A stretch of 64,000 nt of DNA from the human T2T-CHM13v2.0 reference genome, Homo sapiens, in the NCBI RefSeq assembly GCF_009914755.1, contig NC_060925.1; one strand, 5' to 3'. The notes under the pieces were generated by a model that saw nothing but the letters and a program-made list of their open reading frames with translations, ran no database searches and was not told the DNA's origin. A program made the translations under genes and the position numbers. This document shows positions 1-64,000 of this stretch, one piece after another (the first letter of the stretch is position 1; each line of letters starts with the position of its first letter).

Positions 1-526
1 ATTTTTAAATTATTATTACTGATGACTATGTGCCAGAGCTATAGAGCTCCCAACATCTTACTGCCACCGGCACTGCCTTCTAAGTAGACATTGGTGTTAA
101 TTTGAGTAATTATGAGACCACTGTAAGCCAAGGATTAACCCTGTCATTCACAACTATACACCAAGAAGGAGGTTTCTGTGTGCTCTTCAAAAATGTGAAC
201 AAACCGATCTCAGAATCTCATTCTGAGGCTCTGCAACAGTAACTGCATTGATTAGGTTCCTGGCTGACCTTGAAAGATAAGGAGATTTGCTCTTGGTTTA
301 AAACCTATGTATGATTTTTGATGCCTGACCATGTGCAATTACAAAGGCTACCTGGCAAGCCTCAAGAGGAAAGCTGCCCTCCTTACAGTAGGCCTGGTGC
401 ACAGCCAGAGCATTGCAGTCTCTCAAGAGTCAAGTCAGTCAGGGACTCGAGCTCCTCTATCAAATCATGTTCTTTGGATAAATTTCTAGCCTGGTGCTTT
501 CATTCCTATGTCTCTTTATCTGATGC

Positions 527-935
527 TAATATGGTTGGGATCTGCTACCACCCAAATCTCATTTTGAAATGGAATTCCCAATGCGGGAAGGTAGGGTCTA
601 GTTAAAGGAGATTGGATCATGGGGGTGGCTTCCAATGGTTTAGCACCATCCCCTCAGTGCTGTTCTTGTGATGGAGGCCTCAGGGCATGTGCTTGTTTGA
701 AAGTGTGTAGCACCTTCCCTGCCCTCTCTCTTCCTCCTGCTCCAGCCATGTTAAGATGTGCCTGCTTCTCCTTTGCTTCTGCCACGATTGTAAGTTTCCT
801 GAGGCCTCCCCAGAAGCAGGAGCCACTATGCTTCCTGTACAGCCTGCAGAACTGTGATCCAATTAAACCTCCTCTCTTTGTAAATTACCCAATCTCAGGA
901 ATTTCTTTATAACAATGTGAGAATAAATTAATACA
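527..935 (+). mobile_element. ERVL-MaLR solo LTR, MST family (MSTB-like)
   Basis: Starts TAATATGGTTGGG, contains TGTAAGTTTCCTGAGGCCTCCCCAGAAGC...CTTCCTGTACAGCCTGCAGAACTGTGA, ends AATACA; 5-bp TSD GATGC/GAAGC (522-526, 936-940). Confidence 0.9.
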
Positions 936-1399
936 GAAGCCTTGGGCAGAAGTGTTCTTCAGGCATGTCTGCTGAGGTCTCCTTATGTGGGGAGGAGGAG
1001 AAGACCTTGAAGAGACACTTCTCTCTCTGACTCAGCACCCAGCACTTTTCCACTCTTAGCCTTCCTCCTTCACCAGCACCAGCACCTCACCTCACCTCAT
1101 TGTGCATAACACTGGCAGAGTCTTTAGTTTGAGGACTCCCTCCACAGTGAGACAACCCTCACAACTGTGTTGATCCAGTGCAATTTCCCAAGCTGTAGTG
1201 GCAATTTCCCCAGTTTTAGGTTCTTGAAAGGCTTACCTCTTTCCACTCTTGACTTGTTGCTTTTTACTGGCTTTTCTGACACTTAGCAGCTCATTTCCCT
1301 CTCACAGTTCAGCTGAGCTCCTGACAAAAGACATGACACAAAGATTTGCGCCAGATTTAGGAAAGCCAGCCAGCATGGGAAGGGCTTACTAGTGGAGGA

Positions 1400-1714
1400 T
1401 TTGGGCCCTCTGCTGGACCTGAAAGGACAAGAGGAAGGAGAATTACCAGAACCCAAGAAGACAACTACAAGTAGGGCTTGAGCTTCTGCTACTGTGGTGT
1501 ACTTACTCTCAGAAAACCAGCATGGAGGTAGCTGGAGACCAAATATCCCAACCTGACCATCCTGTGCCTTCCAGGTCCCACGCTAGTGCCTTCTATTAGC
1601 CCAACCTAACCAGAAATGATAGAATCAGTCTATTAGCTCAGCCACCAGAGTAGAAAACAGAGTTAAGAAGAGTAAAAAGTGCATCTAGAGGAGCAAACAA
1701 AAAATATTCAGTAT
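1400..1714 (-). mobile_element. Degenerate ERVL LTR, LTR33-like
   Basis: GCATCTAGAGGAGCAAACAAAAAATATTCAGTA and CTATTAGCCCAACCTAACCAGAA resemble the reverse complement of the LTR33 5' end; left boundary approximate. Confidence 0.6.
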
Positions 1715-2079
1715 GTATTTAACTTCAAAAAATATTTTATCATATGTAAAACCATCACATATGTGACCCGTTTAGTGTCAACTCACATCTCAAACTTAGC
1801 CTCTTACAGTCTGATGAGTAATGTCTTTCTAACTCGAAACACTAGTTTTACTAATTTTCTTGTGATCTTTTGTTCATCTCAGTCTGAAATATTTTACATT
1901 CAAATCAGAGTAGAGATTCTCCTATTTATATTCCTGAGTACTGTGCATTTTTCAAAACCCAATGTCTTCAACACACCTCCCCTGATTATGCCAGATGTCA
2001 TTAATCCTTTTTCTGTTGTAAATACTTTTAATACACACTATTTATTTGCAAAAAATACAATGGAATTTTAAGTCTTGTG

Positions 2080-2190
2080 GCTTGCTCATGTTGTTTCCTC
2101 TGTCTAGAAGTCCTCCATCTCTTGTGTCTGTGGAATAACTTAAAATCTCAGTTCAAGGGTCACCTTCATTTAAAAGCCCCTCTTTAACAT
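2080..2190 (+). mobile_element. L2 fragment
   Basis: TTGCTCATGTTGTTTCCTCTGTCTAGAA...TCTCAGTTCAAGGGTCACCTTC resembles the L2 3' region. Confidence 0.5.
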
Positions 2191-2446
2191 CTTAGTAAAA
2201 ACGATGACACCTGTCCATATTGGTCAGAGTTTAAACATGAAGACCAAGGCCATTATACTTATTCTAAGTAGGAAGGGATTGTTATACAAGGAATGGGTAA
2301 TCAAAAATGATTGTCAAAGCTAAAGGAAAGAGGGTCATCTATTGGAAGTATCTATTGGCAGTCAGATTCACCACTGGTTTTTAGAGAGTAAGGAAGTTTC
2401 AGGATCTATGGAAAATTGCTGTTGGTGATCACAGCTGCCTATGAAC

Positions 2447-2567
2447 TTTTTTTTTTTTTTGAGACGGAGTCTTGCCTGGTCTCCCAGGCTGGAGTGCAGT
2501 GGCGCCATCTTGGCTCACTGAAAGCTCCACCTCCCGGGTTCACGCCATTCTCCTGCCTCAGCCTCCC
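2447..2567 (-). mobile_element. 5'-truncated AluY (right-arm fragment)
   Basis: Poly(T), then GAGACGGAGTC...AAGCTCCACCTCCCGGGTTCACGCCATTCTCCTGCCTCAGCCTCCC (AluY diagnostics); no TSD seen. Confidence 0.9.
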
Positions 2568-4416
2568 CTCGATGGCAGAGGGTCAGCTCCCTTCCTGCTC
2601 CAGGAAACCAAGGGAAGACACTTCCCAGGTTTTAAGCCCCTCTTGAAATCCCTGTGCTTCTATAACTAGCTTTGTGGAGATATATTTTTGTGTTATTCCA
2701 GTATACTAAGGAGCTTTGACATCTGTTTGACTTTTGTTGCACAGATAATTTCTATTAATATCAAATAAATAATTGTGTTATACTTTAATTTCCCCTTTTT
2801 AGATGTAGTACACTCCACTATTTATGCTAAATAAATATACTAGATATGTATGTTGAATGCACTAACAAAATAATTACTTGTCCTTATAACCAACTTTTAA
2901 TAACTGCAAAAAAAAACAAGGAAATAAATATTGATTCTTCTACATTTTCTTTCTATGGGCTTATAATTATGTTACTCTCTTGATATTTAATTTATTCCCT
3001 TCAGTAATCTGGCCGGAAACTAGTATCAAAGACATCACGGCAGTGTTTTAAAATTGTGTCCTCAAGACCACACTGGCAGCATCTGGAAATTTATCTATTT
3101 TGAATCTTCATCAAGTATGCCAGAATTAAATTTAAAGCAGGGAGATACTTTTTCAAATAGCATTGATTTTTTAAAAAGACAAAATAGAGTTTTAATTTAA
3201 ACCAAATTCTAAAGCTGGCTCTGGGAACATGATAAGTAATTTTAATTGGTTTCTTACCATTTTGACTAAAACAAATACATTTTAGCTACAGCTTGTAGTA
3301 AACTTTTTTTTTGTGATTCATGCTACTATAAATCCTTAAAAAAATATAACTTCGACTTTCCAGAGAGACATTTTCTTTTATACACCGCTAAATTTTAACA
3401 TGATTGAAATACCTGTACCTAGCTAAATCTATTTTTCTATTCATTGTGATTCTTAATTTTACAATTGCATGAAAACTAAAACGCTTCTTTATTTTCCTTA
3501 TTGGTAGCATAATTTAGTTTTATTTTACTTAAAAAAAGTGAAATGCATCTATTCTGTATTATATAGTAGCTCAATTGACCTTGCAAATCTCTTTTATCCA
3601 AAAATGAACTATTTTTACATATGCTTTGTGAAAATGGATATTCTTCATTAGTAAAATTAATCACAAAAGTGCATTAACACAATAACAAACTTGACCTGAT
3701 TTTTAGAAATATGGGATACTTCTGAGTAAACGTCCCAAAAAATGGGAGTCAATTGAACATGCTCACCTTCTTGGCAAGCATTTTGATAATACAATTTTCT
3801 CCTTTTCTCTGTTCAAAGCTCCACTTCTCTTGCTATTAAATTATACTTTTGGCTCACTGAAGTGTTTATGACTCAGGATTACTTTAAGTGAATCTGTCTT
3901 CACTAGCATGCGTTTTAAATATAGAGAGTTTCAGTGGTAGAAAACAGTCAAATCAAGAGTTTCAAATATAAATTATTAATTCTATCTTTTTACAACCTAC
4001 TGCTTTTCCTCTTGAGTCCTCGATGGCTTCATGAGTGATAACGTAGTCATATATCTAAGTGTACTAGTCTAGAATAAATGCTACATTTATTTAAGATTTC
4101 TAAATACATAATGAATAAGGACAGAAAAAGTAATTCTTAGCTTTTCAGTATTCAAGTGTGTAATAACCAGCTTTTGTTCACTTGAAACGACAGCGTATTA
4201 TTTCCCGAAGAAAAAGAGTATTTCTTTGATACGTTTTATCATCGTAGGGTTTTAAATGTCAACTAGAAATTTATACATCTTAATTCAATAATTGCAAACC
4301 TACATTTATATTTTAATTATTATATTATTGATATTTTTACTAAAATTATATGTATAATGGCTTGTTTCAAAATGAATTCTGCTTCGGAACCATAAAGTTA
4401 GTTAAAATTTTAACTA

Positions 4417-4590
4417 GTCTCTACAAAAAAATACAAAAATTAGCCGGGCGTGGTGGTGGGTGCCTGCAATCCCAGCCACCCGGGGGGCCGGGGCCCGAGA
4501 AGCGCCAGAACCCAGGAGGCGGAGGCCGCAGCCAGCCGAGATGGCATCACCGCACTCCAGCCCGGGTGAGAAAGCGAGACTCCTGTCTTG

Positions 4591-4618
<28 letters not shown>
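4417..4618 (+). mobile_element. Alu right arm plus A-tail in the inverted 5' segment of the retrocopy (T-to-C rich)
   Basis: GTCTCTAC...ATACAAAAATTAGCCGGGCG to A-tail; about 10 T-to-C vs 2 A-to-G against AluS consensus by manual alignment. Confidence 0.85.
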
Positions 4619-4621
<3 letters not shown>

Positions 4622-4757
4622 CGAGCGTGGTGGTTCACGCCTGCAATCCCAGCACTTTATGGGCACCGTGGAGCACGCTCGCAGTCCCAGCTGCTTGGGA
4701 GGCAGAGGCAGCGGTGAGCCAAGACTGCGCCATTGCACTCCATCCTGGGCAACAAAG
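4619..4757 (+). mobile_element. Internally deleted Alu remnant in the inverted segment
   Basis: Left-arm start (GTGGTTCACGCCTGCAATCCCAGCACTTT) jumps to right-arm pieces ending CTGGGCAACAAAG. Confidence 0.75.
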
Positions 4758-4872
4758 TAGAGATGGTTTTGCGGTGTTGGCTGAGCTGGTCTCGAACCCT
4801 GATCACGGGTGATCTGCCTGCCTCTGCCTCACAGAGTGCTGGGATTGTGGGCGTGAACCACTGCGCCCGGCC
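4756..4872 (-). mobile_element. Alu left arm (antisense in the transcript), A-to-G edited
   Basis: AGTAGAGATGG...CAGAGTGCTGGGATTGTGGGCGTG...GCCCGGCC; consensus ATTACAGG reads ATTGTGGG and CAAAGT reads CAGAGT. Confidence 0.85.
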
Positions 4873-4880
4873 TTGTGTGA

Positions 4881-5147
<267 letters not shown>

Positions 5148-5159
5148 TTGTGTGATTTT

Positions 5160-5236
5160 ATCTAAGGGACTTAAGCATCCTCAGGTCCTAGAGGGTCGTG
5201 AAACCAAAACCCCATAGATAGCAAGGGACAATTGTA
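5160..5236 (+). mobile_element. MER2 (TcMar-Tigger) terminal fragment carried in the retrocopy
   Basis: AGGGACTTAAGCATCCTC...GGTCGTGAAACCAAAACCCCATAGATAGCAAGGGACAATTG-TA; similar to the end of the MER2 at 13431-13758. Confidence 0.65.
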
Positions 5237-5256
5237 TCTTCAAATTAGACAAATGG

Positions 5257-5560
5257 TGCCGGGCACGGTGGCTCGCGCCTGTAGTCCCAGCACTTTCGGA
5301 GGCTGAGGCGGGCGGATCGCCTGGGGTTGAGAGTTGGAGGCCACCCTGGCCAACATGATGAAACCCTGTCTCTACAGAAATGTAGGGATAGCTGGGCGTG
5401 GTGGCGCATGCCTGTGGTCCCGGCTACTGGAGCGGCTGGGGCGGGAGAGTCGCTTGAGCCTGGCGGGCGGAAGTTGCGGTGGGCGGGGATGGCACCACCG
5501 TGCTCCGGCCTAGGTGATAGAGTGAGACTCCGTCTCAAAAACAAAACAAAACAAAACAAA
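5257..5560 (+). mobile_element. Full-length AluS, A-to-G hyperedited
   Basis: Dimeric Alu with (CAAAA)n tail; TSD AAATTAGACAAATG (5242-5255) / AAATTAGACGAATG (5560-5573); about 23 A-to-G against consensus. Confidence 0.95.
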
Positions 5561-6094
5561 AATTAGACGAATGCTACATTAATTGTTTGGGTGGTCAGAT
5601 TCTACTTTGAAGTCTGAAGTTTGCAGATACGCCTATAGATTTTTGGAGTTTACCACTTTTATTCTGTATCATTAATGTAATATTTTAAATTATTGTATAT
5701 TTTACCATTTCTCTGGATTTAGTAAGAAATTTGCAGTTTTGATTTGATGTAACAAAGGTTTTAATGTAATTTATGTTAGATTTTGCATTTTTTTCATTAC
5801 TGTTATACTTTTACCTGACTGAATGACTGATCTCTTTGTATTAGTATTGGGAATAATCATGTGAAATGTTTTGAGGCAGAGTACTATATTTGTGAACATA
5901 ATTTTATGACTTTTTTCGCTTAGTAAGAACCTTTCTATCAGTGTGGAAAACTAAGAAAATTGCTTTCTGCTGTATAATCTGGCATTCATTGTAGATTAAA
6001 GCTTATTTTTCTGTGAATAAAACTTATTCAATAAAATACTATTCTTTAAAATTAAAAAAAATTAAGTAGTCTCTTGGAAGGATACTGACTAGTC

Positions 6095-6310
6095 ATGATC
6101 ACGTTGACTATAGTTAATAATATATGCTATATTTCAAAATAGCTAAAAGACTAAATTTCAAATGTCTTACCACAAAAAAAATAAGTACATTAGGTGATGG
6201 CTATGTTAACTCGATTTAATTATTCCACATTATATACATATATCAAAACATCACATTGTACCTCATAAATGTATACAATTATAATTTGTCACCTAAAAGT
6301 AATGTTAATA
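6095..6310 (+). mobile_element. L1MA (MA8-10-like) 3' end fragment
   Basis: TGACTATAGTTAATAA...TTTCAAAATAGCTAAAAG...AGGTGATGGCTATGTTAA...AAAACATCACATTGTACC. Confidence 0.75.
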
Positions 6311-7299
6311 TAGAAAAGCATTTTGCCTTCCTAAAATCCTCACTTACTCTTGGTTTAGCTCTCACTTTGTTCTAATTAATTGGTTTGTTGTAGTTTGCAT
6401 TATACAAAATATGAAGTTATTCCTTATTTCTATCTACTTTCAAAAGAATTTCTTTTAAAATGCTTTTAAATTTATTATAAGTGTTATCACAGTGAGATAT
6501 TATTTTGTTCTATAAGTAAATTTATTTGACTGATTCTAGGTTAATTTATTGAAGCTTTAATGTATGTATTATATTAGAAAATCACATTCAAAATCATATT
6601 GGTAAATTGCACAAATATCACAAAATATTTCATTTAGTTGTTAGTGTCAGGGCTGAGTTTAAAGAGCACATTGGCAATAATGGTAATGCATAAAATATCT
6701 GTCATTAATTATATTATTTATTTTTATCCTACTTACCTTATTTTTTTCCATCTTTTTCTCAGATTTTCTAGGAAACTTTGTCTTAGTGTAACAAAACTAC
6801 TAGTTATTATATTTTTAGCCTTTGCTTAATTAGATGTGCTGATATATATATATTAATATTTGTTTTCATCATTTATTACATACTGTCTTTCTTCAGGGGT
6901 TTACTTTTTTCTTACTGAATATTCTTTAATGAAATTTTAATGAATATCTGAATAGACTAAACTATATTATTTTTATGTACAGATATGAATTTATCTTTTA
7001 CTTACAAATGACAGTTTAATTGTCAATAAAACATTAAAATAGTGAAATTTGCTCAGCAATTTGAATATTGTGCTGAACTGCATTTTTACCAATGAGTCAT
7101 TTGCTGTCAATAATTGGTATCCCACAGTGTGTAGTATGATTTACCCTTTCGTTAGCTTTGCCAAGTTTCTTTCTAAAAATTTTGATTTTGAATAGTCTAG
7201 ATGTAGAATTGTTAATTTTTTTCTCTTCAATGTTTGTCCCTTTGCCCACACCTATAGATTTTGTTCTGCAAAGTCCTGTGTGTATCTTGATTTTTTTGT

Positions 7300-7395
7300 T
7301 TCTCTCTCTCTCTCCTTCTTTCCTTCCTTCCTTCCTTCCTTCCATCTTTCTTCATTTTTCTCTCTCTTTTCTTTTTTTCTTTTCTTCTTCCCTTC
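7300..7395. repeat. CT-rich / (TTCC)n simple repeat
   Basis: Directly visible TCTCTC, TCCTTCCTTCC and TTTC runs. Confidence 0.85.
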
Positions 7396-7559
7396 ATTCT
7401 GACTGAATTCATAAGTTTAATGAGCAAACTTATGAATGTCACATTTATTATAATTGTTTTCAACTCGATGTCAATCATATATGCTATTTATTATTGAGTT
7501 TTTCTAGTTTAAAGCAATCATATTTTTATTCCATGATACATTATTTTAATATTGGTTTA

Positions 7560-9520
<1,961 letters not shown>

Positions 9521-10164
9521 CTTTAAAACACTTTGGTCAAGTTTTATTATATTCTTCACTTATTGTTCTAATCTCCTCCCCAAGAATACCTCAGTGTAGA
9601 TATCTATTATTTGTTCTTTGCAGTTGCTATCCTGTTGTTTTTCTTCTTTCTCTATTTACTCTGTGCTATGTGATTATTTATTCCATGTCACTGATTCGAT
9701 CTATGGCAATGATACGGTAGGACTTTACTTCTTATAAATTGATCCAGACTTAGTGTTTGAAGAGGCAAATTGTTCAGTTTTCAAATGTGTCTACTCACTT
9801 TGCCACACTCAGCGTCAGCCCTCAGATCTATGAACTACCACAGGCAACTCTGCACTATAGCCCACACAATCACCACTACATAGCAGGCATTCCAGCCCAT
9901 AGAAATTTTCTTACCAAGATAAATATTTATCCTCCTTTCTGTTCCTTCTTCCTGAATATTTTATATTCTAATTAGATTATTTAAAACACTACTATTCTCT
10001 CTCTGGGTTGCAATTAGACTTCTATTTTTTTTTGTTACCATATATAAAATTTGACTTTTGGGGAAGACTTTTTAAGATGCAGTGTGTTGCTCTGTCCTCC
10101 TATCTCACTTTTTCTGTCACTTATAAGACTGTTTGATGGGAAAAAAATAATTAATTATTCAAAA

Positions 10165-10420
10165 ATATCAATTGTTCTCTTTTGTGCCAGGCACTGCACC
10201 CGACTCTGAGGATGGGATGGGAACCAGAAATAAATCATCATCTTGCTCCATACTTTGTGATAGAGAAACGAAGAGAGTTGAGACAGAGATAGTCCAACAG
10301 ATCAATATGAAATGCATTATCAGAGAAACAGTCTGAAGGAAATAGCATTTTAACAAAAGCCTCTGGTAATTTGGGAGGGGAAAAGACTCTGAGAAAGTGA
10401 AATTTAACTGAGCAACATTA
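10165..10420 (-). mobile_element. L2 fragment
   Basis: TGTGCCAGGCACTG...TCTGAGGAT and downstream purine-rich L2-like sequence. Confidence 0.5.
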
Positions 10421-10797
10421 TCAAAGACCAGTTGAGTCTGTTGAGTTTTCTGGTTAATAAAAGCCTTTGGTTTTTAGTGAAAGCATTTATTTCTGTCTAA
10501 ATTCATCTTCAAATCAAAGTAAGGTAGTAAGAGTTTCTCTATATTCCACCAATATTTTGCGTGGAATTTTAAGTTTTTTAGGGTTGTGAGTTTTCATCTT
10601 GTTCTGTTTCCATAGATATTTATTAGGAAAATTGAAAAGACTGCCCAGGGGCTGCTTGTGGTATGTTACTTAAATGTAGGACTCCTGAATTATTTATCAA
10701 AAAAAGAAAATATATTCAGTACTCCTGCATACCTTTTGTATGCGGTACTCAGTAGTCTGAATACTCCTTTGTAAGTGTGAATTTAAAACTTTGTCAT

Positions 10798-11060
10798 CAC
10801 TTTGGGAGGCCGAGGTGGGCGTATTACGAGGTCAAGAGATCGAGATCATCTTGGCCAACATGGTGAAAACCCATCTCTACTAAAAATACAAAAACTAGCT
10901 GGGTGTGGTGGCGCACACCTGTAGTCCCAGCTACTCAGGAGACTGAGGCAGAAGAATCGCTTGAACCTGAGAGGCAGAGGTTGCAGTGAGCCAAGATAGC
11001 ACCACTGCACTCCAGCATGACGACAGAGTGAGACTCCATCTCAAAACAAAACAAAACAAA
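10798..11060 (+). mobile_element. AluSc, 5'-truncated
   Basis: GAGGTCAAGAGATCGAG...GGCCAACATGGTGAAA diagnostics; TSD AAAACTTTG at 10785-10793 and 11058-11066. Confidence 0.9.
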
Positions 11061-11838
11061 ACTTTGAAATTCGACTATTTATGTATGATTCATAGACACA
11101 TTTACAATAGTGTGCTAAAAAATGTGCTCTTTCACCCAATATAAAGTCCCAGTGTTCCTTTTAAGATGATGATAACAGTTGTAGTGGTTTTGTTTATAAT
11201 GATAATGATGATTTTTTTAAATTAGGTGTGAGCCAGGCACTGTGTTTTTTCCTTACTTAAATAATTTAATCCACCATATAATACTCTGCAATAGGCTGAG
11301 ACAAGACTTAAACCAACACTAGTGTTTGGGCATCTGTGATCCTTATCATGTTTCATCCCTTTTTTGTTTAGTGAGTGCATTCATGCACAAAATATGCCTA
11401 TTTAATTAGCATCTATATCACTAATGTATAATACATCCAGCATATTTTCTAGGCAGCAAATTGCGTATCACAAAGTCTGTTTTGAGACTGCCCACCAAGA
11501 AACTCCTTTTACTTGGTCTGAAATATTTTATGTGGGGAAATTAGGGAAAGAAGAAGAGGAGAAGGAGTAGGAGATGGAAAGGAGAAGGAAAAGAAAGAGA
11601 AAAAGAAGCATTTGTTGTGAAACCACCAATTGAAAAGTATGCAATGAATACAGGGTAGGCAAAATCTTAAAATAATAAGCAATGGGATTGTGATAAGAAG
11701 CTAGCTAATAACATCTATGTTTTAAAAATGTCTCGTATGATTTAGAATTAGAGCTGGATTTTTGTAGCAGCCAAAGCCAGTATTTTCTCAAACTGCCTTT
11801 ATTGTAAGTCTTTACATTGCACATAGGAATATGTATGT

Positions 11839-11840
<2 letters not shown>

Positions 11841-11878
<38 letters not shown>
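11841..11878. repeat. (GT)19 microsatellite
   Basis: Directly visible. Confidence 0.98.
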
Positions 11879-11880
<2 letters not shown>

Positions 11881-13430
11881 TTTTGTTGGTTGTTCTCAGT
11901 CTTTGGATCTCCTGGTCTTTACCTTTAATGAAGAAAATTCATACTTCTTTTGCCTGTCATATTGTCCTAATGTGACCAATGGAAATCCTTTAGACCTAGA
12001 AATTCTAAAGCAAATTCCAGACATGGCTAACACTTGTGCAAGAGTAAACAAAAAGTTGCCATGCTTGAATACTATGATATTATTTGCAACTATTCTGAAT
12101 TCATGTTAAGTAACATGATTGATACGAAATGATTTATTGTGTTTTGTGAAAAGTAATCTATCCAAAGAGGGTAAGAAAGGTGGGGCTTAAAATGTAAAAT
12201 ATGATAAATATTCAATGAGGATAGGGTTCCTTTTTTTTCTGTTCTGTTTATTAACATATTCTAAAAATCTAGGACATTACCCAGATCACAGTAGATTATC
12301 TATAAATAGTGATTGACTAAATGTCAAAAAAGTATTTAAATATATTATGTATTAAATTGAATAATTAGAAAAAACAAGTAAAAGAAATTTAGCAATCTGG
12401 CTTCAGACATGAACAAATTGAGTAAAAATGTAAAAGTCAAATCAAAAGAACAGATGGACTGTTCCTGAACACGCTGAGAGAATGGGCAAGTGTGTGCACA
12501 AACAGGTAAGAATGACTTTTTAAGTTCTGCTCCTTTATGACATGGGAATTATTTTAGTAAAGCTATAAAATCCTGTATACTGAGAAGAGGTGAGAGTTAT
12601 AGACATTTAATGCACTGATTCAAGTTTTCACCTTTATTTTAATCAAGTGCAGAAGGATATTAAAATTCCATTCTAAGATTTTCCCATCAAAACATGCAAA
12701 TTACCCTTTCAGGTCTTTAACTACACTGAGATATAGGACCTAACAGATTATGAAATGAAACATAATTATGGGCCAAGGACATTTTTCTTTCAAGACCTTT
12801 ATAACATAAAACTTTAAAATGTTTTATGACTCTTCTATATAAGTAGAAACTAAACTTTTAAAAAGCAAAATACTTTCTACAAATTATTTTTAAATTTCTA
12901 ACTTGGTAAAAGTGAAGTTAGACCTTTTGTATTCCAAAGTAAACCACTATGTGAAAACCTATGTATTCACATAAACCACTTAGTCTTTTTTGAATTGTTT
13001 TATTTCTCAGTCCACTTTCACTTCTAATTGAGTTTTCTATTACTACTCCAGATAATAGGTGAATGGATAAAGAGAAAGAGAGAGAGAGAGACATATAGAT
13101 AGATATTGAAAGTTAACTTATGCTACTTCTTGATGTACAATGGGGACATTAATTTTTAATTATGATTTTTCTATGTTTATCTCCCTTAATACCTGTTGTT
13201 TTCCTAGTTGCCCCAAAACATCCATTGGCTAGTCTAAATGGGGTGAGATGTGGAAATGAGAAGGGGTATGGAATTAAACATGTAGAAATACAGAACATAG
13301 GTAATATTCAGCCTCTTACATGAAACATAGAATTATTATAATAGAAATAATCTTATAAGCCAAAATTTTAAAAAATAATGTGCTAAATAAAAATATACAT
13401 TTTAAAAAATAATATATAAACCTTTATATA

Positions 13431-13758
13431 CAGTCATCCTGTATTCATGGGTTCTGTAATTGGGGATTCAAACAACTGCAGATCAAAAATATTTGGAGAA
13501 AATTGTGTCAGTACTGAACATATGCAGAACTTTTTTCTTGTTATTGCCTAAACAATACAGTATAACAACTATTTACATAGCATTTACATTGCATTAGGTA
13601 TTATAAGCAATCTACACATTATTGAAGGTATAAGGTAGGACCTGTGTAGATTATATGCAAATACTACACCATTTTTTATCATGGACTTGGGCATCCTCAG
13701 ATTATGGTATCCACACGGGTCCTGGAACCAATTCTGCATGGATACCAAGGGACAAATG
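13431..13758 (+). mobile_element. MER2 (TcMar-Tigger non-autonomous DNA transposon)
   Basis: TA-CAGTCATCC start; AAACAATACAGTATAACAACTATTTACATAGCATTTACATTG core; GGTCCTGGAACCAAT...GGATACCAAGGGAC end. Confidence 0.9.
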
Positions 13759-14085
13759 TGTATGTGTATGGCTACCTCCAGCCTTCCTCTTTTACTAGAC
13801 AGACAACTAAGCCTGGAGGACTTTCCTTGCCTATGAACTACAGTTTATTTACCTATAAACTATAATTTATCCATAGAAATTATCTCTCCCATCTTTGACA
13901 CCAAGACCATAAAATTATATAATACAGAAAAAAGTTATAAAAGATTGTTTAATAAAATAATGATAAGATTTAAAAAATAAGCAAACTATATGTTGCTGTC
14001 AAAATGTGCCTCCTGACTTCCTCCCTTTGGACTCTTCTCCAGGAAAAGAGAAAATTGCATAAAGACAAAGACTAGTACTGAGTTA

Positions 14086-14430
14086 CAGTGGTTCAGCATA
14101 TAATTTTGTGACTTTAGGGTGGTTGGAAAGTAATGCTTATCCAGTAGAAATCAGTACAATACTCGCTTGTGCTGTTGAGCAATGGCAGCAAGGTGCAACT
14201 CCCAGTCAGCCAAATGATCACAAGGTAAGCAATCAATATGCCACAGTGGACTGTGTTGTCAGATAGGCTTCCCCACTGTAGGTTAGTGTAAGTGTTCTGA
14301 GCACATTGAAGATAAGCTAGGCTAAGCTATGATTTTCAGCAGTGTATTAAATACATTTTCAACTTACAGTATTTTCAACTTAAGATGTGTTTATAGGGAT
14401 GTAACCCAATCATAAGTTGAGGAGCATCTG
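14086..14430 (-). mobile_element. MER47A (Tigger5-derived)
   Basis: Ends ATAAGTTGAGGAGCATCTG-TA; internal GCTAGGCTAAGCTATGAT and TTTTCAACTTA repeats. Confidence 0.8.
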
Positions 14431-14852
14431 TACATAGCAATAATATTGAGGCCAGAGAAAGAAGCGTTTTGTTCAGTTCTCTGATAAGGGTTCTGCATAG
14501 AGATGGCATCTTGTGCTGCCCTGCCCAAACATCCCAAAATTTTGAGACACACTCACAGTAATTTGTTCAGAGCAATAAATGATACTGTAAAAGTCTCTTG
14601 AGTTTAGCTTTCTGTTCTACTTAAATCTCCAGGGGACATGAGTGCAGAGTTGAAAGCTAATGACTTTTTCTGGAGGTCCAATATAAGAACTAGAATTCAA
14701 AGGAGCGGCTGGTTGTGGACAGATGGAATAGGAAGCTGAACAGAGAGCAAAACACTCACTCACAAAGCAATGTTTATATCTGAAAGTAGTTATGATTAGG
14801 CCAAATAATCCAGGAAACTCTCTAGGAATTTGACTATTACATAAAAAAAAAA

Positions 14853-14908
14853 AGATGGAAGTATAAACTACACCATGTGCAGATGGAAGTATAAACTACA
14901 CCATTTGC
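14853..14908 (+). repeat. 28-bp tandem duplication
   Basis: AGATGGAAGTATAAACTACACCAT(G/T)TGC twice. Confidence 0.95.
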
Positions 14909-15455
14909 AGACTGCAATCAACCATGCCTACAGAGCAAACAATGGACCACTAGAAGGAAGCCATTGCCTTTATTACTGCTGTACCAGCCTGGGACCAAAG
15001 AGGCAGTTCTTCTGCAGAGAGAACCAGAAGGATGAAGAGGGGCATAATGAACAAAAAAAGAAACACCTCATTTAAATTAGAGATTGAATGTTTGTAAATG
15101 AATTGATCAGCAAGTAAATTAGAAGTTAAATTTAAAATAGATTTTCGAAAATATTTTTTCACTGTCACCAGAGAAAGGTACTGATGGAAAACAAATCATC
15201 TATGGAAAAACAAGATAAAATTAAAGAAATACCATTTAAAGCCATTTAAAGAAATACCACCATTGCTACAGTTTTTAGTTTTAATAATAGTTAAGTTTTA
15301 TCTTATTGCAAACATATCTTGAAGACAATATAAAGTGTAAAAGGTTATAGACTTTTATTTCAATAATGGTAATCTGATCTATTAATTCAAACACCTGTAG
15401 TATTGGGTTGGCAGCAGTTGTATCAATTGTGAAACTTAAAAAAATAGCCAGACTA

Positions 15456-15795
<340 letters not shown>

Positions 15796-15811
15796 TTATT
15801 CAAAAACACTA

Positions 15812-16227
15812 CAGTTGACTATGGAACAACATGCGTTTGAACTGCACAAGTTCACTTATATGTGAATTTTTTTCGATAAAATTTATACCAAGTTTGCCTG
15901 CCTTTCTGGCCATTTCTGCCACCCTTGACACAGCAAGACCAACCACTCCTCTTCCTTTTCCTCAGTCTACTCATTGTGAAGACTATGAGGATAAAGACCT
16001 TATGATGCTCTAATTCCACTTAATGAATAATAAATATATATTCTCTGCCTTATAATTTTCTTAATAACATTGTCTTTCCTTTTCTTTTAGCTTTATTATA
16101 ATAATACATTATATAACATAAATAACACACAAAATGAGTGTTAATCTATTGTTTGTTATCAGTAAGGCTTCCAGTCAACAGTAAGCTATCAGAAGTTAAG
16201 TTTTGAGAGATTTAAAAGTTATATGTG
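15812..16227 (+). mobile_element. Tigger2a/2b (MER28-type) DNA transposon, 5' part
   Basis: TA-CAGTTGAC...GAACAAC..GTTTGAACTGC TIR; continues after the L1 at 22763-22834. Confidence 0.8.
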
Positions 16228-18088
16228 ATGAGAGCAAAGATAGCCAATTAGTGCAGCCAGGAAGAGCCTCTCCCACCAAAAGACACCAAACCATCAAAAC
16301 GAATGGGATGCTGTGAACAGATCTTTGGAAAGAAGGCACTGAAAATGGACAGAGGAAGGACACAGAACCCAGTCTGAAAGGTGAGGAAGCTGGGAACCCT
16401 GCACTGGTTTGCTGAGCACCAGGACTCACTTCTGTCCCTGAGCAGCTCCTAGGGAAGCATTGAGCGAAATAGGCATGGAGTGGCTCACTCTAGCCATGGA
16501 CCTCCTGGATCCTAGCTGTAGGAGACCCCAGGACCCTCACAGCATCTGAGCTGGTAGGAAGAACTGTCTGGAGCATTGGCAGAGACAGGACTTCAGCCTG
16601 AGAAGCTCCCAGAAAGTTTGACATGGGAATGGCTGCAGTGGAGCACAGCCACAGGAACTCATCCCCTAAGGATCACTGTACTCCTCTAGGTGGCTCTAGC
16701 CATTTTTGGCTTCAGGATCTGGACAGAGTAAGGCTGTCTTGCCTCTGGGAAGGGGCCAGTATCATCTAAGTGCCCCTCTATCTGCTGGCCTTTCCCAGGG
16801 TTCCTGTCTGGCTACAGCTGCTTGCAGCACAGCTTCAGCTTGCTATAGCTCTTTGACCAGCAGATGTCACCTAACCATCAGAATGCTTTTGCAGATGAAC
16901 CCCAGCCAGTGTGCACTCACATGCAGCCTCCTCCACTGCCCAGCACATACTCACCCACAGTCTTCCCCACCGGGCGTGCCTTCACTCGCAGCCTCCTTGC
17001 TAGACCTCACCAATGTTCATGCATGTTTGGATGCCCTACTATCCCTCCAGAGTGCTTTTGCCAGCAGCCCCCATCATGTTGTTGCTAGCAAACTGGGAAC
17101 ACCTCAGCTCCTCCAGGACATCAGGTGCTTAAACTCAAGAGGCAAGAGAGCAAAGCTACGTGCCTTTTCCCAGCCCTCCAGCATTACAGCACATAGCCCA
17201 GGAGTGCTGAACTGAGTTTTGCTCCCCCGCCCAAAAGCGTCCAGAAATGAAGACAATTGACTGTAATTGGTATAACCCAAGTTATACCACAGTCAAACCC
17301 TCAAGGGCACCAAAGAATATAAAGCAAAAAAAAAAGCTTCATCCAAAAGGGAGCAACTTGAAAGATTTAAAGGAACATCAACCCACACAGATGAGAAAGA
17401 ACTAGTACAAGAACTCTGGCAACTCTAAAAGCCAGAGTGGCTTCTTATTTCCAAACAAGAGCACAGGCTCCCCAGCAGTGGTTCTTAATCAGAGTGAAAT
17501 GGCTGAAAAGACATAGAATTCAGGATCTGGATGGCAAAGAAATTCATTGAAATACAGGAGAAAGTTGAAATCCAATACAAGGAACAGAGTAAAAGTATTT
17601 AATAGTTGAAAGATGACATAGCCATTGTAAGAAAGAAAGCAGAATTATAGCCCTTTTAAGAAAAAAGCAAACTGAACTTCTGGAGATAAAAAATTCACTA
17701 CAGGAATTTCAGGATGCAATTGGAAGCATTTATAAGAGAATGGACAAAGCTGAGGAAAGAATCACAAAGCTCTAGGAATATTCCTTCAAATAAACACCAT
17801 CAGGCAAAAATAAAGAGAAAAATTTTAAAAATGAACGAAACCGCTGAGAAATATTGGATTATGTAAACAGACCAAAACTGTGATTCATTGACAGTCCTAA
17901 AAGAGATGGAGAGAGGGCAAGTAACTTGAAAAACATATTTGAACATATTGTTCATAAAAATTTCCCCAGCCTTGCTGAAGAGGTCAACATGAAAATTCAG
18001 AAAACTCAGCGAACCCCTGCAAGGTACTAGACAAGATGACCATCCTCAAGAAACAGAGTTATCAGATTCTTCAAAGTCAATGCCAAGA

Positions 18089-18127
<39 letters not shown>

Positions 18128-21100
18128 ACCTACCTAAAGGCAGCTATGGAGGAGGGGCAGGTGACATGCAAAAAGAACAACATTAAGCTAACAGCAGATA
18201 TTTCAGCAGAAAAGACTGAGGACCTTTATTCACCATCCTAAAAGAAAAGACATTCCAACCAAGAATGTCATGTCCCACCAAACTAAGTTTCATAAGCAAA
18301 GGATAAATAAAATCCTTTTCATAGAAGCAAATGCTAAGGAAATGTGTTACCATCAGGCCAGCCTTATAAGAGGTCTTAAGGGAGTGCTAACTATGGGGAT
18401 AAAGACTGGTACCTGCCACTATAAAAACACTGAAATGGGGAGCCCACTGACACTACAAAACAATGATACAATCAATCCTACACAACAAACAGCTAAAAAC
18501 ATGGTAACAGGATATAATCCCAGCATATGAACATTAATCTTCAATGTAAATGGGCTAAATGCTGCACTGAAAAGACACAGAGTGCTAAGTTGGAAAAAGA
18601 AGCAAGACCTAACTATACACTGTCTTCAAGAGACCCATCTCACATGCAGTGACACACATAGGCTCAAAGGAAAGCAATGAAGAAACATCTATCAAATAAA
18701 AGGAAAACAAAAAAGAGCGGAAGTAGCTGTGCTTATTTCAGACAAAGCAAACTTTAAGCCAACAACAATCGAAAAGGACAAAGAAGGGCATTAAATACTA
18801 ATAAAGGGTTCAATTAAACAAGAAGACTTAACTATCCTAGATATATATGCACCCAACACAGGATCCACCAGATTCATAAAACAAGACCTCAAGGACCTAT
18901 GAAGAGACTTAGATTACCACAAAATAATATTGGGATAATTTGACACTACACTGACAGTGTTAGATAGATCATCAAGGCAGAATACTAACAAAGATATTCT
19001 GGATATAAACTTGACACTTGACTAAATAGACCTGACAGACATCTACAGAATACTCCACCCAATCACAACAGAAAATACACTCTTCTTATCTGCACACGGC
19101 GCATAATCTAAGATCAACCACATGCTCAGCCATAAATCAATTCTCAACAAAATTTAAAAAGGTTAAAAATCATACCAACATCACCCTCAATCCACAGCAC
19201 AATAAAAATATAAATCAATACCAAGAAGTTTTCTCAGAACCACTATAATTCCATGTATATTAAACAACCTATTCCTGTGTGACTTTTGAGTAAACAATAA
19301 AATTAAGGCAGAAATCAAGAAATTCTTTGAAATTAATGAAAACAAACACACAACATACAAGAATTTCTGGGATACATGTAAAACAATGTTAAGAGGAAAG
19401 TTGATAGTGCTAAACACCTATAACCAGAAGTTAGCAAGATCTCAAATTAACAACCTAACATCACACCTAGGGGAAACAGGAGCAAGAGCGAACCAAACAC
19501 AAAGGTAGAAGGAGAAAAGAAATAACCAAAACAATATAACTGAACAAAATGAGATGCAAAAACTCACATAAAAGATAAATGAAACCAAAAGTCAGTGCTT
19601 TGAAAGAATAAAAAATATTGATAGACCAATAGCTAGATTAATAAAGAAAAAGGAGAGAAGATTCAAATAAATACAATTAGAAATGACAAGGATGTCATTA
19701 CTGCCAACCCCACAGTAATACAAAAATCCCTAAGGACTATTACAAACACCTTTATGCATACAAATGAGAAAACCTAGAAGAAATGGATCAATTTCTGGAA
19801 ACATACAACCTCCCAAAACTGAACTAGGAAGAAACTGAAATCCTGAACAGACAAATACCGAGTTCCAAAATTAAATCAGTAATAAAAACCCACCACCAGA
19901 AAAAGGCCTGGACCAGACAGATTCATAGCCAAATTCTAAAAAACATAAAAAGACCTACTTCTTCAGAAGTACATTCAGATTCTACTGAAATTATTCAAAA
20001 AGTTGAGAAGGGGCTCCTCCCTAACTCATTGTATGAGGCCAGCGTCATTTTGATTCCAAAACCTGGCAGAGACACAAAGAAAAAAAAAGGAAACTTCAGG
20101 CCAATATCTCTGATTAACATAGATAAAAAAATCTCAGCAAAATCCTAGCAAGCTGAATCCAGCAGCTCATCAAAAAACCAATCCCCCACAGCCAAATAGG
20201 CTTTATTCCTGGGATGCTAGGTTGGTTTAACATAAGTAAATCAATAAATGCGATTCATTGTATAAACAGAACTAAAAACAAAAGCCATATGATCATCTCA
20301 ATATACATAAAAGGCTCTCTATAAAATGCAACATTGCTTTATGTTAAAAGCCATCAACAAAACAGGCATGGAAGGAAAATATCTCAAAATAATGAGAGGC
20401 ATCTACAACAAACCTATAGCCAATATCATACTGAAGGGTCAAAGACTGAAATCATTTTCCCTAACCAGAAACAAGGAAAGGATGCCACTCTTAATCACTC
20501 CTATTCAACAAAATACTAGAAGTCATACCCACAGCAATGAGGCAAGGTAAAGAAATAAGAGGCTCCCAAATAGGAAAAAAAGTCAAACTATTTATCTTAG
20601 CTGACAATATTATTCTTTACATAGAAAACCCCATAGTGTCAAGAAAGTTTCAGGATACAAAATGATAGTACGAAACTCCAGAACATTTCTATAAATCAGT
20701 AACATCCAAGATGAGAACCAAATCAAGAACACAGTTCCATTTGTAATAGCCACAGAAAGAATAAAATACCTAGGAATACAGCTCAGGGATGTGAAATACC
20801 TCTACAATGAGGAGTACAAAACACTGCTGGAAGAAATTATAGATGACACAAACAAATGGAAAAACACTCGATGCTCATGGACAGGAAGAAATAATGTTGT
20901 TAAAATATTCATACTGCCTAAAGCAATTTACAAAACTGAAAACTATTTCTGTCAAACTACCAACAGCACTTTTTTTTTTACAGAATTAGAAAAAAACTAT
21001 TCTAAGCTCATATGGAACAAACAAATATTCTGAATAGCCAAAGCAATCCAATGAAAAAAAAACAAAGTCTGAGGTATCACATTACACTACTTCAAACTAT

Positions 21101-22520
21101 ACTACAAGGCTACAGTAACCAAAACAGCATGATACTGCTAGAAACGTAGACACATAGACGAATGGAACAGGTTAGAAACCTTATAAATAGTGTCACACAC
21201 CTAGAATCATCTGATCTCCAACAAACTCTACAATAGCAAACAATGGGGAAAGAAATCCCTATTCAATGAATGATGCTGGGATAACTGGCTAGCCATATGC
21301 AGATTATAGAATTTGGACTCTCCTTTTACCATGTACAAAAATAAACTCAAGATAGATTGTCAATTGAAATGTAAAATGTCACACTATAAAGACCCTAGAT
21401 GAAAATCTAGGTCATATCATTCTGGACATAGACCTGGACAAAGAATTTACAATGAAGACACCAAAAGCAATTTCAACAAAAACAAAAATAGATAAATGGG
21501 GTCTAATTAAACTAAAGCGTTTCTGCTCTGCAAAGGAAACTATTAACAGAGTAGATAGACAAACTAGAGAATGAGAGAAGATATTTGCAAACTATGCATC
21601 TGACAACAGTCTAATATCCAGAATTTATAAGGAACTTAAACAAATCAACAAGCAAAAAACAAACAACCCCATTAAAAGTGGTCAAACATGAACAGGCACT
21701 TCTCAAAGGAATACATACACATGGCGTACACATGGCCAACAACCGTAAGACAAAATGCTCAAAATCACAAATCAGAAATGCAATTCAAAACCTCAATGAG
21801 ATACCATCTCATGCCAGTCAGGATGGCTATTAGAAAGTTAGAAATTAACTGATGCTAGCAAGGTTGCAGAGAAATGGAAATGCTTATACCCTGTTGGTGG
21901 GAATGTAAATTCATTCAGCCAGTGTGAAATGAAGTATGAAAATTTCTCAAAGAACTTAAAAGAGGACTACCATTTGACCCAGCAATCCAATTACCAGTTA
22001 TGTACCCAAAGAAATATAAATCATTCTACCAAAAACACACATGTGCTCATGTATTCATTGCAGCACCATTCACAATACCAAAGACATGGAATCAACCTAG
22101 ATGCCCATTAGTGGTGAACTGGATAAAGAAAATGTGGTATGCATACACCATGGAATACTGTACAAACATAATAAAGGATGAAATTATGTCTTTTGCAGCA
22201 ACATGACTGCAGCTGGAGGCCATTTTCCTAAGTGATAAATGCAGGGAGAGAAAACCAAACACAGCATGTTCTCACTTATAAGTGGGAGCTAAACATTGAG
22301 TTCACATGGACACAAAGAGGGGAATAACAGACACCAGGACCTACTTGACAGTGGAGGTTGAGAGGATAGTGAAGTTTGAAAAACTACCTATTGGGTACTA
22401 CGGTCACTATCTGGGTGATGAACTCATTGGTACACCAAACCCAGTGACACACAATTCACCCATGTAACAAACCTGCACAGGTACCCCCTGAACCTAAAAC
22501 AAAAACAAAAAAGAAAAATA
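16228..22520 (+). mobile_element. Full-length, decayed LINE-1 (L1PA15/16-like): 5'UTR, ORF1 and ORF2 remnants, 3'UTR
   Basis: 5' AAGATAGCCAATTAG; endonuclease region AATGTAAATGGGCTAAATG from ~18544; 3'UTR GAAAAACTACCTATTGGGTACTA...CCCATGTAACAAACCTGCAC; many stops and frameshifts; TSD AAAA(G/C)TTATATGTG at 16214-16227 and 22763-22776. Confidence 0.92.
18088..18128. repeat. (TAAA)n microsatellite inside L1 ORF1
   Basis: Directly visible. Confidence 0.95.
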
Positions 22521-22700
22521 ATGCTAGTAAGTCTCCAAATTCTGCCTCTTAAATGTCCATAAAAGTCACCAATCTAAAAAATATGACTAATTCATTCTCT
22601 ATTTAGAGACATAAGGAAGGTATGAGGGATTATATAACTTTAAAGTGTGCGGAACCACCTTTTAAAACTATTTAATAGGGTGTTTTTATAATGATTTGAT

Positions 22701-22760
22701 ACCCATGTAGCCAACCTGCAGATGTACCCTCAAACCTAAAATAAAAGTTGAAAAAGAGAG
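22701..22760 (+). mobile_element. Second short L1PA 3' terminus with AATAAA
   Basis: ACCCATGTAGCCAACCTGCAGATGTACCCTCAAACCTAAAATAAAAGTTG, similar to 22457-22500. Confidence 0.8.
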
Positions 22761-22762
22761 CA

Positions 22763-22834
22763 AAAACTTATATGTGTAATTTTGACTGTGCATGGATCAG
22801 CAACCCTAACCTCCCACTCTTCAAGGGTCAACTG
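22763..22834 (+). mobile_element. Tigger2a/2b 3' part
   Basis: Ends TTCAAGGGTCAACTG, inverted relative to the 5' TIR at 15812. Confidence 0.8.
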
Positions 22835-23259
22835 TGTTATGATAGATAGAAGGGCACTATGCAATAGGGAGAATAGTCCAACCCTAAGATTGGCGAAATA
22901 CCAAATCAAAACGAAAAAAGCTTTTATTTTATTAGGAGCGGTAAACATAGCTAGCAGGAAGTACATAGGGCTAGCAAGAAGTTTGTGGGGTGTGGGGCAT
23001 AAGAAAGGGGCTAAACAGATGACATGAGAGTCACATTTTAAAAGAACATTTTTATTCTCTTTGGTCAGCTGATTCTTGGAGTGTGCTATCAAAAGAGAAT
23101 GTTCTGCATTTCAGTGCTTGCTTGAAAGCTTAGGTACAAGACACAGTTCAACCTGTGAGAAGAGAATGTTGACTAACATTTGGTCAAGCCAAATCAATGA
23201 GTAAGTAATGAGCAATTATGAGAGCTTGGACATAGTATAAAGTCATGATTTTGATGCAT

Positions 23260-23983
23260 GCACAGATATATACAGACATAAATAAAGATATGGGTTTATA
23301 TATACAAGTAGCTATATTTTCTAGCTCTGTTAACTAAGAGAACCTAGAAGCTGTGACACCCTAGAGCAATGAACATATTTGGCACCCAGATTTCAGTTTC
23401 TGAATTCTAATCTCCCACAGAGGGAACTAGGGGTCTTTGGAGAAATGGCTGACTCCATGGCTTGGGCAAAGAAACTGCAAGATAAACATGCAAAAACTTG
23501 TAAGTAAAACCAGCAAGTAAAATATTGCTGAAATAATGTTAGTTTGTACTGAAAAAACAACTTGCTTGGAGGAATTTCTAATAACTAAACCTGAGACAAT
23601 TGGGGCAAAAAAATAATAGAAGTGAGTTATATGTACTAGAATAAAATATATATCGATGAATCCATACTGATAGAAATTAATGACTGAGTAAACAGATACA
23701 CAGGAAAGAAATCAAAGCTCTTCAACATAGTTGAATTTCAACCAACAAATATAGAAGGAATAATGAAAATATAAATATCATTAGGCAAACACCATAGTGA
23801 TAGTTAATGTAGATAAGATTTATAGAGAGAGAATAAAATTTGAGGAAAAAAATGTCTGATGAAGAACAGAATATTTGCATAGTCTCAAATTAGCTTATCT
23901 CCCTGCAAGCTAATTATTCACTATAAAGTGTAAAATAATAATTTTACTGGGATGGATCTGGGTAGACACCATCTTAACCAAAT
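23260..23983 (+). mobile_element. L1MC (MC3/MC4-like) 3'UTR, upstream part
   Basis: GGCACCCAGATTTC, GGAACTAGGGGTCTTTGGAGAAATGGCTGACTCC, ends GTAGACACCATCTTAACCAAAT. Confidence 0.7.
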
Positions 23984-24750
23984 TTGGACAGAATACTCAT
24001 TTTTCATTCTATTTTGGGTGCAAGCTTTCTACTCCATAAAATCCCAAGAATATATTTTTACTTTTATTCACCAAATCAATGTATTTATACTCTTTCTTTT
24101 TATTTTGGTTTCATTTTAAGTATTTTCTAGTTTTCCTTTAGTATGTTCTCATTTTATTGTTATCCCCCCTTACTGATATTTATAAATAAATATATATTTT
24201 TCTGATTTTACTTTTTAGACACTGTGATCTATGAGATTTTCACAGGATTTTTTCAAAGCAGGCATATGACCAAATGTCAACAAATTTTTATGTGACAGTG
24301 GCAATATATGTCAAAATACTACTCTACTGATTGCTCTTTCAGATAGTAGCTGCATGTGAACAGTTGCTAGCAGCTTGTATTGGAGTTAAAATATTGGGTT
24401 TATTTGATTAAAGATACTTAATATAAACATGTAAATCTTATCTAAGCTATCATGAGATTGAAAATTCTGGCAAGCCTGTCTTTCATAGGAACATAGAAAA
24501 AATAAAAAAAGCATAATGCTTAAATAATTACAACTACGTGTTTTTATATTTTTATGGATATGACAATATAAATAGGACAACAAATGCTTTGAAATATTCA
24601 GCCACATTTTGAAATCCATGTTGACTGCTCAAGATAAATTGGTTAATATTGTGAATTCGATAGAATGGTGAACAATGTAACTTATTTTCCCCTTTTTTTC
24701 CTCCTTAGAAGAAATATAACTTTCTCTTTAGCCATCTTCTCTATTATTTC

Positions 24751-24891
24751 TTTTTTTTTTCTTTTAGATGGAGTTTCACTCTTGTTCCCCAGGCTGCAGT
24801 GAAGTGAACGCCTGACCTCAAGTGAGGCGTTCAAGACCAGCCTGACCAAGGGATCCACCTGCAGAGGCAGGTGGAGCCACTGCGCCCAGCC
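24751..24891 (-). mobile_element. Collapsed/rearranged AluS with short inverted segments
   Basis: Poly(T)-AGATGGAGTTTCACTCTTGTT start, GCCACTGCGCCCAGCC end, only ~140 bp, with plus-strand Alu pieces inside. Confidence 0.8.
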
Positions 24892-25109
24892 ACGGGGAAA
24901 AAAAAAAGACTACAATTTATAGACCAGACTAAATCTCTGGCCGATTCCCTAGTATATTTTAAGAGAGTAAGATGTGGTTGCCTTGCCATTTTTAAAAATA
25001 AGTTAAGAATGCTAACTACAGCAGAATTATTTCAGAGTTACCTTGAGAATTCTGAGTGCAACAAAGCACTTTCTCAGAAAGATTTTAAAGATTTTATTTT
25101 TTTAAGCAA

Positions 25110-25289
25110 TTTTTTTTAAAATTTTTATTTTTTATTTATTATTATACTTTAAGTTTTAGGGTACATGTGCACAATGTGCAGGTTAGTTACAATAGCAAAG
25201 ACTTGGAACCAATGGAAATGTCCAACAATGATAGACTGGATTAAGAAAATGTGGCACATATACACCATGGAATACTATGCAGCCATAAA
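25110..25289 (-). mobile_element. Tiny young L1PA (PA2-4-like) insertion with 5' inversion
   Basis: T-tail and antisense 3' end (ATACTTTAAGTTTTAGGGTACATGTGCAC...GTTAC) joined at 25190/25191 to sense ORF2-end sequence AATAGCAAAGACTTGGAACC...GCAGCCATAAA. Confidence 0.85.
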
Positions 25290-25560
25290 GATTTATTTAG
25301 TTCTGGTTTGCTGCTTCCCAGAGCATTAGCAATGTTCCTTCTTGAAGCAATCATGGAGAAAAAAAAAAGGATTTTTGTTTACATATATATATATATGTAT
25401 CTTTTTCTAGTCATTTTCAGCACACATCCAACTTATTGGAAATTGAAATGTATACCTTAGTTTTATCATTCTCAGTCAAGAAGGCCCTATAATGATCATA
25501 GTAAACACAGTTCGGGAAGTGCTTCATAGACTTTGATTATTCACATCAATATTTTGAGAC

Positions 25561-26886
25561 TGTGTCTGGAATTGGTGGGTTCTTGGTCTCACTGACTTCA
25601 AGAATGAAGCCGCAGACCCTTGTGGTGAGTGTTATAGCTCTTAAGGTGGCGCGTCTGGATTTTGTCCCTTCTGATGTTGAGATGTGTTCGGAGTTTCTTC
25701 CTTCTGGTGGGTTCATGGTCTCGCTGGCTCAGGAGTGAAGCTGCAGATCTTCGCGGTGAGTGTCACAGCTCATAAAAGCAGCATGGACCCAAAGAGTGAG
25801 CAGTAGCAACATTTACTAAAAAGAGCCAAAGAACAAAACTTCCACAGTGTGGAAAGGGACCCGAGCAGCTTGCCATTGCTGGCTGGGGCAGCCTGCTTTT
25901 ATTCTCTTATCTGGCCCCACCCACATCCTGCTGATTGGTAGAGCCCAGTGGCCTGTTTTGACAGGGTGCTGGTTGGTGCGTATACAATCCCTGAGCTGGA
26001 TACAAAGGTTCTCCATGTCCCCATCAGATTAGTTAGATACAGAGTATGGACACGCAGGTTCTCCAAGGCCCCACCAGAGCAGCTAGATACAGAGTGTGGA
26101 TTGGTGCATTCACAAACCCTGAGCTAGACACAGGGTGCTGATTGGCGTGTTTACAAACCTTGAGCTAGATACAGAGTGCCAATTGGTGTATTTACAATCC
26201 CTGAGCTAGACATAAAGACTCTCCACGTCCCCACCAGACTCGGGAGCCCAGCTGGCTTCACCCAGTGGATCCCGCACGAGGGCTGCCGGTGGAGCTGCCT
26301 GCCAGTCCTGCGCCATGCGCTCACACTCCTCAGCCCTTGGGCGGTCGATGGGACTGGGCGCCGTGGAGCAGGGGGCAGCGCTCCTAGGGGAGGCTCGGCC
26401 GCACAAGAGCCCACGGAGTGGGTGGGAGGCTCAGGCATGGCGGGCTGCAGGTCCGGAGCCCTGCCCCGTGGGAAGGCAGCTAAGGCCCGGCGAGAAATCA
26501 AGCACAGCGCTGGTGGGCCAGCACTGCTGGGGGACCCAGTACACCCTCCGCAGCCTCTGGCCCGGGTGCTAAGCCCCTCACTGCCCGGGGCCGGCAGGAC
26601 CGGCCGGCTGCTCTGAGTGCTGGGCCCGCCAAGCCACGTCCACCCGGAACTCCAGCTGGCCCGCAAGCGCTGCACGCAGCCCCGGTTCCCGCTCGCACCT
26701 CTCCCTCCACACCTCCCTGCAAGCTGAGGGAGCCAGCTCTGGCCTTGGCCAGCCCAGAAAGGGGCTGCCATAGTGCAGCGGTGGGCTGAAGGGCTCCTCA
26801 AGTGCCGCCAAAATGGGAGCCCAGGCAGAGGAGGCACCGAGAGCGAGCGAGGGCTGTGAGGACTGCCAGCACGCTGTCACCTCTCC
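25561..26886 (-). mobile_element. LTR12C (HERV9) solo LTR
   Basis: Reverse complement begins GAGAGGTGACAGCGTGCTGGCAGTCCTCACAGCCCTCGCTCGC and ends CCAATTCCAGACACA; 4-bp TSD AGAC (25557-25560, 26887-26890). Confidence 0.95.
25890..26215 (-). promoter_or_regulatory. LTR12C U3 enhancer/promoter repeats (CCAAT/NF-Y, GATA motifs, AATAAAA box)
   Basis: Repeated GATTGG (CCAATC on the minus strand) and CTAGATACAGAGTG units; GCTTTTATTC near 25896; activity not shown by sequence. Confidence 0.65.
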
Positions 26887-28183
26887 AGACTAAGGTAAGA
26901 TATAAGAAGAAACTAGCCTTGAATAAATGGCACAGCCTGATCAATAATTTAAAGGTATTTGAAAAGTAAAACATGCCTTGATTCAACTTCTTACTTCAAA
27001 CTCAGAAGGTTTGCCCAATAATGTGCTGCCTCTGCAAATCGCCCACGCTCTAGGTTTTTTTGTTTTTAAACCTGCTATTTGTATTCAGTAAATTATTCGG
27101 TTGAACATGGGTTTCTATGGAGTAAGTGTCTGTACATAGCGTGGTTCATGCTGTCATTGATATGGCAATATTGGGCAATAATGATTTCTTTATACCAGGG
27201 CAACTCCTCTTTATTCTTCTCAATGAAGGACTACTGCCAAGAGGAATAGCCTGTTAAGCCTTTACCGTCCTTGTGACCTCAAAAATGTTTGTTAAATCCC
27301 TCTTCTAATAAATAAGGAAGGTGTTCACACTAAGAGGAACAGAGAAATACAAATACTTTCTCATGAGATTTGCTGAAAAGTTTAAGGGTAAAGCAATGTT
27401 ACTTTCTTAAAACTTTGAATTTAAAGTGACAAAAAAAGCAATGCTCATATCTTATCTATATCAGATAAGGCAGGTGAGATGTCTGCCTATAATAACACGC
27501 TAAGTCTAGACTAATCAGAGTGCCTTCCTTGACCCAAGTTCAAATTAAAAAGATGACAACAGGCAGCTTTCTTAAAAATGACCATAGCTGGTCAAACCAG
27601 GGTTCTATCATGAAAGGCCTTCGTCTACAGGCAGACCTGAAGCCTGTGAAGTGGACTGGTAAGATTATCCTGTATATTGAACATGGACAAAAGCACCCAG
27701 CTCCTCTCTATTGGGGAATTTAGTGAGAGAAAAGTCAGTAATGACACACAGAATAACAAGGCCTTAAGCAGACACTATTAGGCGGTAGAATCCATGAGTA
27801 ATAGGAACCATATATTAAGGATGAACAAACAGTGGGAAAATGTTAGCATAAATAGAAGAAAAAGAGAGTAACTGAAAGATGAAGCTATGAATAACTCTGA
27901 GGGAATGCTAAGTGTATTTTTTGTCATTGGAGGTCATTGTGACCTGAATGATTTCCCAATTTTCCATAGGACAGTACTAATTTATGTCCCAGGCATGTGT
28001 CCTTATGTCAATACATTCTATAACAGTGCAAGAGGATTCACAACTAAAAAAAAAATTAAGTTAAGATAATTTTTTAAAATGGAACTTGATTAGAAGTATG
28101 TAATGTGTTCCTAAAGTACATGAAGCTTCTAATAGTGAACAAAAAAATGATACATGGCAACTATAAAAATGTCTACACTAAAT

Positions 28184-28398
28184 GAGTTGTTATCAATGAG
28201 TGATTTCACCCTCAGGGAAAACTTTGCAATAGTTAGAGACATTTTCAATTGTCACAGAAGGGTGTAGGGTGTTGCTACTGGCATGTAGCAAGTGGAGGCC
28301 AAGGTGGCTACTAAACATCCTATGATCCACTGGATGGCTCCCCAATGAGATAATTATCCAGCTCAAACATCAATAATACAAAGGCTGAGAAACACTTA
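28184..28398 (+). mobile_element. MER20 (hAT-Charlie)
   Basis: GAGACATTTTCAATTGTCAC...GCTACTGGCATGTAG...GAGGCCAAGG..GCTACTAAACATCCTA...GGCTGAGAAAC. Confidence 0.85.
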
Positions 28399-29051
28399 TC
28401 TAAACCAAGACAGGTTGGCTCAAAACAAATTTAAAATGTATTAGTTCTGATCTAATTCTGGCCTATTTCAAATAATTCTTACCCTTTTAACTAGATCTTT
28501 CTGTTATAACTGATGATATAGTTAAAAATACCTGAAACTAAGCATATAAACTTCCAGGATTTAAATGTCTTCAATATTTTGTTTTGAAAGATTTTATTAT
28601 TTATACAAGCAAAAATGTTGGGAAGGTTCTTTAAATTGTATTATTGCCATGTTGCTGATATAAATAAAAGGAACAATCAGAAATGGATATTTTCAGACAA
28701 GAAAGAAATCAATGAAAGTGATGAAATTGCAGTCAAGTTAGTTATGATCTTTATAAAGTAATATGTCCAAAGCCCACTTTCTTGAAGCTCTGGTAAATCT
28801 AAATGTAAATATTTTGGCCTTTTGCAGACTTAATGTATTTATTCAACAGCTGGCTCTGTGCATGGAAGTGCTAAATAATAATATAGACACATTAGAGTTA
28901 TACATGGACAGGTAAATGTTTACCTAGTATGACTTCAATTTCAGAGATTAAAATATATTCTTCTCTGACAATGGAGAAATCATTCTGCTGTCCTATCAAA
29001 GTCATAAGATTCTACCATTAGAAATGGAAGAATCCTAGGCAGAATAACATA

Positions 29052-29402
29052 CAGGTTAAGTATCCTTAATTCAAAGTTCCAAAATCTGAAATCCTCAAAA
29101 TCTGAAACTTTTTGTGTGCCAACATGATGACACAAGTCAAAAATTCCACATCAGATCTCATGTGATGGGTCACAGTTAAAATGCAGCTAAAACTTTGCTT
29201 CATGCACAAAATTATTTAAAATATTGAATACAATCAATTTCAGGCTATGTGTATAATGCATGTAAAAACATAAATGAATTTTGTGTTTAGATTTGGGTCC
29301 CATCTCAAAGATATCTCACTATGTATATGCAAATATTTCAAAATCTAAGTAAAAACAAAATCCAAAATACTTCTGGTTTCATGGTAAGGGATACTTAACC
29401 TG
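29052..29402 (+). mobile_element. Tigger4b (Zombi/MER46B-type)
   Basis: TIRs CAGGTTAAGTATCC / GGATACTTAACCTG with TA on both sides. Confidence 0.85.
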
Positions 29403-29544
29403 TATTAAACTTTAATAGTTGTTAACATTTTAAATGAAATTAATATCAGAACTTCTACAGATTCACAGAGGGCTGAAATTCTTGCTTTTTTTAGGGTGGA
29501 GAAAGAAGACGGCAATTTAGAATAGAGGATTTAGACTTTAGTAG

Positions 29545-29845
<301 letters not shown>

Positions 29846-29944
29846 TAGTAGGCTACTTTTATATGGAAGGGGAAAACCATAAAAAACACGAAAGTGAAAA
29901 TATGGTAGGAAAGCATAACACATTATATACTTAATAAATGGAAC

Positions 29945-30828
29945 TGAAGACTAAACTCTGATTTTTTTTTTTATCTTGCCCAAATTCCTATCTGTGGGGT
30001 CTGGGGAGTCATGTCCTATAAACCATAAATTCTCACCAAATGGGTTTTATTTAACCCTGTATATAGTGACTTACTTTCCAATCTGACTCTGGCATAACAA
30101 GGAAGAAAATCAAAATATTTTACCCCAAAAGATGTTTCTCTGCCATATCTCGAAATTGCCCTGTAAAATCTCTTTTGGGAAAAATCCACATTCTATAGAG
30201 AATCCCTTTTCCCCTTTGTTTTTCTTCCTTCCTTTCCAGATCCAGGAGAAAATCAACTAAGAGCCAGGCACCATTTTAGGTCCGAGACTGAGGCAGGAGA
30301 ATCGCTTGAACCTGGGAGGTGGAGGTTGCAGTCAGCCAAGATTGCACCACTATACTCCAGCCTGGGCAACAGAGTGAGACTCAGTCTCAAAAGCAAACAA
30401 CAACAACATAAAAACATTTTACAACCTGTGGTCTCTCTGAAGTCTGCTATCTGAGAGTTTCCTCTGCACAAGAAAACTTGGTTTCCACAATTCTTTATCT
30501 TAACCTGAACATTCCTTTCTGTTGATCTCAGGTCTTCAGATAAACTCAACCAGTTGTCAACCAGAAAATATGTAAATTTACCTATAGCCTGGAAGCCCCT
30601 GCTTTGAGTTGTCCTGCCTTTCTGAACCAAACCAATATTTTTCTTAAATGTATTCGATCGATGTTTCATGTCTCCCTAAAATATATAAAACCAAGCAGTA
30701 CCCCAACTGCCTTTGGGCACATATTCTCAGGGTCTCCTGAGGGCTGTGTCATGGGCCCTGGTCACTCATATTTGGTTCAGAATAAATCTCTTAAAATATT
30801 TTACAGAGTTTGATTCTTTTTGTCAGCA
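29945..30828 (+). mobile_element. MER4-group ERV1 solo LTR
   Basis: TG...CA termini; TCTCCTGAGGGCTGTGTCA..GGTCACTCATATTTGG..AGAATAAATCTC..TACAGAGTTTGA end; 4-bp TSD GAAC (29941-29944, 30829-30832). Confidence 0.88.
30285..30408 (+). mobile_element. 5'-truncated AluS right arm nested in the MER4 LTR
   Basis: ACTGAGGCAGGAGAATCGCTTGAACC...GTCTCAAAAGC(AAC)n; no TSD evident. Confidence 0.85.
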
Positions 30829-32152
30829 GAACTAAGACATCCTAGTTTACATTTATTTAATAATGACATGTTTTCTATTTTCCTTACAAAAATCTAGTAA
30901 AGTAGCTGTGACAATATCATGCAGAAACTGGGGCTTAATGAGTAGTTCATCAATGGGTCCAGAGTCACATAGCCAGCAGATGACAGAATGAATGTTTGAA
31001 TCAAGTTCTGAATGACAGGACAAAATATACTTTTAAAAATTGGCCTCTCAAAATCCTTTTATGAAGATTATATGAACTAACATTTAATGGGTGGTCACAA
31101 ATTAAGGAAAACTAACATTCATTGACTGTATGCTAAATACTGTGCTAGTATCTTTACATAAAGTACTTATAATAATAACTACACCATTTGTTAGAGACAT
31201 GCTTAGGAAGAAATAACAAAACTAAGCTTTAGCAGAGATTCATTTCACTTGTATCAAAAATTTCATGGTATGTAATCAAGCCCTAGTATTTGTTGACTAG
31301 GTCCCAGAAAAATCCACTAAAATACCTTCTTCATAACGCAAAGGCAAGTTTACTATTTAATGTAGTAAGAGAAACTACTACTTTGAGTGCTTCTTAATAG
31401 CTACTTAGAGTCAGGAGGCCACAGACAGACAGTTTTGAGATTTTTGATATCTGATTTAAGATGATTCTCTCAATTCGGGGCCTGCTTGAGACTGGGTAAA
31501 GTTCAAGATACAATAGTTAAGGGTTAGTGACTACAGGGAGGCAAGGCTTTAGAAGGGACTCTTGAAGAATAGATAGCCAGTTGATTAGTGGGCTTGACTA
31601 ATCTATTGTCCTGAAAAGGGAGAAATGAGGACTAGATGATCAGTCTATTGTTCAGCTAAACAGATTGGAGGATGTTCCTGAAACTAACAATAATGTAATT
31701 TTTAATGTTATCTGAGCAAGAGCCTCTTGGTTTAGTAAAGTCATATTGGAGCACATGGGTTGCTTTTCACATTGTTGTTCAAAGAACATCTTCAACAATT
31801 TCCGTTTCTTCATTTTTCCGTTCTTGACATCTTTTTAAAGTGACATTTATCACCACAGTTTAAAGGTAACTTGAACAGTTTCAAACATCACATCCCCATT
31901 CCAAAAAGGGAAAAGAGAAGTAACAAAGACCCAAAGTCTCAATCATCCAAGTCTGTCCCTTTTAAAAATGTTTTGTTAGAAGCCTTATATTTTGGTTTCA
32001 TCCCATTGGACACAATAAGGTCTTATAATCCGTTCTAGCTATAAAGAAACTGGGAAGGCAAATCTTTAGACTGCTTACAGGTTCTAGAGTAGAGGAAGAA
32101 AGTGAAAATAGACTGTAAATTGATTTTTGTTGCTATACACAAATACACAGCA

Positions 32153-33730
32153 ATTTTTTAAAAATTGTACTTTAAGTTCTGGGATACACATGCAGAACGT
32201 GCAGGTTTGTTACATAGGTATACATGTGCCATCGTGGTTTGCTGCACACATCAACCTGTCATCTCCATTAGGTATTTCTCCTAATGCTATCCCTCTCCTA
32301 GCCCCACACCCCCCAACAGGCCCTGGTGGGTGATAGTCCCCTCCCTGTGTCCATGTGTTCTCATTGTTCAACTCCTACTTATGAGTGAGAACATGTGGGG
32401 TTTGGTTTTCTGTTCCTGCATTAGTTTGCTAAGGATGATGGTTGCCAGTTTCATCCATGTCCCTGCAAAGGACATGAACTCATCCTTTATTATGGCTACA
32501 TAGTATTCCATGGTGTATATGTGCCACATTTTCTTTATCCAATCTATCATTGATGGGCATTTGGGTTGGTTCCAAGTCTTTGCTATTTTGAACAGTGCTG
32601 CAATAAACACATGTGTGCATATGTCTTTATAGTAGAATGATTTATAATCCTTTGGGTATACACCCAGTAATGGGATTGCTGGGTCAAATGGTTTTTCTGC
32701 TTCTAGATCTTTGAGGAATCACCACATTGTCTTCCACAATGGTTGAACTAATTTACACTCCCACCAACAGTGTAAAAGCATTCCTATTTTTCCACATCCT
32801 CTCCAGCATCTGTTGTTTCCTGACTCTTTAATGATCACCATTCTAACTGGCGTGAGATGGTATCTCATTGTGGTTTGATTTGCATTTCTCTAGTGACCAG
32901 GGATGATGAGCTTTTTTTCATATGTTTCTTGGCCGCATAAATGTCTTCTTTTGAGAAGTGTCTGTTCATAACCATTGCCCACTTTTTGATGGCATTGTTT
33001 GCTTTTTTCTTGTAAATTTGTTTAAGTTCCTTGTAGATTCTGGATATTAGCCCTTTGTCAGATGGATAGATTGCAAAAATTTTCTCCCATTCTGTAGGCT
33101 GCCTGTTTCACTCTGATGATAGCTTCTTTTGCTATGCAGAAGCTCTTTAGCTTAATTAGATTCCATTTGTCAATTTTGGCTTTTGTTGCCATTGTTTTTG
33201 GTGTTTTAGTCATGAAGTCTTTGCCCATGACTATGTCTTGAATGGTATCGCCTAGATTTTCTTCTAGGGTTTTTGTGGTTTTAGGTCTTACATTTAAGTC
33301 TTTAATCCATCTTGAGTTAATTTTTGTATAAGGTGTAAGGAAGGGGTCCAGTTTCAGTTTTCTGTATATGGCTAGCCAGTTTTCCCAACATCATTTATTA
33401 AATAGGTAATCCTTTCCTCATTGCTTGTTTTTGTCAAGTTTCTCAAAGATCAGATGGTTGTAGATGTGTGGCATTATGTCCGAGACCTCTGGTCTGTTCC
33501 ATTAGACTATATATATCTGTTTTGGTACCAGTACTATGCTGTTTTGATTACTGCAGACTTGTAGGGTAGTTGGAAGTGAGGTAGCACAATGCCTCCAGCT
33601 TTGTTCTTTTTACTTAGGATTGGCTTGGCTATATAGGCTTTTGTTTTGGTTCCATATGAAACTTAAAGTGGTTTTTTTCAAATTCTGTGAAGATAGTCAA
33701 TGGTAGCTTGATGGGGATAGCATTTAATCT
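32153..33730 (-). mobile_element. L1PA7-like, 5'-truncated (~1.6 kb)
   Basis: TACTTTAAGTTCTGGGATACA..GCAGAACGTGCAGGTTTGTTACATAGG 3' end; ORF2 C-terminal peptide MFIAALFKIAKTWNQPKCP in the ORF track. Confidence 0.9.
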
Positions 33731-33796
33731 AGCTAAGGTGAGATGATACATTATTGTAGTTTTAATTCTCATTTCTCCAATAATTAGTGGTGTTGA

Positions 33797-34118
<322 letters not shown>

Positions 34119-34539
34119 TATTTTTAAATTTGATTATTATTTTTTATTTTTTTCTAGTTGTTTAAGCATCTTATATATTATGGTTACTAATACGTTGTCA
34201 CATGTCAGTTTGCAAATATTTTCTTCTGTTCTGTGAGTTGTCTTGTCACTTTGTTGATTGTTTCCTTTGCTGTGCAGAAGCATTTTAGTTTGATCTAATC
34301 CAACTTGTCTATTTTTTTTTCTTTGATTGCCTGTGCTTTTGAGATGTTATACAAAAAATCTTTACCCAGACCAATGTCCTGGAAAATGTTTCCTTTTTTC
34401 TCTTCTGATAGTTTTATAGTGGTTGTACATTTTAAGTCTTTTATCCATTGTGATTTGATTTTTCTATTTGATGAGAGACACTTATCTAGTTTCATTCTTT
34501 TACATATGGATATTCTGTTTTCCCAAAACCACTTATTTA

Positions 34540-37188
34540 TTTACTTTTTAACTTTTATTTTAGGTATAAGGGTAAATGTGCAGGTTTGTTATATAGGTAA
34601 ACTTGTGTGATGGGTGTTTGTTGTACAGACTATTATTAATCACCCAGTTACTCAGCCTAGTACCCAATAGTTATTTTTTTTTGTTCCTCTCCCTCTTCTC
34701 ACCCATCACCCTCAAGACACCTCAAGTAGACATCAGTGTCTGTTGTTCCCCTTTTTGTGTCCATGAGTTCACATCATTTAGCTCCCACTTATAAGTGAGA
34801 ACATGTGGTATTTGGTTTTCCATGCCAGTGTTAGTTTACTAAGGATAATACCCTCCAGCTCTATCCATGTTCCCATGAAAGACAGGATCTCATTATGTTT
34901 TATGGCTGCAAAGTATTCCATAGAGTATATGAACCACAATATCTTTATCTAATCTGCCATCAATAGGCATTTAGATTGATTCCATGCCTTTGCTGTTGTA
35001 AATAGTGCTGCAATGAACATTCATATGCACGTCTTTTTGGCGAAATGATTTCTATTCCCCTGGGTACGTACCAAGTAACGGGATTGCTGGGTCAAATGGT
35101 AGTTTTGTTTTTAGCTCTCAAAGAATTTGTCACAGTGCTTCCCATAATGGCTGAACTAATTTACACTCATACCAACAGCTTATAAACATTCCTTTTTCTC
35201 CACAACCTTGCCAACATCTGTTATTTTTTGACTTTTTCGTAATAGCCATTCTGACTTGTGTGAGATTATATTTAATTGTGGTTTTGATTTGCATTTCTCT
35301 AATGATCAGTACTATTGAGCGTTTCTCCTGCACTTATTGGCTGCATGTATGTCTTCTTTCGAAAAGTATCTGTTCATGTTCTTTACCAATTTTTTAATGG
35401 GGCTGTTTTTTTTTTTTTTGTAAATTTGTAAGTTTCTTATAGATGCTGGATATTAGACCTTTGTCAAATGCATAGTTTGCAAATATTTTCTCCCGTTTTG
35501 TAGGTTGTCTGTTTACTCTGCTGATTATTTCTTTGGTTGTGCAGAAGCTCTTTGGTTTACTTAGACCCCATTTGTCAATTTTTACTTTTGTTGAGATTGC
35601 TTTTGGTATCTTTGTCATGAAATTCCTATGAATCCTTAAGTCGTGAGTTCCCATGTCCAGAATAGTATTGCCCAGATTGTCTTCCAGGGTTTTTATAGTA
35701 TTGGGTCTTATGCTTCAGTGTTCATCTTGAGTTGATTTTTGTATGTGGTGTAAGGGATGGGTCCAGTTTCAATCTTTTGCGTATGGCTAGCCAGGTATCC
35801 TAGAAGAATTTGTAAAATAGGGAGTTCTTTCCACATTGCTTGCTTTTGTCAGCCTTGTTGAAGATCAGATGGTCATGGGTGTGCAGCCTTATTTCTGGGC
35901 TCTCTATTCTGTTCCATTTGTCTATGTGTCTGTTTTTGTACCAGTACCATGCTATTTTGCTACTTTAGCCTGCAGCATAGTTTGAAGTTGGGTAACATGA
36001 TACCTTCAGTTTTGTTCTTTTGGCTTATGGTTGCCTTGGCTATTTGCACTCTTTTTTGGTTCTATATAAATTTTAAAACAGATCTTTTTCTAGTTTTGTG
36101 AAGAATGTCATTGGTAGTTTGACAGGAATAGTGTTGAATCTGTAAATTGCTTTTAGCAGTGTAGCCATTTTAATGATGTTGATTCTTCCCATCCGTAGGC
36201 ATGGGATGTTTTTTCATTTATTTATGTTATCTCTGATTTCTTTGAGCAGTGTTTTGTAAGTATCATTGTAGAGATAGTTCACCTCCCTGCTTAGCTATAT
36301 TCCTAGGTATTTGTATGTGTGCATTTGCATTTGAGTGTGTGCAGTTATGAAGGGGATTGAGTCCATGATTTTGCTCTGGGCTTGGCTGTTATTGGTTTAT
36401 AGGGATGCTAGTGATTTTTGTGAATCAATATTGTATCCTGAAGCTTTTCTGAAGCCGTAAATCAGCTGAAGGAGCTTTTAGGCCAAAACTTGGATTTCTC
36501 TAGATATAGTATCATGTTGTCTGCAAAGAAAGATTATTTGACTTCCTCTTCTCCTTTTTTAATTCCCCTTATTTCTTTATGCTGCCTGATTGCTCTGGCC
36601 AAGACTTCCAATACCTTGTTTAATAGGAGTCATGACAGAGAGCATCTTTTTCATAGATGGTATATATTATTTTGATGTATGTTCCTTCAATATCTAGTTT
36701 ATTGAGAGTTTTTAACATGATGGAATGTTGAATTTTATCAAAAGCTTCTTTTGTGTCTATGGAGATAATTATGTGGTGTTTGTATTTGGTTCTGTTTGTA
36801 TGATGAATCACATCTATCAACTTATGTATGTTGAACCAACCTTGCATCCTGAGGATGAAACCTACTTGATCGTGATGAATTAGCTTTTCGATGTACCGCT
36901 GCATTCAGTTTACAAGCATTTTGTTGAAGACTTTTGCATCACACTTTATCGGGGATATTGGGCTGAAGTCTTCTTTTTTTGTTGTGTATCTGCCAGGTTT
37001 TGGTATGAGAATAATGCTGGCCTTATAGAATGAGTCAGGGAGGAGTCCCTCCTTCTCAGTCTTTTGAATTTTTTTCGGCAGGAATGGTACCAGTTCATCT
37101 TTGTGTAACAGTTAATTTGGCCACGAATTCATCTGTTTCTGGATGGGTTTTTTTTGTTGATGGTGGTGGTAGCCTATTTATTACTGAT
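34540..37188 (-). mobile_element. L1PA13-15-like, 5'-truncated, nested in the older L1
   Basis: Antisense 3' end GCAGGTTTGTTATATAGGTAAACTTGTG...TAGTACCCAATAG; RT-domain peptide [17 protein letters not shown] in the ORF track. Confidence 0.85.
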
Positions 37189-38395
37189 TAGGAGACTTTC
37201 TTTTCTCCAGTGTATGGTCTTGGCATCTTTGTAAAAAAAGAAAATGAATTCACTGTAAATGTGTGGATTTGTACTTTAACTTTCTATTCTGTTCCATTGG
37301 TTTATGTGTCTGTTTTTATGTAAATGCCATATTTTGGTTATTGTAAATGTGTTGTACAACTTAAAGTCAAGTATTATAGTGCCTGACTTAAAATCAGGTA
37401 GTTCTTTTTGCTCAGGATATTTTGTCTATTCTGGGTCTTGCAGACCAGCATAGTACTGAGGCTCACCTAAGGCCGATCGTCACTATGGCCTACTACCACT
37501 AATGTTTGTTCGAGACCCATTTCCATTTTAGTTAGCAGGCAGTGAATCCTGCTGGGACTGGGTTCATCCCATCAGGGCAGTGGATTCCCTTCTGGCCCAG
37601 GGTGAGCCTAAAAACACCATTCAGGAGCAAAGACCTGGAGTCGGAGGCATCAGGAATCTCAATACTTTATTTTACTCTGGTCTAGCTAATCCAAAGTTAC
37701 TAAACAAAGGCCTCTGTGCTCTTTCCTCTCTTTCCCCCAAGCAAGGAAAGTCTCCCCCAAATAGCACCACCTGGAATTGGGGGAGGGGTAGTGAAGGCAC
37801 TCCCATGGCTACCACAGCTGGTGTCACACTGGGTCACACCCCAAATCTACTGCCTTGAAGACCAGTGCCTCAACAGGGCTTCTTCAAGGACTGCAGTTCT
37901 TATGGCCTGACTTCCCTTCAAATTTATTCTGGGCCTCAGGCCACTTTAGTCAGCCAGTGGTGAAGTGTCTGTGGCTTAGGTTTCTCCCACTAGGGATAGA
38001 AGATTTTCCTCTGGCTCAGGGATGATCTAAAGGCCCACTCCATGGGCACCTGCATAATTCTGCCCTGTGTTTGTGCTTTGCTGTGACTGAGTTCCAATGC
38101 AGAAATCTCACACTCACTTCCCTCTTGCTCCCCAAAGCACACAGGTTCTTTCTCTGTGCTGTGCTGCCTGAGGCTGAAGGAGGAGTGGTGTAGGCATTGC
38201 CAGACTGTTATTCCCACCCTCTTCAGTGAATGTTTTCTTGATATTATGTAAAAACTAGGCACCGAGATTGCTCACCTGATTTTCTTGGTTATTATGAATG
38301 TGGTTTCTTATGTAAAAAGTTGTTCAATATGGTGTTACTGTACAGGGACGATTGCTGGGGCTTCAATTTGGCTACCATGCTCTATCTCCTCCCTC

Positions 38396-38990
38396 AGGTT
38401 ACCCACTTGAATATCAAAAGCAATGGAACAAATTAAAATTTGTGCCATCTGATACAAAGGAATGAGAACACACCATTATTTCTGTGATATTCCTGTGAAA
38501 AACAAATAACCTAAATTTAACAATGACAACATATAGGTTAAATGCAATTTGAGATACATTTTATAAAATATCCAATAATATTTAAAATATTAAGGCCATG
38601 AAAGTCAAAACAACCACTACAGAATTAAAAAAAATAAAGGTTCATGACAACTAAATGTAGGAGGTGATACTGTCTTTGTCTCTTTTACCATAAATAACGT
38701 CATTAAGAAAATTGGCAAAATGTAAATGGAATCTTTGGACTAGATGGTAGAACTATATAAATGTTACTGACCTGAGTTAATGGCTGCATTTTGTGACTAT
38801 ACAGGAGAAAGTCTTGCTTTTTATTGATATGTATTTAAGTATTCAGGAGTGACTGGGCATCATCGAGGAAACTTACTCTTAACGGGTTTAAGAACAAAAA
38901 GATTCTTTGCCATAGCCTTGCAGGATCAGTAGCTTGTGGTTGTATCAAAATAAAAACAAAAACATGTTTGATAATTATAATTTTATATAA
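38396..38990 (+). mobile_element. L1MC (MC3/MC4-like) 3'UTR, downstream part
   Basis: AATGGAACAAATT..GTGCCATCTGATA, TTCTGTGATATTCCTG, CATGACAACTAAATG motifs. Confidence 0.7.
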
Positions 38991-40487
38991 CTGGCTAGAA
39001 TATGTTAACTCTGAAACACTCAATCCACTATTTTCCATAAAAACTTCTCTTGGAAGTCAAAGACAATAAAGTTGCTTGAAAATGATCATATGATAATTGT
39101 GTCTGTAAGAGACTAGGCATAGATAGAGGAAGCTTCTAAGGAGTTCTTGTTTAAAAAATGTTTAAAATGTGCATTTCTAAATTACCCTAATATTCTATCT
39201 ACCAATTACTGGTACTTATTCCTTTATAACTCCTAAAATTAATTTAGTTTCTCATTACTCTTTTTCTTTTCTTGGCTGGAATCCATGTTTCCATATCTCT
39301 TTAGGCTGTTTAAAATGAGGTATAGTTTATGGGATTTTCTTTCAAATTATTTCTCTGCTGTCTCATGGGGCAAGTTTTAAGAGGGTAAATTTGCTTACAT
39401 AAATTTCAGTGGAGTTAGTAGTTGAGATTGTAGAAAAAGATAAGACAAAAGAAAGTCACTTTCTAGATAAAACAATTGACATAAAATACTAAATATGTAA
39501 ACTGCTGGAATATAAGTTAAAATTGCAACAAAATTTTAAATATTTAAAATAAATTATAACCCATATAAGTATTAGCACCTACATTACCTTAAATAATTCA
39601 CAATTTGGCCCAAGAAAATGCATTAGAACTCCTGATAGGAATATAATAAATGTTGTTTCCATATAATAGTACATTCTTACAAGCGTTACTTTAGACTGTG
39701 TTTTTGAAGTTGAGTGCTGTATTTTAGCAAATTGAAAATTAAAATATTTTATCCTACAATCAATCCTGGCTGTCTCCTAGAAAAATATAACTAAAATCAT
39801 ATTGTAAAACTCTAATGGAGTGAACTAACTTACAGCTAACAGTTTGCTCTGTTGTATCAAGTGACTTATTTTGTGTGCAGTATGACAAAAACATGATTAA
39901 TTCACTCTCTGTATAAAAACTCTGCTTGTATGGCTGTGAAGGGAAAGGTGCCTTTGAGGATGAATGAGTAGGGTTCCATAGAGACAAATAGTCTTCAGGG
40001 CAACAGGTTAACCCACTCAATCTGTAGTGAAGCGGAGCTTCCCTGGAGATGGTCCAAAAAGTAAAGAATCAAAAATAAGAAAGCTTTTAATTTTTGTATT
40101 CAAACACAGAAAAGGTCAACGTTTGCTTTTTGCCATATTTTGAGATATAAGCAACCAAGAAAAGTAATAGCCATCTTACCATAAGATGTTATATAAATAT
40201 TTCCAAATTTGAGAGGAAATATTAGAAGCATTTGAGGACGTGGTTTTCTCACTTACACTCAAAATATTTTACTGCATAATATTTCCCCTAAATATTTTTA
40301 AAGCATAATTCTAAAGGAAAAAAATCTTTAAATCATAAGCTCTACTAACAGAAATATTTTCTGGTGAGCATATTTATCATATAATTTATTAGCATGACAC
40401 AGAGGTGCTGTATAATTAGATATGTCACCATTATTTTGGATGTAATACATCTCACATTAATTATTTAAAATCAAAATTAGGGATTTA

Positions 40488-40780
40488 GGCCAGGATTCGG
40501 GGCCTCACACCTATAATTTCAAAACTTTGGGAGGCCCAGTCAGGCAGATCACTTGAGGTCAGGAGTTTGAGACCAGCCTAGCCAACATGATGAAACACCA
40601 CCTTTATTAAAAATACAAAAATTAGCCGGGTGTGGTGGTGGGCAACTGTAGTCCCAGCTACTTGGGAGACTGAGGCAGGAGAATGCTTGAACCCAGGAGG
40701 CAGAGGCTGCAGTGAGCCGAGATTGCACCATTGCACTCCAGTCTGGGCAACAGAGCAAGACTCCATCTCAAAAAAAAAAA
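40488..40780 (+). mobile_element. AluSx/Sz
   Basis: GATCACTTGAGGTCAGGAGTTTGAGACCAGCC; TSD AAAATTAG(G/A)GATTTA at 40473-40487 and 40781-40795. Confidence 0.92.
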
Positions 40781-41839
40781 AAAATTAGAGATTTAGAAAT
40801 TATAGATGTCTTAATAGGTAAGTAGTTTAATGTTTTAGAAAAAGTAAATATTTCAGAACTTGAAACCTGGTAGTAGAACACAGACTAGTGTAACATGCAT
40901 AGTAAGAATGTAGTAGATAGATTTTGTAGTAGGTAGATTCTTGGGAGCTAATGTGGCCTCTTTGCCAACCAAGTTATCTAAGGAAGTGAACCTGCAGTTA
41001 CTTCGTCCTCTCAACTCAGAGCATCCCCAGACTTCACAGTGACTACAGAACTTCAGGCACCCTGTGTGAGAAACTGCATCCCCTCTGGGATCCCTCTGAA
41101 TGATTGTGTGTGTGTCTCTTACACAGATTGTTTGCTGATCCAGTGTCAACTGAAGGAAGACAATCTTGGAAATGGTTCAGACTCTCCATCTTCTCAAGTC
41201 TCAGACTGAGACCAAGTTTCCTTTTCTGATTTAGCTCATTTGGAGTAAGAGAGACCAGGCTTTTTGAAATGTACCTACTTTCAGTTTTCTTATCTTTAAA
41301 GCAGGGTAATAAGATTTACTTTTCAGAGTTGTTTCAGATTTTAAGTAAGAAAAATCAAATAAAAGTCCTTTTTATTTTAAATTGCAACAATTTTTAAGGA
41401 TTATATTTTTATTCTTTAGCTTTCTGTTTCCTTTGAAAGTTTTGCTATAAATTTTAAGTAACGTTTTTATTTTTTATGTTTGTTTAAACTGGGAATTTTT
41501 ATACTTCAATAAAAGAAGACTCTAATATGTAGATGTTTTTTAAACACTTCAAATGAAGGTTTAAAACAATCAGTTTTTCATAGAACTTGACTCTACACTC
41601 CCTACTTTCTATATCTGATTTATTTACACCTAATGAAAACAAATAGCCTATGTATATGAATTGTTATGACACATATTGCCATCTTTTGGTTGTTTCTAAA
41701 TTTTTTCCCCCAGCCTCCTTCACACCCATTTCTTCTAAAACCTTTTCAATTTTGGAGGGACATGTCAATCCCATATAATGATCCTTCCTGCTCTTGGTCT
41801 ATCACAGTGACATTCCTGATACACTGGACTATTAGTGGC

Positions 41840-42362
41840 AGTGTCAATAGATTGTTGACAAAGATGACTGCAATAATTTGTTTCATTGTCACAGGGAAAG
41901 AGACTTTACTGCTTCTTAATCAAGATAGGAAGCCCATTTTCCCTCCCTTTAAATCTGACCAGTTTGTGACATGCTTTGGGTAACAGAATATGAAAAAATG
42001 GCACTGTGCAAGTTCCAGACCCAGGCTACGTTGCAAGTTCCACCTTGGACTTCTTAGAACTTGAGTCCACTATTCTGTGAAAAAGTCAGTGTGGCCTACT
42101 GATGAGTGAAAGCCCACAGAGAAAATCTAAGGTGTTCAAGCTGACAGCCAGCACCAACTGGCTGAAAGTTGGTGAATGAGACCCCTTGAACTCCCTAAAT
42201 CCAGTTGTAGTGTCTGTGACTGCAGCTGCATGAGGGAGCTAGATGAGAGGAGCCAAGAATTGCCCAGCCAACTCATAGCATTACGAGAAAAAAAATGTCA
42301 TTGTTATTTTAAGTCACTAAATGTTAGGGTAAAATTTTAAGCAGTAATAGGTAACTGAAACA
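41840..42362 (+). mobile_element. MLT1 (G/H-like) MaLR LTR
   Basis: GACAGCCAGCACCAACTG and TGACTGCAGCTGCATGAG; ends TTTTAAGTCACTAA...AATAGGTAACTGAAACA. Confidence 0.75.
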
Positions 42363-43725
42363 AGGTGTTCATGAGGAAAACAAAGAAAAAGATGCAACTA
42401 CTTTTCCCAATTCTTCAATGTACAGGTCTCAGCATCTCCAGACTACTTTCTTTCCAGGAATCTCATCCTGCTTTTTTACTACAACCCCTAGGTATAAATC
42501 ATATTCCTTTTGCTTGGAATGCATTAGTCCTTTTCATTCTTTATCTAATTTCTACTTATTCCTTTATAACACCGTACAGTCATTTTCTCTAGGGAGCTTT
42601 ACAAACCTCACCGCAATCTTTCTGAATATTCCTTGTCCTTTATTCAATTTACCATGTGCATGTCACTGTAACTTTTTATGGATTACTTTCTTATCTCTCC
42701 TGACTATACTGTAAGGTTTGGGAAAATGTCATGCTATATCTACATTTTGCTGCCACCATTCAATAAGTATGTATTTAACACATGGCTAAAATGTTCGTTT
42801 GTGGAGAAAAAGTGTACATTTTTTCACGAAACATAAGTGAATACTACTTCTAGCCTTTATGTGCATAAATCCTTTTAATTACCTTGTTTTATACTGTTGT
42901 AAAAGTAAAGTAGGTAACTTTACCTGCTTCAGGGTCTTGTTATATAAGGAAGTCATGGTTTATTATTTTCTCATTCACTAGTCAACTTGCTCTTTAAAAA
43001 AATGGTGCTGCTTTACATAAATATTTTAAGTAAATGGAGAAATTACAGAATTAATGTGAGAATTAGCTAGTATGATCTTTGCCCACAAATACTGTTGGGT
43101 GATGTGCTAGTCTCTTCTAAGATGTGAGCCAAAATATGGCTCCAAGATTTCTTGCACGCAATTTGAAGAGGGACACATTATCCTAAATGGACATGAAGTG
43201 ATATAATGACAAACATTTTTAACTATAAATAAGGAAAAAGGAGTGACAAACTTCCAAGGACTGTTTTTTTATTGTTCTTCAATTTAATCTCATTCTGTCA
43301 TGAACAAAGCAAAAGGGAATTCAGACAATTTTAATCTTATAGGAATTTTCTAATTGTGTGATTTAATCCAAAAATAGATTTTAGAGTTACTTAATGATTG
43401 CATGGACTGCATACTCTTCAGGCTATGCTCTATAAATATATTTCTTATGTTGAATTTTTATTAGAATTGAGAGACTAAGTTTTTTTGGAATACATTCTCT
43501 GACTGACATACACTGGATTATAGATTTTTTCCCTGCTATTAAATATATATCTTTATAAGAATAGCATTTTAGGAGAGATACTGAAAAAAGATTAGGTTGT
43601 ATTCATGGAGTCTGATCATGGTGACAGAAAAATCATTAAAGTTTTAGGGAACTGAGGAGTGTAACTCAGAGAATAAAGTGCAGAAAATAATACAATATAC
43701 ATACAAATCCTCAAATATTTGATAA

Positions 43726-44119
<394 letters not shown>

Positions 44120-46765
44120 GAAAGAAATTTTTAACACTGTAAATCATGCAAATATGATCAACACTATTTCAGAGTACCTCAATCATTAACAGATGCCAGT
44201 CTTCAAAGAGATATAACATTGAAATAAATTCATCTTCAATGAGGACAAAATAGAACAAATGTGGAGGTGCACGTGTGTGTGTTTGTGTGTGTCTGTTTGT
44301 ATATAATTGTTTACCACAGCTCATCCATATTTGACAACTATTTTTTTTAGAAATGATGACTGGTCATGGTAATCTTAAGTTTTTTATTTTAAAAGTATAT
44401 CCATTTTATGAATTTATGGTGTTTTTTTTGACTTGGACTTATCTTTGATTGGTTTTAAAAAGTAGTCTTGAAGTTAAGGTCCATAAACTCTGCAATAGAT
44501 GAAAATTGGGTGATAACATTCATGAAGAAGTTCAAGCAAATAATAAATGAAATAAGTAGGTTATTATGGGGTCACTATAATACAGGTATTTTTATCTCTG
44601 ACCCCAAACCAGTGGATTTAACTGATAGTGATCTTTTTTTGTAACACGATCACATCTATATATTTTCACTCTTCCAGATACAAGCTTTTGCTTCACCCTG
44701 TCACACCATCTCTCTCTTCTAGACTTAATAGGCTCCAAACTCCATATCATAAATTTCACACCCAGTGGCATGGAAATAAAACAGAATAAGTGCAATTTGA
44801 AATTTTACAACTGAAGATAACTCTCACACAGATAACATATAACTTCCATCTTCTGAGAGGAATTTTTATTTCATATTTTCTAATATAAGTACATGCTTGG
44901 GACACAAGATGTAAGAATTCATTTTTTTTTGTTTTGCATCTGATAGTAATTTAGTGTCTTAATGGCATGTAGTACTTCGTATATTGAACAGATGGCCATT
45001 AAAACATTGACATCCATGATAAATAATGTAAAGGTAGTAAAAATGTCCAGACATGATCGGATGTTAATGTCATTTTCATTGTTATTTAATTATTTTTTCA
45101 TATTTTCTCCTACGCTGTTAATATTTCATCAGCTAACATTTGCTTTTCCTGTAACTATTAGATAACTATTTAAAATTTAACACAGAATAGAATTGAAATA
45201 CACAGTTCATTGTTTTTAATCTATTTATGGCTGTGGAGTCTAAGAATTTGATCAAGCAAGAGATGCTCATATTAATTACTAATGTAAGACTAAAATATTC
45301 TAGGCATCTTTACTCTAACAGAAAAGAGGAGGAATGGAAAGAACAAAGTATATATCCATTTGCATGTAAAAAGGAAAGCACCAGTGTTATTTAAACAATA
45401 GTAATATACTCGCTTTTTGAAAAGTGCTTTTAGAATAATATGTCTATGTTCCATTCTAAAATATGGTGTGCATGTTACTGCCTAATCTCCTCTTTCTCAA
45501 ACAACATCACTAATCCTCCAACGCACTCTTCCCCGGCTGAACCCAGATGTAACTTCAGAATATTTCTCACCTTAATGCTCTAAAGAGCCACTACCAATCC
45601 ATAAGAATTGGCACTCAAGTTAAAATCAATTTGCTTTTCTATTTACTCTTCCAAATGGATCAGTAGAAGCTGGAAATTCATGCTGGAACACTAACATGAA
45701 TTTGGGAGACAGCCAAATCTTGGATAGTGAAGTTGTATGTAAACTACAATAGGGGAATTTCCGAGGCCTAAAATTATCCATCAACCTAAAGGACATCTAA
45801 TCTATAAAGTTAAAGGATATGCTTTCATTCAGCCTTATGACACTCAAAATCCATTATTAGAAACATTTAAGGAAATCCAAGACATTTCTAACTAATCCAA
45901 AGTAAGCATTGTCTAGGTCTTCTTCAATAAATAACTTACCTATAATGGATTCTATGGGTGAAAGAAAAATAGATGATAGCTTCCTTTAGTAAGTTTAGAA
46001 TTTCCTTTAAATACTAAGTACATGCCAGTCAAAAAACAGCGCTTTAATAAGACAAACAATAATCCTCCTCATGGAACTTACATTTTAGTTGGTGGCAGTA
46101 AGCAACACAGAATTAAACAAGATGGTTTTATATAAGCAAAAGTGCTGTGGTTGAAACTCAAAAAAATCATTGAGCACCTGAGGATGAACTGCCAAGATTC
46201 CCTGAAAATTCTTTCTGAAGTTCAGAGAGCTGATGTCAAAAAGGACAGAGCTGGGATATGATACCAATGTCAATGTTATTATCATTCAATTGAGTTGCCT
46301 ATTTCCAATTTTGTTAATATGATCATGGTGTCATGCTTTCATAGAAACAACTGAAGGAATTGACATCCAGGAAGATAAAATAGTATGTGCAAAGCCATCA
46401 AGCACGAATGGCACAATGCATACTTTTGCACAGTTAATGATTGACATAAATCAATACATTCAAAAATTTTCAACTGCTTACAATTTATTCAGAATGTTTA
46501 CTCCAGAGAGAATAAATTCATGACCAAATGGAATATAATCCACTGCATATCAAGTACCCATATGCTGTTATTGGTTCTCTCAATGTAATTATTCAAACTA
46601 CTATTAGTAGTGGTATATATTTATTCAGTTAATGAGCTCACATGTTACTTTTTTGTCTATCATAACTATCGGCCTCTTCATTGGGACAAAAATTTTCCTC
46701 TGTCTGTGGGATATCAATAACTCAAACATGGTTATTAAACATCAATAATTTGTATAATAATTTCT

Positions 46766-47244
46766 GCAAATAAGTTTAAAACATTGGAAAAAATCATAAT
46801 TACCATAGTTATTTCCTGAAGCAGTGGTCAGTGAGCCACCATCCATAGTCAAATCTGACCTCCTATTTGCTTTGGTAGATAAAGTGTATTGGGAACATGG
46901 CTATTAATTTACATATTATCTATGGCTACATTTTTTGCTGCAGCAAGGAGAGTAGAACAGTTGCAGCAGAGATCCTATGGCCTTGAAGGCCGTGTTTGAG
47001 TTATTGACATCCCACAGAGAGAGGCAAATAAGTTTAAAACATTGGAAAAATTCATAATTACCATAATTATTTCCTGAAGCAGTGGTCAGCGAGCCACCAT
47101 CCATAGTCAAATCTGACCTCCTGTTTGCTTTGGTAGATAAAGTGTATTTGGAACACGGCTATTAATTTACATATTATCTATGGCTACATTTTCTGCTGCA
47201 GCAAGGAGAGTAGAACAGTTGCAAGAGATCCTATGGCCTTCAAG
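46766..47244 (+). repeat. ~222-bp direct duplication (46766-46988, 47024-47244) with a 35-bp inverted insert at the junction
   Basis: Direct alignment: about 8 substitutions and one 2-nt indel; 46990-47024 is the reverse complement of 46697-46731. Confidence 0.95.
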
Positions 47245-47296
47245 CCTGAAATATTTACTACCTGGTCCTTTACAGAAAAAGTTTTCAAACATCTTG
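47080..47296 (+). mobile_element. MER58A (hAT-Charlie); partial duplicate at 46822-46988
   Basis: ATAAAGTGTATTTGGAACAC..., TATCTATGGCTAC, AAGCCTGAAATATTTACTACCTGGTCCTTTACAGAAAAAGTTT. Confidence 0.85.
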
Positions 47297-47574
47297 TGTG
47301 AAGGAACTCAGTAGTACTGGAGGAAAATTAAAACACCAACTTGTTTCATCAAAACCTTCACTGATAATTTTTTTCCTAAATTATCTTCATTCTTATTTTC
47401 ATTTATTTCTATACTTTAGACTTCACCTAAGCCAATTCAATTAATTCTATTTTTAGTTACGAAGAAATAGGACTCTTTATAATTTATTCTACAAAAATAT
47501 TCCTTTTGTTTTTCTAGGTCAAAATACTGCCTGATTCCTTTACCAAGTGGATCAATCTTTTTGGTTTGTTTTAT

Positions 47575-47828
47575 TTTGATTGTTTTCCATTTATGAGGTA
47601 CAATGTGATGTTTTTTACATATGTTTACATTGCGGAATGATTAACTTAGGCTAATTAACATATCTATCACCTCAAGTACTTATTATTTTTTGGTGAGAAC
47701 ATTTCAAATCTACTATTTTAGCAATTTTGAAATATACAATGCATTATTATTAACTGTAGTCACTTTTCTGTGCAATAGACACTAAAACTTGCTGCTCGTT
47801 CTAACTGAAACCTTGTACCTTTTGACCT
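47575..47828 (-). mobile_element. L1MA8/9-like 3' end
   Basis: GGTACAATGTGATGTTTT...GCTAATTAACATATCTATCACCTC...GCAATTTTGAAATATACAAT. Confidence 0.8.
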
Positions 47829-48769
47829 TGAGGAATTCTCCTTCTGTATCTCTCCTCTGGAATATTTTTGAAAAATATTATTTCAGTTTATGCAATAGAG
47901 TGCCCATATAAGTGAATTTATGCTGACAAGATGGAAGAGAATCTTTGGCTAACCAAAGGCACCCCACTTCTCATTTTGCTAGCAATTTTAAAAAACTAAT
48001 GCCAATATAAAGTCCCATGATAAACATGTGAATTCTTTCCAATAAAGAAATAACACACTGTTTTGCTATATATTTGACAAAAATATGTATAATATTATAA
48101 GTGTTTCAAAAAAAGAGTCACACAAAACTCTTAAATGTTCAGTGAAGGAGAAATCACTTCTACTCAGTTAAAAATTTATGGAATTGGTGATAATGTTGTA
48201 AAATTAAGATGGCAATAATAACTGATAATGGAGTACTAAGTATTTCAGGCCTACAATCACATTTTTAATTCATTTATTCAATAATCATTTATTGAGCAAT
48301 TTTTTGTGCTTCATTGTGCATCAACAGTGGTAAACCAGAGTATATGCTAATATCCTTAATAGAGTTTACTAGGTTGAGGAATTGATCAATAAGCCAATAA
48401 AAATAAGAACAAGGTATAATGAGAGGGAATGTAGCTGAGAAGAAAATCACTTAAAAAAAAAGAATCAACAAAGGTGAAAATTGGTGCTGGTCATAAATCT
48501 ATTTTATTTTGAATGATTTAAGGATTTCAATTTTCAATATTAACGTTGTGCAGCAATTAAAAATATTGCCACAGAAGCAAAGATATAGTTCTCCATCTTA
48601 TGAGAAACAGCTCCATTTTTTCTCTAAATTTTATTTATAATTCATTGACTTTTCACTGGAACTTTTATCTTGCCAATTATTACACAAGTATTTATTTTAA
48701 AATAAAAATCATGGCAGTTGTTTTAAATTTCATATCTCTGCCTTTTTGAAAATTCAGGCACTATGTCTG

Positions 48770-50560
48770 TTAAATCAACAAAGATTTTTGCGACTCTACT
48801 ATGTTCACATGCTGGTGATACTGCCCTGGACAGACATGCATGGCTCTTGCTTTCCTGGAGCAGACATTACAGTGGGTAAGAGAGAGAAAATAAATAACAA
48901 GCATTCAAGAAAATGTCAATATGTTTTCAGGCAATAGAGATAAAAGAGAGTGATATAATAGTGATTGAGATCTTGGGTAGGCATTCTAATGTAGACATTT
49001 GGTGCTAAAGGAAGTTCACTTTGACACAAGAATATGAAACTTAAGATTTAATGATAAATGAATCAATCTGTGGACAAATCAGATGAAAGACTCCTAAGAA
49101 GAGGAAACAGTGTGAAAGCTCCAGTGTAAGAATGAGTTTAACATATTTCTCAGATGGAAAACAAAATCAAAAACATAGTGGAGAGAGGACAGTATACAAA
49201 GGAGAAAGTGATAGTGCGTGTTGTAAGAGATGCTGCTAAAAGCCCAATCATGCCAGCCCTTGCATTCCATGACAAAGGGGTTGGGTTTTATTTCCAATGG
49301 GTAATAAGCTACTAAAAATTTTCAAGCATGTAGCTGACATCCAATATATATTTTAAACAGATTACTTTATTTGCTTCATGCAGAAAGTATTTGGGAAGAA
49401 TAAAATCAGAGAAACCACATAGGAGGTTATTTTACTGGTCCAGGAAAGAAAGGAGAATCACTGGGAGTCAAGAGTCACATAAGGTGAAAAAATGTGGAAT
49501 TTGGTTAATTTGTAGATGTAGAGTTTGTGGGATCTGATAACAGAGTACATGAAAAAGGGAGGAGAATGGAAGAATTAAGCAGCTGCTAATTTTATTCTAA
49601 GTACAAAGGGGTCACAGTGCCAATTACTGAGAAATGGAAGACTGAGAAGAGCAGATTTGCACAGAGACATCTGCCTACTTAGATAGATAGCATTTGAATA
49701 TTTGTCTTAGTTTGTTGGCTGCTATAACAAAATACCTTGGACTGTGGTAATTTATAAACAATAGAAATGTATTGCTCACAGTTCTGGGTGCTGTGAAGAC
49801 TAAGATCAAGACACCATAAGATTCAATGTCTGGTGAAGGCCCATTTCACACACATAGTACTTTGTTGCTGTGCCTTCACATGGCAGAAGGAACAAGCCAG
49901 CTCACTTCAACTACTTTTATAAGGGCACTGATCCCATTCATAAGGGTAGTGCCCTTGTGATCTAATTAGATTCTAAAGTCTCCATCTCTTAAAACCACCA
50001 CAATGAAAATTAAATTTCAACATGTATTTCTGCCAGTCACAAAGAATCAAATCATAGCAATATTTAAACCTAATATACACAGATGGGGTTAGAATTGGAG
50101 ACATAAAAATATAAAATTAATCAGTATACAGATTAATATTTAGGATGTGAGTTCTAAAAAGATTGTGCAGGCTAAGAAGGGAAGCCATTCCAGGACAGAA
50201 TCTTGGGGCATTCCCACATTTAAAAACTGAATGAAGAGGATGAGACACATTACAGTTGAACAAGGCTTAACACAATTTCTTGTTTGACCAGTGATCAGAA
50301 ATAAAAATCAGAAGAAAGAAGTGTAACAGAAGCCAAGAAAATAAAGTATTTTAAGAAAGATCAGTTATATCAATCACTACTGAGTGAAATACTGAGGTGA
50401 GGTTATTGTAATGATCATTGAATTTGGCAACACAGAGATTGGGTATTAAGAAAGGTGTCAGGGAAGTGATAGGAACAAAAATCTATTTAGGGAAGGTAGA
50501 TGAGACAATGAAAGGAGAGAAAGAGGTAATAGGAAATATAGGAAAATCTTTTAAAAAATT
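48770..50560 (-). mobile_element. L2a fragment interrupted by MLT1A
   Basis: TCAACAAAGATTTTTGCGACTCTACTATGT start and extended purine-rich L2 body; boundaries approximate. Confidence 0.65.
49703..50059 (-). mobile_element. MLT1A/MLT1A0 MaLR LTR
   Basis: TGTCTTAGTT..GGCTGCTATAACAAAATACC...CACAGTTCTG...AAATCATAGCA; 5-bp TSD ATATT (49698-49702, 50060-50064). Confidence 0.85.
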
Positions 50561-52829
50561 CGAAATATCTTAATAATTAGTTTCACAATTTTGTCCCTGA
50601 TAATAGGTCTTTTGTAAGTTGTGTGCACAGTGTACATACAATGGAAGTTATAATACACAACATATTTATCATTGTGTAGATTGTAGATCAAAGTTACTAA
50701 GTATATACTTTAAAATATTTATGGCACAAATAACTGTATATGTAAATGAAACTATCATACCATTTTGATCTGTTTTCTGCTAACATATCTTTTCATTTGG
50801 TCATGAAAAGTGTTCTGGTTCTCAAGGATAATTTTGTAAAGCATACTTAAAATACATTAAATATGATTTCTTAATTTTAGGAAATGTAGTTTTGTGTTCA
50901 TAAGAATATGGAAATATACTTAAAAGAGTTATAATGATTCACAATTTATTGAGTACTAAATGAAAATATGCAAGTGGATATATTAGAAATAGATTTACAC
51001 AGCTAGCTTGTAATATTGCCTGGATTATTGATTCCTTTAGATGTGATTATGACTTGCATTTATCATGATGCTAGAATATGAAATATATAAGCTATAAATA
51101 CAGTTTTAAATGTAAATATAGAACTGTGATTTTTGATTACTTAAATACATTTCAAGTGTTAACTGATATTTATAATTTTGAGATATTAATTTTTAGAGTA
51201 TCTATTAGCTGCATGATCTGAATGAATCCTATCAACATTCAAGTTTTTAAATTAATCAGAATTATAGTACTGTACCTTATTTTATTAATATTCACAGCTA
51301 AAGAACCGAATATAACCTTTTTATACTGCAGAAGACAAAATTTATTGCAAGATTACAGCTGTTTTCAAATCAAGCATTTCATTTTAACATTTCTAATTTA
51401 AAAAAAATTCCTTCTTGGCTTTGATGGATTTCCTATCCTGCTTTACTTACAAAATAAATAATAGATGTTTTGATATTAGAGTCCTCTGATAAGTAATTCA
51501 GTACATTTGAAAAATGTTAGGATAATATTACTAATTTATTTTGCTTCCTGTTAATAACAAAAGGGGTGTAATAATTGTGAGATAGAATCTCTAGGCTACA
51601 ACTTGCAAATGGAGCTTGAGCCATCATAAATCATGCTGCCTGTTTTTATGCTATCGTAATTAAGAAATCTCCACTGTATCCATGATCAATTTTTATCTTT
51701 TGGGGCTTTCTTATGTCATAAAACTATGTCTGAGCACAACTTGAAAGGTTACTATTTGGGGAAAAATAACTTTTAAGAATATGCAAAGAAAAAATTGCAA
51801 ATACAATATTTTATATTAATGGCCTCCCTATTAACAAATGAGTCTATTTAAAGATAAATGGAAAACAATACTTAAATATATGCCAGAAACTGTGAAAAGT
51901 CTGAAATATTACCCCACTTGCACAGTATATATCAAGTACATTAATGTGGATCACAGTAAAGAGCTTTATTATACTCACAGCCCAATCAACAATCCTTTGA
52001 AGTAATATGGCTGTCTGTCCGTACATACCCAGTAACCCTGAACAACAATATTATTGAAAACCAAATGGAAAAAATATTCTACAGACATTGTGAGCTCGCT
52101 GTATAGCTAAGGATTGGGAAAATATTAATTTCCTCCTTTTATAAAGGGGAAAGATATTATTTTCTCCCCTTACCTTCTGAGAGAATTTCTTTGGAAGAAA
52201 AATAATGCTCTAGCCTAGTTGTCTATCTGGAAATGTAAACTTTGGGCTCTTAAAGAGACAAGGGGAAGTTTTTTGAATGAAAGCCATTAGCTTGCTCATT
52301 AAGATACTGATCTAATCCTCATTACATGTAAAAAATAAAATGTTTCTAAGGGAAGTGAAAGCAAGTATTCTCTATCTTTACACTATATGTATTTCCAGTA
52401 CTCAAGAAACTGAAATTTGTATAGAAACACTGAGAAAGCCATGAAAATTTTATTTTTCCACAATATATACACCATAAGACTTTAATTATTACTTTATAAT
52501 AGCAAAAGTCTTCTAAAATCTATAGTTAACCTCAATATTTTGTCAATAAAATTAAATTAATATTTATTCATATATAATGTTATTCTACGAGTGTGCTGTA
52601 CCATGCCATATAATTGATCTTGGTTTAAAATTACATAGTTCATAAAGTGCTTTTAGAGGAGAGTTTTTACTTTGAACTATGATAGGTTTAAATTTTTTAT
52701 CACTATTTATTTATATTAAATGTGATAAATTAAAGTTGGATAAAATGAAATTAAGTTGAAGGTTATTGAGCTTTTAATTTTGTATTTTTTTCAGAAAGTT
52801 TAATTTTAGTTTACCTGGAAGAATTACTC

Positions 52830-53098
52830 CTCTCTCTCTCTCTTTCTTTATATATATATAATATGTATATACACACACACACATATATACTCACATATAT
52901 ATTATGTATTTTATACATATATATTTCTTTGTATGTAGTTCATGCATATTTTGCATGTAGCTCATACACATTTTGTATTAGCTCATACATAATTATTTCT
53001 TTGTATGTAGCTCATACATATTTGTATGTAGCTCATACATATTGTATTTCTTTGTTTGTATTATATATATATAATTATTTCTTTGTATGTAGCTCATA
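52830..53098. repeat. Low-complexity (TC)/(TA)/(CA) runs plus degenerate TTTGTATGTAGCTCATACA tandem units
   Basis: TGTAGCTCATA-type unit recurs several times between 52930 and 53098. Confidence 0.75.
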
Positions 53099-55279
53099 TT
53101 CACTTGAAGAGTCTTTGGAGTGGAATAAAACAATGTTCACAATCGGTGGTAGTTTTTATTGCCTGTAAAGAGAATGCAATGATTTCATATTAATTTTTGA
53201 GATATGGAATATTTTAAGGAATGTAAGATAAACATTGAAATATCATGTGTAAAGATTATGAAAGTGTAATTGCTGTGTAATAATAACATGACTCCCTTGC
53301 ACATGCTGTTCTGGATAAGGTGGTAAGGTTCTCTACAATCTTGTACACTCTTCATTAGAAGTTTCACACTAGGTGGGAATGCATATCCTGGACGCTGGAC
53401 AAATATTGGTCTTCAGTTTTAGGCAGTATTCAGATAGATATTGGAAGTCAAGATTTATTTATATACTTTTAAAAGTTGGAATCTCAATGGATTATTTTTA
53501 AGCAAAATTGAACTAAGAACATTTTCCCTTTCTTATGCAGGGAAATCAGAGGACTCAGGCAGTTCATGGAGGCAGCAGGAATGTTGTTATTTCAAGGATT
53601 TGATGTACTATTTTACTTTTCTGTCCAGAAGTGCTTTAGCAAACACCAAGGAATCATATCAAAATATTTGAAGATTATGGGAAAAGAGAAGGTAAAGATT
53701 TGAACTTTGTCTTTCTAGTTGTCTTTTTCCCCTTACACTTGGTAAATACAATTCAAAGAAAGAAGATTAACTCACTCTATTAAAATAAGCTGTTTAATTT
53801 TTGAGATTATGAAATGATTATTTATAAGAAAATTAGAAAAATTTATAGCAAATTTAGAAAACAAATAAAAACATAAAAAGTAAACTTTATCAATCATACC
53901 TTAACTGCTAAAAGAAGCTACAAGATAGCAACATATATAAAATTTGTTTTATTATGTGTACATACATATTCCATAATTTAGATTATATAACATATTATTG
54001 GATCAGATTGGATTTTAGTGTCATGCCACAATCAATATTTTATTTCATGGAACACTATTTCACATCATAATACCAAAGGCATTAGGGTGTCAATTAATGA
54101 AAATATTTTCTTTTTGTAAATTTCATGTTTATGTTATTTTTCAATATTTTAAAATTTCTAACAATTTTTCTCATTCTTAGTAAATATTTGCACTTTCAAA
54201 AATTACTTTAATTTTAATTTGTATAGATACATCAAATTTGGGATTAAATACACATTGCTCCAATAACTAAATCTTTTTCAACGTATATTATTCTATAACA
54301 CTACTGTGTTATTTTCCCCTTATTTCTTATATTTTGCTATCAAAATAGCACTGAATTGAGCATTCTCCTTTACAACTAATTACTTAGCTATTAATTATTT
54401 TCATTTTAATACCTAGAGTTCATCTATTAAGGGATCTGTATTTAAGAAGATACCTTGATAAATATTGTAAAACTGCAATCCTGACAGGTTGTACTGCTTT
54501 GCTATTTTGAGGCTACAAAACTGGACATTTTATTATACCCTGATGAGTACTGGATGTTATTTTCTAAAACATTTTCTCTGTTTGGCAAGATAAAAGTGTC
54601 ATTTAATCTGTGCTATCGTGTATATCACAACAATGAATGTCATTCCATGTATACTATAATGTGTTTTGATCAATGGTAATTTGGAAATTTTTGTCATATG
54701 CTATTGGCAATTGCAGTTCTTCTCTTGTGGATTTTTTGAACATGAACTTTCCAATAGGAAAATCAGAGTAAATTGGTTTTCAAAACTCCCTAGAGCATTA
54801 ACATCGTTTGTGATATCTATGAAAATTTTGTATTGATTTGTTATGTACATTTTTATTTTACTTGTTTTAAATTGTGTACATCACTGAAAGAAAAGTAAAC
54901 TATATTGTAGATTTTTGTGGCTTATTTTAATTGTTTGATGGATATAAGATCCATCTTGATCCTGAGATCAGACAATATTTTCCTTCATATTTCCTATGTG
55001 TCTTATGCTCATGCAATGGTGGGTGGGGGTTATCATTGTATATGTGTTCATATAGTTTGCCCTTTTTCTTAGCAATTTTTAAATAATTCTTATTTTTTGA
55101 CAATTTGTGATGCTATGAATTTTCTACAAATATTTTGTTAGCTTAAGGTGTTCCCTCAGTGATACTTCTGTTTTGACTGGCTGAATTGTTCATTGTTTTG
55201 TATAAAATTCAACCATTTACATGGATTTATAACATGTTTTAAAATATGTCAAAGCAAGTTTCCCTTTGTTTTTCTTGAC

Positions 55280-55660
55280 TTGTGGCACATATATACCATG
55301 GAATACTATGCAGCCATAAAAAATGATGAGTTCATGTCCTTTGTAGGGACATGGATGAAGCTGGAAACCATCATTCTCAGCAAACTATCTCAAGGACAAA
55401 AAACCAAACACCGCATGTTCTCACTCATAGGTGGGAATTGAACAATGAGAACACATGGACACAGGAAGGGGAACATCACATACCGGGGACTGTTGTTGGG
55501 GAGGGGAGGGGGGAGGGATAGCATTAGGAGATATACCTAATGCTAAATGACCAGTTAATGGGTGCAGCACACCAACATGGCACATGTATACATATGTAAC
55601 AAAACTGCACGTTGTGCACATGTACCCTAAAACTTAAAGTATAATAATAAAAAAAAGAAA
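55280..55660 (+). mobile_element. L1PA4-like 3' end, 5'-truncated
   Basis: TGTGGCACATAT...GATAGCATTAGGAGATATACCTAATGCTAAATGA...CCCTAAAACTTAAAGTATAATAAT plus A-tail; no TSD seen. Confidence 0.92.
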
Positions 55661-56147
55661 ATCTTTCAGCTTTTCTTTTTCTTTCTACCTTGATTTATAC
55701 ATTTAAGAATGTTTTTGTCATAGTTTCAAAATAATTATTATAAGCTATTGAAAAAGAAGTGTCTATAAATTATGAAACAATAACTGATATTCTTTAGAGT
55801 CATCTATTAGAAAATATAATCAGTCCCTTAAATTTGTTTTTTTAACCTGTGTATATTATAACACTTTGTCTTTCATTCCTTTTATTTTTTTATATCACTT
55901 TTATTATATCTGTTATTGAATAGGTAAAATAAGTTATGTTAATTATTATCTATTGTATGTGGGAAGGTTGTTGATAGTAGAATATGAGTTTTAATTCCAG
56001 TCACCTTTCTGCAGAACTCCTTATTCTCAGTTTTTCACTTCCTCTGAGAGGCAGCTATTGTTGGAGGTGGAGATACTAGCAGGCAATTATGTCATCACAT
56101 CAGCTATTAATACTAATATTTATGTCATTCCAACATTCCAAGTATAT

Positions 56148-56148
<1 letters not shown>

Positions 56149-56194
<46 letters not shown>

Positions 56195-56195
56195 A
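56149..56195. repeat. Compound (TC)n(AC)n microsatellite
   Basis: Directly visible. Confidence 0.95.
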
Positions 56196-56770
56196 TTTGC
56201 CTTTTATGTTTTACCTCATTGGCATAATTTACCGTTATGAGAGTAGGTAAGAGACATTTTCTTATGTTGTTAATGATAGATGATACTGTTGAAAAATATT
56301 TCAACTAACCAGCTTTTAATCAGAAATTAGTTTTTATTTTTTATTCTAAGTACGGAGTTATTGTGTATCTTAAGGTCTTTCAGTTAATCTCTGAAATGTT
56401 TTCTCTAGAATGTTTTACTTATATTTTTTTCCATTTCCATAAAACCATCTATCTATATAAAATTACATATAATAAGATATTTTTCTATCACTTCTTAACT
56501 ACAAAATGATAAATCATACTGCATCTACGGGCCTTTTTTATCCTATTTGTGTCCTAATATTTTTAACATCCTCTCCCAATTAAGACTTACTCATTATTCA
56601 TATTTCACTTTGATTGTTTTTACCTGAGTGAGAATGTCTGTAGTATTCTTGATTAGGTTACATCTCTGTCTTAGAAACATTATGTATATCTTATATTTAG
56701 TATGTAAGGTACTTATATGCTATTGAGATATGTGCTGTTTTGCAATTTTACATTTATTTATATTAGTTTG

Positions 56771-56878
56771 TATATATCTATATCTATATCTATATCTATA
56801 TCTATATAGATATAGATATAGATATAGATATATATAGATAGATATATATATATAGATATAGATATAGATATAGATATC
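56771..56878. repeat. (TATATC)n/(GATATA)n inverted microsatellite with a 54-bp perfect palindrome
   Basis: 56779-56832 equals its own reverse complement, centre 56805/56806. Confidence 0.95.
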
Positions 56879-56879
56879 T

Positions 56880-56992
56880 GTCTTCCGCAAGAGGCTGCAA
56901 GCTGCTTGACCCTGAGTTTGTGTCCCCAGAATTAGCACAATGTCTGACTCACAATAGGCCATCAATAAATATTAAACTGAATAAGTTAATAA
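56880..56992 (+). mobile_element. L2 3' end
   Basis: TGTGTCCCCAGAATTAGCACAATGTCTGACTCACAATAGGCCATCAATAAATATT. Confidence 0.7.
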
Positions 56993-57174
56993 ATAGCAAC
57001 CTGCTGTAATGAACATAAAATTAGCCAACTTGAAAAAGTCCCATGGTTCTCAGATTTAACTAATTTGATACTAATTTCATGTCAAATTTTTCCATTTTCT
57101 TGTGTGTGCATCATTACCTTTTCTTCTAAATATCTCCTATTGTCTGACAGTAACCAATGACAATGACTGGGCTT

Positions 57175-60100
57175 AACCTGTATAGGTTTACCAATTTATT
57201 AATCTTTTGAAAAAGCAACTTTTGATTTGTTAATTTTTCTCTACTGTATACCTTTTCATTATTATTTAATTTTTATTTTAGATTGAGGGGTTACGCATAC
57301 AGGTTTGTTATATGGGTAAACTCATGACACGAGGTGTTGCTGTACAAACTATTTCATCACCCAGGTACTAAGCCTGGTACCTGATAGTACTTTTTTCTGA
57401 TCTTCTCCCTCCTCTCACCCTCCAAGTTCACGTAGGCCCCAGTGTCCTTTGTTTCTCTCTTTCTATCCATGAATTCTCATTATTTAGCTCCCAGTTATAA
57501 GTGAGAACGTGTGGCATTTGGTTTTCTGTTCCTGGGTTAGTTTGCTAAGGATAATGGCCTCTATCTAGCTCCATCTGTGTTTCTGCAAAGGACATATTCC
57601 AATTCTTTTTACACTGCATAGTATCCTATGGTGTATATTTACTACATTTGATGTATCCACTCTACTGTTGATGGGCATTTAGGTTGATTGCATTTTGCTA
57701 TTGTGAATAGTGCTGCAATGAACATGTAATATGTCTTTTTAGTAAAATGATTTATATTCCTTAGGGTATATAACCAGTAAAGGGATAACTGGGTTAAATG
57801 GTAGTTCTGTTTGTAGTTCTTTGAGGAACTGCCACACTGTTTTCCACAGTAGTTAAACTAATTTACGTTACCACCAGTAGTGTATAAGTGTTTCTTTTTC
57901 TCTGCCACTTCGCCAGCATCTGTTATTTTTGGCTTGTTAATAATAGCCATTCTGACTTGTGTGAGATGATATCTCATTGTGGTTTTGGTTTGTATACCTG
58001 GTTACAATTTTATTGTTTTTTTGCTTTAGTTTGTATTGTTTCTTTTCTTCTGATTGCTTTAGGTTTAAATTGCTTTACTCTGTTTAGTTCTCAAAGACAG
58101 AAGCTTACATTATTGATTTTAGGTCTTGCTTGTTTTTTTAACGTACACATTTAATATTATCAATTTCCCTTAAGTCATGTTTTTGCAGTATTACAAATAC
58201 TATATTTTGCTGTATTACAGTATTGAATTTTAAATTGCATTTTTATTTCACTTAGTATAACTTTTTAAAAATATATATTTTGAGTCTGCTTTGACACATG
58301 TTATTTACAACTGTGTTTTAGAATTCCCAAATATTTGGAGATTTTCCAGCTAATTTTCTCTTATTTCTAGCTTAATATAATTGTGGTCTGATAATATACT
58401 TTTTATGATTTCTATTTTTTTTTTAATACTGAAGGTGAGCTTTATGGCCCAGTATGTCAAACCTTGGTGAATATCCCATGCTAGCTTGAGAAGAATGTAT
58501 ATTCTGATTTTGTTGGGGGTAGTATTTCCCGAATGTTAACTAGATCAAGTTATTGATAGTGATCTTCAGGTTAACTATATCCTTACTTATTTTCTGCCTG
58601 GGTTATCAATAAGTTATTGAAAGATTGGTATTGAAGGCTTCAACTATAATAGTGATTTGTTTGTTTCTCCTTTTAGTTATATCAGCTTATTATTTCTCCT
58701 GCAAATATTTTGAAAGTCTGTGTTAAGTTCATACACATTTAGGATTCTTATGTATTCCTAGAGAAATAATTTATTTATTATAATGTATTGACCCTCTATA
58801 TGTATGATAATTTTCTTTTCTAAAGTCTGATTTATATGAAAGTAACATAAATCATCCAGCTTTCTTTTAATTTTATTGTATTATTTAATTTTTATTTATT
58901 TTTCTTTTTATTTATTTTTGTGTGAAAGTAACATAAATTATCCAGCTTTCTCTTTATAAATATGCTATGTTTTCTATTCTTTTTATTTTTGACATATATA
59001 ACTTTTAACCTTTAAAATGAGTTTCTTGCACAGAACATATATATGCATCTTGGTGTTATATTCACTCTGAAGTTTTCTGTCTTTAAATTTAAGTATTTAA
59101 AATAATCACATTTAAAGTGATTATTGATACAGTTGGACCTAACCAATTTGTAGCTGTTTTCTATTCATTGCACTGGTTCTTTTTTGGTGTTGCTTCTGCT
59201 TCTTCTTGTTTTTCTCTTCTATTTTTTTTAAAAATCTTCTATCTTCTCTTTATCTCTTGTCTAGTTTTAACTGGGGAGTGTATGTGATTTAATTTTCTCT
59301 TCTCTCTTAGTATATAAACTATCTTTCCTTTTAAAATAAATTAGTGGTTATTTTAGAGTTTACAATATACATTTTTAACTACCTAGTTATACCTACATAC
59401 TCTGTATGTAGGGCAAGGATCTTAAAACAGAATATTCTCAATTCCTTTCTTCATTCCTTTTGATGTTGCTGTCATTCATTTCACTTAATCATGAACTATC
59501 ATGACTCAGTACAGTGTGACTACTATTGCTTTAAACTAACACTTATTTAAGTCAACTAGGAATATAAAAATTAAAAGTTTTACTTGAACTTTTAATTATT
59601 CTTTATTGTTTTTGTCAGTTGAAGAAAGGAGTCTCTTGAGGCACATCCAATAGATGCAAGTTTTTTGTCTATATAATTTTATTCTCCCTGAATGTTTTTC
59701 TTCTAAATTTTTTCTGGGAATGTCTGCTGGCAATAAATAGTCTTTCTTTCTTTCCTCTTTTGGTCTGAGATAGCATTTATTCAGTTTAAAAGGATAATTT
59801 TACTGGATATAAAATTCTGTTTTTTAAAAATATTTAATGATTTACAGATTTTATTCCAATTTATCCTTACTTACATCATTTTTCCACCAGAAATCAATTG
59901 TAATTCTTATCCTTTTTTTTTTTTTTTTTTTTGCAGGTAAATGTTCCCTGTCTTCTTAGAAGATTCCCGTTTTGGTTTCGTGCAGTTTGAATATAGCTTT
60001 AGGTGTAGAATTTTGGAATTTATCCTACTTGTTCTGTAACATTCTTAGATCTATAGTCTTGTATCTATAATTAATTTTGGAAAATTCTTAGCCATTGTTG

Positions 60101-61545
60101 CTTCAAATATTTCTTAGGCTCCATTGTCTCTTTATTTTCTGAATGTTCCAATTATAAATTTGTTACAACTTTTGAAAGTTTCCCACAGTTTTGGGGTGTT
60201 CTGTTCTGCTTTTTAAACATTCTTTTTTCCTTTCAGTTTTGGAAGTTTCTATTCACCTAGCTTCATGTTCACTGATTCATTCATCAACTATGTATAGTCT
60301 CCTGATGATCTCCTGAAAGGTTTTCTTCATTTATAGTACAAAGTTTTAAAAAAAATTCTAACATTTTTCTTTGACTAATTCATAGCATTTCCATCTATCT
60401 GCTTACATTGTTCTGTTCTTTCTTGTCTATTTTTGCCTTAGAGCCTATAGCTAATTAATCACACTTATTTTAAAATCCCCAATCTAATAATTCCCAAATC
60501 TCCATCATATCTGAATCTGGTTCTTGTGCTTGCTTGGTCTCTTCAGGCTGTGTTTTTTCTTGTCTTTTAGCATGTTTAGAATGTTTTATTGAAAGCCAAA
60601 CATACTGGTGATAAGAACTGAAATGAATAGGTCTTTAGTGTGAGGTCATATGTTAGCTAGCCAGAAGTTGGGCAGTGTCTAATGTTTGCTGTAGCTGTGT
60701 CCAAGGCTTCAAATTCCTTTTTTGCTTTCCCTCTCTCTCCCTTTTTTTTGTTTTTGTAATGTGCTTTATTACAGACTTCTACTTAGACTCATGCACTTTA
60801 AAAATGTAAACTTAATCCACTGTTATACTGTTGCCCTTCTTTTTGTGATGATAAGATATAGGGGAGGATAAATTCTGTAATCTTATCCTTAAGTCTCAGT
60901 TTTCTAATGACCTTGAGTCCCTGGGTTGTTGCCTTCAAAAGAATTTCTTAGCTTTCCTTCAAACCCGCAAGCAAAACAAGTAAACTACAGGGAACTGCGG
61001 CCAGAGAAATATCCTTCCTTCAGGTGGTATTAGGTTCTGGAAAGTCTTTGCCCCTGGGGATTAGGTCTTTAGTAGGATGAATGCTCTGGACATTCATAGT
61101 TCACAATTGTTACCTTTCCCCTCCTCCCACTAAAGGAGAGATTTCTTGGCTTTTACTGTGAGACACTGGCAGGGTTCCTGGAGGTCATATCTAGGATATT
61201 TGAGGGATCCTGTTAAAGACTGTGGCCCAGAGAAGTTTCTTACTTTCAAGCTAGCCCACACTCAGTCTTCAGGTATGACAGATTCTTCAAAATCACCATT
61301 TAAGAGTGCTTGTCAGTTTACTGCTCCAGCAGCTTCTGCTCCAGTTTAGCAAATCTCAACTGGGACTTTATGGATTCACCTGTCTCCCGAGATTTCAGAG
61401 TGGCAGTTTGCTGTAGAACTCCAGTTCTTTCATATGTCCAAGAAGAGTAATTGATTTTCAGCCTGTACGGTGTGTTTCTTGCTATCAGAGCAGAAGTGAT
61501 GACATCTATGCTCTTTACATGTCAGAGATGAAACAAGACACCATC
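57175..61545 (-). mobile_element. Old L1M4/L1MD-ME-type element (5'UTR, ORF1, start of ORF2), interrupted by an L1PA
   Basis: Antisense motifs GCTTGAGAAGAATGTATATTCTG, ATAATCACATTTAAAGTGATTATTGATA, TTTTGGAAAATTCTTAGCCATT; 5' end CTCTTTACATGTCAGAGATGAAAC. Confidence 0.7.
57254..57990 (-). mobile_element. L1PA15/16-like 3' fragment
   Basis: CAGGTTTGTTATATGGGTAAAC...TCATCACCCAGGTACTAAGC; TSD TGTATACCT at 57245-57253 and 57991-57999. Confidence 0.85.
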
Positions 61546-62799
61546 TCCCTCATTTTTCATGAGCATATTTGCAATCTCTAACCTTTAACCCTCCATTCTG
61601 TCAGTATTATACTAAACAATAAACAAAATTCAAAGAGTACTTTTAAGTTCCTGTTTTTCATGAAAATACTTCTTTCCTTGTCATTTTATCTCCACATGTG
61701 TAGCATATCTATGTACTACGTGGTAGGCAGCTACGTATACCTACAAGTGAATGGATGGAGTGTGACACTTGGACATAAGTTCCGTTACCAAAATTCCTGT
61801 TTGTACTTTGTGCTTATTTCAGTCTGCACAATGAGCTCATCATCTCACGCATTAAAGGTCTTCTCCTGTGATATGAGCCATCCTGTAAGTTGACTAATTT
61901 GATACAAAGTACTTTGAAAGTAGTAATTGTGCAGTTATTAATCTAATAACTTTTTGTTGATAGTGGCTGACAATATTTTGATATAGGGTCAAGGACATTT
62001 CTGTAACTACGGATACACATTTCAGGCTAGCATTGTTTCATTAACAGAAAACACAGCCATACTCATCTTAATAATTGTTTATTTTAACCTATTTTAAATA
62101 AAATAAAAACATAATGATTTATGAATCAAAATGAATGCATCCTCTTTTTAGATTTTCACATAAAATTTTATACTATTGTCATTGGTACAACTAATTTGCA
62201 AAATATTTGTATAAACAAACTGAATTTATAAAACGTTTTCAAAGAAAATTTTTTCAAAGCATTTGGACTTAAAGAGATTACTTTCATTTTTGTTCTCATA
62301 TTTCCTTGGTGATATTTAAGTGCTATGAGTATAACCAGCATACATAACTTTGGGAACAAATGGCATTAATTTGAGGAAAGCAAAGTTAATTTTCAGAATA
62401 GTGAAGATACTGTAGAGTATACCCTGAAAGCCACAACTACTTTAGCATTATGAGTACGTTGTGTAGTATGTTTATAGAGGAAATGGAGAGTAACATTTTA
62501 TGGAGTGTGTTTGTTAAATAAACAATGGTAAAAAGACTTCCTCCATTTTTCTCCAGTAGTTCATGTAACAACATCCTTTTATTCCTAGAGTAGAGATTTA
62601 CGGATTTGAATATGATAGCAAGAGATTAATTGTGATAATTACTTTCCAATCAATTAACCTGTGTTTCAGTTCTAGAAAATAAAAGCATTTTCAAATTTAG
62701 AAAGATAGCCAGTGGTATTAGCAATAAGTTATAACTCTATTTCTTAAAATGAAGGTTAAGTAATAGCTATTCTTTCTTGGATTAAAAAAAAAACATACT

Positions 62800-64000
62800 G
62801 GGGGAGGAGCCAAGATGGCCGAATAGGAACAGCTCTGGTCTACAGCTCCCAGCATGAGCGACACAGAAGACGGTGATTTCTGCATTTCCATCTGAGGTAC
62901 CGGGTTCATCTCACTAGGGAGTACCAGACAGTGGGCGCAGGACAGTGGGTGCAGCCCACTGTGTGCGAGCCGAAGCAGGGCGAGGCATTGCCTCACTCGG
63001 GAAGTGCAAGGGGTCAGGGAGTTCCGTTTCCTGGTCAAGGAAAGGGGTGACAGACGGGACCTGGAAAATTGGGTCACTCCCACCCGAGTACTGCACTTTT
63101 CCGACGGGCTTAGGAAACGGCACACCAGGAGATTATATCCTGCACCTGGCTCAGAGGGTCCTACGCCCATGGAGTCTCACTGATTGCTAGCACAGCAGTC
63201 TGAGAACAAACTGCAAGGCGGCAGGGAGGCTGGGGGAGGGGTGCCCGCCATTGCCCAGGCTTGCTTAAGTAAACAAAGCAGCCAGGAAGCTGGAACTGGG
63301 TGGAGCCCACCACAGCTCAAGGAGGCCTGCCTGCCTCTATAGGCTCCACCTCTCGGAGCAAGGCACAGACAAACAAAAAGACAGCAGTAACCTCTGCAGA
63401 CTTAAATGCCCCTGTCTGACAGCTTTGAAGAGAGTAGTGGTTCTCCCAGCATGCAGCTGGAGATCTGAGAACGGGCAGACTACCTCCTCAAGTGGGTCCC
63501 TGACCCCCGAGGGGCCTAACTGGGAGGCACCCCCCAGTAGGGGCAGACTGACACCTCACACGGCCGAGTACTCCTCTGAAACAAAACTTCCAGAGGAATG
63601 ATCAGACAGCAGCATTTGCAGTTCACAAAAATCCTCTGTTCTGCAGCCACTGCTGCTGATACCCAGACAAACAGGGTCTGGAGTGGACCTCTAGCAAACT
63701 CCAACAGACCTGCAGCTGAGGGTCCTGTCTGTTAGAAGGAAAACTAACAAACAGAAAGGACATCCACACCAAAAACCCATCTGTACATCACCATCATCAA
63801 AGACCAAAAGTAGATAAAACCACAAAGATGGGGAAAAAACAGAACAGAAAAACTGGAAACTCTAAAAAGCAGAGCGCCTCTCCTCCTCCAAAGGAATGCA
63901 GTTCTTCACCAGCAATGGAACAAAGCTGGACAGAGAATGCCTTTGACGAGTTGAGAGAAGAAGGCTTCAGATGATCAAACTACTCTGAGCTACAGGAGGA
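62800..64000 (+). mobile_element. 5' end of an L1PA3/PA4-like LINE-1 (complete 5'UTR and start of ORF1), continuing beyond the window
   Basis: GGGGGAGGAGCCAAGATGGCCGAATAGGAACAGCTC start with the YY1 site; ~1028-nt 5'UTR; ORF1 ATG at 63828 (MGKKQNRKTGNSK). Confidence 0.95.
63828..64000 (+). pseudogene. L1 ORF1 N-terminus with premature stop at codon 49
   Basis: In-frame TGA at 63972-63974 where intact ORF1 has CGA (CpG decay). Confidence 0.9.

What the first reader, a model, noticed from the sequence alone, without database searches (positions are those of the whole stretch)
4404..4872. Twin-priming 5' inversion flips the editing signature and reconstitutes one antisense Alu
Seen: 4417-4590 shows about 10 T-to-C against 2 A-to-G, whereas sequence from 4758 onward shows A-to-G. 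The reverse complement of the insert's left end reads ...GGCTAATTTTTGTATTTTTTTGTAGAGAC, and the non-inverted part starts GTAGAGATGG at 4757, so flipping 4417-4757 yields one contiguous antisense Alu. The TSD end GTCTCT is complementary to AGAGAC at that point. Established: twin priming places the internal priming site next to the 5' TSD with microhomology. Inference: in the rebuilt RNA the dominant change is A-to-G throughout, and this antisense Alu lay ~110 nt from the sense Alu at 5257, forming an ideal ADAR hairpin.
Basis: partly seen in the sequence, partly recalled or inferred. Interest (0 to 1): 0.85.

Follow-up and report, generated by a model that had tools for sequence, protein, structure and literature searches.

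The report
Ancient RNA edits frozen in DNA
This stretch of human chromosome 1 is a partly back-to-front DNA copy of the tail of the XIAP messenger RNA, and its one-sided A-to-G changes, which swap strands at the flip point, likely preserve ADAR edits made to one RNA molecule in an ancestor's germ line, roughly estimated at 10-25 million years ago.

Summary
Confirmed and extended. Window 4404-6074 is an unannotated, 5'-inverted processed pseudogene of the XIAP 3' UTR, with a 19-nt target-site duplication at a TT/AAAA site; an unedited AluY entered later. Read in mRNA sense, the XIAP-derived Alus carry 41 of 115 A>G against 2 of 114 T>C; non-Alu parts 4 of 176 against 5 of 235. On the + strand the skew flips at the inversion (A>G:T>C 2:14 inverted, 27:0 not). 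Of 45 changes, 37 lie in the predicted Alu-Alu duplex, 5' G is avoided, and changed sites overlap sites edited in XIAP today (19 of 27 against 15 of 45). Two other XIAP retrocopies carry overlapping A>G clusters; a third does not. Best reading: L1 twin priming on an ADAR-hyperedited mRNA, fixed in the germ line. One correction: the flipped piece holds one and a half Alus, and human XIAP lacks that Alu arm today. Twin priming is textbook, and edited de novo pseudogenes were seen in cultured cells (3 of 235). I found no paper on fixed germline examples. Ape genomes and reads could not be checked.

The parts
4404..4422 (+). Left target-site duplication (19 nt), starting at a TT/AAAA L1-endonuclease-type site; its 3' end is the inferred second primer
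   Evidence: matches 6056-6074 at 16 of 19 bases (the last 13 at 12 of 13)
4423..4590 (-). Inverted segment, part 1: linker and right arm of 'Alu B' (antisense in the mRNA); 10 A>G in mRNA sense. This arm is absent from human XIAP today
   Evidence: shares 7 of 23 non-consensus states with the chr12 retrocopy, at most 3 with any of 38 background Alus
4591..4618 (-). A28 tract: poly(T) in the mRNA, the tail of Alu B
4619..4756 (-). Inverted segment, part 2: remnant of 'Alu A' of the XIAP 3' UTR, with a 32-nt deletion shared with XIAP and a private deletion of about 91 nt at 4659/4660; 4 polarised A>G
4756..4758 (.). Inversion junction: 3-nt exact microhomology, extended imperfectly for about 10 nt
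4757..4872 (+). Non-inverted left arm of Alu B (antisense Alu); 5 of 16 A>G, 0 of 20 T>C
4881..5147 (-). 5'-truncated AluY-like element inserted later (subfamily name recalled, from no call); 12-nt TSD at 4873-4884 and 5148-5159; no editing skew
   Evidence: absent from XIAP and the chr12 and chr1:45 Mb copies; 10 of 243 differences from the majority of its 9 nearest relatives, none A>G or T>C
5148..5256 (+). 109-nt spacer, the loop of the hairpin; 0 of 33 A>G
5257..5540 (+). 'Alu C' (sense), partner of Alu B; 22 of 56 polarised A>G, 0 of 39 T>C
5561..6053 (+). Unique end of the XIAP 3' UTR with poly(A) signals; 96% identical to XIAP, no skew (4 of 143 A>G, 5 of 208 T>C)
6054..6074 (+). Short A-run (8 A, merging with the TSD) and right target-site duplication 6056-6074

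Best explanation
The insert is a 5'-inverted copy of the last 1.4 kb of the XIAP 3' UTR, likely made by L1 twin priming on an mRNA that ADAR had likely already hyperedited in its Alu B-Alu C hairpin, and its A>G skew switches strand at the inversion. Shown: parent, TSD, orientation of each block, the substitution spectrum and its flip. Inferred steps: (1) in a germ cell or early embryo Alu B paired with Alu C over about 250 bp and ADAR converted about 36% of the Alu adenosines to inosine; (2) L1 ORF2p nicked at TT/AAAA and copied from the poly(A) tail through Alu C, the spacer and the left arm of Alu B, writing C opposite inosine; (3) because the cDNA held Alu C, Alu B was freed, and the second nick's 3' end annealed at the Alu B arm boundary and copied 334 nt the other way; (4) the two cDNA ends joined through a short microhomology; (5) an AluY inserted afterwards. 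The copy is most likely inert: a record, not a functional element.
For: Parent is XIAP: RING exon upstream, block alignment. Spectrum in mRNA sense: 41 of 115 A>G against 2 of 114 T>C in Alus, p=4e-12; 4 of 176 against 5 of 235 outside. Outside CpG-forming contexts 25 of 78 against 2 of 77. Flip 2:14 against 27:0, p=1.5e-9. Fold: 37 of 96 duplex adenosines changed against 8 of 190 outside; 4 of those 8 lie in Alu A, which pairs with an upstream XIAP Alu when that is included. 5' G depleted, 7 of 41 against 29 of 72, p=0.012, the ADAR pattern in PMC4365171. All 68 published XIAP editing sites that I tested land on A at one offset; changed sites are listed more often than unchanged, 19 of 27 against 15 of 45, p=0.003; none is listed in the spacer or beyond Alu C. 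chr12 (26 of 65) and chr1:45 Mb (12 of 65) copies show A>G in Alu C with shared sites; chrX:147 Mb shows 1 of 29. XIAP 3' UTR inverted Alus are a known ADAR1 target (PMC5520689).
Against: 3' G enrichment is not significant (21 of 41 against 25 of 72, p=0.11). The Alu B right arm has no counterpart in human XIAP, so its 10 changes are polarised on a consensus only; 3 are shared with chr12 and could be old XIAP substitutions. A transversion-only test did not place chr12 among the 10 closest of 47 Alus to that arm. Overlap with today's sites is not significant for chr12 (p=0.13) or chr1:45 Mb (p=0.054) in Alu C alone, and the published list is a filtered subset. The RNA bases at the priming site are inferred from three diverged copies. 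No ape orthologue or read data were available.
Confidence: 0.88

Rival explanations
1. The G-rich state has one shared source, either an ancestral G-rich XIAP allele or one edited retrocopy that was transcribed and spawned the others, so the shared sites are inherited and not recurrent edits.
For: Shared A>G sites exceed chance: 19 against 10.8 expected with chr12, 10 against 4.8 with chr1:45 Mb.
Against: XIAP Alu C matches the consensus (0 of 58 A>G); chrX:147 Mb shares old indels with these copies yet has A at the shared sites it covers; the window shares states with XIAP that chr12 and chr1:45 Mb lack (L025 positions 8548, 8568, 8660, 8692); the shared sites are those edited in XIAP now (8 of 10 sites with G in all three copies are listed, against 16 of 45 with G in none).
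Confidence: 0.06
2. The editing is real but the inversion is not twin priming: a later DNA inversion, or a separate sense Alu with an A28 tail inserted at the 5' end.
For: 4423-4618 looks like a truncated Alu with a pure tail; it is missing from human XIAP; the transversion-only test did not single out chr12.
Against: The inverted block starts exactly at the TSD end; no TSD flanks 4423-4618; its T>C skew on the Alu-sense strand cannot come from editing of a free Alu RNA; it resumes at consensus position 120 where the left arm stops at 118; it shares 7 of 23 non-consensus states with chr12 against at most 3.
Confidence: 0.04
3. DNA-level processes (CpG decay in the parent, GC-biased gene conversion, transcription-linked asymmetry) or assembly error made the pattern.
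For: 16 of 41 changes form a CpG; the changes run from A/T to G/C.
Against: Sites were polarised on XIAP plus consensus; the skew holds outside CpG contexts; it is one-stranded, flips at the junction, and is absent from the spacer, the unique UTR and the AluY lying between the edited Alus; other weak-to-strong classes total 2 T>C, 1 A>C, 1 T>G. The changes span 1.1 kb and recur at two other loci.
Confidence: 0.02

Closest known systems
5'-inverted processed pseudogenes and L1 copies made by twin priming (Ostertag and Kazazian 2001, seen only as cited; Cooke 2014 PMC3996531, passages; Kojima 2010 PMC2912911, passages)
   Same: TSD, TT/AAAA site, one internal inversion next to the 5' TSD, microhomology at the priming site and at the junction.
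   Different: The template was heavily edited; Cooke et al. state they saw no base substitutions in their somatic pseudogenes and inferred no editing. The priming match here is longer than their 1-3 bp.
De novo pseudogene insertions with ADAR clusters in L1-induced cells (PMC11702581, preprint version 1, passages)
   Same: Clustered substitutions confined to 3' UTR inverted Alus, read as ADAR editing; 3 of 235 insertions.
   Different: Those are new insertions in cultured cells. This one is in the reference genome, old, has two edited sister copies, and has an inversion that serves as an internal strand control. The later version of that preprint gave no hit for 'ADAR'; its Fig. S8 was not seen.
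ADAR1 editing of the XIAP 3' UTR inverted Alus (PMC5520689, passages and legends; site lists in supplements of PMC5758889 and PMC4742137)
   Same: Same transcript, same Alus, overlapping sites, none in the spacer.
   Different: The fossil records a full Alu B-Alu C duplex; present XIAP lacks the Alu B right arm and is predicted to pair differently.
APOBEC3-edited retroelements in genomes (Carmi 2011, recalled; not held)
   Same: Deaminase footprint fixed in the genome by reverse transcription.
   Different: There G>A from cDNA editing of retroelements; here A>G from RNA editing of a host mRNA.

Membership tests
L1-mediated processed pseudogene | Target-site duplication of about 7-20 nt | tested here: met
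   4404-4422 and 6056-6074, 16 of 19 identical
L1-mediated processed pseudogene | Endonuclease site TT/AAAA | tested here: met
   4402-4407
L1-mediated processed pseudogene | Ends at the parent's poly(A) site with an A tail | tested here: met
   Homology stops about 19 nt after a poly(A) signal, where other copies also stop; tail only 8 A, merging with the TSD
L1-mediated processed pseudogene | Loss of introns | not testable with these tools
   The copy lies wholly within XIAP's last exon
Twin-primed 5' inversion | Inverted block abuts the 5' TSD and is upstream RNA sequence | tested here: met
Twin-primed 5' inversion | TSD 3' end complementary to the RNA at the inversion point | tested here: met
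   7 matches, one G:T, one match against the inferred RNA; present XIAP differs at one base, so the RNA is inferred
Twin-primed 5' inversion | Microhomology and only a small gain or loss at the junction | tested here: met
   3 nt exact at 4756-4758; consensus positions 118 and 120 adjoin
ADAR-hyperedited template | Clustered A>G on the RNA strand only | tested here: met
   41 of 115 against 2 of 114; flips with the inversion
ADAR-hyperedited template | Confined to long double-stranded RNA | tested here: met
   37 of 96 against 8 of 190 in the predicted fold
ADAR-hyperedited template | 5' neighbour G depleted | tested here: met
   7 of 41 against 29 of 72, p=0.012
ADAR-hyperedited template | 3' neighbour G enriched | tested here: inconclusive
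   21 of 41 against 25 of 72, p=0.11
ADAR-hyperedited template | Inosine in the RNA, dependence on ADAR | not testable with these tools
   The template molecule no longer exists; present XIAP editing is ADAR1-dependent (PMC5520689)

The most novel reading that the evidence does not exclude
Retrocopies form a readable archive of single edited germline mRNA molecules. Three of four XIAP copies that cover Alu C are edited, at the sites ADAR prefers today, so site choice has held for tens of millions of years, hyperedited mRNAs do reach the L1 machinery in the germ line, and RNA edits are inherited through DNA often enough to be mined genome-wide as an ancient editome.
Probability: 0.55. Interest if true: 0.75.

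Novelty: new variant of a known kind. Interest (0 to 1): 0.6.

Why it matters
It is a clean case of RNA edits written into heritable human DNA, with a built-in control: the inversion shows that the changes came before reverse transcription. It makes three questions testable: how much editing germline mRNAs carried in ancestral primates, whether ADAR site choice is stable over long times, and whether hyperedited mRNAs escape nuclear retention into L1 particles. It also preserves a lost form of the XIAP 3' UTR hairpin, and warns that such copies look older than they are. The locus itself is probably without function.

Tried and rejected
(1) Editing opened the internal priming site: rejected; the site stays paired (P=0.98) with edits modelled as A, G or unpairable, and local edit density (5 per 20 bp) is not the maximum. 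Only the neighbouring linker loosens (0.83 to 0.41). (2) The 91-nt deletion in Alu A as a spliced intron: no fitting acceptor by eye. (3) Transversion-only identity to tie the inverted arm to chr12: uninformative; shared non-consensus states were used. (4) Position 4520 and the two apparent AluY A>G changes are CpG errors of my consensus; 4520 was dropped. (5) Rfam gave only Alu-derived matches below gathering scores. (6) A genome search with the inverted block found only generic Alus at 84% or less among 40 of 5441 candidates scored. (7) No primate relatives are held, so orthologues were not checked. (8) Nine literature searches ran; none listed a paper on fixed germline ADAR-edited retrocopies or on this locus. 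Subscription papers, including Carmi 2011, and preprint supplements were not visible and could bear on novelty.

Full report
What the insert is. The unique sequence at 5560-6060 has five other long matches in the genome. One of them, on contig 23, lies 6.8 kb downstream of an exon whose translation matches the XIAP RING domain over all 64 residues, so the parent is the XIAP 3' UTR. The insert is bounded by 4404-4422 and 6056-6074, identical at 16 of 19 bases, and starts at TT/AAAA. It ends where other copies end, just after a poly(A) signal. No gene is annotated in the window.

Anatomy. Against XIAP, 4756-4884 and 5148-6054 are collinear, while 4605-4658 and 4660-4769 match the opposite strand. 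Flipped, the 5' block reads: remnant of Alu A, poly(T), right arm of Alu B; the left arm of Alu B follows at 4757. The arms cover consensus positions 120-281 and 0-118. Human XIAP lacks the Alu B right arm and its tail, about 177 nt by the spacing in the window, and joins Alu A to Alu B within a short shared motif. The chr12 copy is a different A/B chimaera. Among the six sequences compared, only the window keeps both Alus; I infer two separate deletions between tandem Alus. The inverted arm shares 7 of 23 non-consensus states with chr12 and at most 3 with any of 38 other Alus, though a transversion-only test did not single chr12 out. The element at 4881-5147 has its own 12-nt TSD and is absent from the parent and sister copies.

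Twin priming. The inverted block starts exactly at the TSD end. The junction has a 3-nt exact microhomology at 4756-4758. These are the features given for twin priming in PMC2912911 and PMC3996531 (passages). The priming site is paired in the folded RNA whether or not edits are modelled, so access most likely came from first-strand synthesis taking up Alu C; this step is inferred.

The signature. Ancestral bases were called where XIAP and a consensus of 38 unrelated Alus agree; the Alu B right arm has the consensus only, the non-Alu parts XIAP only. After dropping 4520, a CpG error in my consensus, the Alus show 41 of 115 A>G and 2 of 114 T>C in mRNA sense; spacer plus unique UTR show 4 of 176 and 5 of 235. 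On the + strand A>G:T>C is 2:14 in the inverted block and 27:0 outside it (p=1.5e-9). Outside CpG-forming contexts the counts are 25 of 78 and 2 of 77. Background Alus peak at 12-13%. The AluY, lying between the edited Alus, has none of either change among 10 differences from its 9 nearest relatives. A DNA-level process acting after insertion would not flip at the junction or skip the AluY.

Structure and motif. The rebuilt RNA folds Alu B onto Alu C with 245 pairs plus the tails; 37 of 96 duplex adenosines are changed against 8 of 190 outside, with the same counts whether the edits are reverted or not. Four of the 8 lie in Alu A, which pairs with an upstream XIAP Alu when that is added. G is depleted 5' of changed sites (7 of 41 against 29 of 72, p=0.012); 3' G enrichment is not significant (p=0.11). 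The expected ADAR pattern is from PMC4365171 (passages).

Match to editing today. PMC5758889 Table S18 lists 124 XIAP rows (all rows seen); I used the 68 that fall in Alu A, B and C. All 68 land on A at a single offset. Polarised changed sites are listed in 19 of 27 cases, unchanged ones in 15 of 45 (p=0.003), and listing rises with the number of copies carrying G (16/45, 10/18, 9/14, 8/10; trend p=0.003). No listed site lies in the spacer or beyond Alu C. The table is filtered for miRNA-site gain and cancer difference, so unlisted does not mean unedited. Of the 7 lung sites from PMC4742137 (supplement 2) that fall in the aligned region, 4 are G in the window. ADAR1 editing of XIAP's inverted Alus is published (PMC5520689, passages and legends).

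Sister copies. In Alu C, A>G against XIAP (not polarised) is 28 of 67 in the window, 26 of 65 on chr12, 12 of 65 at chr1:45 Mb and 1 of 29 at chrX:147 Mb, with one T>C each; the chr2 copy does not reach the Alu. Shared sites exceed chance. Common descent from one G-rich source is unlikely: chrX:147 Mb shares old indels with these copies but has A, and the window shares four states with XIAP that chr12 and chr1:45 Mb lack. The copies have different 5' ends and flanks.

Age. The window has 11 private substitutions in 478 unique bases. With assumed rates of 1.0-1.5e-9 per site per year (recalled) this gives point estimates of 10-23 million years, limits 4-41. This is rough and has no outgroup.

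Novelty. Twin-primed pseudogenes are well known. Cooke et al. saw no edits in their somatic pseudogenes. A preprint reports 3 of 235 new pseudogene insertions in L1-induced cells with ADAR-type clusters in 3' UTR inverted Alus (PMC11702581, passage), so the process is known. PMC5199112 discusses 3' UTR Alus in processed pseudogenes with no hit for editing, ADAR or XIAP. Ten searches listed nothing on fixed germline examples or this locus; subscription papers and preprint supplements were not visible. Other papers seen as passages only: PMC5224506, PMC12350158, PMC4598827, PMC12548423, 10.1101/2024.12.14.628481.

Verdict. Observation confirmed, interpretation supported. A new variant of a known kind: an old, reference-genome retrocopy of a hyperedited mRNA with an internal strand control and edited sister copies. 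Confidence 0.88, interest 0.6.

Noticed in passing
L026:1320-3325 (G000:C12 about 126.603-126.605 Mb, - strand): A second heavily edited XIAP retrocopy with a 12-nt TSD: 20 of 58 A>G in Alu C and 10 of 41 in the upstream sense Alu against consensus, an Alu A/B chimaera, and a short insert in its poly(T) that looks like an L1 3' end (label recalled). Its 5' part was not resolved.
   Followed up: partly
L027:7493-8496 (G000:C1 about 45.05 Mb): Third XIAP retrocopy, 5'-truncated, not inverted, moderately edited (12 of 65 A>G in Alu C).
   Followed up: partly
L028:8126-8753 and L029:8235-8755: Two shorter XIAP 3' UTR copies; the chrX:147 Mb one covers half of Alu C and shows no editing; the chr2 one is closest to present XIAP (13 of 466 differences).
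   Followed up: partly
L025:7800-7870 (XIAP 3' UTR): Human XIAP lacks the right arm and tail of Alu B that the window copy keeps; likely a deletion between tandem Alus that reshaped the edited hairpin. Timing unknown.
   Followed up: partly
G000 contigs 13, 14, 15, 21, 22 (near contig starts) and contigs 1, 2, 4, 19, 20: The last 250 nt of the XIAP 3' UTR match at 82-87% in many places, on contigs 15, 21 and 22 at about 6-7 kb spacing: perhaps an old truncated retrocopy amplified inside a tandem repeat of the acrocentric arms.
   Followed up: no
window 4417-5540: 65 CpGs, observed/expected 0.71, 57% GC over 1.1 kb, which meets common CpG-island thresholds (recalled). Alu C has 21 CpGs against 10 in XIAP's copy; 16 of 41 edits formed a CpG. 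Methylation unknown.
   Followed up: no
window 4659/4660: Private deletion of about 91 nt in Alu A relative to XIAP (L025:7717-7807); a template jump during copying or a later loss, not resolved.
   Followed up: partly

What the first reader, a model, noticed from the sequence alone, without database searches (positions are those of the whole stretch)
5242..5573. Fossil of A-to-I RNA hyperediting: an Alu with ~23 A-to-G changes inside a retrocopy
Seen: manual alignment to AluS consensus gives about 23 A-to-G and about 1 T-to-C on the + strand. Examples: CTCAC>CTCGC, TGTAATCCCAG>TGTGGTCCCGG, linker AAAATACAAAAA>GAAATGTAGGGA, GCAGTGAGCCGAG>GCGGTGGGCGGGG. The two TSD copies differ by an A-to-G (5569), and CA>TG sites (GCACT>GTGCT) fit editing that created a CpG which later decayed. 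Established: ADAR edits inverted-Alu dsRNA, inosine is reverse-transcribed as G, and genomic Alus normally drift by CpG C>T/G>A. Inference: an edited transcript was retrotransposed by L1 in the germline, so one ancient RNA molecule's editing pattern is fixed in DNA.
Basis: partly seen in the sequence, partly recalled or inferred. Interest (0 to 1): 0.92.

Follow-up and report, generated by a model that had tools for sequence, protein, structure and literature searches.

The report
Fossil RNA editing in XIAP retrocopy
This is a DNA copy of the tail end of the XIAP messenger RNA in which about four in ten adenines of a base-paired Alu repeat read as guanine, most likely because the RNA had been edited by ADAR before LINE-1 copied it into the germline, which would make it a frozen snapshot of one ancient primate RNA molecule's editing.

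Summary
Confirmed and extended. Window 4417-6060 is a 5'-inverted retrocopy of the distal XIAP 3'UTR (parent on chrX). In the Alu at 5258-5535, 23 of 56 positions where parent and Alu majority have A read G, against 0 of 40 T>C. The excess is confined to Alus predicted to pair (spacer 0/33, unique tail 3/138). It flips strand at the inversion: + strand 28 A>G/0 T>C in the colinear part, 3 A>G/14 T>C in the inverted part (p=4e-9). An Alu that inserted later shows none (0/66). Two sister retrocopies carry overlapping but different A>G sets (21/56, 10/56); a third carries 0/24. G sites are enriched at present-day XIAP editing sites (14/25 vs 18/64, p=0.014). Weak points: no significant 3'-G preference (p=0.24), and no raw reads or ape orthologues were testable. 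Best reading (0.93): ADAR-hyperedited XIAP mRNA retroposed by L1 roughly 20-30 Myr ago (date inferred). Eight literature searches of an open-access library found no report of such a fossil.

The parts
4404..4422 (+). 5' target-site duplication of the retrocopy, preceded by TT (TT/AAAA, L1 endonuclease-type site, consensus recalled). Its 3' end matches the reverse complement of the RNA at the inversion point, the likely second-primer microhomology
   Evidence: 16 of 19 identical to 6056-6074; junction compared with parent and chr12 copy
4417..4590 (-). Inverted segment, part 1: right arm of antisense Alu 'B' of the ancestral XIAP 3'UTR, absent from the modern parent and present in the chr12 sister copy. 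Reads T>C on + (A>G in RNA sense)
   Evidence: 10 of 28 A>G vs 3 of 40 T>C in RNA sense against the Alu majority; alignment to chr12 copy
4591..4618 (-). Tail of Alu B (A28 on +, a U tract in the RNA)
4619..4769 (-). Inverted segment, part 2: remnant of antisense Alu 'A' (parent L031 8108-8216 and about 8308-8340) with an internal deletion of about 90 nt
   Evidence: RNA sense 6 A>G of 26 and 1 T>C of 22 vs parent; 4/16 vs 0/15 polarised; junction
4756..4883 (+). Start of the colinear segment: left arm of antisense Alu B (parent 8364-8494), predicted pairing partner of the left arm of Alu C
   Evidence: 5 of 17 A>G, 0 of 21 T>C polarised; 118 of 133 nt of the Alu C left arm pair with it in the folded parent
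4884..5148 (-). Later, 5'-shortened Alu insertion (AluY-like; label recalled) with its own TSD 4873-4883 / 5149-5159. Absent from parent and sisters. DNA-only internal control
   Evidence: 0 of 66 A>G and 1 of 37 T>C vs majority; TSD
5149..5257 (+). Non-Alu spacer between Alu B and Alu C (hairpin loop region), unedited
   Evidence: 0 of 33 A>G
5242..5573 (+). Sense Alu 'C' (5258-5559) with TSD 5242-5255 / 5560-5573: the finding. 23 of 56 ancestral A read G, plus 5569 in the 3' TSD
5574..6054 (+). Unique 3' end of the XIAP 3'UTR with AATAAA at 6016-6021 and 6030-6035; no A>G excess
   Evidence: 93% to chrX parent; 3 A>G of 138 and 5 T>C of 207
6054..6074 (+). Short poly(A) remnant and 3' TSD (6056-6074); the parent continues with non-A sequence

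Best explanation
The insert is a retrocopy of the distal XIAP 3'UTR whose paired Alus read G where the gene has A, most likely because ADAR deaminated those adenosines in the mRNA and L1 reverse transcriptase then copied each inosine as G into germline DNA. Shown: parent identity, A in the parent, direction, confinement to Alus, strand flip, sister copies. Predicted: antisense Alu B and sense Alu C, about 110 nt apart, formed a long hairpin, and Alu A paired with upstream Alu D. Inferred: ADAR edited about 36% of Alu adenosines (42 of 117 polarised) on both arms. The polyadenylated RNA was captured in trans by L1 ORF2p, primed at its poly(A) at a TT/AAAA nick, and primed a second time internally inside Alu B (twin priming), which inverted the 5' 350 nt. 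The copy was then fixed, aged (a few new CpGs decayed to TG) and received a later Alu. It is an inert record; no present function is claimed. Age inferred at roughly 20-30 Myr.
For: Parent: BIR exons 25-28 kb upstream on the same strand, RING exon and stop at the start of the UTR, and 47 of 47 published XIAP editing coordinates land on A at one offset (next best offset 28). Direction: 23/56 A>G vs 0/40 T>C. Confinement: spacer 0/33, tail 3/138 (p=6e-6 and 1e-11). Fold of the parent pairs B with C and A with D. Strand flip: colinear 28 A>G/0 T>C, inverted 3/14, p=4e-9. The B right arm and Alu C now lie in the same orientation 700 nt apart yet show opposite changes. Later Alu 0/66. Sisters: chr12 21/56 and chr1:45M 10/56, with pairwise overlaps above chance (p 5e-5 to 8e-4) but 6 and 4 private sites in the window and chr12 copies. 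Unedited controls: chrX:146.97M copy 0/24 where the window has 12/24, and a chr5 copy ending at a proximal site with a single Alu 1/45. 5'-G depletion: p=0.019 for the window, p=0.005 over the union of sites. Overlap with modern sites 14/25 vs 18/64, p=0.014. XIAP 3'UTR is an ADAR1-edited inverted-Alu substrate today (PMC5520689, abstract and passages).
Against: 3'-G preference not significant in any copy (p=0.24, 0.29, 0.85). Overlap with modern sites is not significant for chr12 (11/29 vs 25/98, p=0.14), chr1 (6/25 vs 7/58, p=0.15) or the union within Alu C (11/18 vs 24/48, p=0.30), and the modern list is a subset filtered for miRNA effects. The B right arm has no parent, so 10 of the 14 inverted-part changes are scored against an Alu majority only; the part with a parent is not significant alone (4/16 vs 0/15, p=0.10). 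The outer TSD matches at only 16 of 19. One assembly only; no reads or primate orthologues examined.
Confidence: 0.93

Rival explanations
1. The edited copies are not independent snapshots of XIAP mRNA: one edited retrocopy (or a lost source copy) was transcribed or duplicated and gave rise to the others. Editing is still the origin, but there are fewer independent events.
For: Eight sites are G in all three copies and the chr1 copy has no private site. The chr12 and chr1 copies share three non-CpG differences (parent 8485, 9160, 9192).
Against: A tree of the unique tail rejects window+chr12+chr1 as one clade (p-AU 0.0225; 491 columns, few informative sites). The window instead shares a dinucleotide with the unedited chrX copy (9162-9163). 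The copies have different 5' ends, their own TSDs and non-homologous flanks.
Confidence: 0.04
2. The ancestral XIAP allele carried G at these sites and the gene later reverted to A.
For: A few shared Gs are truly ancestral (parent 8389, 8733, 8847), where the Alu majority has G or all copies agree.
Against: The Alu majority, the parent and the chrX copy all have A (0/24 G). It needs A>G>A at 23 or more sites and does not explain copy-specific patterns.
Confidence: 0.01
3. A DNA-level bias after insertion (GC-biased gene conversion, replication or transcription strand asymmetry, local hypermutation) produced the Gs.
For: The insert is GC- and CpG-rich (57% GC, CpG o/e 0.71). Sister copies show strand-asymmetric background in their tails (chr2 copy 7 T>C vs 0 A>G).
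Against: No T>C or other weak-to-strong change in Alu C; sign reverses at the inversion; nested later Alu and spacer are untouched; the same positions are hit at three unlinked loci.
Confidence: 0.01
4. Error-prone L1 reverse transcription through a hairpin, or an assembly or sequencing artefact.
For: The insert has other scars of difficult copying (inversion, 90-nt deletion). Clustered same-type mismatches can be sequencing artefacts in trace data (PMC2873906 passages).
Against: A single substitution type, limited to paired Alus, enriched at sites edited today, recurring in three loci, with signs of later CpG decay. The artefact described in PMC2873906 is G-to-A.
Confidence: 0.01

Closest known systems
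ADAR1 editing of inverted Alus in the XIAP 3'UTR (PMC5520689; site list in PMC11462282 supplement 2)
   Same: Same transcript, same Alus; 14 of 25 listed modern sites covered by the copy (polarised) read G.
   Different: Here the pattern is in genomic DNA, from one ancient molecule, and includes an Alu arm the modern gene lacks.
Ultra-edited or hyper-edited RNAs (PMC3197674, abstract and passages)
   Same: More than 20 A>G per molecule, in Alus with near inverted partners, with G depleted upstream.
   Different: Those are cDNA/EST records of living RNA. The downstream G excess they report is not significant here.
APOBEC3 'DNA editing' fossils in LTR retrotransposons (PMC4866542 passages; PMC2873906 passages)
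   Same: A deaminase acts on a retro-intermediate and the unidirectional, strand-biased cluster is fixed in the genome; found by pairing a copy with its source.
   Different: There G-to-A, on cDNA, in retroelements. Here A-to-G, on RNA before reverse transcription, in a cellular mRNA.
L1-mediated processed pseudogene with 5' inversion by twin priming (model recalled, not read here)
   Same: TSD, TT/AAAA site, poly(A) at the mRNA 3' end, inverted 5' segment, microhomology at the 5' junction.
   Different: 3'UTR only, so no exon junction to test; carries edits.
Retroprocessing of edited mRNAs in plant organelles and kinetoplastids (recalled, not read here)
   Same: Edited RNA written back into DNA.
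   Different: C-to-U or U-insertion editing, usually replacing the gene; not ADAR, and not a dispersed L1 copy.

Membership tests
L1-mediated retrocopy (processed pseudogene) | Parent locus elsewhere; copy ends at the mRNA 3' end followed by untemplated A | tested here: met
   copy ends at parent 9374 after two AATAAA; short A run in copy, not in parent
L1-mediated retrocopy (processed pseudogene) | Target-site duplication at a TT/AAAA-like site | tested here: met
   4404-4422 / 6056-6074, 16 of 19 identical, preceded by TT
L1-mediated retrocopy (processed pseudogene) | Loss of introns | not testable with these tools
   copy lies wholly within the last exon
Twin-primed 5' inversion | Inverted 5' segment starting near where the colinear segment starts; target end complementary to RNA at that point | tested here: met
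   both segments meet at parent about 8364-8372; TSD end matches the reverse complement there
ADAR hyperediting | Dense unidirectional A>G on the RNA sense strand | tested here: met
   23/56 vs 0/40; strand flip p=4e-9
ADAR hyperediting | Confined to long dsRNA of nearby inverted Alus | tested here: met
   predicted fold; spacer 0/33, tail 3/138, single-Alu chr5 copy 1/45
ADAR hyperediting | G depleted 5' of edited A | tested here: met
   5/27 vs 27/62, one-sided p=0.019; union 7/39, p=0.005
ADAR hyperediting | G enriched 3' of edited A | tested here: inconclusive
   15/36 vs 17/53, p=0.24
ADAR hyperediting | Coincides with sites edited in the parent transcript | tested here: met
   window 14/25 vs 18/64, p=0.014; not significant for the sisters
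ADAR hyperediting | Dependence on ADAR enzyme; inosine in the RNA | not testable with these tools
   ancient event
GC-biased gene conversion tract | Strand-symmetric weak-to-strong changes | tested here: not met
   0 T>C, 0 A>C/T, 0 T>G/A in Alu C
APOBEC3 DNA editing | G>A clusters relative to the ancestral sequence | tested here: not met
   3 G>A vs 28 A>G; A is ancestral by majority and unedited sister

The most novel reading that the evidence does not exclude
Retrocopies of Alu-rich 3'UTRs are a datable archive of single-molecule germline A-to-I editomes from extinct primates. XIAP alone left three edited and two unedited snapshots, showing hot spots shared across about 20-30 Myr. The window copy records editing of a full-length Alu duplex whose right arm the human gene has since deleted, and editing helped seed a CpG-island-like patch that is now heritable DNA.
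Probability: 0.6. Interest if true: 0.87.

Novelty: new variant of a known kind. Interest (0 to 1): 0.78.

Why it matters
If right, it is direct sequence evidence that a somatic-type RNA modification can be written into the human germline genome, and that inosine-rich mRNA is a workable L1 substrate. A 2016 review states that a role of ADAR editing in Alu evolution had not been determined (PMC4982230 passage). It makes ancient editing measurable: level per molecule (41%, 38%, 18%, 0% of Alu C adenosines in four copies), hot-spot conservation, and the effect of a structural change in the UTR. It offers a simple genome-wide screen (retrocopy vs parent, A>G in RNA sense, sign flip at inversions). 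It also flags a mapping hazard: edited XIAP reads may align better to these copies than to XIAP (inference).

Tried and rejected
No genome-wide screen of retrocopies was possible because the whole genome was not available to scripts; only fetched stretches were analysed. A search with the parent's unique stretch just upstream (L031 7090-7830) found no further retrocopy, only short repeat matches. The spacer search found no Alu-C-bearing copy beyond the three (the tool says counts are lower bounds). Short 3'-end fragments on chr2, 19, 20 and the acrocentric or centromeric arrays cover only parent 9137-9372 and contain no Alu, so they are uninformative for editing. The chr19 and chr2:113M XIAP copies lack or stop at the upstream Alu. 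The chr5 copy's 7 raw A>G shrank to 1 of 45 after polarising, so it is counted as unedited. I considered that 4417-4618 is a separate later Alu and rejected it, because the chr12 copy has the same arm continuous with Alu B. A shift of editing toward Alu C's right arm in fossils vs modern sites (11/12 and 9/12 vs 14/4) is borderline (p=0.06, 0.05) and is not claimed. Literature: searches (listings only, except papers named as read) gave no report of ADAR edits fixed in a retrocopy. The library omits most subscription journals, and one relevant paper on DNA editing of retrotransposons (10.1038/ncomms1525) was not held, so prior art is not excluded.

Full report
Observation. The Alu at 5258-5549 carries 23 A>G and 2 T>C against a majority computed from 38 other Alus, the highest A>G count of 41 Alus examined.

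Parent. Window 5574-6053 matches five other loci over nearly its full length at 91-93%. The chrX locus at 122.224 Mb has no poly(A) after the match. It has BIR-domain exons 25-28 kb upstream on the same strand and a RING-coding exon and stop 6.8 kb upstream. I took the 47 distinct XIAP editing coordinates at or above chrX:123,046,100 from the 137 XIAP rows of PMC11462282 supplement 2 (rows for more upstream Alus were left out because the copies do not cover them). All 47 fall on A at a single offset, against 28 for the next best offset. The parent is therefore the distal XIAP 3'UTR, and the gene has A where the copy has G.

Anatomy. The insert runs from 4417 to about 6060 between TSDs 4404-4422 and 6056-6074 (16/19 identical). 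4756-6054 is colinear with parent L031 8364-9374, interrupted by a later Alu at 4884-5148 with its own TSD. 4417-4769 is inverted. The end of the 5' TSD matches the reverse complement of the RNA at the inversion point, as twin priming predicts (model recalled). The inverted part holds the right arm and tail of an antisense Alu (B) that the modern gene lacks but the chr12 copy shares, and a remnant of antisense Alu A with a deletion of about 90 nt. The single offset across the region implies that the assembly behind the published coordinates also lacks that arm.

Substitution spectrum. Against the parent, Alu C has 28/66 A>G and 1/49 T>C; the B left arm 6/20 and 1/30; the spacer 0/33; the unique tail 3/138 and 5/207. 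Keeping only positions where parent and Alu majority agree (10 parental A in Alu C dropped, 5 of them G in the window), Alu C has 23/56 A>G, 0/40 T>C and no other change from A or T. This excludes GC-biased conversion. The parent folds with B paired to C's left arm and A paired to upstream Alu D. The window's own molecule with the inversion turned back still pairs 238 of 283 B positions with C (prediction).

Strand flip. On the window + strand the colinear part has 28 A>G and 0 T>C, and the inverted part 3 A>G and 14 T>C (p=4e-9). The changes therefore follow the strand of the RNA and predate the inversion, which arises during reverse transcription. Caveat: 10 of the 14 are scored against the Alu majority because the parent lost that arm. 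The Alu that inserted later, between the edited ones, has 0/66 A>G.

Sister copies. The chr12 copy has 21/56 and the chr1:45M copy 10/56 A>G in the same Alu, both with 0/40 T>C. The chrX:146.97M copy has 0/24 where the window has 12/24. A chr5 copy that ends at a proximal site with one Alu has 1/45. Edited sets overlap more than chance (16 shared between window and chr12, 8.6 expected), with 8 sites common to all three, 6 private to the window, 4 to chr12 and none to chr1. Flanks are unrelated, and separate TSDs were seen for the chr1 and chr2 copies. A tail tree rejects a single clade of the three edited copies (p-AU 0.0225; weak data). This fits independent molecules with shared hot spots.

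ADAR signature. G 5' of the site is depleted (5/27 vs 27/62, p=0.019; union of sites 7/39, p=0.005). G 3' of the site is not significantly enriched (p=0.24). Both preferences are the published motif (PMC3197674 passages). Sites listed as edited today are more often G in the window copy (18/31 vs 22/81, p=0.0025; polarised 14/25 vs 18/64, p=0.014). This is not significant for the sisters or within Alu C alone, and the list is a filtered subset. CA>TG double changes (4 sites) fit editing followed by CpG decay but are only suggestive (p=0.066). ADAR1 editing of the XIAP 3'UTR inverted Alus is published (PMC5520689, abstract and passages).

Age. The window has 10 private substitutions in 467 tail positions and a terminal branch of 0.027. 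With a recalled neutral rate near 1e-9 per site per year this is roughly 20-30 Myr (inference).

Unexplained. The insert is the most CpG-rich kilobase of the window (58 CpG, o/e 0.71). Alu C holds 21 CpG against 10 in the parent and 7 and 9 in the sisters, and keeps 9 of 12 old CpG against 4, 7 and 7. Germline hypomethylation is possible but untested.

Comparison and novelty. Each ingredient is known: L1 retrocopies, twin priming, Alu hyperediting, and APOBEC fossils in LTR elements (PMC4866542 and PMC2873906, passages). PMC7186786 treats genomic G at edited sites as selected point mutation (abstract and passages). PMC5224506 found no editing in the L1 RNA it sequenced (passages). PMC5974252 and PMC4982230 passages describe no edited retrocopy. 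PMC8419749 was used only for a supplement look-up. Eight searches (listings) found no report of an ADAR pattern fixed in a retrocopy, but subscription journals are largely absent. bioRxiv supplements were not consulted, and full editing catalogues would bear on the overlap test. Verdict: real; ADAR-edited XIAP mRNA retroposed by L1 (0.93); a new variant of known kinds; interest 0.78.

Noticed in passing
L031 8325-8365 (XIAP 3'UTR) vs window 4417-4640: The modern XIAP gene appears to have lost about 200 nt (tail and right arm of Alu B) by a deletion between homologous Alu segments; the window copy preserves the ancestral state.
   Followed up: partly
L032 (chr12 copy, reverse strand about 3635-5156): Independently A>G-rich XIAP retrocopy. 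It has a different deletion joining the start of Alu A to Alu B, and a roughly 70-nt insertion in the T tract resembling an L1 3' end (label recalled).
   Followed up: partly
L035 5493-6485 and L034 5735-6239: These two sister copies show T>C excess in the unique tail (9 vs 2 and 7 vs 0 A>G), possibly transcription-associated asymmetry from host genes on the opposite strand. In L035 it runs against, and so does not explain, the Alu's A>G.
   Followed up: no
L007-L030, L036-L042: A 240-nt fragment of the XIAP 3' end with a poly(A) remnant is embedded in a unit amplified many times (about 6-7 kb spacing) on acrocentric and pericentromeric contigs and on chr2, 19 and 20: an older XIAP retro-fragment caught in a composite repeat.
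   Followed up: partly
L050 661-1841 (chr5:53.28 Mb): Another XIAP 3'UTR retrocopy with a 5' inversion, ending at a proximal site; its single Alu is essentially unedited.
   Followed up: yes
window 4417-5560: CpG-island-like composition (65 CpG, 57% GC, o/e 0.71), the highest CpG density in the window.
   Followed up: partly
window 25560-26887: GC-rich solitary LTR-like element on the minus strand with internal 41-50 nt tandem repeats (LTR12-like; label recalled). Ordinary.
   Followed up: no
window 46766-47244: Near-perfect 258-bp tandem duplication (1.9 copies, 95% match).
   Followed up: no
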